This document shows, piece after piece, positions 1-64,000 of a stretch of 64,000 nt of DNA (the stretch's first letter is position 1; every line of letters starts with the position of its first letter). Position numbers and translations under genes: made by a program. Source of the DNA: Basidiobolus meristosporus CBS 931.73 (lineage: Eukaryota > Fungi > Basidiobolomycota); NCBI GenBank assembly GCA_002104905.1, contig MCFE01000246.1, positions 51,142 through 115,141 on the forward strand, in the 5' to 3' direction. Under the pieces are notes generated by a model. It did no database searches. It saw only the letters and a program-made list of their open reading frames with translations, and was not told where the DNA came from.

Positions 1-245
1 TAAATGTTGAGTGCATTAAGACTGTTGGAATGCCATTCTGTTCTTGTCAAAAGACTACACAAGCACTGTTAAGTTTTGTACTTAACTTGGCAGTAAAATC
101 AGCAAAACAATGTTACAATCCTGTCATAAGATTGTTTGGAGGCTCAATAACTCCAAGCTACCAGTATTACAATGGACTCATTGCAGGATCCTAATGGTGG
201 GTCTAGATTGTATCCACAAGTGGGGCCAAAATATTTTGCATAGGG
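1..245 (+). mobile_element. Right-terminal region of a CACTA/EnSpm-like DNA transposon (rest lies outside the window)
   Basis: Aligns by eye, in direct orientation, with 5470-5714 (shared ataagattgt, tccaagct, tccac..gtggg.ccaaa). Both similarities end at CATAGGG, where unrelated sequence begins. Confidence 0.45.
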
Positions 246-390
246 GTACCAATTGGTCTTCAGTAAAAGGATATTGTTGAAGAACAAATGAATTGCTCTC
301 AGGGGAAAGCTTTTGCTCCAACAGATTCCTACTATCTTAAGTACCACTGGCTATCAATTGATTTAATTTTCTGGCCAATGGCTTATACCT
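246..390 (-). pseudogene. Inverted fragment of a CACTA transposase
   Basis: Translation LKIVGICWSKSFPLRAIHLFFNNI matches LKIEGICWSKSFPLGVMHLLFNNI of the transposase at ~3960-4100. Confidence 0.8.
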
Positions 391-2256
391 TCAGAGTAGC
401 CCTTGCTTCTTGGCTTTTAGTGATGCTTGCATCATGCTTGCAGCATTAATTGGCAAGAACTGCAGTTTTTTTTGCATGCCTCCCTGTCTCAGGCTTGGGT
501 AGACATTTTTCCCTTTACCTTTTCCTTTATCACTGCCAGGTCTTTCACTGCTACTTTGTCTGAGTGCTTCTTGTAAAGAACTACATTTTCTCCTGGATAA
601 ATTCTGCTCTGACACATCTGTTTTGGCCTGCTTGTCCCATGCTGGCACTCTTCTGGCAACCTGACGTTTCTTTTCAGCTTGTTTTGAGCTCTCAACTGTA
701 GTTGTGACAGGCTCCTCTAAAATCAGCTGGTTTTTATCACTGCCAGGTCCTTCACTGCTACTTTGACTGGGTGCTGCTTGAGTGGTACTATGCTTTTTCC
801 TTGATAAATGTTGTGCTGGTGCATCCATGTCTGCCTGCTTGTCCTTAATTGGCACTCTTCCAGCTGCCTAATGTCTCTTTGACTCTTGTCTGGAGCTTTT
901 GGCCCTGCTTGTAACAGGCTCTTGAGGAAGCCGCTGGTTTTTAGCCATGGCACCCTTGTTCTTCTGCCTTTGATAGTTTCTGCTATTTTTAAGATACTTT
1001 CTTGGCATACCAATGCTGGCCCAAAATCCATTTGCCCGTTTGAATCCAGGATAATGCTTATGGAACAAGTCAAGTGCATTCTGCTTGGCCTTGAGTTCCT
1101 GATGGTCCCATGGTGTGCTGGCCTTAAGGTGATGGTGTGCTAGACTTCTGATGGCCTCTTGTATATTAGCCCACTCTTCATTATTGCACTCAACAGCTTC
1201 ACAGATCTTCAATGTCTTTTGATTTTTAGGCTTTGGTATAAACACTACATTGTCTCTGTTCTATGCTGTGATAGGTTTTTCTGTGGGCTTTATCTTTGGG
1301 CGCTGTTGTTGTGCTTCAAAGACTGTACAGTGTACCTCTGCTGTTACATCAGGAGGAAGCTGCTGGCTTTTAGCCATGGCACCCTTGTTCTTCTGCCTTT
1401 GATAGTTTCTGCTATTTTTAAGATACTTTCTTGGCATACCAATGCTGGCCCAAAATCCATTTGCCTGTTTGAATCCAGGATAATGCTCATGGAACAAGTC
1501 AAGTGCATTCTGCTTGGCCTTGAGTTCCTGATGGTCCCATGGTGTGCTGGCCTTAAGGTGATGGTGTGCTTGACTTCTGATGGCCTCTTGTATATTAGCC
1601 CACTCTTCATTATTGCACTCAACAGCTTCACAGATCTTCAATGTCTTTTGATTTTTAGGCTTTGGTATAAACACCACATTGGCTCCCTTCCATGCTGTGA
1701 TAGGTTTTTCTGTGGGCTTTATCTTTGGGCACTGTTGTTGTGCTTCAAAGACTGTACAGTGTACCTCTGCTTTTACATCAGGAAGTGGCTCAATTCTTGG
1801 CTGTGGCATTGAGCTACTTGAGTTCCTTCTTTGCAGCAAAGATACTGCTTTCTCTACCTGGGATATTGATTGCTCTACACATATTATCCGCTCATCCTGT
1901 TTCTGGACTACTTCCTGATTTCTCTGGGCCATTGCATCTATCCTATCAGCCACTGCACCTAATTGCTTCATTAATGCTTTGGTATGAGCTGACAATATAC
2001 TTGCTAATATGGGTGGTGGTGATGTTATCATGGCCACTTGCTGATCTTCAACAGAGGGTACTGCATTTGCTACATTCTCATCTGGCTGAGCATGATGGTC
2101 AGCTTGTGGCTCCGCAGAGGTTCTGAATTGCATATTTGACTGAAAGCCTGAGGAGTCTGCATTATTACCTTCAATGGGCACACTGTCTGCAGGGCCTTTT
2201 TTGGATGTAGCCTTGCTTGTTGCACTGAATGTCAAAGCAAGCTGTTGTCCAACCAT
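391..2256 (-). pseudogene. Second (accessory) ORF of the CACTA element, with a duplicated domain and two in-frame stops
   Basis: ORFs 1261-2256, 868-1245 and 391-855 share one frame. It has a coiled-coil-like N-terminus and two copies of a WANIQEAIRS..WDHQ..YPGFK.ANGFWASIGMPRKYLKNSR domain. It is divergent from the transposase and CpG-poor. Confidence 0.55.
924..1783. repeat. 429-bp (143-codon) direct tandem duplication
   Basis: Landmarks gaggaagc at 924/1353 and gactgtacag at 1321/1750 show a constant offset of 429; the copies are nearly identical. Confidence 0.95.
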
Positions 2257-2547
2257 TCTTCTGTTGCCATCAGTGGTGGGGTTTGGTTGAGAACCAGACT
2301 ACTTTGCTTTGTTTTTTGGTGGCATATATATGGAAGTGAGTCAAACCAAAGGGGAAATAGTGTTACATATATGTGTGTATGTGGTGCCACAACTTTATTT
2401 ATAATGCTTACTATGGCAGGTCATCATTGAATCTTACATTCATGTAGGTGCAATGTCTCAAATACAAGACTGTCTTAAGTTCACATGAGTATTGACCAAA
2501 AAGTGATATAATAGCGTTACATTGTTGAAGGTCAAACTGTTTGCCCC

Positions 2548-5396
2548 ATGGACAAGACTACTTTGACTCAACACCGTAAGAGAAGAGAAAAAAGACCATG
2601 TGACTTTTGTGGCAAGCCTCTCAGCCATGAAGCATGCAGACATCATAGGAAGTATTACAAGAATCACCGCCAGTGTTTTGCCACCCAAGTCATATTTGAC
2701 CATTCATTAATCACTACTGTACCAACATTATCTTGCCGGCCAGTTGCTATTTTTACATTGGCACCTGGCTGTCTTTGTCACCTTGCGCAAACTGAGTCAG
2801 GTGAGTTTGTGACACATTTAGGCTCACCTCAGCCTTCTGGATATGGCACGCAGAGTGATAGCTCTGACAAAGAAGGTTCACTAATGGATTTTGAGCATAT
2901 CTCCCCTAGCAACAGTGCCATGTATGAGCCTGGTCAAATCTCTATATGCAATGAGACAACACCTGCTGAGACAAATGCCAAGGATACTTTATGGAGCCAA
3001 GTGAGTCCAGTAATCCATCTACTGGTGAATGATGTGATGTTGTGGCTAGAGAAGTGGCGCGTTTCCACTAATATCAGTAATGGGGGCTTTGCGGATTTAT
3101 TGCTACTTCTTGCCAAAATCATACCAGGATGCAACTTACCATGTACATGGTACAAGTGGACAACTGTCATGTGGCTGGCAACATATGATCCAGAGACTGT
3201 CCTGATTCTGGCATGTGTTAACAGTTGCATGGCATTCACATCCAAAAATGCTACTATTTCAACATGTACAAATTGTTAGGAATCCACCACCATTGAGGGA
3301 AAACATTGTTCACACTCCGGATATATTCCAGTCATACCCCATCTGAGGAAGCTGATGCAGTCTAACAAATATTGCAAAGCTATACAGTACCGCACTCAGT
3401 ATCAATCAAGCACAAACATATCCAATATATTTGATGGCAAACATTACAAACAGCTAAGAAGCAAGGGCTACTTTGAAGGTATGTATGACCATGCCTTTGC
3501 TTTAGCACTTGATGGATTCTCATTAAGCAAGTACTCTACCAGCAAATCCTGATGGCCACTGATTCTCATCAATCTGAATCTGCCGCCCATCTTACGGTAT
3601 CAGCGCAATAATCTGATGGTAGTCTCACTGGTATCTGCGCCTAAATCACCGTCCAATCTGGATAGCTACCTGTATCCATTGCTGAATGAATTTTGTATGC
3701 TTTCCAGTGGGATAACGGTAAATGGCTGTCATGTAAAAGTGCATATTATTATCTGCATTGGAGATACCCCAGCCATCAGCAAGATAGCAGGTTTTTCCAG
3801 GCACAATGGACAGTATTGCTGTCAAATGTGTGAGATCCAGGGGATTTACTCCATAACTCACACACATTATTATTACCCAAGCACCAGCACTAAAAACATC
3901 ATCTTTCCACAGAGAGAACATACAGAAGTAAGCATGCAATTGCAGCAAAGTTGGCAAGCTATAAGCCATTGGCTGGAATATGGAATCAATTGGAAACCAG
4001 AGATACTTAAGATAGAGGGTATCTGTTGGAGCAAAAGCTTTCCACTGGGAGTAATGCATTTGCTTTTCAACAATATCCCTATACTAATGACCAAGTTGTA
4101 CATGGGGCATTTCAAGCTAAATGAGCCCTTTGAGATACCGGAGAAATTTGAAAAAATTGGCAAGATATTACAGAGTATCCGCTACCCTAAGTACTTCTCA
4201 CTGGCTCCAATTAATATTCATATGCATATGCAACAATACAAATGCAAAGACTGGATGAACTGGATATGTGTTTATTCAAGTGGTGTTCTGAAGCCATTCC
4301 TACCAAGAGTACATTGGAAGCATTGGGAGTCATATGTGGACATTGTAGGAATATTTATCCAGAAGCAGATAACCAATGCCAACTTGACACATCTACAGCT
4401 GTTGTGTGAGGAGTTTGTGATGGGATTTGAGCAGCTATACTACAAACATAAAGCTGAACGTGTAGATCTCTGCCGCTACTGTATCCATTCTCTACTCCAT
4501 CTTGCATGGTGTGTGGGGAATATTGGGCCTTGCTTCATCTTTTGGGAGTTTCCTATGGAGCGGATGTGTGGGGAGATAGGAAGACAAGTCAAGTTGCAGG
4601 TACTACCATATCCCAATCTCATCAAGAATATTACCTTCAAGTCCGTCATGGATGTGATGAGTTGGCACATGGAGGACAGCCAGAATGAGTTGGAAAATAC
4701 TGAGGACAAATGTGCACATGGAGACACCTATGCCTATGGCATTAAGAAGCTAAGTAGCCCCAATGTGTGGGTAATCAGTTAAGTAATGCAAAGTTGGGTT
4801 GGGTGTAACAAGCAACTAATTTTTATCAGGAAAACTCCACCAAGATATGCCGGATTTCTTGTGGTCACAAGCCAACTTCTACACCATTCAATACAGAACT
4901 CACACAAACAAAAGCCAGAGCGCACCTATAAGGGGGACTAGAATCCAGCAGGGAGAAGGAATATATTGGCTAAATACCAAGAAGTTCTTTGCCAATATTC
5001 AGGAGGTATTCATGGCGGAAGTGGCAACAACCAAGCATATGTTTGCAAGATGTATATGCTACCAGCAGTACAACGTATATGGCAACTTTGCAAGTATCAC
5101 ACTAAAAAGCCGTAAAGTTGAGGTGATAGAAGTGTGTCAATTGTGGCAGGTGTGCATGCTTGTAGAGGTTAGTAAGCAGGAGGCCATAGTTTTTTTTGAT
5201 TCAAACTATATGTGGAATACCCAAGGTAGTAGTGGGCAAACATATAAAGAAAGGTGATTCTACAGTGGAATATATGAATTGCACAAGGGGAGGTAGAAAA
5301 GGGAAATACCATTTGGTAAATTGGTACGGTAGCATTATACATAACCAGCAGCAGGCCGTCATACTGCCAAAAAAAGCCATCAGAGTCTTGCTGTGA
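2548..5396 (+). pseudogene. CACTA/EnSpm (Transposase_21/Tnp2-like) transposase with premature stops
   Basis: Motifs ACVNSCMAF..CTNC, IFDGKHY, LALDGF, WPLILINLNLPP, IGDTPAISKIAGF..HNGQYCCQMC, GVMHLLFNN, HSLLHL..GP..FWEFPMERMCG. Stops at 3277 (TAG) and 3550 (TGA). Confidence 0.85.
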
Positions 5397-5714
5397 GGCC
5401 ATCAAAATACCATCAAGTTTCTGCCGTATAAGGCAATTGGAAGTCCTGGCCTACTGGATCCACTTAAAATAGTAATACAGCGCTGAAAGACTGCAACAAT
5501 AACATGTGAATATTGTCACAGCACCAATCAAAAATTGTCAAGTTTTATCCCTTTATTTGGCTGTAAAATTTGCAAAACACTGTCATGATCTTGTTATAAG
5601 ATTGTCAGGAGGGTCACTAATTCCAAGCTGCTGTTACTATGACCGTCTCTGAATGGGATCTTGATGGATGATTGGATTGGATCCACCTGTGGGACCAAAT
5701 TATTTTTCATAGGG

Positions 5715-8068
5715 TATGAAATTAACTGAAAGCCAGTTTCTTGGCATATGCTGTACACCCAAATATTCTTAGATGTTTTGCACTTGGTCTGTATCCATAC
5801 CATGCTTCAAATGGAGTAGAATCACAAAGTATTTGGTTATAACTCCTATTTTTGAGGTATATAGCAGTGGCATCAGATTCTGCCCAAAAATCATAAGATA
5901 ATTTTGATCATGGATCATAGATCTTGCCATATCAATTATTGATCTGCTTGCACATTCTGCCACTTAATTTTGCTGTGGGGAGTATGGTACAGTAGTGTCT
6001 TACTTTATCCCATGAACTTTGCTGAAGTGGATGAAGAGTTTTGAGGTATATTTTCCACCGTTGTCAGAGCATATTTTCTTGATTTTTTTATCAGTTTCTC
6101 TCTCCACCATGGCTTTAAGCTCCCTGAGCTTAGACAGAGCTTCTTCCTTTCTCTCCATGAAGTAAACCCATGTGTATCTTTTATCATCATCAATATAAGT
6201 GATCAAATACTTCATTCCACCTAAGAATAAATCTTACCTAGGTCCACACAGATCTTGGTGAATTAGATCCAGCTTTTTTGTAATTTTGACTAACCCAGAG
6301 CTCTTGAACAGTTGTCCTGCTTGTTTCCCATATATGCAGGCTTCACTGTGCTCCAAATTGGCTGGGGGATCAACTTTTACTCCAGAAATTAGCTGATCTT
6401 TGACCATTTTGAGCATATAATCAAAATTGATGTGCCCAAATCTCCTGTGCCAAAGCATTGGTGTTTCTTCATTTAAATTACTTAGATTGGCTTCCAGATA
6501 TGATGGAATATAAGTCAACTTGTCTAGACTCTGATCTCTGATATCCAAAGCAATATGGGCACCATTTCAACTGGTGATCCTTCATTTAGAATTGTCAAAG
6601 TTCAACTGAGTCCTTTTGCAGTGGCCTTGCTTACAGAGAGTAGGGTCTTGGCTATTTCTGGTACATAGGGTGCTTCTTTAAAGGTCAGTTTATGGCTTCC
6701 TTCACTGCTTCTAAGGTTTACTTGGATAGTTCCTTCTCCCACTGCATCAAGTGTTCTATTGTCACCCATGAAGACCTTCTTAAATGGAATTTCTTGATAT
6801 TAGGTAAAAAGTTTCTATTGGTGTGTAAAGTGTTGGGATGCTCTGAAGTCAATATATCATATCTGAGAATCATTGTTTGTGGTCATATTAAGTGCAGATA
6901 GGAATAGTCTATCTTCTGTTGTTGCAGCATTTCCATATTTTGGCTTCCTTTGCTGAGTATCTTTTTTTTTGAAGCACCGGTCTGAAGTGTAACCTTTCCT
7001 TTTGCAGTAGTTGCAAAACAAGTTGCTGTTACCTTTAAAGGGTCATGAGTACCATCTTTGTTGGTTGTCAATGCTTATTAAAGCATTTTCCTCTTCCTTC
7101 TTATTGGCACCAGATTTTCTTAATTCTTCATCCATGAGCCTTCTATGTATGTAGTTTAAGGTCATATATTCAGTTCTTAACTCTAGGGCTGATACAAAAC
7201 CCTGAAGCTTGTTTGGCAGGCTATTCAGCATGATAACTTTCACATCCTCATTAGTAGTTGGTACACCAACAGATTGCATCTCATCCACCAGCAAGGTTAT
7301 TCTGTTAATTAGGTTTTTCTTTTCTTCTCCTGACAGCATCTTTGTAGTATAGAGTTTTGGTCTCAGATACATTTTCTTGGCAGCTGAACATAACTGGTAG
7401 GTGTCTTCTAATGCCTTCCAGGCAGTCTTTATCATTTTTGCTCTTGAGCATTGAATTAGCAGCTTGTCTTTAACATTGAGGCAAATGCAGTTAAAGGCAC
7501 TTTGTTCTTTCTTATGGTACTTTAAGGCTTCCTCTCCCACGTTTTTAGGAGGGGATTCTTCTCCCATGACAGTATCCCAAAAGCCTCTTTCTTGTATCAG
7601 CTTCTTCATCTTCACCTTCTACACTAGGGAGTTAGATACATCCAACTTTTCAGCAGAGGGGAAAATTCCAGTAATAGCAGTGATAGGCATTACAGAGAGT
7701 GACAGCTCAGTGCTCATAACCTGTTGCAAGAGTCTTGGAGATATTGGAGTTGATTGGCAGGACAAGCAGATGATGTGGTTTTCACTAAATGATTTATTGT
7801 ATCTAAAAGTGGTATTTATACTTTTACATGGTCTTGGCATAAAACCACGTAAGATAGATCCAGACAGGTCCCAAGAGCATGTGTGCAAAGTTTGGGGATG
7901 TTTGGACAACTTTGAGAATTTCATGATCTGGGTACCCAGTATTTTGGTGAAAATATCCTAAGTAAATCCTGACAAGGAGTTTGGTGAGTATTCTCTAGTA
8001 TCTGAAGGTAAGGATCTAAGTGATCAAGTTAGGTGCATATTTAGGTTGAATTCCAAGGCTTTACAACA
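5715..8068 (-). mobile_element. Ty1/Copia LTR retrotransposon, 3'-truncated and degenerate (LTR 7722-8068, PBS, gag, protease, integrase)
   Basis: Reverse-complement homolog of 8888-11250. It has the LTR with TGTT..AACA ends, PBS GGTTATGAGC, gag KMKKLIQERGFW, GAG-pre-integrase WHRRFGH and integrase YIDD/CSDNGGKY. Confidence 0.9.
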
Positions 8069-8199
8069 AATTCTACCATGGAATACATGAGTGGTACCAA
8101 GGGAAGTGGAAATATGAAAAACCATTGGGTAAAATTAGTACAGTAGCATTGTGCAGGACTAGATATAAATCATCATACAGCCATAATGATGCTAAAAGT

Positions 8200-8887
8200 G
8201 AGCAAATTTTATAAATGCACTCATTCACTTACCTGACTTAGTTACCTAGACCATTACCCACAAATCTTAGTAGAACCTGACTTAATTCCTACTTGTGATT
8301 TACTTACAATATTTTTACCAGAATATCAGATACCTAGTGCATGGAACTTCTCAGAGCTGTCCAAGCATCCCTAAGCTCTGTGCAAATGTTCTTGGAATCT
8401 TGCTTAGCATGATCTGTGCTTGTCTTGTCATGACCCGGTAAAAGTATAACAACTACTTTTATGCCAAACAAATCATTGAGTGAAGCCCTTAAATCTGCTT
8501 ATTCTCCCATTCACTACCAATGTATCCTGGCTCTTACAGTAGAGAATGTGCCTCAAGCTGTCACTTTCTGGAATGTTCACCTAGCTATTACTAGACCTTC
8601 TCCTTCAGCTGAAAGCCTAATACTACAAACTACAAAGTTTGGAAGGTGTGGATGACAATGCTGCTTCAGGATCAAGGCCTTTGAGATACTGTTGTAGGAG
8701 AAGAATGCCCTCCTAACAGTGTAAGAGAAGAAGCCTTGAAGTACCACAAGAAAAAGTACCTTTAACTGCATTTGCCTTGATTTTGAAGACAAATTGCTAA
8801 CTAAACATTAAAGAGTAGAAATAGCAAAGAATGCCTGGAAGGCATTAGAGGACACCTACAGGTTATATTTGGCCGCTACAAAGATTT
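8200..8887 (+). mobile_element. Older degenerate Copia copy (LTR remnant plus gag start), interrupted by the younger element; gag resumes at ~13576-13750
   Basis: Diverged similarity to the LTR and gag (gagaagaatgccctcc, gaagccttgaagtacc). After 13575, aatatgctgccatgaggggaaatgaaaaa continues the same gag. Confidence 0.7.
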
Positions 8888-9236
8888 TGTTGTAAAAACT
8901 CGTATTTCCACCTAAATATTCACCTAACTTAGTCACTTAGATCATCACCTTCAAATCCTAGAGAATACTGACCAAATTCATTGTTGGGATTTACTTAGAA
9001 TATTTTCACCAAAATACCAGGTACCCAGAACATAAAAATTCTCAAAGTTGTCCAAACAGCCCCAAACTTTGCACACATGTTCTTGGGACCTTCCTTAACC
9101 TATTCCAAGTGTTTGTAATGCCAAGACCAGGTAAAAGTATAAATACTACTTTGACATTCAATAAATCATTAAGTGAAAAACACATAATCTACTTGTTCTC
9201 CAAATCACTTCCAATATCTCCAAGACTCTTACAACA
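8888..9236 (+). repeat. 5' LTR (349 bp)
   Basis: TGTTG...CAACA ends and TATAAAT at ~9138; 7 substitutions versus the 3' LTR, counted by eye. Confidence 0.97.
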
Positions 9237-9248
9237 GGTTATGAGCCC
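9237..9248 (+). promoter_or_regulatory. Primer-binding site GGTTATGAGCCC
   Basis: Directly follows the 5' LTR and resembles the GGTTATGGGCCC half-tRNAiMet PBS of Drosophila copia. Confidence 0.8.
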
Positions 9249-12200
9249 CGAGCTGTCATTCTCTGCAATGTCTACTACTGCTATTACTGGAATTTTTCCC
9301 TCTGCTGAAAAGTTGGATGGATCTAACTACCAAGTGTGGAAGGTGAAGATGAAGATGCTGCTACAAGAAAGAGGCCTTTGGGATATTGTCATGGGAGAAG
9401 AATGCCCTCCTAAAAACGTGGGAGAGGAAGCCTTAAAGTACCAGAAGAAAGAACAAAGTGCCTTTAACTGCATTTGCCTTAATGTCAAGGACAAATTGCT
9501 AATTCAATGCTCAAGAGCAAAAATGGCAAAAAATGCCTGGAAAGCATTGGAAGACACCTACCAGTCATGTTCAGCTGCCAAGAAAATGTATCTGAGAAGA
9601 AAATTCTTTACTACAAAGATGCTGCCAGGAGAAGAAATGAAAAATCTAATTAACAGAATTACCCTGCTGGTAGATGAGATGGAATCTGAGGGCGTACCAA
9701 CTACTGATGAGGATGTGATAGTTACCATCCTGAATAGCCTGACAGACGAGTTTCAGGGCCTTGTATCTGCCCTAGAGTCCAGAACTGAAGATTTGACCTT
9801 AAATTAAGTATATGGAAGGCTCCTGGATGAAGAATTAAGAAAATCAAGCGCCAATAAGAAGGAAGAAGAAAATGCTTTAATAAGCAATGATAACCAACAA
9901 AGGAGGTACCAAGACCCTACAAAGGCAACAGCAACCTATCTTGCAACTACTGCAAAAGGAAAGGACACACATCAGACCGGTGTTTCAAAAAGAAAGATTA
10001 TCAGCAAAAGAAGCCTGAAAATGGAAATGCTGCAACAACTGAAGATAGACTATTCATATCTGCACTAAATATGACCACAAACAAGGATTCTCAGATGTGG
10101 TATATTGACTCTGGAGCTTCTCAACACTTTACACACCAAAAAGAACTTTTTACCCAATATCAAGAAATTCCAATTAAGAAGGTTTTCATGGGTGACGATA
10201 GAATACTTGATGCAGTGGGAGAAGGAACTATCCAAGTAAACCTTAGAAGCAGTGAAGGAAGCCATACACTGACCTTTAAAGAAGTACTCTATGTGCCAGA
10301 AATAGCCAAGAACCTACTCTCTGTAAGCAAGGCCACAGCAGAAGGACTCAGTTTCAGTTTTGACAATTCTGGATGCAGGATCACTGATCAAAATGGTGCT
10401 CATATTGCTTTGGGCATCAGAGATCAGAATCTATACAAGTTGACTTATATTCCATCATATCTGGAAGCCAATTTAAGTAACTTAAATGAAGAAACACCAA
10501 TGCTTTCGCACAGGAGATTTGGACACATCAATTTTGATTATTTGCGCAAAATGATCAAAGATCAGCTAATTTCTGGAGTGAAAATTGATCCCCCAGCTAA
10601 TTTGGAGCACTGTGAAGCCTGCATATATGAGAAACAAGCCAGACAACTGTTCAAGAGCTCTGGGTTAATCAAAACTAAGAAAAAATTAGATCTCATTCAC
10701 TCAGATCTATGTGGACCTATGCAAAATTTATCCTTAGGCGGGATGAAGTATTTAATCACTTTTATTGATGATTATACAAGATACACATGGGTCTACTTCA
10801 TGGAGAAAAAGGAAGAAGCTCTGTCTAAGCTCAGGGAGTTTAAAGCCATGGTGGAGAGAGAAACTGGTGAAAAAATCAAGAAAATACGCTCTGACATTGG
10901 TGGGGAATATACCTCAAAACTCTTCATCCACTTCTGCAAAATTCATGGGATAAAGCAAGAGACTACTGTACCTTACTGCCCACAGCAAAATGGAGTAGCA
11001 GAACAAGCTAACAGATCAATAATTGATATGGCAAGATCTATGATCCATGATCAAAATTATCCTATGATTTTTGGGCGGAATCAGTTGCCACTGCTGTATA
11101 TCTTAAAAATAGGAGTTATAACAGAATACTTTGTGATTCTACTCTATTTGAAGCATGGTATGGATACAGACCAAGTGCAGAACATCTAAGAATATTTGGG
11201 TGTACAGCATATGCCAAAAAACTGGCCGGAAATCAGTCAAAATTTGAGCCAAAAAGTGTAAAATGCATATTTTTGGGCTACTGCAATGAGAGTAAGGCAT
11301 ACAGACTCTACAATACCGAAGCAAAGAAGCTGATCAAGTCCAGGGATGTGTTGTATGATGAAGATTCAAAATTTTCACAAAAAATGACATCAGATGATGA
11401 CAAAAATTTGATCTCAAGTCCACCAATTGTCAGGATTGAATCAGAGCAAAACAATGAAAATTTTTTCACTCCAGAGGACTCTACAACCGTGGTTTAGCCA
11501 GAATCAGTGCCCAGGAATATCCCAGAAGTGATCATTCCAGTATCAAATGCCCGGAGATCCAATCGGACAAGAAATAGCCCAAATTACTATATTAATGAGG
11601 GTACAAACTTAGCCTATGCCTATTCAGTCCATATTGATGAACCCCAGACTGTAAAAGAGGCCCTAAATAGCCCTCAGATGAAGTTTTGGAGATCTGCAAT
11701 GACTGAGGAATATCAGGCCCTGATGGAAAATCAAGCTTGGGACCTAGTCAAATTACTAATCAACCAAAAATCAATTGGATGCAGATGGGTCTTCAAGACA
11801 AAATACAAGGCTGATGGTACAATTGAAAGATACAAAGCAAGACTTGTAGCCAAAGGTTACTCTCAAACAAAAGGACTTGACTATACTGAGACCTTTGCAC
11901 CGGTAGCCAAGTTTAATTCCATCAGATTAATATTGGCTATTGCAGCCAAATATAAGTTTTTTATTCATCAAATGGATGTAAAAACTGCATTTTTGAATGG
12001 AGAACTTGATGAGGACGTGTATATGGACCAGCCTGATGGGTTTGTTGACCAAGATAACCCCCATTTGGTCTGCAAGCTTAAAAAGTCACTATATGGTCTC
12101 AAACAATCACCAAGAGCCTGGAATTGCAAGATAGATTCTTATTTGGAATCTTTGAGTTTCAAAAGGAGTAATGCTGACTATAGTATATACCATAAGCCAG

Positions 12201-13212
12201 ATAGAGCAAATCCAGTTCTATTAGCTCTATATGTGGATGATCTTATTATAGCCGCCAATAACCCAGAAACATTGGAAGAGACTAAATCCAGCCTATCTAA
12301 GGAGTTCAAGATGTCCAATCTAGGAGAACTTAGTTACTACTTAGGGATTAAGTTCTCCATAAACAGAAGTACCCAGACTATTACCCTAAGCCAATCCAAG
12401 TATAATCAAGATATACTAAAGAAGTACAAAATGGAAGACTGTAAACCGGCAGCTACTCCAATGGAGACAAACCTTAACTTGGTCAAAACTCAACCAAATC
12501 AAGAGAGCTTGGTGCCATCTGAAAGCCCTGACTTTCCTTATCAATTGATGGTTGGCAGTCTGATGTATATCATGCTTGGAACACGTCCAGATATCTCATA
12601 TTCAGTGGGAGTTGTCAGCCAACATAATCAGAACTATGGATCTGATCACATTGCAGCAGTTAAGCGGATTTTTAGATACCTAAAAGGAACTGCTGACATC
12701 TGCTTAAGATACACTTATAAGGATTCAGAACAGGATCTTGTGGGATACTCTGATGCTGATTGAGGACAAAATTTGGAAGACAGAAGATCCACCACAGGAT
12801 ACACCTTTCTTTACTGTAAAGGAGCAATTTCATGGAATTCAAGAAAGCAACCAACCATAGCACTTTCTACTACAGAGGCAGAGTATATGGCAGCCTGTGA
12901 AGCTACAAAAGAAGCAATGTGGTTAAGAAAACTCTTTACAGATTTAGGCCTATGTCAAAAAACGCCTATTACTTTATTTCAAGATAATCAAGTATGAATA
13001 CAATTAGGTAGAAATCCAACTTTTCATGCTAGAACCAAGCACATAGATATTGGACATCATTTCATACATGAAGCTATAGAGAATAACTTAGTTAGCTTAG
13101 TTTACTGTTCTACAGATGAAATGATTGCAGACATATTTACCAAACCATTAGCTAGAGACAAGTTTGAATATCTTAGGTCAAAATTAGGACTAGTCAGTAT
13201 GAACATTTAGCT

Positions 13213-13221
13213 GAGTGGGAG
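13213..13221 (+). promoter_or_regulatory. Polypurine tract GAGTGGGAG
   Basis: Immediately precedes the 3' LTR. Confidence 0.8.
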
Positions 13222-13570
13222 TGTTGTAAAAATTCGTATTTCCACCTAAATATTCACCTAACTTGGTCACTTAGATCATCACCTTCAAATCCTAGAGAAT
13301 ACTGACCAAATTCATTGTCGGGATTTACTTAGAATATTTTCACCAAAATACCAGGTACCCAGAACATGAAAATTCTCAAAGTTGTCCAAACAGCCCCAAA
13401 CTTTGCACACATGTTCTTGGGACCTTCCTTAACCTATTCTACGTGTTTGTAATGCCAAGACCAGGTAAAAGTATAAATACTACTTTTACATTCAATAAAT
13501 CATTAAGTGAAAAACACATAATCTACTTGTTCTCCAAATCACTTCCAATATCTCCAAGACTCTTACAACA
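13222..13570 (+). repeat. 3' LTR (349 bp)
   Basis: Direct repeat of 8888-9236, followed by the TSD GATTT. Confidence 0.97.
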
Positions 13571-13759
13571 GATTTATTGTAGACAAAAATGATTTAATAC
13601 AAATATGCTGCCATGAGGGGAAATGAAAAATTGGACTAACAGAATTGCCCTGTTGGTTGATGTGATGGAATCAATGGGTGGACAAACTGCTGAGGAAGAG
13701 GTAAAAATCAACCTGCTGAATGGCATGATAGACAGAGTACTAACCCAAACTTCTTGAAG

Positions 13760-14420
13760 GGATTTACTTAAATTATTTTCATCAAGAAATCAGGTATTCA
13801 CAATTTCAGATTGCTCAAAGTGGTAAAGCACCCCCACATTTTACACATATTCTCTTAGGACTTTTTTGGACATACTATATGTATTTGTTTTACCAAGACC
13901 ATGCCAAAGTCCAATCTTCAGCTTAAGACTGTAGCTCTGATACAAGGCTTGAAGTTTATATGTCAGGCTATTCAGCAGGGTTACCATCACTTCTTCATCA
14001 GAAGTTTGCACACACAACATTTTCATAACATTGGCCAATAAGGTAAACATCTCTTCTCCTGAGAGCAACTTTGTAGTAAAGAGACTTTGTTTAAGATACA
14101 AATATCTCCAACAATGATCCAAGTGCCAGAGTTGGGTGGATATTCAGGTACATTTACAAAATTTACAACAGAGAGGTCATGCATGCAGAGTTCTGGAGTC
14201 ATTAAACTGTACTGAGATCTCCCATATCCTTAGCACCTGATATTCTGGTCAAAGGGAATTCCCACAAGGAATGGGTAGAAAATATTTATGAGCTACAGGC
14301 CAGGTAGGCTGCACCTATCCTGTTTCATGACCAGTACCCAGGAGTGTCACATATAAATGGCTCTTAGACCAGTGTTGGTATGCTAGGAAATTATCTGATG
14401 AATATTAGAAACTGTTGAAG
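13760..14420. mobile_element. Highly degenerate Copia gag/LTR fragments
   Basis: Minus ORF 13841-14122 (LFTTKLLSGEEM..VMVTLLNSL) matches gag; weak LTR-like words lie nearby. Confidence 0.55.
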
Positions 14421-16356
14421 GTAGAAGCATAAATCAGCTATTGCAAGAATGCCACTAGTTGCTCAACAACCTGTCCTGAGTTATATAGAGAGCACTAAGT
14501 ATGTTGTATGGAAATATATAGTGCTGGGACAGGTGCAACAAGTGAACAGCCAGCAGCAACAAAGCCACTGCTTGAATGTTTGTCAAGGAACAAATGCAGT
14601 GCAATGCAAGATGTATCTATTCAAGGTGGCAGCAATGGTGCTGGCAAGACCAGAGGGAAAAGGAAAGGGAAGAAGCCCCACACCAGAGGGAAAAAGGAAT
14701 GCACCAGAGAAATGCCATGGTTTGCATATATCAGAATCCCAACATAGCCCTCAACAATTACCAAGGAGATAACAGTTACCTTGGCAAGAGATTGGAGATC
14801 CATGAAGTGTACGAATTTTTCGGAGCACAGGTTTGGCCAACAACAGGGCGGATCTGGGAAGGACTGTGGAGGGTGGTGCACGGGGTTTGGGGTGGCTTAG
14901 ACAAGCTTGAAGGGATTGACGAGTTCCAGGATATTGCGGAATCAATGCATCGGTCACAATCATACCCGCCATATTCAGGGCCAACCTAACCTGAATTCGG
15001 GATTTGCCAAGACGAAACTGAAGAGACCGGAGTGGTTAAAGTAGTGTACCGTGCGATTGTTGATTTGGATGGCCGGAAGAGTCACATGATGCTCACTAGT
15101 TCGCTGGAGACCGGATGAAGTGTTTGCGTGTTTGGAAGAACTTGGACGAACCAAGGATGAGAGTGCTTGAAGAGAGGTCCCAGGAAGGGATGGGCAAAGT
15201 GTGGGGGAGGGGGGGGGGTCTTTGGGATCATTTCCGGGACTTCCCTAGTATCAAGAATTGGCAGGTATCTATCTACAAGTTGAACCCCAAAAGGCGGTGG
15301 TTCATGATTCAGCGATGATCCAAGAAGCCAACGAGGTGAATGGATGTATTGCCCGAATACTCCGGGGCATTTTGGCAAACCCCATCGGATGGGCATGGTA
15401 CATGGGACTACCTGTACCGCGTCCATAGGGATATCTACCTGGGTCACCGATTAGTCCTCTGGAGGCCTTGGAGATTGTTCGACGAAATGCCCGTGGTCAG
15501 CCCACCTCGTCAAGCCTAAGGGACACCGCTTTTCACTGTAGATGTGGGGATACGATGGGTGCCGCATGGCCTCCGGAGCACACCTATCCGAGGGAAGATG
15601 CGGAGTGGTGCCCACTGGATACCAACGCGAGGAGAGATAGGGATTCGAAGTGATTCGTTGACAGGATGCTTTTCCGATGCAGATCTGGTGGGCCAAAGCC
15701 AGGGAGGTATGTTCGAGGTAGAATGTCCAGATACCTACAACGAGGAGGGAGGAGGGAAGACAGTGCGAGACCTTGGAGTGGGTTCCGCCGGGTGGGTGAT
15801 CAGCAGGGGACCACCATGAAAACGGAGATCTTCCCCGGGGTCCCACTGGTCAGACGAGCCCAGCGAATGCTCCGGATCGGTTAATTCTTTGAAAGGCGCC
15901 CACTCACCAAACTCTCCAAATACACACACCTCACTTCGTGGACCTAAAGGAGGTACCGATCAGTGGAGGGATTAAGCAGTCACATCAGCCACTCCGTGCG
16001 CATTTCGATTGGTGATCGGCGCCACACACACCCCCCCCCACGGTGCGGTCGGTCCAGGGCCCGTACGGGATGGTGGAGTGGTGGCCAGGGCCAGGGTCAG
16101 ACGACGAGCCCGTCGTGTGCGACACCGTGAGAGGCGGCCAGAGGAAATGGGCCGCTGTCTGGGGCGTGAACCATTCGCACGACCGGTGGTAGGGCTCAAC
16201 CAGCTTTGGGATTTCACTTCATTTCATTCTATTGACACTGCATTGGGAAACTACGTATTTGACAGTTGGGGCGGGGGCGGGGGCATGGGGAATTTGGAAT
16301 ACAATGGAGAGGAGGGGGGGAAGACTCTACAGGAAGGGTTCGGAAGGGGTGACTGT

Positions 16357-16392
16357 AGGGTGAGGGTGAGGGTGAGGGTGAGGGTGGGGTAG
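16357..16392 (+). repeat. (AGGGTG)n hexamer tract, G-quadruplex-capable
   Basis: agggtgagggtgagggtgagggtgagggtggggtagg. Confidence 0.85.
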
Positions 16393-16797
16393 GTGTTTGT
16401 ATTTATGCATGTGTTCGGATTCGTGGGTGCGGGCGTGGTGAGTTTTGCGCTGGCTTGTGGGTTGGCGAAGATGTGTATGATAAGTGTGGCGAAGGGGGGG
16501 GGGTTGGGCATGAACGCAAAAGGGCCATCAGCTGACCAGGCGGATGGGTGGGGGCACAAGGTGAAGTAATATAGGCTAATCGGTTCGCCAGGTAACAACA
16601 TGACCGCGGGATAGATAGATCGGAGGAGGAATTCAAAGCAAGTCCCTGAGAATCGGTCCATATACAGGGGAGGACATGGGTTCGGGTTCAGCACGTGGGT
16701 GGTGTCTTTCCACCGAGTTAAGAATGGTAGGTTGAGGGGGTGGGATGGAGGAGCAAGGGCCAAAGGTTGGTGGGACAGGGGTCTCCCGAACGGACCA

Positions 16798-18295
16798 TCA
16801 GTCGATCAGCTGGATGCTCTCGCTCTCCCCATCGGTTCGCCGAGTGGCCTCCTTGTCCCCGGGATCAGAGCTGTTGGTATCGTGCACCGTGGCTGCGGCC
16901 ACCTGCGCCCTTTTACGGGTGAGTTTGGCGAAGTCTATCATGGACAGGTTAGTCCCACGGCATATATCAAGCGACGAATCCAAATGTCGTAAAAGGAACT
17001 CACGTAATCCACAAGCGTTGCAGAGGGTGCGCGCCCCATCTGGGCCTCTCCTCCATTCCGGGGTCTCGGTGGTGTTGCAGGAATGGCATCTGCCTGGGGG
17101 TGGCTGGCCTGACCGCTTCTGAGTGGAAGGAAAGTTAAGCTGGTGGTTGATTGGAAGGGCAAGGGAGGGGAGGGGAGGGGAGAGGCCGAACTAAATCGAA
17201 TGATCACTCACACTTCTTTTCCTATATTTGGGCCGAGAGGGGGCCAGGAGGGTGCGTTTGTTGCGGATGTACTCCATATCGTCATCTCCCAAAGGCTGCG
17301 TGAAGAAAGAAAATGATGAGTAAAGCAGAGGTTGATGGCCGACTCCACTTGTCACCCACCTCATTCCGGCTTCCGGGCTTGCCGCTGTCCGCCTTTAACC
17401 CGGTCAGCACCCGTAGGATATCCTGGGCTTTGTTGGCCATTTCCCTGACCAGGTCATCCGCTGGTAGAGCATACGCCTTCTCGGAGCGATTCCCGTACTC
17501 GAATGCGAAGTGGGAAAGCATCCGACAATTCTCCACCACCTTGTCCAGAGCGAGTGGGGACGAGTCCCTTCCACGCTGTTCATGGCGCATCTCCTCCAGC
17601 TTGATCTCGGTCCCTCGTTCGGAGTCGGGGAACGGGCGCACTCGCTGATTCGCCCCACCGTGGTAATCGTCCCGGCCGGGGCCTCTCTCCAGATGTGGGG
17701 TGTTCGGCAAACTCTGCCTCTCGGAGTAATGGCGTGGGTAGTGTGGAGAGGGGTCGGCCGGATGCCGAAGATAGTGCCCTTCCGGAAGCGGCTCTCTGGG
17801 TCTCTGATAGGACGGGACGGGCTCATTGGCCGTATAGGGAAGGAAATTCCCATTTGGTTCGCGTTCACGAGGTAGATGATCCCGTTGGACTGGGGGATAT
17901 TTAGGATAACTAGGGTAATCCCGAGGATAGTATGCCTCAGGAGGATCTCGCGATCCATTTGCTAGGGTAGGCAACGAGCCTCGATGGTAGGGGAAATTCC
18001 CTTGGTAATTGTCAGGAGCGGCTGGTTGGCTCTCGTAGGGATGGTTTGGCGCGTTCGGGGAGTCGGTGGGCTGTTGTCTGCGAGGTTGCTGGGCAGTTAT
18101 TCCACTAGCATAGTACGGGTATTCGGGTTGGTTGGGCTTCGAACCAGATATCCGAGGAAGCAGATTAGAAAAACCATCGAGGCTTGCGGGTTTAGAGATT
18201 AGTGGATCGGCGGACTGTTGCGAATAGGGAGCCGCGGAGGGATTTGCAGAAGGGATTGGTAAAGATGCGCTTTGTGCGCTAGGACGGATATCCAT
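16798..18295 (-). CDS. GATA zinc-finger transcription factor, NsdD/SUB-1/Brg1-like (spliced)
   Basis: Spliced exons give [54 protein letters not shown] (CX2CX18CX2C) after a Pro/Ser-rich N-terminus, with GT-AG introns. An extra 5' exon is possible. Confidence 0.9.
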
Positions 18296-18940
18296 CTGAG
18301 GGAAGTTACAGGAGGTGAACCTAGCAAACGGCAAGGGTTGGATAAAGGCTTCAGTGGGGATCAACAGGGTGAGACACTCACTACTGGATAAAACACCCAA
18401 CGAAACGGGTGGAGATTGCTGCTCTTGGTTGGAATATTTCTTAAGGGTGAAAAAGCAAACGTTAATCCTCGGCCATCTGGTGAACTGATTGGAAAGGGAG
18501 GAAATACCACTTGACAGGGGAGGGAAGTAGGCTCCACACGAAACAGTACTGTCTTGTTTACTTGGGGGTGGCTATTCACGACGACACGACAAAAACCAGT
18601 ACAAGAAACCCAAAGAACAGGAATGTTGAAAACAAGTAATCGGGTAAGAAGTGGGATGCGCTGGGGGATCTGATGAACGGCTAAAAGCCAATATTTTTGG
18701 CAGGAGATTGGGATAATATCAGTTCAAGGAAAAAAAGTTCCCTTAGTCAACGGGAAATCGGAGATCCCACTAACAATAGAACGATTTGGACTTTTATGGA
18801 AGTAGGGGCCCTGATTCGACTCAGAATTCCCGCTTCATTGGCTTAGGCCTATATATCAGATCTATGCTTCTAGCCCGATTCTTGCGCTTCTGCTGGGTGT
18901 ATCAGGAGAGATGACAACGAGAGAGTGGGAAGAGTGACGT

Positions 18941-19129
18941 TTACCTGCTCACTTGTGCCATGGTGATCTTTTGCTTAAAGTTGTGAGCGATTAGCTTGAG
19001 ATCGGATGGAACCGTAACCAATCCAAATCTCAATTCCATATGCCCATCTGCAGATGAGTCAGATTCCTTAAGTGAGATCCAAATGACGCTTGTTCCACAT
19101 GATATAGTAATCGGAAATTCCATTTCCAT
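18941..19129 (-). CDS. Possible small exon/ORF of unknown function (or upstream exon of the GATA gene)
   Basis: ATG-initiated 62-aa ORF ending at a CAG/GTGAG donor-like site; no recognised motif. Confidence 0.25.
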   Translation of the reverse strand: MEMEFPITISCGTSVIWISLKESDSSADGHMELRFGLVTVPSDLKLIAHNFKQKITMAQVSR

Positions 19130-19431
19130 AGTTATTTAGCACGACACGTTGACCAATCCTGTTGTTTGTTCGTGGGGTGAGGGCCAGGTGAATTCTTGGC
19201 GAATAATAGGCGAACATTGGCCATGATAATTTAGGGGATTTATTTTCGACTTGCTGCTTTCTTCAATGGCCACATAAGCCGTGATGTCTTGGAAGGGGAT
19301 GACAACATCGATGGGAGGGGTACTGCGTTTTAACTGGTGTACCTAGCCAAGTAATATAATTACTGGCCTCGAGTGTGTGTAGCGAATGCACAGTAAGCAA
19401 CGGCTGCGAATCATGCTCATCCTTGAGCCAC

Positions 19432-21243
19432 CTAGACTTTATCCTTTTGCACACGAGAGAGTGCGCGTAGCATGTCAAGCGCCTCCACTGGTTTGGCCTG
19501 CGGGCTACTAGTCTGTGTTTCTTGTGTCTGGTTCAGAGCCCGGACTGCCTGGGCGAGTACCCTGGTTGAGAATTCTTGGGTGGATTTGGTGAATTGCGAC
19601 GCGTTGTAGAGGACATGGTGTAATCTATCAATCTAAGCACCATCTTAGTAGGTCGGACAGCTTTGGTTTCAACCGTTCTTATTATCCATGAAGATACCTT
19701 GTATTCTATTTGATCAGCATCTACTGTTTCGGATTGTTTGTCGTGAATCGAACGCAGGAATCGAAGCTTTTTCTCATCCAGGTAATCATTGCAATGGTCC
19801 GAAGATATGGTGATCGCTTGGGGTGAGGTGGATGAAGGGTAGCTGTCTGCGACATTGGCATGGTACTGGTTGTATTTCTTGATGAGGTCGATCCAGTGGG
19901 TGTCCTCCGATTGTAGCCTAGATTACTGTGGCTTTAGTAAACCGAGCACTTTGCTCTACAATGCAGCAAACTTCACCTACCTAGCTATCTGTTCCTCGTA
20001 TTCTTTCTTCTTTTTCATGTTATCGAGGTTTTGGGGATGCTCGAGCTTCAGTAGCGAATGCTCTTTGGATGCATCGTCACCCTGTAGTGAGTAACTAAAT
20101 GTCAGCCACTGTGAAGGTGCTATCAAATCGCGGTACTCGTTACCTTGCGATGATACCATGATGTGTTCACTTCATTCTTAATCAACATCGAGATAAGATT
20201 CTCTTGGATGGTTTTGGCTGGATAAGAAACGTGAATACCGTTGGAGGCTGATGCTAGATGGCCTAGCCTGCTTACCGATATTAAAAGCTTCGGTGTCTCC
20301 CCGATCCTTTTGGGAATCCATAGCCCGTCGTGCACACCAGATCAGTAGCTGCTTCATCCGAATAGGGTCAGGCATTTCTGGAGATATGTGACGGTATAGC
20401 TCTTCAGTACGAATGCTAGGGTGTGGTAAAGCTATGAACACCGAAGAATTAGCGAGTACTGGGGAGAATGCTTTGCGTGGTGCTTACCTACAAAGCCGCT
20501 ACCGATGGAGGATGCACGCTTTCCACGACGAGCGAAGCTAGAGCGGCGTTTCTTTTTTCTGACCTCCTCGATCTTTTTGCCCGACAGAGGCTCTACCACA
20601 GGCACAGGGATAAACGCTTCAGAGTATTTACTTTCTTGAGCAATTTTTTTTGATACTATGGAAGGTGCCAAAGATTTGAGTGGCTTCTTTTTCTAGATTC
20701 AGAAAAGGTGGTCAGTGTCTACATCTCTAGGGTATTCCCACTTTTCAAGGGAGTAAGTACCTTAAGCCCTTGTGAGCGGGAGGGTTTAGAAGGAGTTATG
20801 TATTTCACGAATTCGTCTTCGCTCTCGTTGACCGTGTCAAAGGGTGGTTTGTTGGTGCGGGGTGTAGCCTTTGGTTTTTTAAGTTCGTACTGAGGTGATT
20901 TGGTGAGGGTCTTTCTGCGTTTACTTGCGATGCTTTTACGAGCCGCTTGCGTTCGACGCGTGCTCTTGGGCTGCCGAGTAAAAACGAAGCCGAGATCGTT
21001 TTCTTCTTCTGGCTCTGTGGAAGGGCGTTAAAGGAATTGGGGACAGTAAGTATGCTGATACATTTGTTTAGTAGATACGCGTAAAGCAGCATTCTATTAC
21101 CATGAGGTTCTTGCTTCTGAAAAGGAAGTGAATAGTAGGTGAGTAAGCGATAGGAAGTGGAGTATGCTAAGGGGCTGACCCACTTTGCTCGTCTTCGCTG
21201 GCCGAGGGGTGGCTCTTACGGTAGACTTGCGTTTCGGCGGCAT
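19432..21243 (-). CDS. DSN1: Kinetochore Mis12-complex subunit Dsn1/Mis13 (multi-exon)
   Basis: RRSSFARRGKRASSIG, ALPHPSIRTEELYRHISPEMPDPIRMKQLLIWCARRA and C-terminal LDMLRALSR..KV-stop; the start MPPKRK at 21243 is inferred. Confidence 0.85.
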
Positions 21244-21642
21244 TTTTTCTAAGGGAACAGGAGGTAGATGCAAATAGGAGTTGGCCTGCTAATTACTATC
21301 AAGGAAATTGAGTAACGCGTGTAATGTTTAAAACGTTAGGTGGGTTATTTGTTAGAGAGATGTTATAGTCTCAACGCAAACTGATGGTAACTTAAATGAC
21401 CGATATATTAGATCGATTTCCTCTTCTGGATATATTAGGGAGATCTTATTACTGTTATTTGCCCGCGTCCCAAATTCGATGATTAACAGTTGAGAAATCA
21501 TCCACAATGAGTAGTGGTTGAATGCTAAATAAAAAATCCGAAATTTTCGAATGTAGGGTTTTATTCAATTATACAATATGTCGGATGACATATCAATGAT
21601 TTACAAGATAAATCGATGATCGCTTTGGTCTCGACTATAGCG

Positions 21643-22638
21643 ACCTCAACTCAATCGGATCCTATTATTCATGCTCGTTCACGCACGCATTCATTCACTC
21701 ACTCACTCACTCGCTCGCTCCCATTCACCTTTTACTCTCTTCTTCTCATAAGTGCTGGCGCATTCACCGATCGATACCGACGAAGACTCTCATCCGTAGT
21801 GAGCTTGTACCCCATGAATGACACTGCTCCAACCACTCCTGCCCCGAGAATCGCCAGTAGTGGGTACACTTCGATTCCTGCCTTGCTGACTCCTTGAGCG
21901 AATGCCATTGTGGTTGATACTGGTAGAGCTTGGTGTGGGTAAGTGCTGGCTAGGTTGTGATTCGAAAAGAATAGAGTGCCGAAGCTGTTGTTGATGCTGG
22001 AATGATGTGGGGATGGTGTGTCTTTTATCCTCGAATCCAGCATGCGTATGCTCATGGATGAGGGCGCTGATGCTGCTATTGGGATTGAGATGGGTGTTGG
22101 TGTTAGTGTTGGTGTTAGTGCTGATGCTGATGTTGTTGATCTTGGTGCTGGTGTGGGAACCGGAGAGCTCGTACACCTGTTCTCTACGACTGACATCAGT
22201 CGAAGATCACATGGTTACATTCGTCTTCGCACCATTTCCCATCCTCAACTCTTCATCACACCTCCACTCACATCACCACTTACACCTACACCTACATCCA
22301 CATCCACACACACCTACAATCGCATTCACCTCCACTCTCAGAGTGCTAATCATGGCTGGTCCTACACTCAGCAGCTTGTGCACACCCTTGGGGGCTGGGC
22401 TAAGCCTCACACTCGGAGAACTAGTAGCTGGCCAGCCAGAGTGAACCACCCAAGAAAACCTGACCTCGAGAGACGAGCGGGGTTGACTGAGGTATAGGGC
22501 TCGGTGCTGATGCGTGACTTTGAATTGGCACTGGGGGTGTGACAAGTGTTAGATAACCGAATGCAACGCAATCAGTTGTTGGGTGTGTTACGACTGAAAG
22601 GTGTGTGGGAGCATGATATCCAGCCCAACCACCTAGGC
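21643..22638. repeat. Left arm of a ~1-kb inverted duplication
   Basis: Reverse complement of 23127-24131; about ten substitutions and one 14-bp indel seen by eye; spacer ~490 bp. Confidence 0.95.
21732..21908 (-). CDS. NDUFA4/COXFA4 (B12D/MLRQ)-like small mitochondrial membrane protein, copy 1
   Basis: MAFAQGVSKAGIEVYPLLAILGAGVVGAVSFMGYKLTTDESLRR: an E(V)YPL motif followed by a single TM helix, typical of B12D. Confidence 0.7.
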   Translation of the reverse strand: MAFAQGVSKAGIEVYPLLAILGAGVVGAVSFMGYKLTTDESLRRYRSVNAPALMRRRE

Positions 22639-23126
22639 AGTCAGGTGATCCAAATGGTCAAGTGTCCACCACGAAGTCACACTTCAATGTGGCGGAGAGG
22701 ATCAGAAATTGGATCCTTGAGGATGAATCATGCGCTACTTGGGCCGCTGAGATAGCTGAGGCCAAAGCAACCCACCACCTCGGGATCGTCATTGAATCCA
22801 TGAAAATAAGGCGAAACCAACATAAAGGAAACGGAAAAGAACCATCTGCCACCGAAATTCGGATCGTTTATCCCGCTACACCACAAAAGCGTTCACGCAC
22901 CTTGCACTACATGTGACTGGCATTTAATGCTGGTGAAAGGGATCTCAGATGATTTCCCTTATGGAGTAATTTTGATCTCAGCCGGGGATGCTGTAGGATC
23001 TGCTGTCAATATGAAGGTCACATCATCCCACTCGTTGATATCAAGATCAGAGCGGCAGGGGAGTGCTTATGGTTGATCTGTTCTCTACTGTAATTAGATA
23101 GGTGTCTACAGTCGAATCAGCTGCTC

Positions 23127-24131
23127 GCTTGGGTGGTTAGGCTGGATATCATGCTCACACACACCTTTCAGTCGTAACACACCCAACAACTGATTGCGTT
23201 GCATTCGGTTATCCAACACTTGTCACACCCCCAGTGCCAATTCAAAGTCACGCATCAGCACCGAGCCCTATACCTCAGTCAACCCCGCTCGTCTCTCGAG
23301 GTCAGGTTTTCTTGGGTGGTTCATTCTGGCTGGCCAGCTACTAGTTCTCCGAGTGTGAGGCTTAGCCCAGCCCCCAAGGGTGTGCACAAGCTGCTGAGTG
23401 TAGGACCAGCCATGATTAGCACTCTGAGAGTGGAGGTGAATGCGATTGTAGGTGTGTGTGGATGTGGATGTAGGTGTAGGTGTAAGTGGTGATGTGAGTG
23501 GAGGTGTGATGAAGAGTTGAGGATGGGAAATGGTGCGAAGACGAATGTAACCATGTGATCTTCGACTGATGTCAGTCGTAGGGAACAGGTGTACGAGCTC
23601 TCCGGTTCCCACACCAGCACCAAGATCAACAACATCAGCATCAGCACTAACACCAACACTAACACCAACATCCATCTCAATCCCAATAGCAGCATCAGCG
23701 CCCTCATCCATGAGCATACGCATGCTGGATTCGAGGATAAAAGACACACCATCCCCACATCATTCCAGCATCAACAACAGCTTCGGCACTCGATTCTTTT
23801 CGAATCACAACCTAACCAGCACCTACCCACCAGCACTTACCCACACCAAGCTCTACCAGTATCAACCACAATGGCATTCGCTCAAGGAGTCAGCAAGGCA
23901 GGAGTCGAAGTGTACCCACTACTGGCGATTCTCGGGGCAGGAGTGGTTGGAGCAGTGTCATTCATGGGGTACAAGCTCACTACGGATGAGAGTCTTCGTC
24001 GGTATCGATCGGTGAATGCGCCAGCACTTATGAGAAGAAGAGAGTAAGAGGTGAATGGGAGCGAGCGAGTGAGTGAGTGAATGAATGCGTGCGTGAACGA
24101 GCATGAATAATAGGATCCGATTGAGTTGAGG
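23127..24131. repeat. Right arm of the ~1-kb inverted duplication
   Basis: Reverse complement of 21643-22638. Confidence 0.95.
23871..24047 (+). CDS. NDUFA4/COXFA4 (B12D/MLRQ)-like protein, copy 2
   Basis: Identical to copy 1 except I to V (AGVEVYPL). Confidence 0.7.
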   Translation: MAFAQGVSKAGVEVYPLLAILGAGVVGAVSFMGYKLTTDESLRRYRSVNAPALMRRRE

Positions 24132-24477
24132 CCACGATAGTCGAGAACAAGGAAACCGCCTACCTGATTAAGATATGTTGTACAGATAACGAATTCCCAA
24201 GTTAATCCAATAAAACCAGTCCACCAAAGCCAGGCATTGTGAGGAAGCCCGGTTGTTGGGAATTTTATTGGATCCCAAGGGGGGGGGGTTGGCTACATAC
24301 GATAAATCCGATTCTATGATACATACAGGGACGGGGCTCTAATTTAGGTCGACATTGACGAGTAAGATACAACAGGGGTTAAGAGGCTCGATCGTTGGAG
24401 TGGTCGATGACAAGCAATGACGTTTTACCAGAAGCGGTGCGAAGGAGTTGGTCCTAGGTGGAGGTTAGGCCTAGGTA

Positions 24478-25227
24478 TCAGGATGCCGGGTAGAGCCTTA
24501 CCTTGATATTTCCCACGAATCTTCGGACTGCCTTGGAGGGGCCGAAGCCAGGGCTTTTCTGAGGGTACCCGTGAAGATGGGGATCGCCAAGCGAAACGCC
24601 ACCAGTGAGGTGCTTGTCGGTAAAGAAACTGGAGGCAAGGCGAAGAAGGGACCTTGATTTTGGGTGACTCGAAGCAGTCTCGAACGTTTTCAACGAGGTG
24701 CTCGACAGAGACGTTGGCGAGGTCGAGATGGAACACTGGTCTTCCCACCGAAGTTCCTCCTCGAGATCGTGAGAGGTGTCTGGCTGGACCCTCAGCTGCG
24801 GCCTCATGATATCTCCGATGATCATGATGTTTGGCTTTGGTGGGGACTTTGGATTTTTACAAGCAAGGCTGGATTGAGATGAGGGGGTGCTCGGTGCGCA
24901 TTGGTCCACTTCTATCTGGATGCTGAAGGGATCTAGCATGCTTGGTTGCTCCTGGGTTGGCCCGGTCAGATCTCCATAGATGATTTTCGTGGTTAATAAG
25001 AACTCGGTGGAGCGTCCGGCGCAGGAAGGGAGATATCGATCGAAGCATGTGTCGAATGTCGGTGTCGGTGTCGAGGACATCGGAACTGAACCTTGAGGAG
25101 GATTCAAGAAATCGGGGTCGTGGTAGGCGTCGGCGGGAGCATGTAGGCGCCTTTTATCGAGCAGCCCAACGGACGGTGCCCACCGGGATTCCTGGTTCGT
25201 GGATCTCGAAACGCCGACCTCGGGCAT
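24478..25227 (-). CDS. Hypothetical Ser/Pro-rich protein (3' end may be spliced)
   Basis: ATG-initiated 249-aa ORF in CpG-rich gene space, divergent from the promethin-like gene; no recognised domain. Confidence 0.45.
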   Translation of the reverse strand: MPEVGVSRSTNQESRWAPSVGLLDKRRLHAPADAYHDPDFLNPPQGSVPMSSTPTPTFDTCFDRYLPSCAGRSTEFLLTTKIIYGDLTGPTQEQPSMLDPFSIQIEVDQCAPSTPSSQSSLACKNPKSPPKPNIMIIGDIMRPQLRVQPDTSHDLEEELRWEDQCSISTSPTSLSSTSLKTFETASSHPKSRSLLRLASSFFTDKHLTGGVSLGDPHLHGYPQKSPGFGPSKAVRRFVGNIKVRLYPAS

Positions 25228-25698
25228 TCTAACAAACCACCAAGAGATGCAGTGATTGATTTACAGAACAATGGAGAAACCTGCCATAAGAGGAGAAGCA
25301 GGCTTGGTGTGAACACAATGTCTATCAATCATATAACCTCGACCGTATTTCCGTGCTTTTATATCGCCAAGGTCGGGCTCCCGATCAAGGATAGGAGCAA
25401 CCAGTCCAGTCAGGATATCCCGTCCCTTAGGGGTCGGCTCCTAGAACCCATCGGATGACACATGCTAGCCAGTTGTACTCCTTGATTTCCAGTTCATGGG
25501 AGATGATTGTTTCGATTGATTCGCAAAGAAGTAGTCACCCAAGAGCCCAAACAAACGAATCAGATGGGTGGATTGCGGGCGACGTCAACTTCAATTTCAC
25601 CCTCTATTCATTGGAAATTTGCTTAACCAACTTTCCCTACTCCACTCCACTAAACCCTTTTCCTATCCCTAACCCGAGCCTCAGCAACGTCCACCTCG

Positions 25699-26286
25699 AT
25701 GAGTGCGCAGACAGAACCTTCCACTAACACCCAATTAACCACACAGAACGGTAAAAAGAAAAAACTCAACCGGAAGCGGGAGGATGAGCAGGAGAACTCG
25801 GTCGGTGCGCTCCTGAATAACATGCTAGAGAACGGTCAGCTCACCTCGAAGCTTTACGAGCAAATGGGCTCGGCCAACGAGTACTTGAACGAACATACAA
25901 GCCTGCAGGTGCTCGTATACGGCACCTTCCTTCTCGGCCTGATCCCGACCATCATGTTCGGGGTGTACATATTCTCCACCTTCACCGCCCTGCTCGGCGC
26001 CGTCTTCCTAAGCTTTTGCGTCCTTCAAGGGATCATCTTTGGCTTCGGTCTGGCGATCCTGATCCCGGTTCTCTTGAGCTGCTTTGGGATCATGCTCTCC
26101 TTGGTCTCCGCGTACTACTTCGGCCGGTACGCTTATCAGGTCGGATGCCGAGTACAGTACTGGCTAGAGAATACGATCCAACCACCCACGTACCAGACCT
26201 CACGTTACCCCATCGATGGTAACCATCGCACCATACAGCATGCGGCAGTAATCTCTGAGGAAGAGCAGCCTCTGTCGGAACCATGA
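25699..26286 (+). CDS. Promethin/LDAF1 (Ldo16/45)-like lipid-droplet membrane protein
   Basis: 195 aa with a long hydrophobic block LLGLIPTIMFGVYIF...GFGLAILIPVLL flanked by polar termini. Confidence 0.65.
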   Translation: MSAQTEPSTNTQLTTQNGKKKKLNRKREDEQENSVGALLNNMLENGQLTSKLYEQMGSANEYLNEHTSLQVLVYGTFLLGLIPTIMFGVYIFSTFTALLGAVFLSFCVLQGIIFGFGLAILIPVLLSCFGIMLSLVSAYYFGRYAYQVGCRVQYWLENTIQPPTYQTSRYPIDGNHRTIQHAAVISEEEQPLSEP

Positions 26287-26389
26287 CTTCATCAGCTGGC
26301 CACATGGCAAAAGGCACTCTCGTCGTAAAACCCACTTTATTGGCCCAAAGAAAGAGGCCGTTGTATGCATGTATCCCATAAATAAAGAA

Positions 26390-27679
26390 TCAAAGAAAGC
26401 CGCAGCCCCTCAGGTTGGTCTGAATCACGATGTCATTCACGGCCGCCATCACAAAGCTCATTTGTTGAGTATCGGTGGCGCATGTCAAATGTGCGTACAC
26501 TTGTTTGGCATCCGACTTGTTCAATGCCTGGAATCGCTGGATGAGATACTGGGTGGCGGCATCGAAGTCCTCGCCACCTGAAACGGATTAGTTACGGGGA
26601 TTGGGCGGGGATGGAACAGAAGTACCTTCGAAGTCGGGGAAGTAGTCGCTCATTGGCGAGATGGGTAGCTTCTCCCTAAGGAGATCAATCTTGTTCAAGA
26701 ACAAAATAATCGACGTTTTGACAAACCAGCGGGAGTTGCAAATCGAATCGAACAACGTCAGCGCCTCTTGCATTCGGTTCTACAGCAGCAGAAGATGGTT
26801 TAGCGGGGCCCACTGACAGCTGACCGTAGCACATACCACAGTGTCATCCTCGATCAGCGACTGGTCATACTCGCTGACGGCAACCATGAAGATAATGGCC
26901 ATGACATCCTCAAAGCAATGGATCCATTTCTTGCGCTCTGAACGCTGTCCTCCCACGTCGAGTAGTCGATAGATCACGCTCCCAACCACGAAGGATGTTT
27001 CGGTGATCCCGGTGGTTTTCACTCTGGATCGCAGTATGTCTTGATCGTTGGGGATGTAATCTGGCTGCCCGATGCGCTCTATGCATTCGAAATAGCTAAT
27101 GTAGAGAGACTCAGTGATGGGGGCAGTGCCACGGTTAGGGAGCAGGAGCCTTACTATATTGCCGAGTCGTTGAGTTGAAACTCCCGCGATCTGCTGAAGC
27201 AATTCTGGATTCCCCGGTCGTTCCACAGATATCGAATGGCTTCAGTGACCCCAGGGGCCAGCCTTTCCCCTTCGATCTGGTCTGGAAGTGCGACGATGGT
27301 GCTGGCAAAGGGGTGGTTTCCGTTGTCTCCTAAGACTATCCCCATTAGCCTCATAGCCTCTAGGATAGCTTTCATCGATTGCGTGGCATTCGTGAATATC
27401 ACCGAACGAAACGCCAGTCTTTCTTCATCGGTGTAGCCTCCTTCGTGGATCAGCTTCATCTGCTTTACCACCGTACTCTTGCCTGACTCCCCGGCCCCTG
27501 GACAGCATTGTGTTAGTTGGCACTGGGGTGGTGGTGGTGGTGCTGAACACAGGCAACTTACCCAGCAAAAGCATCTTCACCTCATTCTTGTGTGCCCAGC
27601 TATCCTGCTTGATCTGGTTTTCGATCTCTTGGTGCTTGAGTTTGCTCTCTAGGTCTTCGCTGCTTACACAACACCCCAT
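26390..27679 (-). CDS. Heterotrimeric G-protein alpha subunit, fungal group I (Gi-like), spliced
   Basis: MGC start, [42 protein letters not shown] and C-terminal CGFL. Confidence 0.96.
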
Positions 27680-28395
27680 TGAGACAGGAATACGATCGGA
27701 AATGGGATTAGGCGGGGAGCACTGTGGTATTTAAATGTTAACTCATGCCACATAGCCAGAAGGCATCAATCGACTGCCGCCTTCACTCCTGATTTTCAGG
27801 ATCAATGCTAATGGTTGTTCGAGCTACCACGAGTCTTATAATTGAAACTACCTGGTTGTCCATCGATGAAATAGTCCAATCCACTCCGATCAAGTAGAGT
27901 TGGATACTGCCGTATCTTGCCCCCCCTCAACCCTAGCCCTAGCCATACTCCACTCCCCTTGGCCGAACCCTAACCCAGCTGGAGGATGGCATCTGGCAAC
28001 TCCAGTCCAGAAACCTGTAGATAAAGCAGGAGTCACGGTCATTCGATGGACCATTGAGATGCATCTCACCAAGCGGAGGCTTAGAGGAAGAATATGCTGC
28101 ACACTCGGGGCATTTCACTTGTATCGCAGGTTGCCCCACAAGTGAGGGGGGAGTGGGATTGCAAATGATCTTAGGAAGAGAGTGAATTACGGCGCCCGAG
28201 CATCGCTCGATTATTCCCACCAGATATGCAACCCGCCGATGCATTATTCTGGGTCATTCTCCTTGTGGTCCTGGGCATTGTTCCGCATCCGATGTACATG
28301 GGCGAAAATATCGCGAGGCTGCATGCGCTCGTCCATAAAAGTGGGCGAACCATCCTCTCTCAGCCCAAGAAAACCCCCGCTCTCTTAGAAGCCAC

Positions 28396-29708
28396 ATGCT
28401 AGTCTTTAGAAGTAATTGGCTGCTGTCCCTGATCACGGCCATTTCCTATGCCACCGCAGTTGTATCCCAGTGCTCCAACATCGCGGTGAGAAAGGAGATC
28501 CGCGAACTAAGTGTCCAGGAAAGACTGGACTTCATCAATGCCGTGCTCGCCATTAACATCGCGAACCAGACCCAGGAAAGAGATCAGCTGTCCACATACG
28601 CCACCTTATCCCAGATCCATGTGGATTATTTCAGTGAAGCCCACGGAACAGCCGCGTTCTTTCCCTGGCACCGCAAGTACCTTCGCGACTTTGAGATGGA
28701 ACTCCAGAAGGTCAATCCCAACGTGGTTATTCCGTACTGGGTACATGAGTGATTCTCTATCGTCTGCTCCCTCTGTCGTTGCATGCTAACCACCCATCCC
28801 CCCCCTCACAGGACTGGAGCTTAGACTCCCAGAACCCCGCGGGTAGTGAAGTCTTCACGGCCAGCTTTTTCGGCGGCAACGGAGGAGGCAACAACTCGTG
28901 CGTCTCCACCGGGCCATTTAGAAACTGGGAAGTGCAGATTCCCTTTAGACACTGCCTCCAACGTAGATTCAATCGTGGCGGGGGCCGGATCTCTCCGTTC
29001 TATTCACCGGAGGCACTGGCGGCGATCGTCCGCAACTCGAAAAATTACGCCGACCTGGCCGATCAAATCGAATCCCCCCCGCATGGCACTGTTCATGTGG
29101 GTGTGGGCGGGGATATGTCCCGCGCGCACAGCTCCAATGAGTAAGTGGCATTCCCAGGCTCATTCGTCGAGGAGATTTTCGTCTAACATGACTTCTGCAG
29201 CCCACTATTCTGGCTCCACCACGCGTTCGTCGACAAAATCTGGGCCGATTGGCAGGCGATGAACCCTTCCAAGGCCTACAGCTATGGCGGGATCAACGTC
29301 CACGGGGAAGAGGCGCAGTTGGACGACGTGATGAACCCGTTCAACACACAGGTATACACCGCGATGTCGACCACGTCGAACGGGTTCTGCTACCGCTACT
29401 CAAATAGCCACCGGACTCGCCAGAAACGGCAGACGGAGCCCATCGAAAGCACCCCAGACTATGATCTGGTGATCCCCGACCCATTGCCAGAGGAGCATAT
29501 CATGATGAACCACGGGGACGCAGCGGCTGTACGTGCAAAGGAGGCGCGCCTGGCGGAGGTGGTGGCATTCTACAATCTACTGCCCAACTATGTATCCCCA
29601 GTGGCGCCGGCCAGACGCCAGGAAACCATGCGGAAGCTCATCCGCGGGGAACTTGGAAATCTGCTGAGGAAGATCCCCGCCATGGATATCCGCAAAATCT
29701 CGAAATAA
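28396..29708 (+). CDS. Secreted tyrosinase-family di-copper protein (spliced)
   Basis: Signal peptide, VRKEIREL, AHGTAAFFPWHR (CuA), PYW-DWS, PHGTVHVGVGGDM and DPLFWLHHAFVD (CuB). Confidence 0.93.
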
Positions 29709-29872
29709 TCCTATCCAAGTAGAAATGACCCACGCGTTCCCCTCATCTCACTTATTTATCAGGAAATTCGGAATAAATGAGCCAAAGTTGGTTTATTATT
29801 GATGGGTTTGGATGGAGCATGGTCTCTGCGTGGGTTATGTACAGTGGTGACGGTGGGTGGGCAGGAGAGCAC

Positions 29873-30196
29873 TCAGGTGGCCTCCTTTAAGAAGGCAATA
29901 ATGTCGGCACGTAGCTGTGGCTTCTTGAACCCAGCGAATACCATCCTGGTCCCCGGTATGTAGACCTTGGGATTCTCCAGAAACTCGTCCAGTGTTTCTT
30001 CGGACCAGACGACATTCTTGTCGGCAAGCGCTTGCGTGGCGGTGGGACCGGTTAACGTCCCCGCTCGCTTTCCAAACAAACCGTGGAGATTGGGGCCCGA
30101 CTTGTAGCCACCACCCGGGTCGACGGTATGGCATAGTGCGCACCGGGTACGATACAAACGTGCGCCACTGCTTGGGTTCCCCTTAGGTAAAGTCAT
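29873..30196 (-). CDS. CYC1: Cytochrome c (divergent isoform, intronless)
   Basis: CALCH heme motif, GPNLHGLFG, and NPKVYIPGTRMVFAG containing the axial Met. Confidence 0.93.
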   Translation of the reverse strand: MTLPKGNPSSGARLYRTRCALCHTVDPGGGYKSGPNLHGLFGKRAGTLTGPTATQALADKNVVWSEETLDEFLENPKVYIPGTRMVFAGFKKPQLRADIIAFLKEAT

Positions 30197-30500
30197 TGGT
30201 GTCGTGTCGGTGCCGAGGGAAAGAAATATCCTCAGTAATTATAAAGACCGATGGCTTCCTACTGTGGCAGCTTATCGTCTTCGAGGCAAAGTTTTCTGAT
30301 TCGAGCCTAGACCCTTCACCCAATTGGTGTGGTGGCATTGGTGTGGTGGCATTGGAAATCAACTTGACTTAACCTCGATTGGGAATGTGGTTCATTTATT
30401 CAAGGGGGTTTTCATCACTTTAAATACAGATGTTGTTCCTCTAAATTACATATTATTGTGTTTGCCATGTACACTACTCCGACAAGGGAAAGCTGGTCGC

Positions 30501-31568
30501 TCAGTTCTCCCCCTCGACTTGCTTTCTGATGTGTGTGACGATATCCAAGAATGCTTTCGTGGCTGGCGATTCTGGATACTCCTCTACAAAGGACACCCCG
30601 TGGTCACATGACTTGCCGATTCTAGGATCAAGTGGAATCGAGCCAAGGTATGGAATGTCGCACTCTATGGCCATCTGTTTGGCACCACCGGTGGTCGGAG
30701 CAAAGATCATGGACTCTCCCTTGCAGCTGGGGCATACAAATCCGCTCATGTTCTCGACCACTCCAATGATTGGTAGATTCACTTTGCGGCAGAAGCTGAT
30801 CTCTTTACGTACATCCTGAAGCGCTACCTCTTGTGGGGTGGTGACCAACACGGCTCCCGTGATACCCGCCTCCTTGAGATACTGGGTGATGGAAAGATGC
30901 TCATCGGTGGTACCTGGTGGGGTGTCCACCAGAAGGAAGTCAAGCTCTCCCCAATCGACGTCCTTTAAAAATTGCTTGATCAGCCCGTTCTTCTTCGGAC
31001 CACGCCAGATAACAGCGTCGTCCGGGTTAGGAAGTAAAAAGCCGATCGACATGACCCCCAGGTTTTCCTGGACATAGACTGGCGACCAGCCGGAATTACT
31101 TTGGTGGATCTGCTCTCCCTCCAAGCCCATGACTTTCGGAATGGAAGGGCCACACACGTCGATATCGATCACGCCCACCTGGCACTCTTCGTCGCTGGCA
31201 AGGGCAAAGCCGAGCTGTGAGGTGAAGGTGCTTTTGCCAACACCGCCTTTTCCAGATAGAATCAACACCTTGTGCTTGACGTTGCTCAACCTTTCGGCGA
31301 TCTCAGCAATGGCTAGTGCAGTTTGATATCAACCAGTTAGAAAGGGCGCAAACAAGTATGGAGGTGCAAACAAACCTGGATCGGGGCCCTTGGGTGTAGT
31401 AGCACAAATGCTCTGGTTGGGACAGCCGGCGCAAGCACTGGCTTTTCCAGCTTCTTCACTCTCTGTACCCTATATAATAGTGGGTTAGTTACCAGTCAAC
31501 CGGGGGGAATCTGCAGAACAGCCACTTACTGGGCAATGCTGTGGCGCCTCGGCAGGCTTGGTAGACAT
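30501..31568 (-). CDS. NBP35: Cytosolic Fe-S cluster assembly P-loop NTPase Nbp35/NUBP1
   Basis: N-terminal [16 protein letters not shown] cluster motif over short exons, [20 protein letters not shown] and FVCPSC. Confidence 0.95.
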
Positions 31569-31927
31569 GCTGAAGTATACAACTCAATAGAGATGAAGAA
31601 AAGGTAGTTACAGGACTACGGATCCAGAAGGAAATATTTATGAAATTGCCGGACTGGTTGGAAGCTTCCACCCAGTTTGGATTAAAAATCATGATGACAA
31701 ATCGTATTCTCAACCATACATACATGTACTCTCAGATCCATCAAATCAAGCTGATATCTCCGCCGATTTCGAATCAAGACTGCATATGAGAATGTCGAAT
31801 TTCTACTTGTCACAGAAACTAGCACACTTGGTTTTTTATTCGACAAGATACAAATTACATCTGGGGTCATTAGGCGGAAGTTTATACATGAGAATTAAGA
31901 CTAGTGATAAAAAAGGTGGCACAGGCT

Positions 31928-34016
31928 TTACAATTGCGAATCTACATGGTATACAACTAGAGGAATTCCTATGATTGTTAACAAAAAAGTCGTCCACGAA
32001 GTATAACGGATCCACACCGAAAGCCTTTCGAGCCATACCTTGGGTCGCCTCATCCCTGGGGCTTGATTGTAAGGACTAGGCGCTTTGTCTGTATAGTACT
32101 GTTTGTAAACATCGGTAACTATCGCGTTAGTGATGCTTTCGTACGGAGTCAGATTGCCAGAGAGATTCATACACCAGAGTAATACGAAAATCAAAGTCAA
32201 CGACAGAGTGGGATCTTCGATCTCTTGAAGAAATGGCAAAACAAGTAGAAGCGTAGGGATTGAGCCAAACAATATGCTGGGTATCATCGTTATTAAGCAA
32301 AAAACCCAAGCAGTGGAATATACACTCCAATCATCAAAATGTAGTAGCGGCTCAAGCAGCCCCCATACAGACCGCGGGATGGGTGTGGCCAAGAAGCCTC
32401 TTGAAAGAACAAAGACGCCACAAAGATAGCATAAGAAAATCCAGCTTTGTCGGCACAGGGATGCTGCCGCTGCATTTCCATCAATGAAGACGAGTAGAGT
32501 TGCTGTGGTAAAATAAGTCCACCCTGGGTTGAAGTTTAGGACCATTGCGGTGTACATGATCATTAACAAAATACCAAGTCTGAAGCCTCCAGAATGTGAC
32601 CTCCACAACCCACCTATCCCGCCCAACGCATTCTGATATAGGGTGATCCGAGTTCTCCCGTAGGATCGTGGAGAACGCGCTAATCTGCTTGAATGGGCAG
32701 AGGCTGGAGAAGTGTTGCCACCGTAGAAGACGGGCTCACCTACACACGGCTGCCGCAAAGGGATCTGTAGCTTTGGGACAGGAGAAGGTTTGTGCACCGG
32801 AACCGGTCCAGGCGACCGCAGCTCCGCAGGATGCACTTGAATTGACGATTCCGACGATTTGATATTTTGAGCACACTCATGTGAAGTCCGTACCAACTCT
32901 GTTTTTCTTGAGCCGTCAGTTTCAAATAGAGGAGTGGCTGGGGGAGTTTTTGGACAGAATTGAATGGGCGATATGCTCTCCGGAGAGGTGCTGAAATTCG
33001 AACAGTAGATTGGAGTTGGCTCAGCTCCAATCGTTGTTGGGATTTCAAAGTCTTGTTCGTTGGTTTGGCATTCAAGGCTGTCATAGCTAATGAGGCAATC
33101 AGACTTGGTTGCTCCATATGTTATAGGTTGTGTGATTGCGACAATCAACCCTTTTGATTGATGGTGCGGCTCAACGCCTTGGGTGATCTTGGCGTACTCA
33201 TCAACGACTAATTGATAATCCACAGTCCCACTAATCTGTGAATTGCCGGCTACTTCCATGTGACGATAGTAAACCCAGTAGAGGCAGAGGGTGTTTAAAA
33301 AAAGCCCGCACGTGGCTGGGATACCCATGACTAAAGCGTACTCGACGAACGAGAAACGACGAACAGCCTCGTATACAATCATGTTGAGAGGGGATCCAAG
33401 AATAGTCGCAACTGACCCGATATTCACTGAGGTGGCCTAAAGGGGAAATGGTTACACATCAACCCTCTGCGAAAAGTGTTCACTGAAAAATACTTGCAAG
33501 TGCCAAACCGAACGGATGTAAATGTAGGCCGTGGTCATTGCAAATACTAAAGACAACCTCGGAGAGAACAGTAAGAGCACCTCCAGTCAAAAGGAATGCC
33601 CCTACCAACCCTGAAATCAGGGAGACCTTGACCAAGAAAAACCCTGTCGATGGTGAACCCCAGAGCAAAAATCGCCGGATATATCGTCGGAGACCCTGCG
33701 ACCACAAGTGGAGTTAGGCTATGGCACAGTTAGGAATGGTACAGTATCCTCCAAAAATACCCACCTTTTCTTTGAGTTTGTTGAAAATAATGGTCGAACT
33801 GGCGTACAAAAGCAGTGTGCTTCCGTAGAGACTAAGGAAGGCCTGTTTCGAGGAGATAACGTCGAACATAACCATGGATATGCCGCCGAGAAAAACGAGG
33901 CAGGACCTTCCTTGACTGGAAAACGGCTTTGTGTATGGTAAAGAGAAACATAGGCAACAAATACCCGTAACTAGATATGTCTTAAAAGAGGAATATTCAT
34001 GTTGTGGCTCAACCAT
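31928..34016 (-). CDS. ArsB/NhaD/CitMHS-superfamily transporter, Lsi2-like (spliced)
   Basis: N-terminal GRSCLVFLGGISMVMFDVIS..AF, first signature NIGSVATILGSPLNMIV, second signature NLSGNLTPYESITNAIV, many TM helices and a long polar central loop. Confidence 0.75.
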
Positions 34017-34578
34017 AACAAACAATAACTGTGAAGCGAGTTGGCAGGATATTTCTAATTTTATATCATTGATGGTCTGAATCCAGTGGCCGCTAGCATC
34101 ATCGTTTTTGACCGAGAACTTGATCTAGAAAAGTGATGTGGTCACTTGATACGGTATTCACTTGAGAGCATATACATTAGGATGGATTCCTGTACAATTC
34201 TATATATATATATACTGGGATTCCATTGATGTAATGCTGATCGGCCACACTGATGGAACATGACTCAGCAGAGCATGTTATGCGTATACCAATGTGTTTC
34301 CCAAGCATAATAAACCCAGAGTCAGCATGACTCCAATATACCAGACTCCAGATACGTGTTTAAATGCTTTTATTACTGGTGAAGTGAGTGGAAAATAAAC
34401 AGAATGAATACTTGGTTTTAGGAACGGAGAAGCGTGGGTAATCATGAGACTTCTCCGAATATGGCAGCCATCTGCACTTGAAAGTGAAAGGGAGGGTGAG
34501 GGTGAGGATGAGGGTGAGAGATATGGAGTGGGAGTCATAGGCCCAGAGTGATCTATGTTGCAACAATGATAGAAATGC

Positions 34579-36640
34579 TTAATAAACACGGGCAACTGGA
34601 GGAACCGATTTACACTCCTCTTGGTCCAAGGTGTCGTAGGTGACGGCCCTGTACTTGAGGTCGATTTCACCGGTCTCTTGGTTTTGCCAGGTGAGGGTAT
34701 GCTTCATCCAGTTCTTGTCATCACGCTCCTTGTAATCCTCACGAGCGTGAGCACCACGAGACTCCTTACGGTTGGCGGCAGAGTGCATGGTTTGGGCAGC
34801 GCAAGTCAACAAGTTCTGCAACTCGAGGGTCTCAACAAGGTCGGTGTTCCAGATCATGGAACGATCGGTGACCTTCACGTCAGAGAAGCTCTTGAAGACC
34901 TTGTCAATGTTGACGACACCTTGATCCAAACTCTCTTGAGTTCTGAATACGGCAGCGTCAGTCTGCATTACCTTTTGCATCTTAAGACGGATCTGGGCGG
35001 TAGGAGTGCTACCATCGGCATTTCTGAGTTTGTCTAGGTTCTCGATAGTCTTGAGACCGGCATCGGCAGACAAGGGCTTGTGTGGGGTTCCGGGCTCGAG
35101 GGTATCCTTGATGTGGAGAGCGCAAGCACGTCCGAAGACCACAATATCAAGAAGAGAGTTAGCTCCAAGACGGTTAGCTCCGTGCACGGAGACACAGGCA
35201 GCTTCACCGGCAGCATAAAGCCCAGGAACCACCTTGTCGTTTCCATTCTCGTCTTGGGTCAAGACTTCACCGGTGTATTTAGTGGGAATACCACCCATGT
35301 TGTAGTGGACAGTAGGGAGTACAGGAATAGGCTCCTTGGTGACGTCAACACCGGCAAAGATAGCGGCAGTCTCAGAAATACCAGGAAGACGCTCCTTCAA
35401 AACCTCAGCAGGCAAGTGAGACAATTGGAGGTAGATGTGGTCCTTATCAGGCCCAACACCTCTGCCTTCACGGATTTCCACGGTCATACTTCTAGAAACA
35501 ACGTCACGGGATGCCAAATCCTTAGCGGTAGGAGCATAACGTTCCATGAAACGTTCACCCTTGGAGTTCAACAAGTAACCGCCCTCACCACGAGATCCCT
35601 CAGTGATCAAACATCCGGCGCCGTAAATACCGGTAGGATGGAACTGGACGAACTCCAAATCTTGAAGAGGAAGTCCGGCTCTGGCAACCATGGCGTTACC
35701 ATCACCAGTACAGGTGTGGGCAGAGGTGCAAGAGAAGTAGGCTCTACCGTAACCGCCAGTGGCGAGAACGGTCTTGTGCGAACGGAAACGATGAAGGGTA
35801 CCGTCCTCCATGTTAAGAGCCATGACACCGCGGCATTCGCCATCCTCCATAATCAAGTCAAGGGCGAAGTACTCGATGAAGTAGTTGGTGTTGTGACGAA
35901 GAGATTGGCCATAAAGAGTGTGAAGAATAGAGTGACCAGTTCTGTCAGCGACGGCGGCGCAACGGTAGGCTTGACCACCCTTACCATACTTCAAGCTTTG
36001 GCCACCAAAGGCACGTTGGTAAATCTTGCCCTCCTCAGTTCTGGAGAAAGGTACACCATAGTGCTCAAGTTCAATGACGGTATTGGGAGCTTCACGGCAC
36101 ATATAATGAATGGCATCTTGGTCACCTAACCAATCACTTCCCTTCACTGTGTCATACATATGCCATCTCCAGTCATCTTCAGTCATGTTACCGAGAGCAG
36201 CATTGATACCACCCTGAGCAGCGACAGTATGAGATCTGGTAGGGAAAAGCTTACTGATACAGGCGGTGTTAAGACCGGCCTCAGCAAGACCAAAAGCGGC
36301 TCTTAAGCCAGCACCACCGGCACCAACAACCACAGCGTCGAACTCGTGGTCAATAACTGGATACTTGCTAGCAATAGATCCCTGTGGAGGATGCGGTTGT
36401 TAGAAAAACACTGGAAAGGAAAAGGAGGAGGAAAGAACGTTTACCTCAGCATACTTGGCTTTGAGAGGGTTGTTGGCAATAACCTGGAGAGCAGGCTTGC
36501 TAGTATGGAAGGAGCGGGCGACGGAGGACTTCACCTATTAAAAGCAATAGCTTGGGTTGAATATTGACGTAATCACTGGTACGAGCGAGTGACCATAGAC
36601 TTACCAAGTTTCTCGATTGTTGTGAAAGGTATCTTAACAT
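34579..36640 (-). CDS. SDH1: Succinate dehydrogenase flavoprotein subunit
   Basis: [22 protein letters not shown] (FAD His), QFHPTG, HYNMGG and [10 protein letters not shown]; presequence exons run up to the ATG at 36640. Confidence 0.98.
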
Positions 36641-37841
36641 TGTAAAGGTTTAGGAGAGAGAGAGAGAGAGAAATGCCAAAGGGAAAGAAGAGGCAAATGC
36701 CAATAAGTAAGAACCAGGTCTACCTTATGGTCAGTAACGTCTTAAAAGTAGACTTTCAGAAAACCAAAAATCGGATAGATCCGGGGTAGAGCGAAACATA
36801 CCTGTCGTGGGATGTATAAATTACACGGATCCGGGATCAACAGTATATTTAAATCGGCTGAATACTTGACAAGTGTCATTAGGGTTTAGGCAACAAATGA
36901 ATAAAAATGTATATATTTGAATTGGTTGCTGTCATCTGATACTGACTTCCAATCGACAACCCTTAACCTTTTACGATCCGTGTGAGAGGGCTAGATAGCA
37001 CCCACTCCCCATAATATGATCGGCCACACTTCGCAGCACAACAAACCCACTCAGGAGATCTTGAGCAATGCGAGTGAGAAGTCAACACGCAAGCGTCCGG
37101 GAGAAATCCGCCATTGGACACAACTTTACTGAAATTTAGCATGTTGATAGGCCGCATTTGTCGACGCGACCTCCTAACGCCAGCAAATCAAGGATCTGGG
37201 GATGCGATCCCCATGTAACCCGACAGGCAGTCAAGGATTCACCCCATCCCTCCATTCCCCCGTTCCCCAAAGCAAAATTTCGCATTCTGGACTGGCAAGC
37301 CCCCTACGAAATTCCCACATTTCATTCTCCCATCTGTCAGTGTGAATTTCCTGTGGATCAGCATTCCCCTTGGGGCCCCTCATGATTTTGCCGACTCATT
37401 GAAACCACTCGTCATACAAGCCTATCTGCTTCGGTTCTCACATGTCTGGTCTCTTCAAAGGGTGAGGAAGGAGTTCGGATTCTGGACAATGAGGAATTTA
37501 GCCGATGTGAGGTAAGACAGTGGCTTCCAAATTTGGATTTTTGACATGTGTGTACTACCCACCACCATCATGACCGACGTTGGGGGGCAGATTGACACCC
37601 CTCCAATTCGACTGATTAATCTTGCATCGATCAATCGATGCGCCCCTTGGGCAACTATCCAATCCTGACTAAATCCGTGCAAGTGTTTACAATTGTTGGC
37701 GTTGCATAAATCGCCTGTAAATATTGATGTTGCATTGGTAGCATGGGTGGTGGTGCGCCGCAGCCCATGATCCCATGCATCAATTAGTGAGGCCAGAGTG
37801 CCTTCTCTTACCCGCGTCTCTGTTCTCACAATAGCAGCACA

Positions 37842-39097
37842 ATGCGCATGAGAACTAGGGTGATAAACCCTTCGGTATTTTTGAGTTACTATCTGCTCCT
37901 CAACTCTCACGTTGTTTCGATGACTCACCCAACATATGAATCCAGAGGTTGCTCAGGCAGTTGAGAAACTGAGTAAAGTTTGCTTGTTGAAGTTCATTCC
38001 AGAAAAAATCCACTTCATCGTGATAACGGACATGGAAGGAGGTGGAGTTCAAGTTTGGTCGTAGGTTTTGTTCCTCCTTCTCACTGTCTCGAAACTGGCC
38101 TAACAAACACGTGCTCTGTCGATTCTCTATATTAGACAGATCAATGCGGTAATGGTCGCGGTTCTTCAATCCTGGACTACAGTAATAGCCTAATATTCTT
38201 TTCGAAACCTCATATCAGTCCTCCATGTTTGTTGACTATCGAGTTGAGAGTGCCCACGAGAACGAGATTTACTTGGAAATACAGTTGGAGTATTTGTTGA
38301 GAGCGCTGAAATCCTGTATTGGCTCCCTAGACGTAAATATGAAGTTGACCAAGCGAGACGGTTTGCCAACACTCTCGTTTACAATAGCCAACCAGGTAAC
38401 GATGTGAAAGGAATCCCATTTTCTGGGCACAGCTATTAATGTGGTTGGAGGCAGAGTCGAACAGGAAAAGAGGTGCTGTTGACGCAGGATATACCTATCA
38501 AGGTACTCACACCGAATCAGATGGAAACAATCAAGGAGCCGTTGGTACCCGAGCCTCAAGTTCACATCATGATGCCACCTCTGCTGAGTGTTCGTACGAT
38601 AGTTGAGCGCATGAGAAATATCAGCGACCATGTTATTGTATCGGCCAATATGAATGGAGAGTTCACCCTGAGGGTGGAGTCAGAGGCAGTCCAGGTGGAG
38701 ACGTTTTATAAGAGCTTGATCAACCCGGAACTAGGTTGGTGGATGGTTTGGTCCATGGGCATTGTCTGGTGTCAACTGCTTACATCGCTACGTTAGATCT
38801 TTCCCAGGTTGATGCATCAAGACAGCCGAGTTTAAATAGAGATCCGGAAAATTTCGCATTTGCAAGGATCGACATTCGAAATTTCATCAAGTTCCTACAC
38901 AGTTATCATGTTTCGCCTAGCAATGTGGTCTGCTGTAAGTTGTCTCTACTCTCCCAAGGGTCGATCGAGCACTAATCAAGCATCCAGGTATCATTGAGGA
39001 CCATGCACTGGTGTTGTATGTTTATGTTGGTGGAAACAACCCAAACCAAGATCAGTACGGCGTACTCACCTACTACGTCCCGGTCAAACACTTGTGA
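37842..39097 (+). CDS. HUS1: 9-1-1 checkpoint clamp subunit Hus1 (multi-exon)
   Basis: AVEKLSKVCLLKF, ENEIYLEI..LLRALKS, MKLTKRDGLPTLSF, TQDIPIKVL..EP..P.VHIMMP and LTYYVP. Confidence 0.9.
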
Positions 39098-39531
39098 TGG
39101 TTGGGCGCTTTCTGTACATTGTTTTCTAGAATGTATATAGTATGTTCTTCCTGCTTGCTAGTAAACCTGTGCTTTATTTATCCACCCACAGCCATTCCGC
39201 ACTTGTTCGAGTCAGATCGAGCGGTGGCACATATTAATTGTGTGCATATCCAAGGATAGCTATTGGCTGGGATCGGATGCAGCGGAGATATTCCAGAGTG
39301 GTTGAAAAAAATTCTTAGTTAATAAATACTATGAGATTGGGTTCTCTCCAATCCTTGGATAGTCTTCCACTTATTAACTCGAGCTGATTATGAATACACA
39401 AAACAAATGACGTCATGATCCCTTGTTGTCAAGTGAGCCATGCAAGGTTGTTGGTCCTCTTCGGTTCTTTCTGAAGGTGAAAATAAAGTTGACCCAATAT
39501 TAAAATAGCAAAGTAAATATTTCGAGTGAGC

Positions 39532-41595
39532 ATGAGCGAAGAAAGTGGTAGGTCTTTGAACGTACGCATGTGCAGGCGACCTCTAGACAGTGACTAAAGG
39601 TGTCAGTGGTAGGGACGCAAAGGGCTGCAATCAAAAGAAAGAGTACAGAAGAAGAGGTGGTTACAAAAGACAGCAAACCATGTAAGGCTAATTCCAAGAT
39701 AGCCCAAAGGTTACCACTTAAAAATTGACCTGGCCTTGATATTTCTAGCCGACAAAAAAGTCCACCCATTTTTCTCCAAGAAACAGGCTACCGATAAAAC
39801 CACCAAAGAGCCAGTGACTTGGAAGGAGCACGGTACCCTCCTTGTAGGGGAGACTGAGCATGTGTCTGGAAGGGACAAAATAGCCGCTTTTGATTTGGTA
39901 ATTATCTCCATCTCTCGGAGCTGATTGCACTGGCCTCCTACAAACCTTACCTCGAAAAGGACCCGTACTGAGTAAGCGTTGTTGAAAACTCTAGGATGGA
40001 ACAATCATAACTGTAAAAGGAAAGCATGTCCATCCTAAGAACGCTGACGACTGGCGTTTTTTGTTTGATAACATTCCCAAGAAGCTGGAGGAGTTGCATC
40101 AAAACGGGTAAAGCCCACGGTTTTTGCTCCCCGGCTAGCGGAGATTCTGTAATACTAAAGTTTCAGATAATGCCTCTTGCGTGTCCTAGGTACAAGATTG
40201 TTCTTTTCTCCAACCAAGGAGGCTTGAAGCCGCGGAACGGCAAGATCAGCCCTAAGAGAGCCATGTTCATGACCAAAGTCCAGAACATTGCCCGCAATGT
40301 AGCGTAGCATCTTCTGTCAAGCTCCCTCTGGGTCCACTAATTTGACACTTTCCAAGCTTGAAGTGCCACTGCAAATCTTCGTCTCCACAGCTTACGACCA
40401 TTACCGGAAACCACTGGGCGGCATGTGGGAGCATCTCGCGACGAAAGCCAACGACGGGGTAGAGATCGGTACGCCAACCCCGTCCTTTACCAGCATCCAA
40501 AACCCACACTGATCATCGCATCCTAACAGATATCCAGTCCAGCACATATGTTGGGGATGCTGCTGGACGCCCTGCTGGTTGGAAGCATGGCGTGAAGAAA
40601 GATTTCTCTGATTCGGATAGGTGGGCGAGTTGGTTCAATGGGTTTCATCGTGTGTATACTCATTTGTATTGAAACCCAACGCAGAAAGTTCGCGGCCAAC
40701 TTAAACCTTGAGTTTCACACCCCAGAGGAGTACTTCCTCGGAGAAGCATCGGCTCCATTTTCGTTCGGGGACTTTGATCCAAAGAGCTACCCCAGTGATC
40801 GTGAGTTAGACCTCTGCAGAAATGTCTTGTCCTTAATGCTGACGATCTCTTGGTTAGTTCCTTCGTATGAATCCACGTTGGTGCCTGAGGATAGAGAGCA
40901 GGAGATCGTGATTTTTGTGGGCCATCCCGCTAGCGGAAAGACCACGTTCGCCAAGAAACATTTCGTTTCTAAAGAGTATGTTCACATCAATCAGGTATCG
41001 TAGCAGCCAGACACGCCAGGGTTTTCAATGGTATCTCAGATGTTTTGTCAGGATACCTTGCATACTAGGGAGAAGTGTATCAATGCCTGCGAGAAGGCAG
41101 TGTCCAGCAAGAGCTCAGTGGTGATTGGTATGTGGAAGTAGTGCAGCCACCTGGCCTTGCTAACCATTGCAATCCTGTAGACAACACCAATCCAGATAAA
41201 GCGACTCGAGCACACTACATCAAGATCGCCCAACGATACAACATCCCCATACGCTGCTTCCGATTCCTAGCAAACGAGGCCCTGGCAATGCATAACAACA
41301 TGTTCCGAGCTCTCGGTGGCGTTGGCGAGGTATGAGATGGCAATTCCCCGAATAACCGGTGCTACTGGAATAGCACTTTCTTGCCCTTATTTTTGAAGCA
41401 GAGTCGTATTTCCTCTTGCTAATCAACTTCCTCTAGCCACGCCCTGTTCTCCCTGATCTTGCTTTCAAGACGTTTTCCTCGCGGTTGCAAGAGCCGCAGC
41501 TGGAGGAGGGCTTCGCTTCAATCGAAGCAATCCACTTCATACCGGAGTTTCAAGATCAAAGCTCCTTGGAGAAATGGAAGATGTGGTATCGATGA
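39532..41595 (+). CDS. PNKP: Bifunctional polynucleotide 5'-kinase/3'-phosphatase (multi-exon)
   Basis: IAAFDL-D, FSNQGG, YRKP..GMW, YVGDAAGR, DFSDSDRKFA, VG.PASGKTT, INQD.L, DNTNPD and HNN.FR; the start exon is inferred. Confidence 0.92.
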
Positions 41596-41679
41596 TATGT
41601 ATACTTAATAAAAGCGATGCAAGGGATTGTCAAGCGCAGTTATTGATATGGATCGGGTAAAGATTTATAAGACGTCGCA

Positions 41680-41763
41680 TACACCGGATTGACTAAGCGC
41701 AAGTGATTGATTTACACCGGATTGACTAAGCGCAAGTTACTAATTTACACCGGATTGATTAAG
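41680..41763. repeat. 2.5 copies of a 33-bp tandem unit (core TACACCGGATTGACTAAGCGCAAGT)
   Basis: Cores start at 41680, 41713 and 41746. Confidence 0.9.
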
Positions 41764-41768
41764 ATTTA

Positions 41769-42558
41769 TTATGACTTGGTGTAGGGGCTGAACTGGGGCC
41801 TAATTTCAATTTCAACTGGGCAGCCAGTACGTGGGAACTTGCAAAGGAACACGACGGTGTCAGCAATATCTTCGGGTTGAATGAATTTCTCCAAATCCAC
41901 ATTCTTGAAGCTGGACCCCATCGGGGTTCGAACAAACCCGGGGTTGATGACGTTCACCTTGATGTTTAGTTCCCGAACATCCTCGAACAGTGATTTACTG
42001 AATCCAACCACCCCGTGCTTGGTGGCGCAATAGTCGCTGCCGCCACCCATGGTTTGTCTGCCAGCTATGGAGCCGATATTGATGATATGGCCTCGACCGG
42101 TATCCTTCATCAGGGGAAGGAATGAATGGGTGACCAGCATCAATCCCCTCAGGTTGATCATGAGGGCTCTGTCCACATCTTCCCACTTGGCCGTCAGCAT
42201 ATTGCCACCCCCACTGACACCAGCATTATTTACCAAGATGTTGACCTGGCCGAATTTGTCCTTGACCTCCTTGACTGCTGCATGAACATCCTCGTCGGAG
42301 CTGACGTCGCATCGAATTGTAAGAACCTCCGCAGCCCCCGCTGAGCTGCACTCCTTCTTGATGTCTTCGAGCATGTTCTCACGGCGAGCTAGCAGAGCAA
42401 CACGGCAGCTACACAATCTCTTTATCAACAAGGCTGCACAGACATGCAACGGGCCTTTCCGCTTACCCTTCTTTCGACAGTGCTACGGCGATGCTTTGCC
42501 CAATACCAGCACTAGCGCCTGTGATGACAGCAGTTAATCCTTTCATACTTGAGTTCAT
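41769..42558 (-). CDS. Short-chain dehydrogenase/reductase (classical SDR), one intron
   Basis: ITGASAGIG, LVNNAG, GSIAG, YCATK and NPGFVRT; start at 42558 or 42546. Confidence 0.93.
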
Positions 42559-44118
42559 GTCGAGTTGGTTGCATATGTTTCGAAGTTCCTCTCATTTTAT
42601 ACCGACGAGCTGGGTTTATTGAATGATGCCTGATGACGTGCGTTCTGCTGATTAATCAGCACCAGTCATACTAGCAGTTTCCATTTCGACCAAATACGCA
42701 AAGAAGCAGTGATCCGTATATAGTATAACGGTGGCATTTTACGTGTTATCCAGTATGTGTGTGCGCTTCTGTGTGCTTCGTCATTTGATACACCACCATA
42801 CTGGCATCCCCATTTGCCTATTTATTTCCTGCTTGTGATTCTCTTGCGCATCAATGTGACGAAGTTTATTGCACTTCCCGAATCAGGCTCAGCTATTTCC
42901 TACTAATCCTAACCTGTTTATGGATATACCAAACTAAAGCCCAACTTACATAACCTTGCCTGCTCTGTGACCGCCTTTCCTGTTTGTTCATACATATCTA
43001 TTCAATCAACCTGAATTGGTGGGTACTAAATCACTACTTGTTGTTGCAATTGTTTGGTTCAATACCTCATTTAATCACAAATCTTACTGCTGTACCTGTC
43101 CAATTACTTTTAATTATTTAGTTTACACAATTAGGTGCAAGGTTACTTAGTTGGAACAACAGTGCCCCTAAACATTACATTCCACACCAGGGCACCCTTC
43201 TCAAACTTCTCAACAAGGTACTAACTAGTAAACATGCAAATGCTCAAGTGCTCCAAGTCACTTGCTATACACCAAAGACTCTGGCTGCACATTTTACATT
43301 TGACTAGTTTGTGCTGATTTGTTAGTAGTGAACTGAAAAACCCATCTGTTTGCTGAATTTTGGTGGGCTGATAACAGGAATATGGACATGAGATTTGCAA
43401 ATTCTCTTAAGTTATCCAAACCCGGAGTATTATCAAAATGCCAAGCTCATTCCAGAGCCCTCACATATACACAGCCTTTCTTTACCTTCTCGATATATTC
43501 CACTCATAGATTTCACAACACTATGCAGCAACTGTTAGAGATGATCTTTATCTAATCAATATATGCCACGCTTCTACGTAATAATTCCCAATCACTTCCC
43601 AGGTACCAAGTGAGCCTGCAACAGAACTCAGTCAAATATACCGTCAAACTTCAGTATCTGTAGATCACTAGGAAACATGGCCATTATCAAGGCAAACCAC
43701 GTAAATTCAAACTACCAATATTCATCTCCAGCCGCAAGTCAAGAAAATTAGCATATTGGTTCCACAACTAATATGGTTACATTGAGGGTTATACAACCGA
43801 GATGTCGGGCCTGAAAGTCAGCCTCATGGTAGCGGTGTTTCCAGCATCACAAGGTTTCCTGGTCAATGATTATTAAAATCTAGCTGCACATCACCAGCCA
43901 CTGACGCTTCGTGCATCCACCATCCCGTTTCCTCCAGCCTCTGGTTCTCTGCCTCTTTCTGGCCAATATCATCGCTATCGCCATCTCTGTTCAAATCGCG
44001 TTCATCTGATTGTCGGCGTTTCCCACATCCCATTAATTATACACGGACATCAATATCCAAGGATCTCTTTGGTAATGCAGGGTTTATTTAAAAGATCGAT
44101 TTAAAATAATGTGTAGCT

Positions 44119-47100
44119 TCAGTTCCGGTTGTACGTACGATCCTCTTTAGCAAAGTTAAGGAACACTTGCTCTAATGAGGTTTGACTAATGGAGTAGTCG
44201 TCGATGCCAAGCTGCTCGCGCATCTGCTCCATCCATTCGAATACGTCTGCCAAGTCGAACGCTCTCGTTAGATGGCTGTGCATGGATATGTTGGAGATTT
44301 CTAGCCGAATGCGGTTACACTGTTGCTCCAGTAAACTGGTTTGCCCAAATGCTTGGTGAATGGAAGAAATTATGTGACTGGGATTCCCCCCTGGGCATAC
44401 GAGGATCGCTAGTTCGTATCCTTTCCCGTACTTATTCTTGAGATGTTGGGGACTGCCAAGACCACACATCTGGCCGGCAACCATGATCCCGACGCGTGTG
44501 CAGAGGGCATCCGCTTCTTCCATACTGTGAGTCGTGAGAATGATGCTTTTTTCGCTAGTCAGCCCATTGATAACGTCCCACATAAATCTTTTGGCCAGAG
44601 GATCCATCCCGGTGCTAGGCTCATCTAAAAGGAGCACTGAAGGGGCGCCAATGATTGCAATGCCGAGGGATAATTTTCGGCGGTTGCCACCACTGAGCTG
44701 TTTAGGCAACTTCGCGGCATGGTCTATCAAATTCAAATGGTTTAGCAGCCAGCAGACAATGGCAGGTGTCTTGCTGGAGGGAATGCCCTTGATGTTACAG
44801 TAGAGTTCAAGGTGCTCACGGACACTGAGCTGATTGATAAGTGCATCAAACTGGGGACAGACACCCAGCGTCTTCCGCACATTCCCCAGGTTGTCTCGAA
44901 TCGATTTCCCGTCGACGATGCATTCACCACTGGTGGGAAATATATCCCCACTGAGTACCTTCAAGGTAGTCGTTTTGCCAGCACCATTGCTACCAAGTAA
45001 TCCAAAGCATTCCCCTCGTCGTATTCCAAGAGATAAATCTCGAACTGCCACCTTGACCTTCTTATCGGCGTTCTTCGGGTATTCCTTGCGGAGGTGGCGA
45101 AGCTGCACCAAATCCAAGTTGTTTCTTGAGTCGAGACGTAGCTGCTCATTGTATACATCCTCGCTAATGGGCATCAAACACGTGGAGTCCTCTTGACTGT
45201 AGCCGCCTTGCTTTACTTTTCTAGCCCGAATAGTCTTCCAATGTTCTTTTACAAGTGTCAGCAAGAAGTACACAACAGTCTGGACAACCATCACAAACAT
45301 GGGGTATCCGAGCAGGGGGATGCTCCAAACGCGTGATGGGTCTAGCTGTGGGTTCTGGGGACACTGAAGCATAAAGCCATTCATCATGACAAGTAGGGAG
45401 TAGTATCCAGCAGTACTTGGGAGCAGCGGAAAGGCCACATAGTTAATGTATTTGGCAGTATCGGAGGTCTCAAAGAAGAGGGGCAGATAAGCAGACAAGT
45501 AGAAAAACACCGCCATTCCATGGGTAGCCAGTAGGGCATTCAATCCGCCATTGGTTGTGGAATATCTCGAGGACAGCAGATATGTGGCCATTGTGAGCGA
45601 GCAGCCGAAGACAAATAGGACCAGGAAGGTCTGAAGAAAACCCACTGTCCAATAAACAGCGCCTGACGCAAATATAGCGGCAAGCAAGGTGGAGTTCACC
45701 AAAATGGGCAGAACGTCCCACGTGAAGTTTCCTAGCCAGTAGGCTACAGGGCTTAGTCCACTGATCTTCTGCTGGTGCTTGGCTCTGGATATGTTTTCCT
45801 TGACCAGAAGAAGGATGGGCAATGTAAGGTAGAATATCTGCATGAAAATCACCAGGAAACTAAAGAGAACCACTGGGCTCCAGTCTTTGTCGGACATCTT
45901 GGAAGGGAATGGCTGATAGACCGCTTTGATGGTGTAGCCGCTTTTTTTGGTGAGCTGATTGAGCAGCATGTTGTTGGCCAGATTGACCATTGCCAACGGA
46001 CTCATGTCCTTGGTAATGTCGTACGCAACTGTGTATTGGGTGTTGGGGCCAAAGATCACTCCGCCGATGAGATCCGGACGTTTATTTTCAATATACGTCT
46101 GGAGGGCACCGGGCGAAGACACCGCTGAGAAAGAAATAGAGCTGTCCACTTGCTGGACTAGCTCACTCCCAGCTATTACGGGAAGGGTTGCGTTTCTTCT
46201 ATCTGTTTGCTTAATAAAAGAGCTGTAGGTCAGATCAGTTGGCAGAAATGACAGCTTTTTCGTTGAAGCGTCCTTAGGGGAGCAGCTGTATTGTTCCCGG
46301 GACAGAATAAGTGTTCCAATCCCACACAAGAAGAGAGTGATAATGATAGGGGAAATAGCCATCACCCAGCGTCGGCGTGCTATCATTGCTCTTTTGATAA
46401 CCACTGCTCGCCATTGCTGAAAGAAATTGGTCGACCCTCTGATCATTCCCGGCGACATAGTGTTTTTGCGCCCATACGGGGCGTGCATTTCATATGGATC
46501 CTCATTGTCATGCAGCCTAATGAATTCGCTCGAATAGACGCCCTTCTCTTGATTGTAGTTCTGGTTCATTATGCGCAAGAAGACATCCTGTAAGGATGCT
46601 CCGGAGATCCCGTAGTCGGCGATTCCCATTGATCTACCGTTCGATTTGAGAAAGCGTAGCAAGGCCGGGATTTCACGGTTACAGTTGGTTGGAATCATAA
46701 TTACGCTTTCAGCACCCGAATCGGAGGTACTGATGGCTTCGGGAATGAGGCGTCGAACTCGAGTTAGGATCTCGACGTTGGTTGTTTGTGTGGTTGCATT
46801 CGTCTTGACAACAGTGAGAGTATAGCCAACCCCATAGTTAGCCTTCAAGAACAACGAGCTTCCAATACACTGGAGCCTGCCGTAACACATAATAGCGATT
46901 CGATCCCCAAGCAGGTCGGCCTCGTCCATGAAATGGGTGGTTAGCACGATTGTACGGCCTGCTCGATTATGGTTGATGACATCCCAGGTGGATCTCCTGG
47001 AATAAGGATCCATACCGCTAGTTGGCTCATCAAGGAATACAACCTTGGAGTCCCCAATAAAAGCGATGGCTACGGATAGCTTTCGCTTTTGCCCTCCAGA

Positions 47101-48915
47101 TAAGGTCTGCACATAGCTATCTGCCTTTTCCAGTAGGCCAGTCTGAGCGATGAATTTCTCCACGTCGCCAGGGATTTTCGAATTTGACACTCCCTTCAGG
47201 CCGGCGTACAGAGTAAGTGTCTGCCTGACGGTCAGCCTGTCCCACAGTATGTCATGTTGAGGGCAGACGCCTAGCCGCTGACGAACCTGCTGCAAATCCC
47301 GACGTACACTATAGCCATCGACGATAGCATCTCCTGAAGTGATGGGAATCAGCCCAGTGAGCATCGAGATGGTCGTAGATTTCCCACATCCATTATGGCC
47401 CAGGAATGAAACCACCTGACCCTCATACATATCGATGCTGAGTCGGTCAACTGCAGGCGTTTGGGAATTCCCGTAAACCTTGGTCAAACCCTTCAGAGAC
47501 AACCCTACTTTTTGCTTGCTGGATACTGGCTCAACAAGGTGCTCCAAATCTTCCTGGTTGTTGGCGTAGAATAGAAGATTCGATGGCGTCCCTTTCCAGT
47601 ATGACATCTTGAATGGAAACAATATCGGTTTGGGCGTCCCATATTCGCTAGGGATCACCTGGCTGAGATACCAAGCCAGAACAAGGTACAAGAAAGTGTC
47701 CAAGACCAACATCATGTAGGTCCCCAGCAAGCTCAAGTTGTTTTCCAAAGATTCCGAGATATCGCTGGCTCCTAGCCCTGCCCCGCTCCGCTCTTTCAAG
47801 ACAAAGGCCATATTCCCATAAAGAAAAGCAGCCGGGGAAAATATCGACGCCAGGCCTCGAACCCATGCCCCTGCAGATGATCTTGAGGCTATTTGGCCCA
47901 AGGCTGACATGCAGCAAACGACCAGCATGGAGACGAGCCCCGAGAATTTGGATTTCGAGAAGAATGAGGCTAGCGTAAATGACAAGGCGGTGATCGACAT
48001 GCCAGTAAGCAGGTACAGCATCAGCACCAGAAATAAGCTAGACCTGGGAAAGATCGCATAATGAACTACAGTGGAACACAGCACCCATGGAATGCTATGG
48101 GTCAGAAGGCCAGTGATCAGCCAGCTGCAATAATACGACTGCTCACTAAGGCCCATCATCAACATCCCTTCCTTGATCTTGCTTTCTTTTTCTAGCGTCA
48201 TTTGCCCGGTCAAATCCGAGATGGTTACTGTGAAGGCAAGGATGAAAAATGCGCACCCGACATCCCGGAGAATATCATGAAACTTGCGAAGATACTCAGC
48301 CTTGAGGCCGTCTTGATTCGACTCAGTGAACTGGATCTTCATCGGTCGCCAGTCACTGGCAATAGGCGCGTTGCCCGATACCTGGGAGATGATGGCCCGG
48401 TCTACTAGAAGCTGTAATGGAAGCGCATCATTGGACTCGAAATTCCCAATGTTGGAGTCGACATCGGTCACGCCATCCCGCTTGATTATCGGAATGGCGC
48501 GAATTGTGTAATTCCATGAGTCGCCGGCCTGAGTAAAAAGCAGCGAAGCCCGACATGGATATGTGTCGCTGCTGCAGAAGGAGTTCAAAGCATCAGCAGT
48601 GGGGAACTCTTGCAAGCGATCTGCTGCTATGCTGGGGCTTAATTTGGATAGTACCTGCAACACGCTACTTCGATCTCCAGATTGATCGGCCCATCCAAGC
48701 TTCTGGGTGGCAAAATTGCTAACTGTAAGCTTGATTGGAATGGCTTCTTTTGCATAGCCGTAGGTTTGGTCGTTGGCAAATTCAGTGACACTGCCACGAA
48801 TGCTGGCAAAGAGCCCGATGATCAACAATGGAACAAGGACATTCCTACATGTGCTGCGGATCCAGCTTGCCTTGTACAATAGGAAATTCTTATACAATAA
48901 ATACTTAAGAGTCAT
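44119..48915 (-). CDS. ABCA-subfamily full ABC transporter (1598 aa, single exon)
   Basis: Two TMD-NBD halves: GHNGCGKST/LSGGQKRKL/FLDEPTSG and GSNGAGKTT/LSGGNRRKL/LLDEP; SLQDVFL and SLEQVFL motifs. Confidence 0.97.
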   Translation of the reverse strand: MTLKYLLYKNFLLYKASWIRSTCRNVLVPLLIIGLFASIRGSVTEFANDQTYGYAKEAIPIKLTVSNFATQKLGWADQSGDRSSVLQVLSKLSPSIAADRLQEFPTADALNSFCSSDTYPCRASLLFTQAGDSWNYTIRAIPIIKRDGVTDVDSNIGNFESNDALPLQLLVDRAIISQVSGNAPIASDWRPMKIQFTESNQDGLKAEYLRKFHDILRDVGCAFFILAFTVTISDLTGQMTLEKESKIKEGMLMMGLSEQSYYCSWLITGLLTHSIPWVLCSTVVHYAIFPRSSLFLVLMLYLLTGMSITALSFTLASFFSKSKFSGLVSMLVVCCMSALGQIASRSSAGAWVRGLASIFSPAAFLYGNMAFVLKERSGAGLGASDISESLENNLSLLGTYMMLVLDTFLYLVLAWYLSQVIPSEYGTPKPILFPFKMSYWKGTPSNLLFYANNQEDLEHLVEPVSSKQKVGLSLKGLTKVYGNSQTPAVDRLSIDMYEGQVVSFLGHNGCGKSTTISMLTGLIPITSGDAIVDGYSVRRDLQQVRQRLGVCPQHDILWDRLTVRQTLTLYAGLKGVSNSKIPGDVEKFIAQTGLLEKADSYVQTLSGGQKRKLSVAIAFIGDSKVVFLDEPTSGMDPYSRRSTWDVINHNRAGRTIVLTTHFMDEADLLGDRIAIMCYGRLQCIGSSLFLKANYGVGYTLTVVKTNATTQTTNVEILTRVRRLIPEAISTSDSGAESVIMIPTNCNREIPALLRFLKSNGRSMGIADYGISGASLQDVFLRIMNQNYNQEKGVYSSEFIRLHDNEDPYEMHAPYGRKNTMSPGMIRGSTNFFQQWRAVVIKRAMIARRRWVMAISPIIITLFLCGIGTLILSREQYSCSPKDASTKKLSFLPTDLTYSSFIKQTDRRNATLPVIAGSELVQQVDSSISFSAVSSPGALQTYIENKRPDLIGGVIFGPNTQYTVAYDITKDMSPLAMVNLANNMLLNQLTKKSGYTIKAVYQPFPSKMSDKDWSPVVLFSFLVIFMQIFYLTLPILLLVKENISRAKHQQKISGLSPVAYWLGNFTWDVLPILVNSTLLAAIFASGAVYWTVGFLQTFLVLFVFGCSLTMATYLLSSRYSTTNGGLNALLATHGMAVFFYLSAYLPLFFETSDTAKYINYVAFPLLPSTAGYYSLLVMMNGFMLQCPQNPQLDPSRVWSIPLLGYPMFVMVVQTVVYFLLTLVKEHWKTIRARKVKQGGYSQEDSTCLMPISEDVYNEQLRLDSRNNLDLVQLRHLRKEYPKNADKKVKVAVRDLSLGIRRGECFGLLGSNGAGKTTTLKVLSGDIFPTSGECIVDGKSIRDNLGNVRKTLGVCPQFDALINQLSVREHLELYCNIKGIPSSKTPAIVCWLLNHLNLIDHAAKLPKQLSGGNRRKLSLGIAIIGAPSVLLLDEPSTGMDPLAKRFMWDVINGLTSEKSIILTTHSMEEADALCTRVGIMVAGQMCGLGSPQHLKNKYGKGYELAILVCPGGNPSHIISSIHQAFGQTSLLEQQCNRIRLEISNISMHSHLTRAFDLADVFEWMEQMREQLGIDDYSISQTSLEQVFLNFAKEDRTYNRN

Positions 48916-50076
48916 TTGAAAGTCGGTCTAACGTTGTTGAGGTACATGGTGCGGATTCGTTTGCTTTTATTGCTAAGCGTGCTGCCAAGAAAATACGTTG
49001 TATAGCCCTTTGATTTTCTTGGCTATTTATGCTTGTACTAACTAACTCTATGTTCCTTCCCCGTTGGTTGAACACTAGATATACACCTGGTTAAAGCCAG
49101 TCTTGTGCAATCAATCTTGGCTCCGACAACGTGGATCAAATCACCATGCCAAGATGTATTATGCCTATCCAGATTGAAAGTAATCTCAATGTATGTAACT
49201 GGGTATTTGGGCTTTTGGAGTAGTGGCCTGAAAACCATTGCTTTAGCTGAATGCTCCATGAGCCAGATGGCAATTGATAGAGTACAGACAAAGTTGTTGG
49301 TATTTAGCATCCTGTCTATCATTTTGCCCATAGTTTTGTTATTGATCATATTATATATAAATACAAGACAAATAGCCATTTGATGGATTGGTAATCTGGA
49401 GAAACTGATATTCAGGACACATGAATCAACACCTGGAACACAATATTTGAATCTACATAATAACCAGTGATACATTAAGTATGCTGTTATATTTGCACTG
49501 CTGCTTAACTCGCCATACCTCCCAACATTCCACAACTAGAAGATATTGGTGGTGTTGTAGCATGTAGAGGTACAAAATAAGGAAGACAACTATGCTCCAA
49601 ATATATCACTACATCACGTGCAGCTGTTTGTGGCCACAGAGTCCATTCACATATACAAGACAAAATACAGTAAGCACCGCTTTGGACCATACCCGGTCTC
49701 TCAAACAATGGAGTACAATAGCGTAATGTCCTGTCACTCGGGAGAATGTTTTGTACAGATGGAGTCATACTAGAGTGACTAATGTTTGTTGACAAAATAA
49801 GCATGGCGGCAAAATGGTTGACAAATAAGGAGAGTACTAGAGTGGGTCTGAAGCGTGCAGATAGTCACATGACAGCGGATGGTAACAAATCATGTCAAAC
49901 GGCTGAGATTCGTAATTGGGGTAGGTTGGATATATCATGTACTATGCTTGGAGCTCATAATTGAGACTCGAGAGAAAGGAATAACGATAAAGCGCCTGGT
50001 TACTACGGTATAGATAGCTGATTTTGGAAAGTGTGCACCCTAGTAGTCCAGATGGTATAAAGAGGAAGCCGCGTCT

Positions 50077-50956
50077 ATGTCGGGAAATATTGATTCCACA
50101 ATGGCTTCATCCGTAAGCAGCATTTCCATCGTCAATTTTGATACAGAAGCGCCTCAATATGACCAAGTAATGGGTGGATGTACACGGAATGTTGCGCCAC
50201 ATTTGATTGCGCTCTCTAAACCTATAACCAAGTCTTCTAAAATTCTCGATGATTGTTGTGGAACTGGGATGGTTACTGTAGAGCTCCTGGAAACCTGCCC
50301 TCTTCTCCACGAGGATAGTAAAACTGCTAAAATCCATGCAGTAGACTTATCGAAACCCATGACTGATATACTAAGAGGCCGTCTCGCCGAGCGGAACTGG
50401 AGCAATCTTGTGGAAGTTGGAGTGATGAATGGGCAAGATCTTGGCTTTGAAGCGGATACTTTTACTCACTGTTTCATGAATATGGCTATCTTTCTATTTC
50501 CAGATCCTCTTAAAGGTTTGAAGGAGGTTCATCGTACTCTAAAGAAGGGCGGAAGCTTTGCGATGTCGACCTGGAAGTATTTAGGCTATGTGCCTATTTT
50601 AAACGCTGTTCAAAAGGCCATTAGTCCTTCCGACAAACTCTTTGAATCACCTCTAGACCAGAAGTGGGAGGCGCAGGAAACACTTCAGGAGTTTTTGCCA
50701 ATTGCTGGCTTTGGTAATGTCAAGGTTTGTGAGAGAAATGTTTGGTACCCAGCAAAGAGCATCAATGCGCTTGCTTCGATGCTGAAGAAAGGCTTTTATA
50801 GTAAGCTGACCAAATCATTGGACCGCGGACCAAGCCGAGAAGTGGGATGTAACCATGCTTGAAGTCATAGAAAATTCAGAAATACTACAACGTAATGATG
50901 ACGGTTCCGTAGCTCTACCAATGGTTGTTTTGGTGGCAGTAGCAACCAAATTATAA
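50077..50956 (+). pseudogene. Class I SAM-dependent methyltransferase with a frameshift near 50815-50820
   Basis: ILDDCCGTG, AVDLS, MNGQDL.F...FTHCF and EVHRTLKKGG. A plausible C-terminus (WTADQAEKWD...MVVLVAVATKL-stop) lies in the +1 frame and ends at 50956. Confidence 0.7.
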
Positions 50957-52176
50957 TGGTTACAAATTTTCTATTGCGCTTATAAATGCTTGTCATACAT
51001 ACCTAACGTAGCTGTTTTGGTTTTATTTATTGATACAATCCATGTAAAGCTGATATGCATATCCCCTAATCAATGTACCCAAACAACATGCACAATGTGC
51101 TCAGGAACGCCATATTGTGGGTGCTAAGGAATGGTGCCAGGTTGACTATAAGTGCAATATAATAGATAAATTTGGCAATGATGACCTGAAGGCTTTGTTA
51201 TACATATGCAAATGTATCACTGTACAGAAGTAGGCAATATATGTTTTAGGTTTTGTGATTTAGGGAGGGAAGGTCACTAGTTTGATGATATCTTAATTTT
51301 TCTAAAGTAGGTACAAAGTACTAAAGATAAAATAAAGAAGCCAACTAAGAGGTGTTGAATCTCATGAGTACATTATTTAACTTAAACTTAGTTTTCTCTT
51401 CACTTAAGAAGAACCTGAGCCTACTGTAAGCAATATTTCTCAAGAAACTGAGAGGTTTTAGCAAACTTGGACATGGTAGATGTTATTGTTATATAATATA
51501 TACAACAATTAAAACCTGGAATTAGGTTGTCTAGAAAAAGGGCTTGGACTTGTAGATGACCCTTCTCAGGAGTAAAAAGTGGCCACAAGCCACATCTTTT
51601 GCTTATCAGCTATTAACAACCTTGTGGCCAGTTCAGCCACAAGAGCTGAGATGTCCAGGGTATGCCAACAGGAGGCCTTGTGGGTGTGTGGCTGTTAATA
51701 GCAATCTTCAACAAGATGACCACCAGACTCTGGGAGCTTTTCTATGAAGGAGGCTCAATGGAGAGTTATGCAGGTTTGATGCAGGTTTCAATCAAAGATG
51801 CCATCAAAAGGCTGTATATTAGAGTATTAAGGCAAACCAGAGACAAGTGCTCTAATAAGTTGACCAGGAAACTTATCTAAATGGTGAAAGTTACATATGG
51901 TGAGTGGAAGGAGGTGGACTTCACAATCAGGTAGGGCTAGAGTTAGGGGGCTTCATGGGTAAAAATCACCAATAAGTGAGATCCTTATTTCAATAAAATA
52001 GAATACAGAAGCCAAGTGCTACATGGAAAGCAATTTTACTAGTGAATAAAGCAAAGGGTCTTTTGGGAAAGCTTATAAGAAAGATCCCTAAGTTCTGGAG
52101 GTGTTAAAACCAAGTTGAGTGGTACTGGAGGGATGATTAATGGAGGTAGTAGCTTAGTGGCTAGTGGGGAAGACTT

Positions 52177-53915
52177 AAGTAAATCCCAACAAGGAATTTG
52201 GTCAGTATTCTGTAGGATTTGAAGATAATGATCTCAGTGACTAAGTTAGGTGAATATTTAGGTGAAATTACAAATTTTACAACACCACCACTCAACTAAA
52301 TGCTTATACTGACTAGTCCTAATTTTGACCTAAGATATTCAAACTTCTCTCTAGCCAATGGTTTGGTAAATAGATCTGCAATCATTTCATCTGTAGGACA
52401 GTAAACTAGGCTAGCTAAGTTATTCTCTATAACTTCACATATGAGATGATGTCTAATATTTATGTGCTTAGCTCTATCATGAAAAGTTGGATTTCTACCT
52501 AATTATATACATCCTTGATTTTCTTGAAATAAAGTAACAGGTGCTTTATGACATAGACCTAAATCTGTAAAAAGCTTTCCTAGCCATATTACTTCTTTTG
52601 TAGCTTCACAGGCTGCCATATACTCTGGCTCTGTGGTAGAAAGTGCTATGGTTGGTTACTTTCTTGAATTCCATAAATTGCTCCTTGAAAGTAAAGAAAA
52701 GTATATCATGTGGTGGATTTTCTGTCTTCTGAGTTTTGTCCCCAATCAGTATCAGCATATCCCACAAGATCCTGTTCTGAATCCTTATAAGTGTATCTTA
52801 AGCAAATATTAGTAGTTCCTTTTAGGTATCTAAAAATCTGCTTAACTGCTGCAATGTGATCAGATCCATAGTTCTGATTATGCTGGCTGACAACTCCCAT
52901 GGAATATGAGATATCTGAGCATGTTCCAAGCATGATATACATCAGACTGCCAACCATAGATTGATAACAAAGGTTACGGCTTTCAGATGCCACCAAGCTC
53001 TCTTGATTTGGTTGAGTTTTGACCAAGTTAAGGTTTGTCTCCATTAGGGTAGCTGCCAGTTTACAGTCTCTCATTTGGTACTTCTTTTGTATACCTTGAA
53101 TATCCTTTGATTGGCTTAGCATGGTAGTCTGGGTATTTCTGCTTATGGAGAACCTTATCCCTAAGTAGTAACTGAGTTGTCCTTGGCCAGACATCTTGAG
53201 CTTTTTAGATAGGCTGGATTTAGTCTCTTCCAATGTTTCTAGGTTGTTAGCAGCTATATAAAATCATCCACATATAGAGCTAATAGAGCTGGCTTTGCTG
53301 TATCTGGCTTGTAGTATATACTATAGTCAGCATTTCTCCTTTTGAGATTCAAAGGCTTCAAATAAGAATTTTTCTTGCAATTCCAGGCTCTTGGTGATTA
53401 TTCGAGACCATATAGAGATTCTCAAGCTTGCAGACTAAACAGGGATTATCTTGACTACAAACCCATCAGTCTGGTCCATAAACACAACATCATCCAGCTC
53501 TGCATTCAAAAATGTAGTTTTTACATCCATTTGATGTATAAAATACTTATATTTGGCTGCAATAGCCAATATTAATCTGATGGAATTAAACTTGGCTACT
53601 GGTGCAAAGGTCTCAGTATAGTCAAGTCCTTTGGTTTGAGAGTATCCTTTGGCCACAAGTCTTGCTTTGCATATTTCTATTGCACTATCAGCCTTGTACT
53701 CTGTCTTAAAAACCCATCAGCATCTAACTGATTTTTGGTTGATTAGTAATTAGACCAAGTCTCAAGTTTTATTTTCCATCAGGGCCTGATAATCCTCAGT
53801 CATTGCAGATCTCCAAAAGTTTGTCAGAGGGCTATTTAGGGCCTCTTTACAGTCTGGGACTCAGCAATATGGACTGAATAGGTATATGCCAAGTTTGTAC
53901 TCTCATTGGTGTTAG
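52177..53915 (-). mobile_element. Degenerate Copia 3' half (RT, RNase H, PPT, partial 3' LTR 52177-52284)
   Basis: [23 protein letters not shown] and MVGSLMYIMLGT match 11500-13220; the PPT is adjacent to the LTR end. Confidence 0.9.
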
Positions 53916-53919
53916 TAGT

Positions 53920-54365
53920 TGTTGTAAACATTTGCAATTCCACCTGATTATTTACCTAGCTTAGTCACTTAGATCATTACCTTCAAATCCCAGGAAATAC
54001 TGACCAAACTCCTTGTTGGGATTTACTTTGAATCTTTTCACCAAAATACCAGGTACCCAGATCATCAAAATTCTCAAAGTTGTCCAAACAGCCCCAAACT
54101 TTGCATACATATTCTTAGGATCTTCCTTGGCCTATTCTAAGTGTCTCTAATCCTATGACCATGTAAAAGTATAAATACTACTTTTACATTCAATAAATCA
54201 TGAAGTGAAAATCACATAATGTCCTTGTCCTTCCAATCACTTGCCATATCTTCAGGACTCTCAAAACAGGCTATGGGCCTCAAGCAGTCACTCTCTGCAA
54301 TGCCTACTACTGCTATACAGGAAGCTTTCCCTCTGCTGAAAAGTTGGATGGATCTAACTACTTCA
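53920..54365 (+). mobile_element. Copia 5' LTR (53920-54268) with PBS GGCTATGGGCC and a gag stub
   Basis: Diverged homolog of 8888-9330. Confidence 0.85.
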
Positions 54366-55260
54366 GGTTGGCCAGGGTTAGACTTTTGGATACTTTATTG
54401 TGAATTTCATATAATGATTACTAATACAAAGAGAAAAGTACAATTGGTAGTTATACCTGAACATCTGAAAGAATGGGTATTGCTGGATTTATGATACCTC
54501 ACTAATACTCTAAGGGCACTTTGGCTACTCAATATATATTGAATCAAGCAACTTTGGCCTAATTGCTGAGATTATGGCTGATAGCCTCATAATGAGTGCT
54601 TTTTGAGAACAAAACTAAAACAGTGCATTAGTATCCTTAGAACCAAAGCACTTCTCCACATGTGTAGAGTGAAAGTAGCTATTGTATCTTGGGCACTTAG
54701 AGCCCAAGCACAAAGTACTCATTCCCCATCTGATTGCTTGTAGTACATCAAAGCAATCACTCTTTTATAAAGAAACATCTGCCTGGCTATTGGAATGACC
54801 ACTTGTAGCTGAGATCCATCCAATTCTGTCCCTTGATGTTGAGACTCTGGAAATATTGTGAAGCTTTCTGAGTGCCATAGCCATAGAAAGTGGTACATGT
54901 GTAGACACTTTCTCAAATAATATCCTTTGTAACCTTTTAAGCAGTGAATATTTTGATAAATCAGAGAACCTGCCAAGACAGGCATTTTCTCAGTCTTAAT
55001 GCCTCTCACTAAGCTTTGCAGTGGATTATTTGGAGATGCTTGGGCATAATAGTTGCCATACTTGATTCCTAGTGTTTCAAATCAATCCAATACTGCTTCA
55101 TTCCACATATGCTACAAATCAATCTTTTATACTGCCCAGTGTGATACTCCAAGGCATTCACTACCCAGCCAAGTGCTTGCTGCTGAATAAGCTCAAGCTT
55201 TAGCAATTGCAACTTGCAAAGTGATATATTCATGATGGGGGCAGCACACTCCCATCTTGA

Positions 55261-55557
55261 TCAAATATAATCCCTCAATAAATGTAGCTTCACTAGTGGA
55301 TGCCATCCAGAGCTATTGTGCTGAAGTGCTGATGGTGTACTTGTTGCCTTAGACACACAGCACTCAATATGCAGGGGCCAGTCTATTCCTATGTTGGCAA
55401 CAGGGAGTCCTAAATAGGGGTATGTGGATGGCATTGGGAGCTTTCTATTACCCCACATGATATTCCATGAAGAATCTGATCCAATGAATGCAGATTTGGA
55501 AATGTCAACTTCCATTGCATTCTTTGAGCACCATATACTTAGGCTATCCAACATCAA
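55261..55557 (-). pseudogene. Relic of a different non-LTR RT (thumb region)
   Basis: LSIWCSKNAMEVDISKS..YPYLGLP..GIDW..H...VSKA; interrupted on the right by the LTR at 55578. Confidence 0.6.
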
Positions 55558-55577
55558 GTTAGCATGTTGGATAGTTC

Positions 55578-55918
55578 TGTTGTAAGGGTCTTGGAGATAT
55601 TGGAAGTGATTTGGAGAACAAGTAGATTATGTGGTTTTCACTTAATGATTTATTGAATGTAAAAGTGGTATTTATACTTTTACCTGGTCTTGGCATTACA
55701 AACACGTAGAATAGGTTAAGGAAGGTCCCAAGAACATGTGTGCAAAGTTTGGGGCTGTTTAGACAACTTTGAGTATTTTCATGTTCTGGGTACCTGGTAT
55801 TTTGGTGAAAATATTCCAAGTAAATCCCAACAAGGAATTTGGTCAGTATTCTCTAGGATTTGAAGGTGATGATCTAAGTGACTAAGTTAGGTCAATATTT
55901 AGGTGGAATTACAAGTTT
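55578..55918 (-). repeat. Young Copia LTR truncated ~8 bp short of its terminus by telomeric sequence
   Basis: Close reverse-complement match to 13222-13570. It ends ggaattacaagttt then AGGGGGG, instead of the expected ..ttacaaca. Confidence 0.9.
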
Positions 55919-55925
55919 AGGGGGG

Positions 55926-57341
55926 AGACAGTCACCAACAGGTGAAATCTTTATTTCAGTTGAAACAAAGAAGCCAGCGCTACTGTTGTAGCTTTGATAC
56001 AAGAGTGTGTAGCTGAGGGGAATTTGTAGGTAAGCTAATAAGAAGTGATGATAGTTCTTCAGTGCTCAAGACACTGTTCAGTGGGAAGGGGGGTAGCAAG
56101 AGAGGTAAGAATGACTTGTGAACAACATTAATGAGGGGAATGTGATAAGGATTGATATTCATCATAAAGGGAGTGTGCTGCTGCAGATATTGCTGCCAAA
56201 GGTCTGTCAAGTACTTCAGGTAGGCCAGCTTGGGTTTTTCTGACTGCAGAATAAATTCAGCAAACTTCTTGACTTCAGGATCTCCAAGTATAGTTCTCCA
56301 GCAGGAGCCAGGTGTTGTGTGGTGTGTTCTCTTCCAGGCCTTAATCAGTGGGTTGTTGCAGTTGTGAAGTCTGCGGTATAATCTGGTTCTAAGGTAGAGA
56401 AGTCTGATCTTATAGGGCATAAACCCAAAAGCACCAAGAATAGCATGTCTGTAGGGGCATTCAGGCAAATGAGGCACCAAGGAGGTAATGCACCATACTG
56501 CAAACTTGTCAAGCTTAGTGCAGTCTCTAGAAGTAAGAGAGAGAAGTGGTAAGCCAAATTCCAAGACAGGGAAGACAAACTGCTTGAGTAGAAGAAGGCA
56601 GCTGGGAGCTGAAGTTGTAGGAGGAGTAACAGCCAGTAGCTTGTGGAGTGCCTGTCTTGCCAGGATAATTCTCTTCTTCAGGTGTGCTCCAGAGTCTAGT
56701 CCAGTAGGAAGGAAAGGAAAGCCAAGATATGTAGCAGAAACCTGAGCAGGTAGAGTGGAGTTCTCCAAGTTGATGGGAGAGCCCAAAGGTACTGTCTTTG
56801 CAATGGAAAGCTGGAGATTATTCTTCTGCAGATACTGGTGGATGGTCTGGGAGTCTTGTTGCACATTGGAGGAGGATATTCTGATGTCATCAGCAAAGAG
56901 AGTAACCAGGCAGTCAGCTGAGAGTCTTGGGAAATCATTCAGGAAGATGGCAAACAGTATAGGACCAAGCACAGAGCCTTGAACCACTCCATTAGGAACT
57001 GAGAACACTGGTGATTGCTCACTTGGGTGCAGAATTCTTGCTTGTGGATCCAGAAACAGGGACCTGACAAGGAGGGTGAGAGAGGTACTGGAAAAGCATT
57101 GCAACTTGGACCAAAGCAGATTTCTGTCAACTGAATCAAAGGCCTTAGTAATATCAAACAGAACTGAGGGATACTTGCACTGGAGAGAGTGATCTTGGCT
57201 AAGTATGACTGCATATTCCAAGGAGAGGCCAGGAACAAAGCCAAACTGTGCAGGATGAAACTTGAGGGAGTCAGAGTAGAGCTCCTGAGCAAGCAGAAGC
57301 TCAAACACCTTTCTGCAGGTGGGCAGCAGAGATATTGGCCT
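55926..57341 (-). mobile_element. Telomeric LINE copy L1, 5'-truncated within RT
   Basis: ORF 55980-57308 with QFGF, FDITKAFDS, GVVQGSVLGP, FADD and YLG; flanked by TTAGGGGGG and GGGTTAGGG. Confidence 0.95.
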
Positions 57342-57355
57342 GGGTTAGGGGGGGG

Positions 57356-58771
57356 AGACAGTCACCAACAGGTGAAATCTTTATTTCAGTTGAAACAAAG
57401 AAGCCAGCGCTACTGTTGTAGCTTTGATACAAGAGTGTGTAGCTGAGGGGAATTTGTAGGTAAGTTAATAAGAAGTGATGATAGTTCTTCAGTGCTAAAC
57501 ACACTGTTCAGTGGGAAGGGGGGTAGCAAGAGAGGTAAGAATGACTTGTGAACAACATTAATGAGGGGAATGTGATAAGGATTGATATTCATCATAAAGG
57601 GAGTGTGCTGCTGCAGATATTGCTGCCAAAGGTCTGTCAAGTACTTCAGGTAGGCCAGCTTGGGCTTTTCTGACTGCAGAATAAATTCAGCAAACTTCTT
57701 GACTTCAGGATCTCCAAGTATAGTTCTCCAGCAGGAGTCAGGTGTAGTGTGGTGTGTTCTCTTCCAGGCCTTAATCAGTGGGTTGTTGCAGTTGTGAAGT
57801 CTGAGGTATAATCTGGTTCTAAGGTAGAGAAGTCTGATCTTATAGGGCATAAACCCAAAAGCACCAAGAATAGCATGTCTGTAGGGGCATTCAGGCAAAT
57901 GAGGCACCAAGGAGGTAATGCACCATACTGCAAACTTGTCAAGCTTAGTGCAGTCTCTAGAAGTAAGAGAGAGAAGTGGTAAGCCAAATTCCAGGACAGG
58001 GAAGACAAACTGCTTGAGTAGAAGGAGGCAGCTTGGAGCTGAAGTTGTAGGAGGAGTAACAGCCAGTAGCTTGTGGAGTGCCTGTCTTGCCAGGATAATT
58101 CTCTTCTTCAGGTGTGCTCCAGAGTCTAGTCCAGTAGGAAGAAAAGGAAAGCCAAGATATGTAGCAGAAACCTGAGCAGGTAGAGTGGAGTTCTCCAAGT
58201 TGATGGGAGAGCCCAAAGGTACTGTCTTTGCAATGGAAAGCTGGAGATTATTCTTCTGCAGATACTGGTGGATGGTCTGGGAGTCTTGTTGCACATTGGA
58301 GGAGGATATTCTGATGTCATCAGCAAAGAGAGTAACCAGGCAGTCAGCCGAGAGTCTTGGGAAATCGTTCAGGAAGATGGCAAACAGTATAGGACCAAGC
58401 ACAGAGCCTTGAACCACTCCATTAGGAACTGAGAACACAGCTGATTGCTCACTTGGGTGCAGAATTCTTGCTTGTGGATCCAGAAACAGAGACCTGACAA
58501 GGAGGGTGAGAGAGGTACTGGAGAAGCATTGCAACTTGGACCAAAGCAGATTTCTGTCAACTGAATCAAAGGCCTTAGTAATATCAAACAGAACAGAGGG
58601 ATACTTGCACTGGAGAGAGTGATCTTGGCTAAGTATGACTGCATATTCCAAGGAGAGGCCAGGAACAAAGCCAAACTGTGCAGGATGAAACTTGAGGGAG
58701 TCAGAGTAGAGCTCCTGAGCAAGCAGAAGCTCAAACACCTTTCTGCAGGTGGGCAGCAGAGATATTGGCCT
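57356..58771 (-). mobile_element. Telomeric LINE copy L2, 5'-truncated at the same base as L1 (period 1430 bp)
   Basis: ORF 57410-58738; same junction cct-GGGTTAGGG-GGGGG as L1. Confidence 0.95.
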
Positions 58772-58785
58772 GGGTTAGGGGGGGG

Positions 58786-61700
58786 AGACAGTCACCAACA
58801 GGTGAAATCTTTATTTCAGTTGAAACAAAGAAGCCAGCGCTACTGTTGTAGCTTTGATACAAGAGTGTGTAGCTGAGGGGAATTTGTAGGTAAGTTAATA
58901 AGAAGTGATGATAGTTCTTCAGTGCTAAACACACTGTTCAGTGGGAAGGGGGGTAGCAAGAGAGGTAAGAATGACTTGTGAACAACATTAATGAGGGGAA
59001 TGTGATAAGGATTGATATTCATCATAAAGGGAGTGTGCTGCTGCAGATATTGCTGCCAAAGGTCTGTCAAGTACTTCAGGTAGGCCAGCTTGGGCTTTTC
59101 TGACTGCAGAATAAATTCAGCAAACTTCTTGACTTCAGGATCTCCAAGTATAGTTCTCCAGCAGGAGTCAGGTGTAGTGTGGTGTGTTCTCTTCCAGGCC
59201 TTAATCAGTGGGTTGTTGCAGTTGTGAAGTCTGAGGTATAATCTGGTTCTAAGGTAGAGAAGTCTGATCTTATAGGGCATAAACCCAAAAGCACCAAGAA
59301 TAGCATGTCTGTAGGGGCATTCAGGCAAATGAGGCACCAAGGAGGTAATGCACCATACTGCAAACTTGTCAAGCTTAGTGCAGTCTCTAGAAGTAAGAGA
59401 GAGAAGTGGTAAGCCAAATTCCAGGACAGGGAAGACAAACTGCTTGAGTAGAAGGAGGCAGCTTGGAGCTGAAGTTGTAGGAGGAGTAACAGCCAGTAGC
59501 TTGTGGAGTGCCTGTCTTGCCAGGATAATTCTCTTCTTCAGGTGTGCTCCAGAGTCTAGTCCAGTAGGAAGAAAAGGAAAGCCAAGATATGTAGCAGAAA
59601 CCTGAGCAGGTAGAGTGGAGTTCTCCAAGTTGATGGGAGAGCCCAAAGGTACTGTCTTTGCAATGGAAAGCTGGAGATTATTCTTCTGCAGATACTGGTG
59701 GATGGTCTGGGAGTCTTGTTGCACATTGGAGGAGGATATTCTGATGTCATCAGCAAAGAGAGTAACCAGGCAGTCAGCCGAGAGTCTTGGGAAATTGTTC
59801 AGGAAGATGGCAAACAGTATAGGACCAAGCACAGAGCCTTGAACCACTCCATTAGGAACTGAGAACACAGCTGATTGCTCACTTGGGTGCAGAATTCTTG
59901 CTTGTGGATCCAGAAACAGAGACCTGACAAGGAGGGTGAGAGAGGTACTGGAGAAGCATTGCAACTTGGACCAAAGCAGATTTCTGTCAACTGAATCAAA
60001 GGCCTTAGTAATATCAAACAGAACAGAGGGATACTTGCACTGGAGAGAGTGATCTTGGCTAAGTATGACTGCATATTCCAAGGAGAGGCCAGGAACAAAG
60101 CCAAACTGTGCAGGATGAAACTTGAGGGAGTCAGAGTAGAGCTCCTGAGCAAGCAAAAGCTCAAACACTTTTCTGCAGGTGGGCAGCAGAGATATTGGCC
60201 TGTAGGAGCTAGGATCCAGGTGCTTTCCTTTACCCTTGTACAGTGGCAGAACATTTGCAAAGGACCATTCCTCAGGAGTAGAAAGCTGGGCTGAGCATTG
60301 CTGAAACAGTGGAAGCAGAAGTGCAGACATGGCCTTGGTACTAGTCTTCAGAAGCTCATAGGAGATTGTGTCCACACCTGGAGCAGTAGAGTTGGGAAGC
60401 CTCTTGAGCACATTATGGATTCTCCTTTGATCAAGTGCAAGTGGGATGGGCAGAGTCTTGAAGTCAGGATGAAAGCCAGGAGTTGAGTACTGCTTTGTAG
60501 AGAAGAAGATGTTAGCCAGCTGTTCTGTTGAAGGTAACTTCCTGGAAGAGGGCCTCATTGCTCTGTAGAGTCTTGATACTGTTCTTGTTATAGAGTTGGA
60601 AGATTGCAGAGGCAAAGAACTCATAATATGATCCCAGAGCTGAGTATGCAGAGTGTGGTGAATTGCCTTGGAGTGGTGTATTGCTGTCAGGAGGAGTTTC
60701 TCTGTTTTTGGGTTAGGGAAACTCAGGTAGCTTTGTTGCAGGGCTGAAACAATGGATTCCCATTTTCTTGAGGTAACAGCAGTAGTCTTGCATGGCAGTG
60801 AGAGGGAGGCAGACACCAGAATCAGATGCTTCACAAAGAGCCAGGCATAGTTGAGATCATCTGGCAGAGAAAGTAGCAAACTGGCAAGCTTCAAGTAGTT
60901 CCCAAAGTCTTTCTTCTGATACTTGGTAGCTTTGTGGGTGAGCACAGTAAGTTTTGGCAGCTTCTTCTTCACAACTGGTTGCATAGAAAGGGACCAGGCT
61001 GAGTGGTCAGAGGCTCTCAAGGATCCTAACTCAGCTCCAGAGAATTGCTTAACTTCATTCACAAAGTAGAGGGCAGCAGCAGAAGGGCAGATCCAGTCAA
61101 CACATCTTTTCTCAGATTGAGCACCTAGTGCTAGCAGGTGGCTTTCTCTCAGGAAGTTCAGTAGGAATGTAGACCTTGGCTTCATTCTTGCAGTCAGAGT
61201 AGTCTTGTTCTCAGGATGGGGAATGTTGAGATCTCCAAGCAAGATAACAGGTGTTGATATAGATTGCTGGTATTGCTGAACCTTCTGGCATATAACTTGC
61301 ACTTCCTGAAGGGCAAGACTTGGAGGCAGATAGCAGAGCACCAGACTGATAGTTGGCAACTGGAGAGCAGCACAGTAAGGGGAGTAAAGAGGAACACAGA
61401 GCTGAGGAGTATTGATGGTAGAAGAGATGAAGCAGATAGAGGAGGTATTCTTTGTTCTAGGAGTAGAAAAGCAATATAGATTAGTCAAAAGTATAGAAGG
61501 TAGCTGAACATCAATCAAACACAGGAGGGAAAATCTTGAAAGAAGTCCCTCTAGAGTTGGTCTTGATGGCTGTATGCTGTTGCAGTTAAGCAACAGAACT
61601 TCAGGTAGTCAGGCAGAGGTTGTAGCTTCTTCAGAGGCAGCATTGATAATGTGACCTGCAGAGTCCCAGAGCTCTTCAAATGGTGCATCACTTAAGTCAG

Positions 61701-62089
61701 CAAGGAGGGAAATGGCATGATTCTTGAGGAAGTATGCCACATCATAGGAGGGGGCTTGTCTCTTGATGGCAGCAAAGAAAGACAGAATGGCAACATGGGC
61801 TGGAGGCTTGTTGAACAGTAGAGAGTCAGAGGATTCAGATTCTTCAGGCACTATCTTGAAGTCAGTTTTCAGCCAGTTAAGGTTCTTCTCCACAAAGGCA
61901 ACAAATGGGTCAGCAATGTTTTGGTCTAGGATAACCTCCAGAATCTTCCCTTTTCTCCAGGCCAGGTTGACAATTCTTGAGAGCTGAATATTGCATGCCT
62001 TGAGTGCTTTCCTGATGTTTGAAATGGGAGTCCAGGGAACTTGCTTCAAGTACACCACAGTCCAGGTAGAAGCTGGTGGTAGGTTTGCT
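58786..62089 (-). mobile_element. Telomeric LINE copy L3, longest copy (ORF1 C-terminus plus APE-RT ORF2), truncated within ORF1
   Basis: Carries ORF2 58840-61608 and an ORF1 frame that stays open to the telomeric junction; no poly(A) tail. Confidence 0.95.
58840..61608 (-). CDS. LINE ORF2: AP-endonuclease plus reverse transcriptase
   Basis: APE motifs LLNCNSI, YLPP, GDLN, VDW and SDH. RT motifs APGVD, YRPISLL, QFGF, FDITKAFD, QGSVLGP and FADD. First AUG only at 61185. Confidence 0.93.
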   Translation of the reverse strand, partial: LPEVLLLNCNSIQPSRPTLEGLLSRFSLLCLIDVQLPSILLTNLYCFSTPRTKNTSSICFISSTINTPQLCVPLYSPYCAALQLPTISLVLCYLPPSLALQEVQVICQKVQQYQQSISTPVILLGDLNIPHPENKTTLTARMKPRSTFLLNFLRESHLLALGAQSEKRCVDWICPSAAALYFVNEVKQFSGAELGSLRASDHSAWSLSMQPVVKKKLPKLTVLTHKATKYQKKDFGNYLKLASLLLSLPDDLNYAWLFVKHLILVSASLSLPCKTTAVTSRKWESIVSALQQSYLSFPNPKTEKLLLTAIHHSKAIHHTLHTQLWDHIMSSLPLQSSNSITRTVSRLYRAMRPSSRKLPSTEQLANIFFSTKQYSTPGFHPDFKTLPIPLALDQRRIHNVLKRLPNSTAPGVDTISYELLKTSTKAMSALLLPLFQQCSAQLSTPEEWSFANVLPLYKGKGKHLDPSSYRPISLLPTCRKVFELLLAQELYSDSLKFHPAQFGFVPGLSLEYAVILSQDHSLQCKYPSVLFDITKAFDSVDRNLLWSKLQCFSSTSLTLLVRSLFLDPQARILHPSEQSAVFSVPNGVVQGSVLGPILFAIFLNNFPRLSADCLVTLFADDIRISSSNVQQDSQTIHQYLQKNNLQLSIAKTVPLGSPINLENSTLPAQVSATYLGFPFLPTGLDSGAHLKKRIILARQALHKLLAVTPPTTSAPSCLLLLKQFVFPVLEFGLPLLSLTSRDCTKLDKFAVWCITSLVPHLPECPYRHAILGAFGFMPYKIRLLYLRTRLYLRLHNCNNPLIKAWKRTHHTTPDSCWRTILGDPEVKKFAEFILQSEKPKLAYLKYLTDLWQQYLQQHTPFMMNINPYHIPLINVVHKSFLPLLLPPFPLNSVFSTEELSSLLINLPTNSPQLHTLVSKLQQ

Positions 62090-62091
62090 GG
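61609..62091 (-). CDS. LINE ORF1 (gag-like) C-terminal part, lacking a start codon
   Basis: Frame is open from the telomeric junction (PANLPPASTWTVVYLKQVPWTPISNIRKALK..) to the TGA at 61609-61611. Confidence 0.7.
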   Translation of the reverse strand, partial: PANLPPASTWTVVYLKQVPWTPISNIRKALKACNIQLSRIVNLAWRKGKILEVILDQNIADPFVAFVEKNLNWLKTDFKIVPEESESSDSLLFNKPPAHVAILSFFAAIKRQAPSYDVAYFLKNHAISLLADLSDAPFEELWDSAGHIINAASEEATTSA

Positions 62092-62138
62092 GGGTTAGGG
62101 TTAGGGTTAGGGTTAGGGTTAGGTTTGGGTTAGGGGGG
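62090..62138 (+). repeat. Interstitial telomeric tract with variants
   Basis: ggggg(ttaggg)4ttaggtttgggttagggggg. Confidence 0.95.
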
Positions 62139-62655
62139 AGGAAAGTCACCAAGTGGTGAAATCTTTATTTACTTATGACAAGTATCTAAAGAAGCCAAGT
62201 TAATCTGAAGTAATTCCTAGAAAGCTAGGTCTGAGAGATATCTTCCTGGTAAGCCAGGTCTGAGAGTTGAGAAGCTGAGTGGTACTATATTTCCTAGTTA
62301 GCTAGGTCTGAGAGAGGTTTCCTGGAAAGCCAGGCCTGAGAAGTGAGAATCTGAATATATCTGAGCTAAGTTATACTGGTTTGCAGTAGCTAAATTGTGG
62401 CCGGAGTGGCCAGTAGACTGGGGGAACTGAGATGAATTTCTGGGCGATCACTGGCCAAATTTACTAGGCAAATCTGGCCAATTAGCATTTCAAGGATTTC
62501 AGCCAATCAGAGCCTTTACTTTGCCCGATGGTTGATCAAGCCATCTCCCAATGAGCACACATCAATTTATTAATCAAATTTTGCTGGATCCAGGATTTGA
62601 ACCCACCACCATGGGTATGGAAGGGTTAGGGATAACCACAAGGCTAAGTGTTCTT
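62139..62655 (-). mobile_element. Non-coding SINE-like element: tRNA-like head, four-hairpin array and LINE-like 3' tail
   Basis: A-box-like TAGCCTTGTGG (62646-62636) and B-box GGTTCAAATCC (62603-62593) at tRNA spacing. The 3' tail shares AAATAAAGATTTCACC-N4-GGTGA with the LINE. Both sides are flanked by telomeric repeats. Confidence 0.75.
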
Positions 62656-62670
62656 GGTTAGGGTTAGGGG

Positions 62671-62730
62671 ATGATCATCACCAAAGGGTGAAATCTTTAT
62701 TTAAATAAAGAAGCCAAGTTTGAATATGAA
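62671..62730 (-). mobile_element. 60-bp 3'-end stub of a related SINE/LINE family member
   Basis: tcaccaaagggtgaaatctttattt..aaagaagccaagtt, between GGTTAGGGTTAGGGG and TTAGGG. Confidence 0.8.
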
Positions 62731-62739
62731 TTAGGGGGG

Positions 62740-63855
62740 AGACAGTCACCAACAGGTGAAATCTTTATTTCAGTTGAAACAAAGAAGCCAGCGCTACTTT
62801 TGTAGCTTTGATAGAAGAGTGTGTAGCTGAGGGGAATTTGTAGGTAAGTTAATAAGAAGTGATGATAGCTCTTCAGTGCTCAAGACACTGTTCAGTGGGA
62901 AGGGGGGTAGCAAGAGAGGTAAGAATGACTTGTGAACAACATTAATGAGGGGAATGTGATAAGGATTGATATTCATCATAAATGGAGTGTGCTGCTGCAG
63001 ATATTGCTGCCAAAGGTCTGTCAAGTACTTCAGGTAGGCCAGCTTGGGTTTTTCTGACTGCAGAATAAAGTGAGCAAACTTCTTGACTTCAGGATCTCCA
63101 AGTATAGTTCTCCAGCAGGAACCAGGTGTTGTGTGGTGTGTTCTCTTCCAGGCCTTAATCAGTGGGTTGTTGCAGTTGTGAAGTCTGAGGTATAATCTGG
63201 TTCTAAGGTAGAGAAGTCTGATCTTATAGGGCATAAACCCAAAAGCACCAAGAATAGCATGTCTGTAGGGGCATTCAGGCAAATGAGGCACCAAGGAGGT
63301 AATGCACCATACTGCAAACTTGTCAAGCTTAGTGCAGTCTCTAGAAGTAAGAGAGAGAAGTGGTAAGCCAAATTCCAGGACAGGGAAGACAAACTGCTTG
63401 AGTAGAAGGAGGCAGCTGGGAGCTGAAGTTGTAGGAGGAGTAACAGCCAACAGCTTGTGGAGTGCCTGTCTTGCAAGGATAATTCTCTTCTTCAGGTGTG
63501 CTCCAGAGTCTAGTCCAGTAGGAAGGAAAGGAAAGCCAAGATATGTAGCAGAAACCTGAGCAGGTAGAGTGGAGTTCTCCAGGTTGATGGGAGAGCCCAA
63601 AGGTACTGTCTTTGCAATGGAAAGCTGGAGATTATTCTTCTGCAGATACTGGTGGATGGTCTGGGAGTCTTGTTGCACATTGGAGGAGGATATTCTGATG
63701 TCATCAGCAAAGAGAGTAACCAGGCAGTCAGCTGAGAGTCTTGGGAAGTCATTCAGGAAGATGGCAAACAGTATAGGACCAAGCACAGAGCCTTGAACCA
63801 CTCCATTAGGAACTGAGAACACAGCTGATTGCTCACTTGGGTGCAGAATTCTTGC
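62740..63855 (-). mobile_element. Telomeric LINE copy L4, 5'-truncated and directly capped by the telomere
   Basis: ORF 62794-63822; the element sequence cttgcttgtgg switches to cttgc-TTAGGG. Confidence 0.95.
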
Positions 63856-63873
63856 TTAGGGTTAGGGTTAGGG

Positions 63874-63914
<41 letters not shown>

Positions 63915-64000
63915 GGTTAGGGTTAGGGTTAGGGTTAGGGTTAGGGTTAGGGTTAGGGTTAGGGTTAGGGTTAGGGTTAGGGTTAGGGTTAGGGTTAGGG
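63856..64000 (+). repeat. Terminal telomere (TTAGGG)n with one TTTAGGG variant at ~63892
   Basis: Uninterrupted hexamer run to the end of the window, G-rich strand on +. Confidence 0.98.

Follow-up and report, generated by a model that had tools for sequence, protein, structure and literature searches.

Retroelements listed as telomeric are either LINE-type or Penelope-like only (PMC10088271). Those described at fungal telomeres (MoTeR, FoTeR, and Cnl1) belong to the CRE-like group with a REL endonuclease (PMC12857005, PMC7367193), and thus use another type of endonuclease than APE. LINEs specific for telomere repeats include TRAS/SART of Bombyx, Zepp of Chlorella, GilM/GilT of Giardia, and Tx1_Acar of Anolis (PMC10088271), and these insert into telomeric repeats as does the LINE of the Basidiobolus locus described here. 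A literature search, with most subscription journals outside its scope, found no telomere-specific SINE, no SINE partner for TRAS/SART, Zepp, GilM/GilT, or Tx1_Acar, and no report of a telomeric LINE/SINE pair in fungi. SINEs inherit the habits of their partner LINEs. SINEU-3 elements mobilised by Tx1 LINEs are a case in point, in which a SINE has the target specificity of a sequence-specific LINE (PMC4494074). Since target-specific SINEs of this kind exist, the principle is established, and what is new in the Basidiobolus SINE is its telomere niche; SINEU-3 differs from it in targeting a DNA transposon family or snRNA genes, in having an snRNA-derived head, and in not being telomeric.

The Basidiobolus locus carries a real, repeated, telomere-embedded SINE with boxes of the tRNA-gene type and a LINE-type tail. 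The stringent LINE/SINE pairs of eel (UnaL2/UnaSINE1) and zebrafish (ZfL2) (PMC4176376, PMC3747384) likewise have a short, non-coding SINE with 5′ A and B boxes, a unique body, and a 3′ tail copied from the partner LINE, and a conserved stem-loop in that tail is recognised by the LINE protein. The Basidiobolus SINE differs from the UnaSINE1 type in targeting telomere repeats rather than dispersed sites, and it ends with a C-run and CTAA that merge with the CCCTAA repeats, not with short A-rich or simple repeats. Target-site duplication is impossible to score. Its head has also lost the cloverleaf and contains a telomere-like motif.

Among fungal elements, the closest analogue is MoTeR2 of Pyricularia (Magnaporthe) oryzae (PMC7367193), which is likewise non-autonomous and resides in TTAGGG telomeres beside an RT-encoding partner, MoTeR1. 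MoTeR arrays are also arranged head to tail with short telomere tracts between the elements, and telomere-like sequence derived from MoTeR itself also separates copies within the arrays (PMC8381367). However, MoTeR2 is 1.7 kb long, lacks Pol III boxes, and has 860 bp of its 5′ end as well as 77 bp of its 3′ end in common with MoTeR1; because of the shared 860 bp it is an internally replaced derivative of its partner and not a SINE, whereas the Basidiobolus SINE has only the tail in common with its LINE. The partner of MoTeR2 has a REL endonuclease (CRE/SLACS-like), in contrast to the APE-type endonuclease (a weak match) of the Basidiobolus LINE. The HeT-A/TART/TAHRE elements of Drosophila (PMC4700185, PMC5537684) likewise form a telomere-dedicated non-LTR consortium with 3′ ends toward the centromere, and HeT-A is likewise an abundant member without RT that depends on the RT of another element. 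Unlike the SINE, HeT-A measures 6 kb, codes for Gag, depends on Pol II for its transcription, and ends in a poly(A) tail. Telomerase is also missing in Drosophila, whereas the Basidiobolus elements are separated by TTAGGG tracts, which implies that telomerase is active.

Organisation of the chromosome end

The window, as the whole 64-kb stretch of analysed DNA is called here, closes on its plus strand with 24 TTAGGG repeats, so that its end is the end of a chromosome (Table 1). It also contains an SDHA gene with 89% identity to SDHA of Mucoromycota and Zoopagomycota, from which the host is an early-diverging fungus. Along the minus strand, going inwards from the telomere, the terminal 8 kb consists of a truncated LINE, a 61-nt fragment, a 15-nt repeat, the SINE, a 44-nt tract, a full-length LINE, and two further truncated LINEs, followed by the subtelomere. 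The stacked elements lie on one strand throughout with their 3′ ends pointing to the centromere, and the orientation of the SINE is that of the five LINE-type copies in the window. The earlier note had proposed a SINE that targets telomeres, and insertion into the telomere is borne out by the repeats on both sides of the window copy and by the fixed phase in which its 3′ end is joined to them.

Table 1. Features at the chromosome end, with positions in the window.
Feature	Position	Strand	Basis
Terminal telomere, (TTAGGG)24	63856–64000	+	TRF
5′-truncated LINE copy, distal to the SINE	62732–63855	-	sequence
5′-truncated fragment of a third element type, 61 nt, with variant tail	62671–62731	-	sequence and tail alignments
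Remnant of telomere repeat, CCCCTAACCCTAACC, abutting the SINE 5′ end on its upstream side	62656–62670	-	sequence
SINE-like retroposon, full-length, non-coding, 523 nt including the terminal C-run	62133–62655	-	sequence
Head of the SINE: A-box, B-box, T-arm-like hairpin, no cloverleaf	62585–62655	-	box statistics, tRNA tests, fold
Telomere-like CCCTAACCCT in the head, between the boxes, 24 nt from the 5′ end	62622–62631	-	sequence
Body duplication, 62354–62288 against 62278–62211, 84% identity	62211–62354	-	self-BLAST, fold
LINE-type tail of the SINE: CTTGGCTTCTTT box, hairpin 1, hairpin 2, C-run; 67 nt	62133–62199	-	alignments, folds
Interstitial TTAGGG tract, joined by the SINE 3′ end on the centromere side	62092–62135	+	TRF and sequence
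Telomeric LINE, apparently full-length	58781–62090	-	ORF1 149 aa, ORF2 917 aa
LINE ORF1	62058–61609	-	
LINE ORF2, adjoining ORF1	61593–58840	-	

The ORF2 product of the window LINE matches the reverse transcriptase family RVT_1 (E = 3e-25) and has a weak match to an APE-type endonuclease (E = 4e-4); no Pfam family match was found for the ORF1 product. The two truncated LINE copies on the centromere side (55915–58775) are each 1430 bp long, 99% identical, and have their 5′ truncation point and their junction (CCCTAACCCA followed by GGCCAATATC) in common, and by these shared ends they look like a tandem duplication generated by recombination rather than two independent insertions. GC skew on the plus strand is strongly positive (0.21–0.33) between 56000 and 64000, so the sense strands of the stacked elements are G-poor and C-rich.

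Head, body, and tail of the SINE

The minus strand from 62655 reads AAGAACACTTAGCCTTGTGGTTA, CCTTCCA, and GGGTTCAAATCCTGG in order, as first described. The 3′ limit of 62139 given at that time omits the terminal C-run, and because a C-run plus CTAA closes every tail the SINE end is set here to 62133. All three parts of the SINE architecture that had been claimed are present: a head with promoter boxes, a unique non-coding body, and a LINE-type tail. The length is within the size range of SINEs (less than ~700 nt), and no ORF of at least 60 aa lies inside the element.

The A-box TAGCCTTGTGG (62646–62636) has a single mismatch to the consensus TRGCNNAGTGG, at the equivalent of A14, and the B-box GGTTCAAATCC (62603–62593) fits GGTTCRANNCC. 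The A-box starts at SINE nucleotide 10, both boxes are within the first 63 nt, and their starts are 43 nt apart; the equivalents of T8 and G53 are separated by 44 nt. These box readings and the T8-to-G53 distance agree with the earlier note. The pair is the only one of its kind on either strand of the 64-kb window, with none found in 100 Markov-2 simulations and ~0.006 expected per window from single-site frequencies. By motif, the 5′ head therefore contains a putative internal Pol III promoter, from which we infer that the SINE is transcribed by Pol III. The sense strand was also correctly said to lack any run of four Ts (T4), a property with a chance of 0.04–0.06 by shuffling for the 517 nt considered; past the element, T4 first occurs 606 nt downstream, at position 61533. 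The SINE end lacks a Pol III terminator, and the RNA 3′ end must consequently arise in another way.

The head had been described as tRNA-derived, and this holds for the promoter boxes and the pairing of the T-arm but fails for the cloverleaf and for any match to tRNA models. ARAGORN predicts no tRNA in the window, and with thresholds relaxed on the element it returns one spurious call on the opposite strand. Rfam searches at E ≤ 10, of both 3 kb and 121 nt, give no match to tRNA, 5S, 7SL, or snRNA families, and report chance snoRNA and CRISPR matches only. When stem pairs are counted by hand in the tRNA register set by the boxes, the acceptor stem has two of seven, the D stem none of four, the anticodon stem one of five, and the T stem four of five, two of the four being G-U. 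The folding energy of the head equals that of shuffled sequences (z = -0.13). What the head retains is the set of loop positions that form the promoter (T8, G10, C11, G18, G19, and G53–C61). By ARAGORN, Rfam, and the stem counts, the head is not recognisably homologous to a tRNA. In SINEs, A/B-box promoters at tRNA spacing are almost always inherited from tRNA genes, which favours tRNA descent, and on balance the head would seem to derive from a tRNA gene. An origin from tRNA-Gly(TCC), weakly suggested before, is unsupported, as it depends on seven letters (CTTCCAT) that have no flanking stem and overlap a telomere-like run.

That run is where the anticodon arm would be, which reads TCCCTAACCCTT and equals 1.7 telomere repeats. 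A telomere-like 10-mer in any phase is expected ~0.003 times in 517 nt by simple arithmetic. Among contigs laid on the SINE no common variant is listed at CCCTAACCCT, and from these alignments the motif appears to be a feature of the family.

The body is not featureless, and self-BLAST reveals an internal duplication of 68 nt (Table 1). Four 5-bp hairpins with 4-nt loops are predicted, with stems that alternate between CCUGG/CCAGG and CCUAG/CUAGG; the arms on the 5′ side and the loops are similar to TGGCTT in the tail box. The body region as a whole folds no better than shuffled sequences (z = +0.6).

The tail matches all of the LINE tails in the window, as had been proposed. A 16-mer within it (AAATAAAGATTTCACC) occurs six times in the window, each time in an element tail, versus 0.04 expected. 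The tail module has a constant order: a GGCTTCTTT box, a variable spacer, AAATAAAGATTTCACC, 4–5 variable loop letters, GGTGA, a few further letters, the C-run, and CTAA(CCC). It is common to three element types in the window and to related LINEs of other samples (P0001–P0005; 48–80% protein identity). All six tails in the window have the C-run plus CTAA on the same strand, and the related LINEs elsewhere end likewise. SINE and LINE tails fold into the same two hairpins, the first built on UCUUU/AAAGA at its base, with AAUAAA in its variable top, and the second of the form UCACC-NNNN-GGUGA; the tops vary between elements and the stems persist. The LINE tail folds far better than shuffled sequences (z = -4.0), and the longer SINE stretch has no such excess (z = -1.2). 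The motif AAATAAAG is invariant across all tails, and since AAUAAA makes up the 3′ strand in hairpin 1 this invariance may be structural and not that of a polyadenylation signal.

Compared from AAATAAAG up to the C-run, the SINE tail has five differences from the window LINE and three from a second LINE family (P0005 type), which is represented in other samples by L001:441–527 and by the 3′ end of L012, and whose ORF2 is 48% identical. Because the SINE tail is slightly closer to it, the partner of the SINE may be a LINE of the P0005 type, by a small margin. The P0005-type tail (CTTCTTTAG..., GGTGACTTTCC) is the closest match found to the SINE tail. The ten contigs with related LINEs (L001–L008, L011, and L012) contain no SINE copy beside the LINE, and their similarity to the SINE is confined to the tail.

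Copies of the SINE in sequencing runs

Aside from its tail the SINE is single copy in the window, with no second copy within the 64 kb. It is nonetheless a repeated family, which refutes a single-copy reading, and DNA contigs from the source organism contain it at high copy. Four runs were analysed by mapping their Logan contigs on 61600–63850, and in one of these, a DNA run of the source organism (X2), 12,874 contigs map to the 2.25 kb. Summed contig depth in X2, which is not equivalent to copy number, is 0.45–0.82 million over the SINE, 0.70–1.43 million over the 3′ part of the LINE, 0.19–0.36 million over its 5′ part, and 0.05 million in the telomere-tract bin. At each of four positions (62385, 62392, 62406, and 62607) there are 39–47 distinct contigs that carry a letter other than that of the window copy, so the window copy departs from the family majority there, and these are the only common positions at which it does so.

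The 61-nt fragment at 62671–62731 is also repeated in X2, with a summed depth of ~121,000. Its hairpin loop is CTTT and is followed by GGTGATGATCAT, a third variant of the tail. The fragment probably represents the 3′ end of a further family of telomeric elements.

The 5′ end of the SINE is fixed. Both here and in other copies it forms a junction of CTAACC with AAGAACAC, positioned directly after LINE tails, and joints from 62659–62663 to 62731–62735 place a LINE tail plus CTAACC ahead of the head in other copies. The family also includes 5′-truncated copies joined to LINE tails, starting at six positions (62164, 62168, 62175, 62184, 62413, and 62487) and with different filler letters (G, GGG, TAGGGTTAG, GGTTGGG, and CTTAGG). 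The differences in truncation point and filler indicate that the truncated copies came from separate events, and such variation, as read from the contigs, is a mark of repeated target-primed reverse transcription. Restriction to telomeres is seen in the window copy and in the junctions of mapped contigs, which are with LINE tails or telomeric letters.

The SINE is also found in three 2025 runs labelled as other organisms or samples, with identities of 91–97% (X5), 93% (X6), and 99% (X8). LINE pieces in X6 are only 83–89% identical, and no LINE piece mapped in X5. The search for RNA evidence listed only two runs, X5 and X6, which may be of RNA or of DNA, and their cover of the SINE is of low depth and is not interpretable as expression. 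A scan of JGI metagenomes with a 21-nt query spanning the B-box returned two contigs (L009 and L010) that share only 22 nt, have no tRNA and no telomere repeats, and say nothing about homology. Both contain what looks like an unrelated SINE-like sequence of another organism (L009:1540–1625 and L010:840–925) in which 22 letters are identical with the SINE head and the T-arm CCAGG TTCAAAT CCTGG is perfect, and in which ARAGORN finds no tRNA.

Proposed mobilisation, alternative explanations, and other repeats

The reading that we favour, and hold to be probable, is that the window element is a full-length copy of a SINE family with a telomere niche, which moves by a four-step mechanism involving Pol III and a LINE acting in trans. 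Judged from the boxes and their spacing, both tRNA ancestry and Pol III transcription are likely. The type-2 promoter (A-box plus B-box) would position the Pol III start ~9 nt upstream of the A-box, and with no T4 inside the element the polymerase would read the whole SINE and continue into the flanking CCCTAA repeats. The LINE reverse transcriptase would then bind the tail hairpins in trans, as happens in pairs of the stringent type, the tail module being shared by the two elements. At the third step the C-run and CUAA(CCC) of the RNA 3′ end would pair with the G-strand, and reverse transcription would be primed on telomeric DNA, either at a nick made by the endonuclease (APE) or at the natural 3′ overhang. 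Priming on the telomeric G-strand would leave the head facing the chromosome end and the tail facing the centromere, which is the orientation observed, together with the junctions. Telomerase would finally add TTAGGG onto the cDNA end, and the next element could stack on top.

A more speculative role can be proposed for the telomere-like motif of the head, which we put forward as a doubtful extension of this mechanism. The motif CCCUAACCCU resembles a telomerase template and is 24 nt from the RNA 5′ end, where it might write a GGGTTAGGG seed near the new terminus, which would recruit telomere-binding proteins or telomerase and re-cap the end. The LINE and SINE would then constitute a self-capping extension system beside telomerase, and not only a parasite. 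If the favoured mechanism is correct, a chromosome end can house a complete ecosystem of parasites, made up of LINEs, their truncated relatives, and a SINE, in a host still relying on telomerase, and would provide a tractable counterpart to Drosophila HeT-A/TART. It would also raise the questions of Pol III transcription inside telomeric chromatin, of how an RNA 3′ end able to pair with the G-strand is formed, and of whether the telomere-like head motif aids re-capping.

The SINE could alternatively be a non-autonomous telomeric retroposon that is mobilised via its LINE tail and is not a Pol III-transcribed, tRNA-derived SINE, with Pol II or read-through RNA as its source and a 3′ end generated by AAUAAA. 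That neither ARAGORN nor Rfam detects a tRNA, that the cloverleaf stems are missing and the head folds as shuffled sequences do, and that no terminator is present at the SINE end all speak for such an element; the invariant AAATAAAG of the tails could equally reflect Pol II transcripts ending at AAUAAA, and head-to-tail stacking on one strand makes read-through geometrically possible. However, A and B boxes at tRNA spacing located exactly at the 5′ terminus are very unlikely to occur by chance, the T4-free sense strand is what a Pol III unit needs, and a 5′ end fixed across numerous copies argues for a defined start site. The AAUAAA is moreover part of a hairpin 1 strand and is perhaps conserved for structure, and we regard this explanation as unlikely. 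The differing 5′ truncations and filler letters of several SINE copies weigh against a second alternative, in which copies arise mainly by unequal exchange or break-induced replication in telomeric arrays and the SINE is a relic that spreads in array units. The two adjacent 1430-bp LINE copies with the same truncation point and junction do suggest recombination of this sort, and such expansion is documented for MoTeR arrays (PMC8381367, PMC7367193), but the SINE is 91–99% conserved in runs with other labels, above the LINE coding sequence in X6, and the window copy differs from the majority at just four common positions. Recombination as the main source of copies is accordingly improbable, although by analogy with MoTeR (PMC8381367, PMC7367193) it could explain some of the copy number.

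The least probable explanation, and one to which we give almost no weight, is that the SINE is the 3′ part of a longer LINE subfamily, either a UTR or a transduced flank, or else a chimera of the assembly. The shared LINE tail and the presence of only one copy in the window are compatible with it. The earlier note had recognised that its proposal would fall if the sequence were the 3′ UTR of a longer LINE, and this is ruled out by the joints in contigs, since elsewhere in the family the head comes immediately after LINE tails or telomere repeats, and in many contigs it is connected at 62655–62663 straight to a LINE tail. No similarity to LINEs outside the tail is found in the window, nor in 10 related loci, and runs from other samples contain the SINE.

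Repeats of other types are found further from the chromosome end. Short repeats of the GGGTGA type, which resemble variant telomere repeats, are present deep inside the window at 16340–16405 and 34476–34529. In the interval 8888–13521 a Ty1/copia-type LTR retrotransposon, with Pol_BBD, rve, and RVT_2 matches at 10071–12760, lies between two direct repeats of 300 bp, which have 98% identity and a spacing of 4334 bp. A third copy of the 300-bp repeat, with 88% identity, is located at 53920–54219, near the telomeric array.
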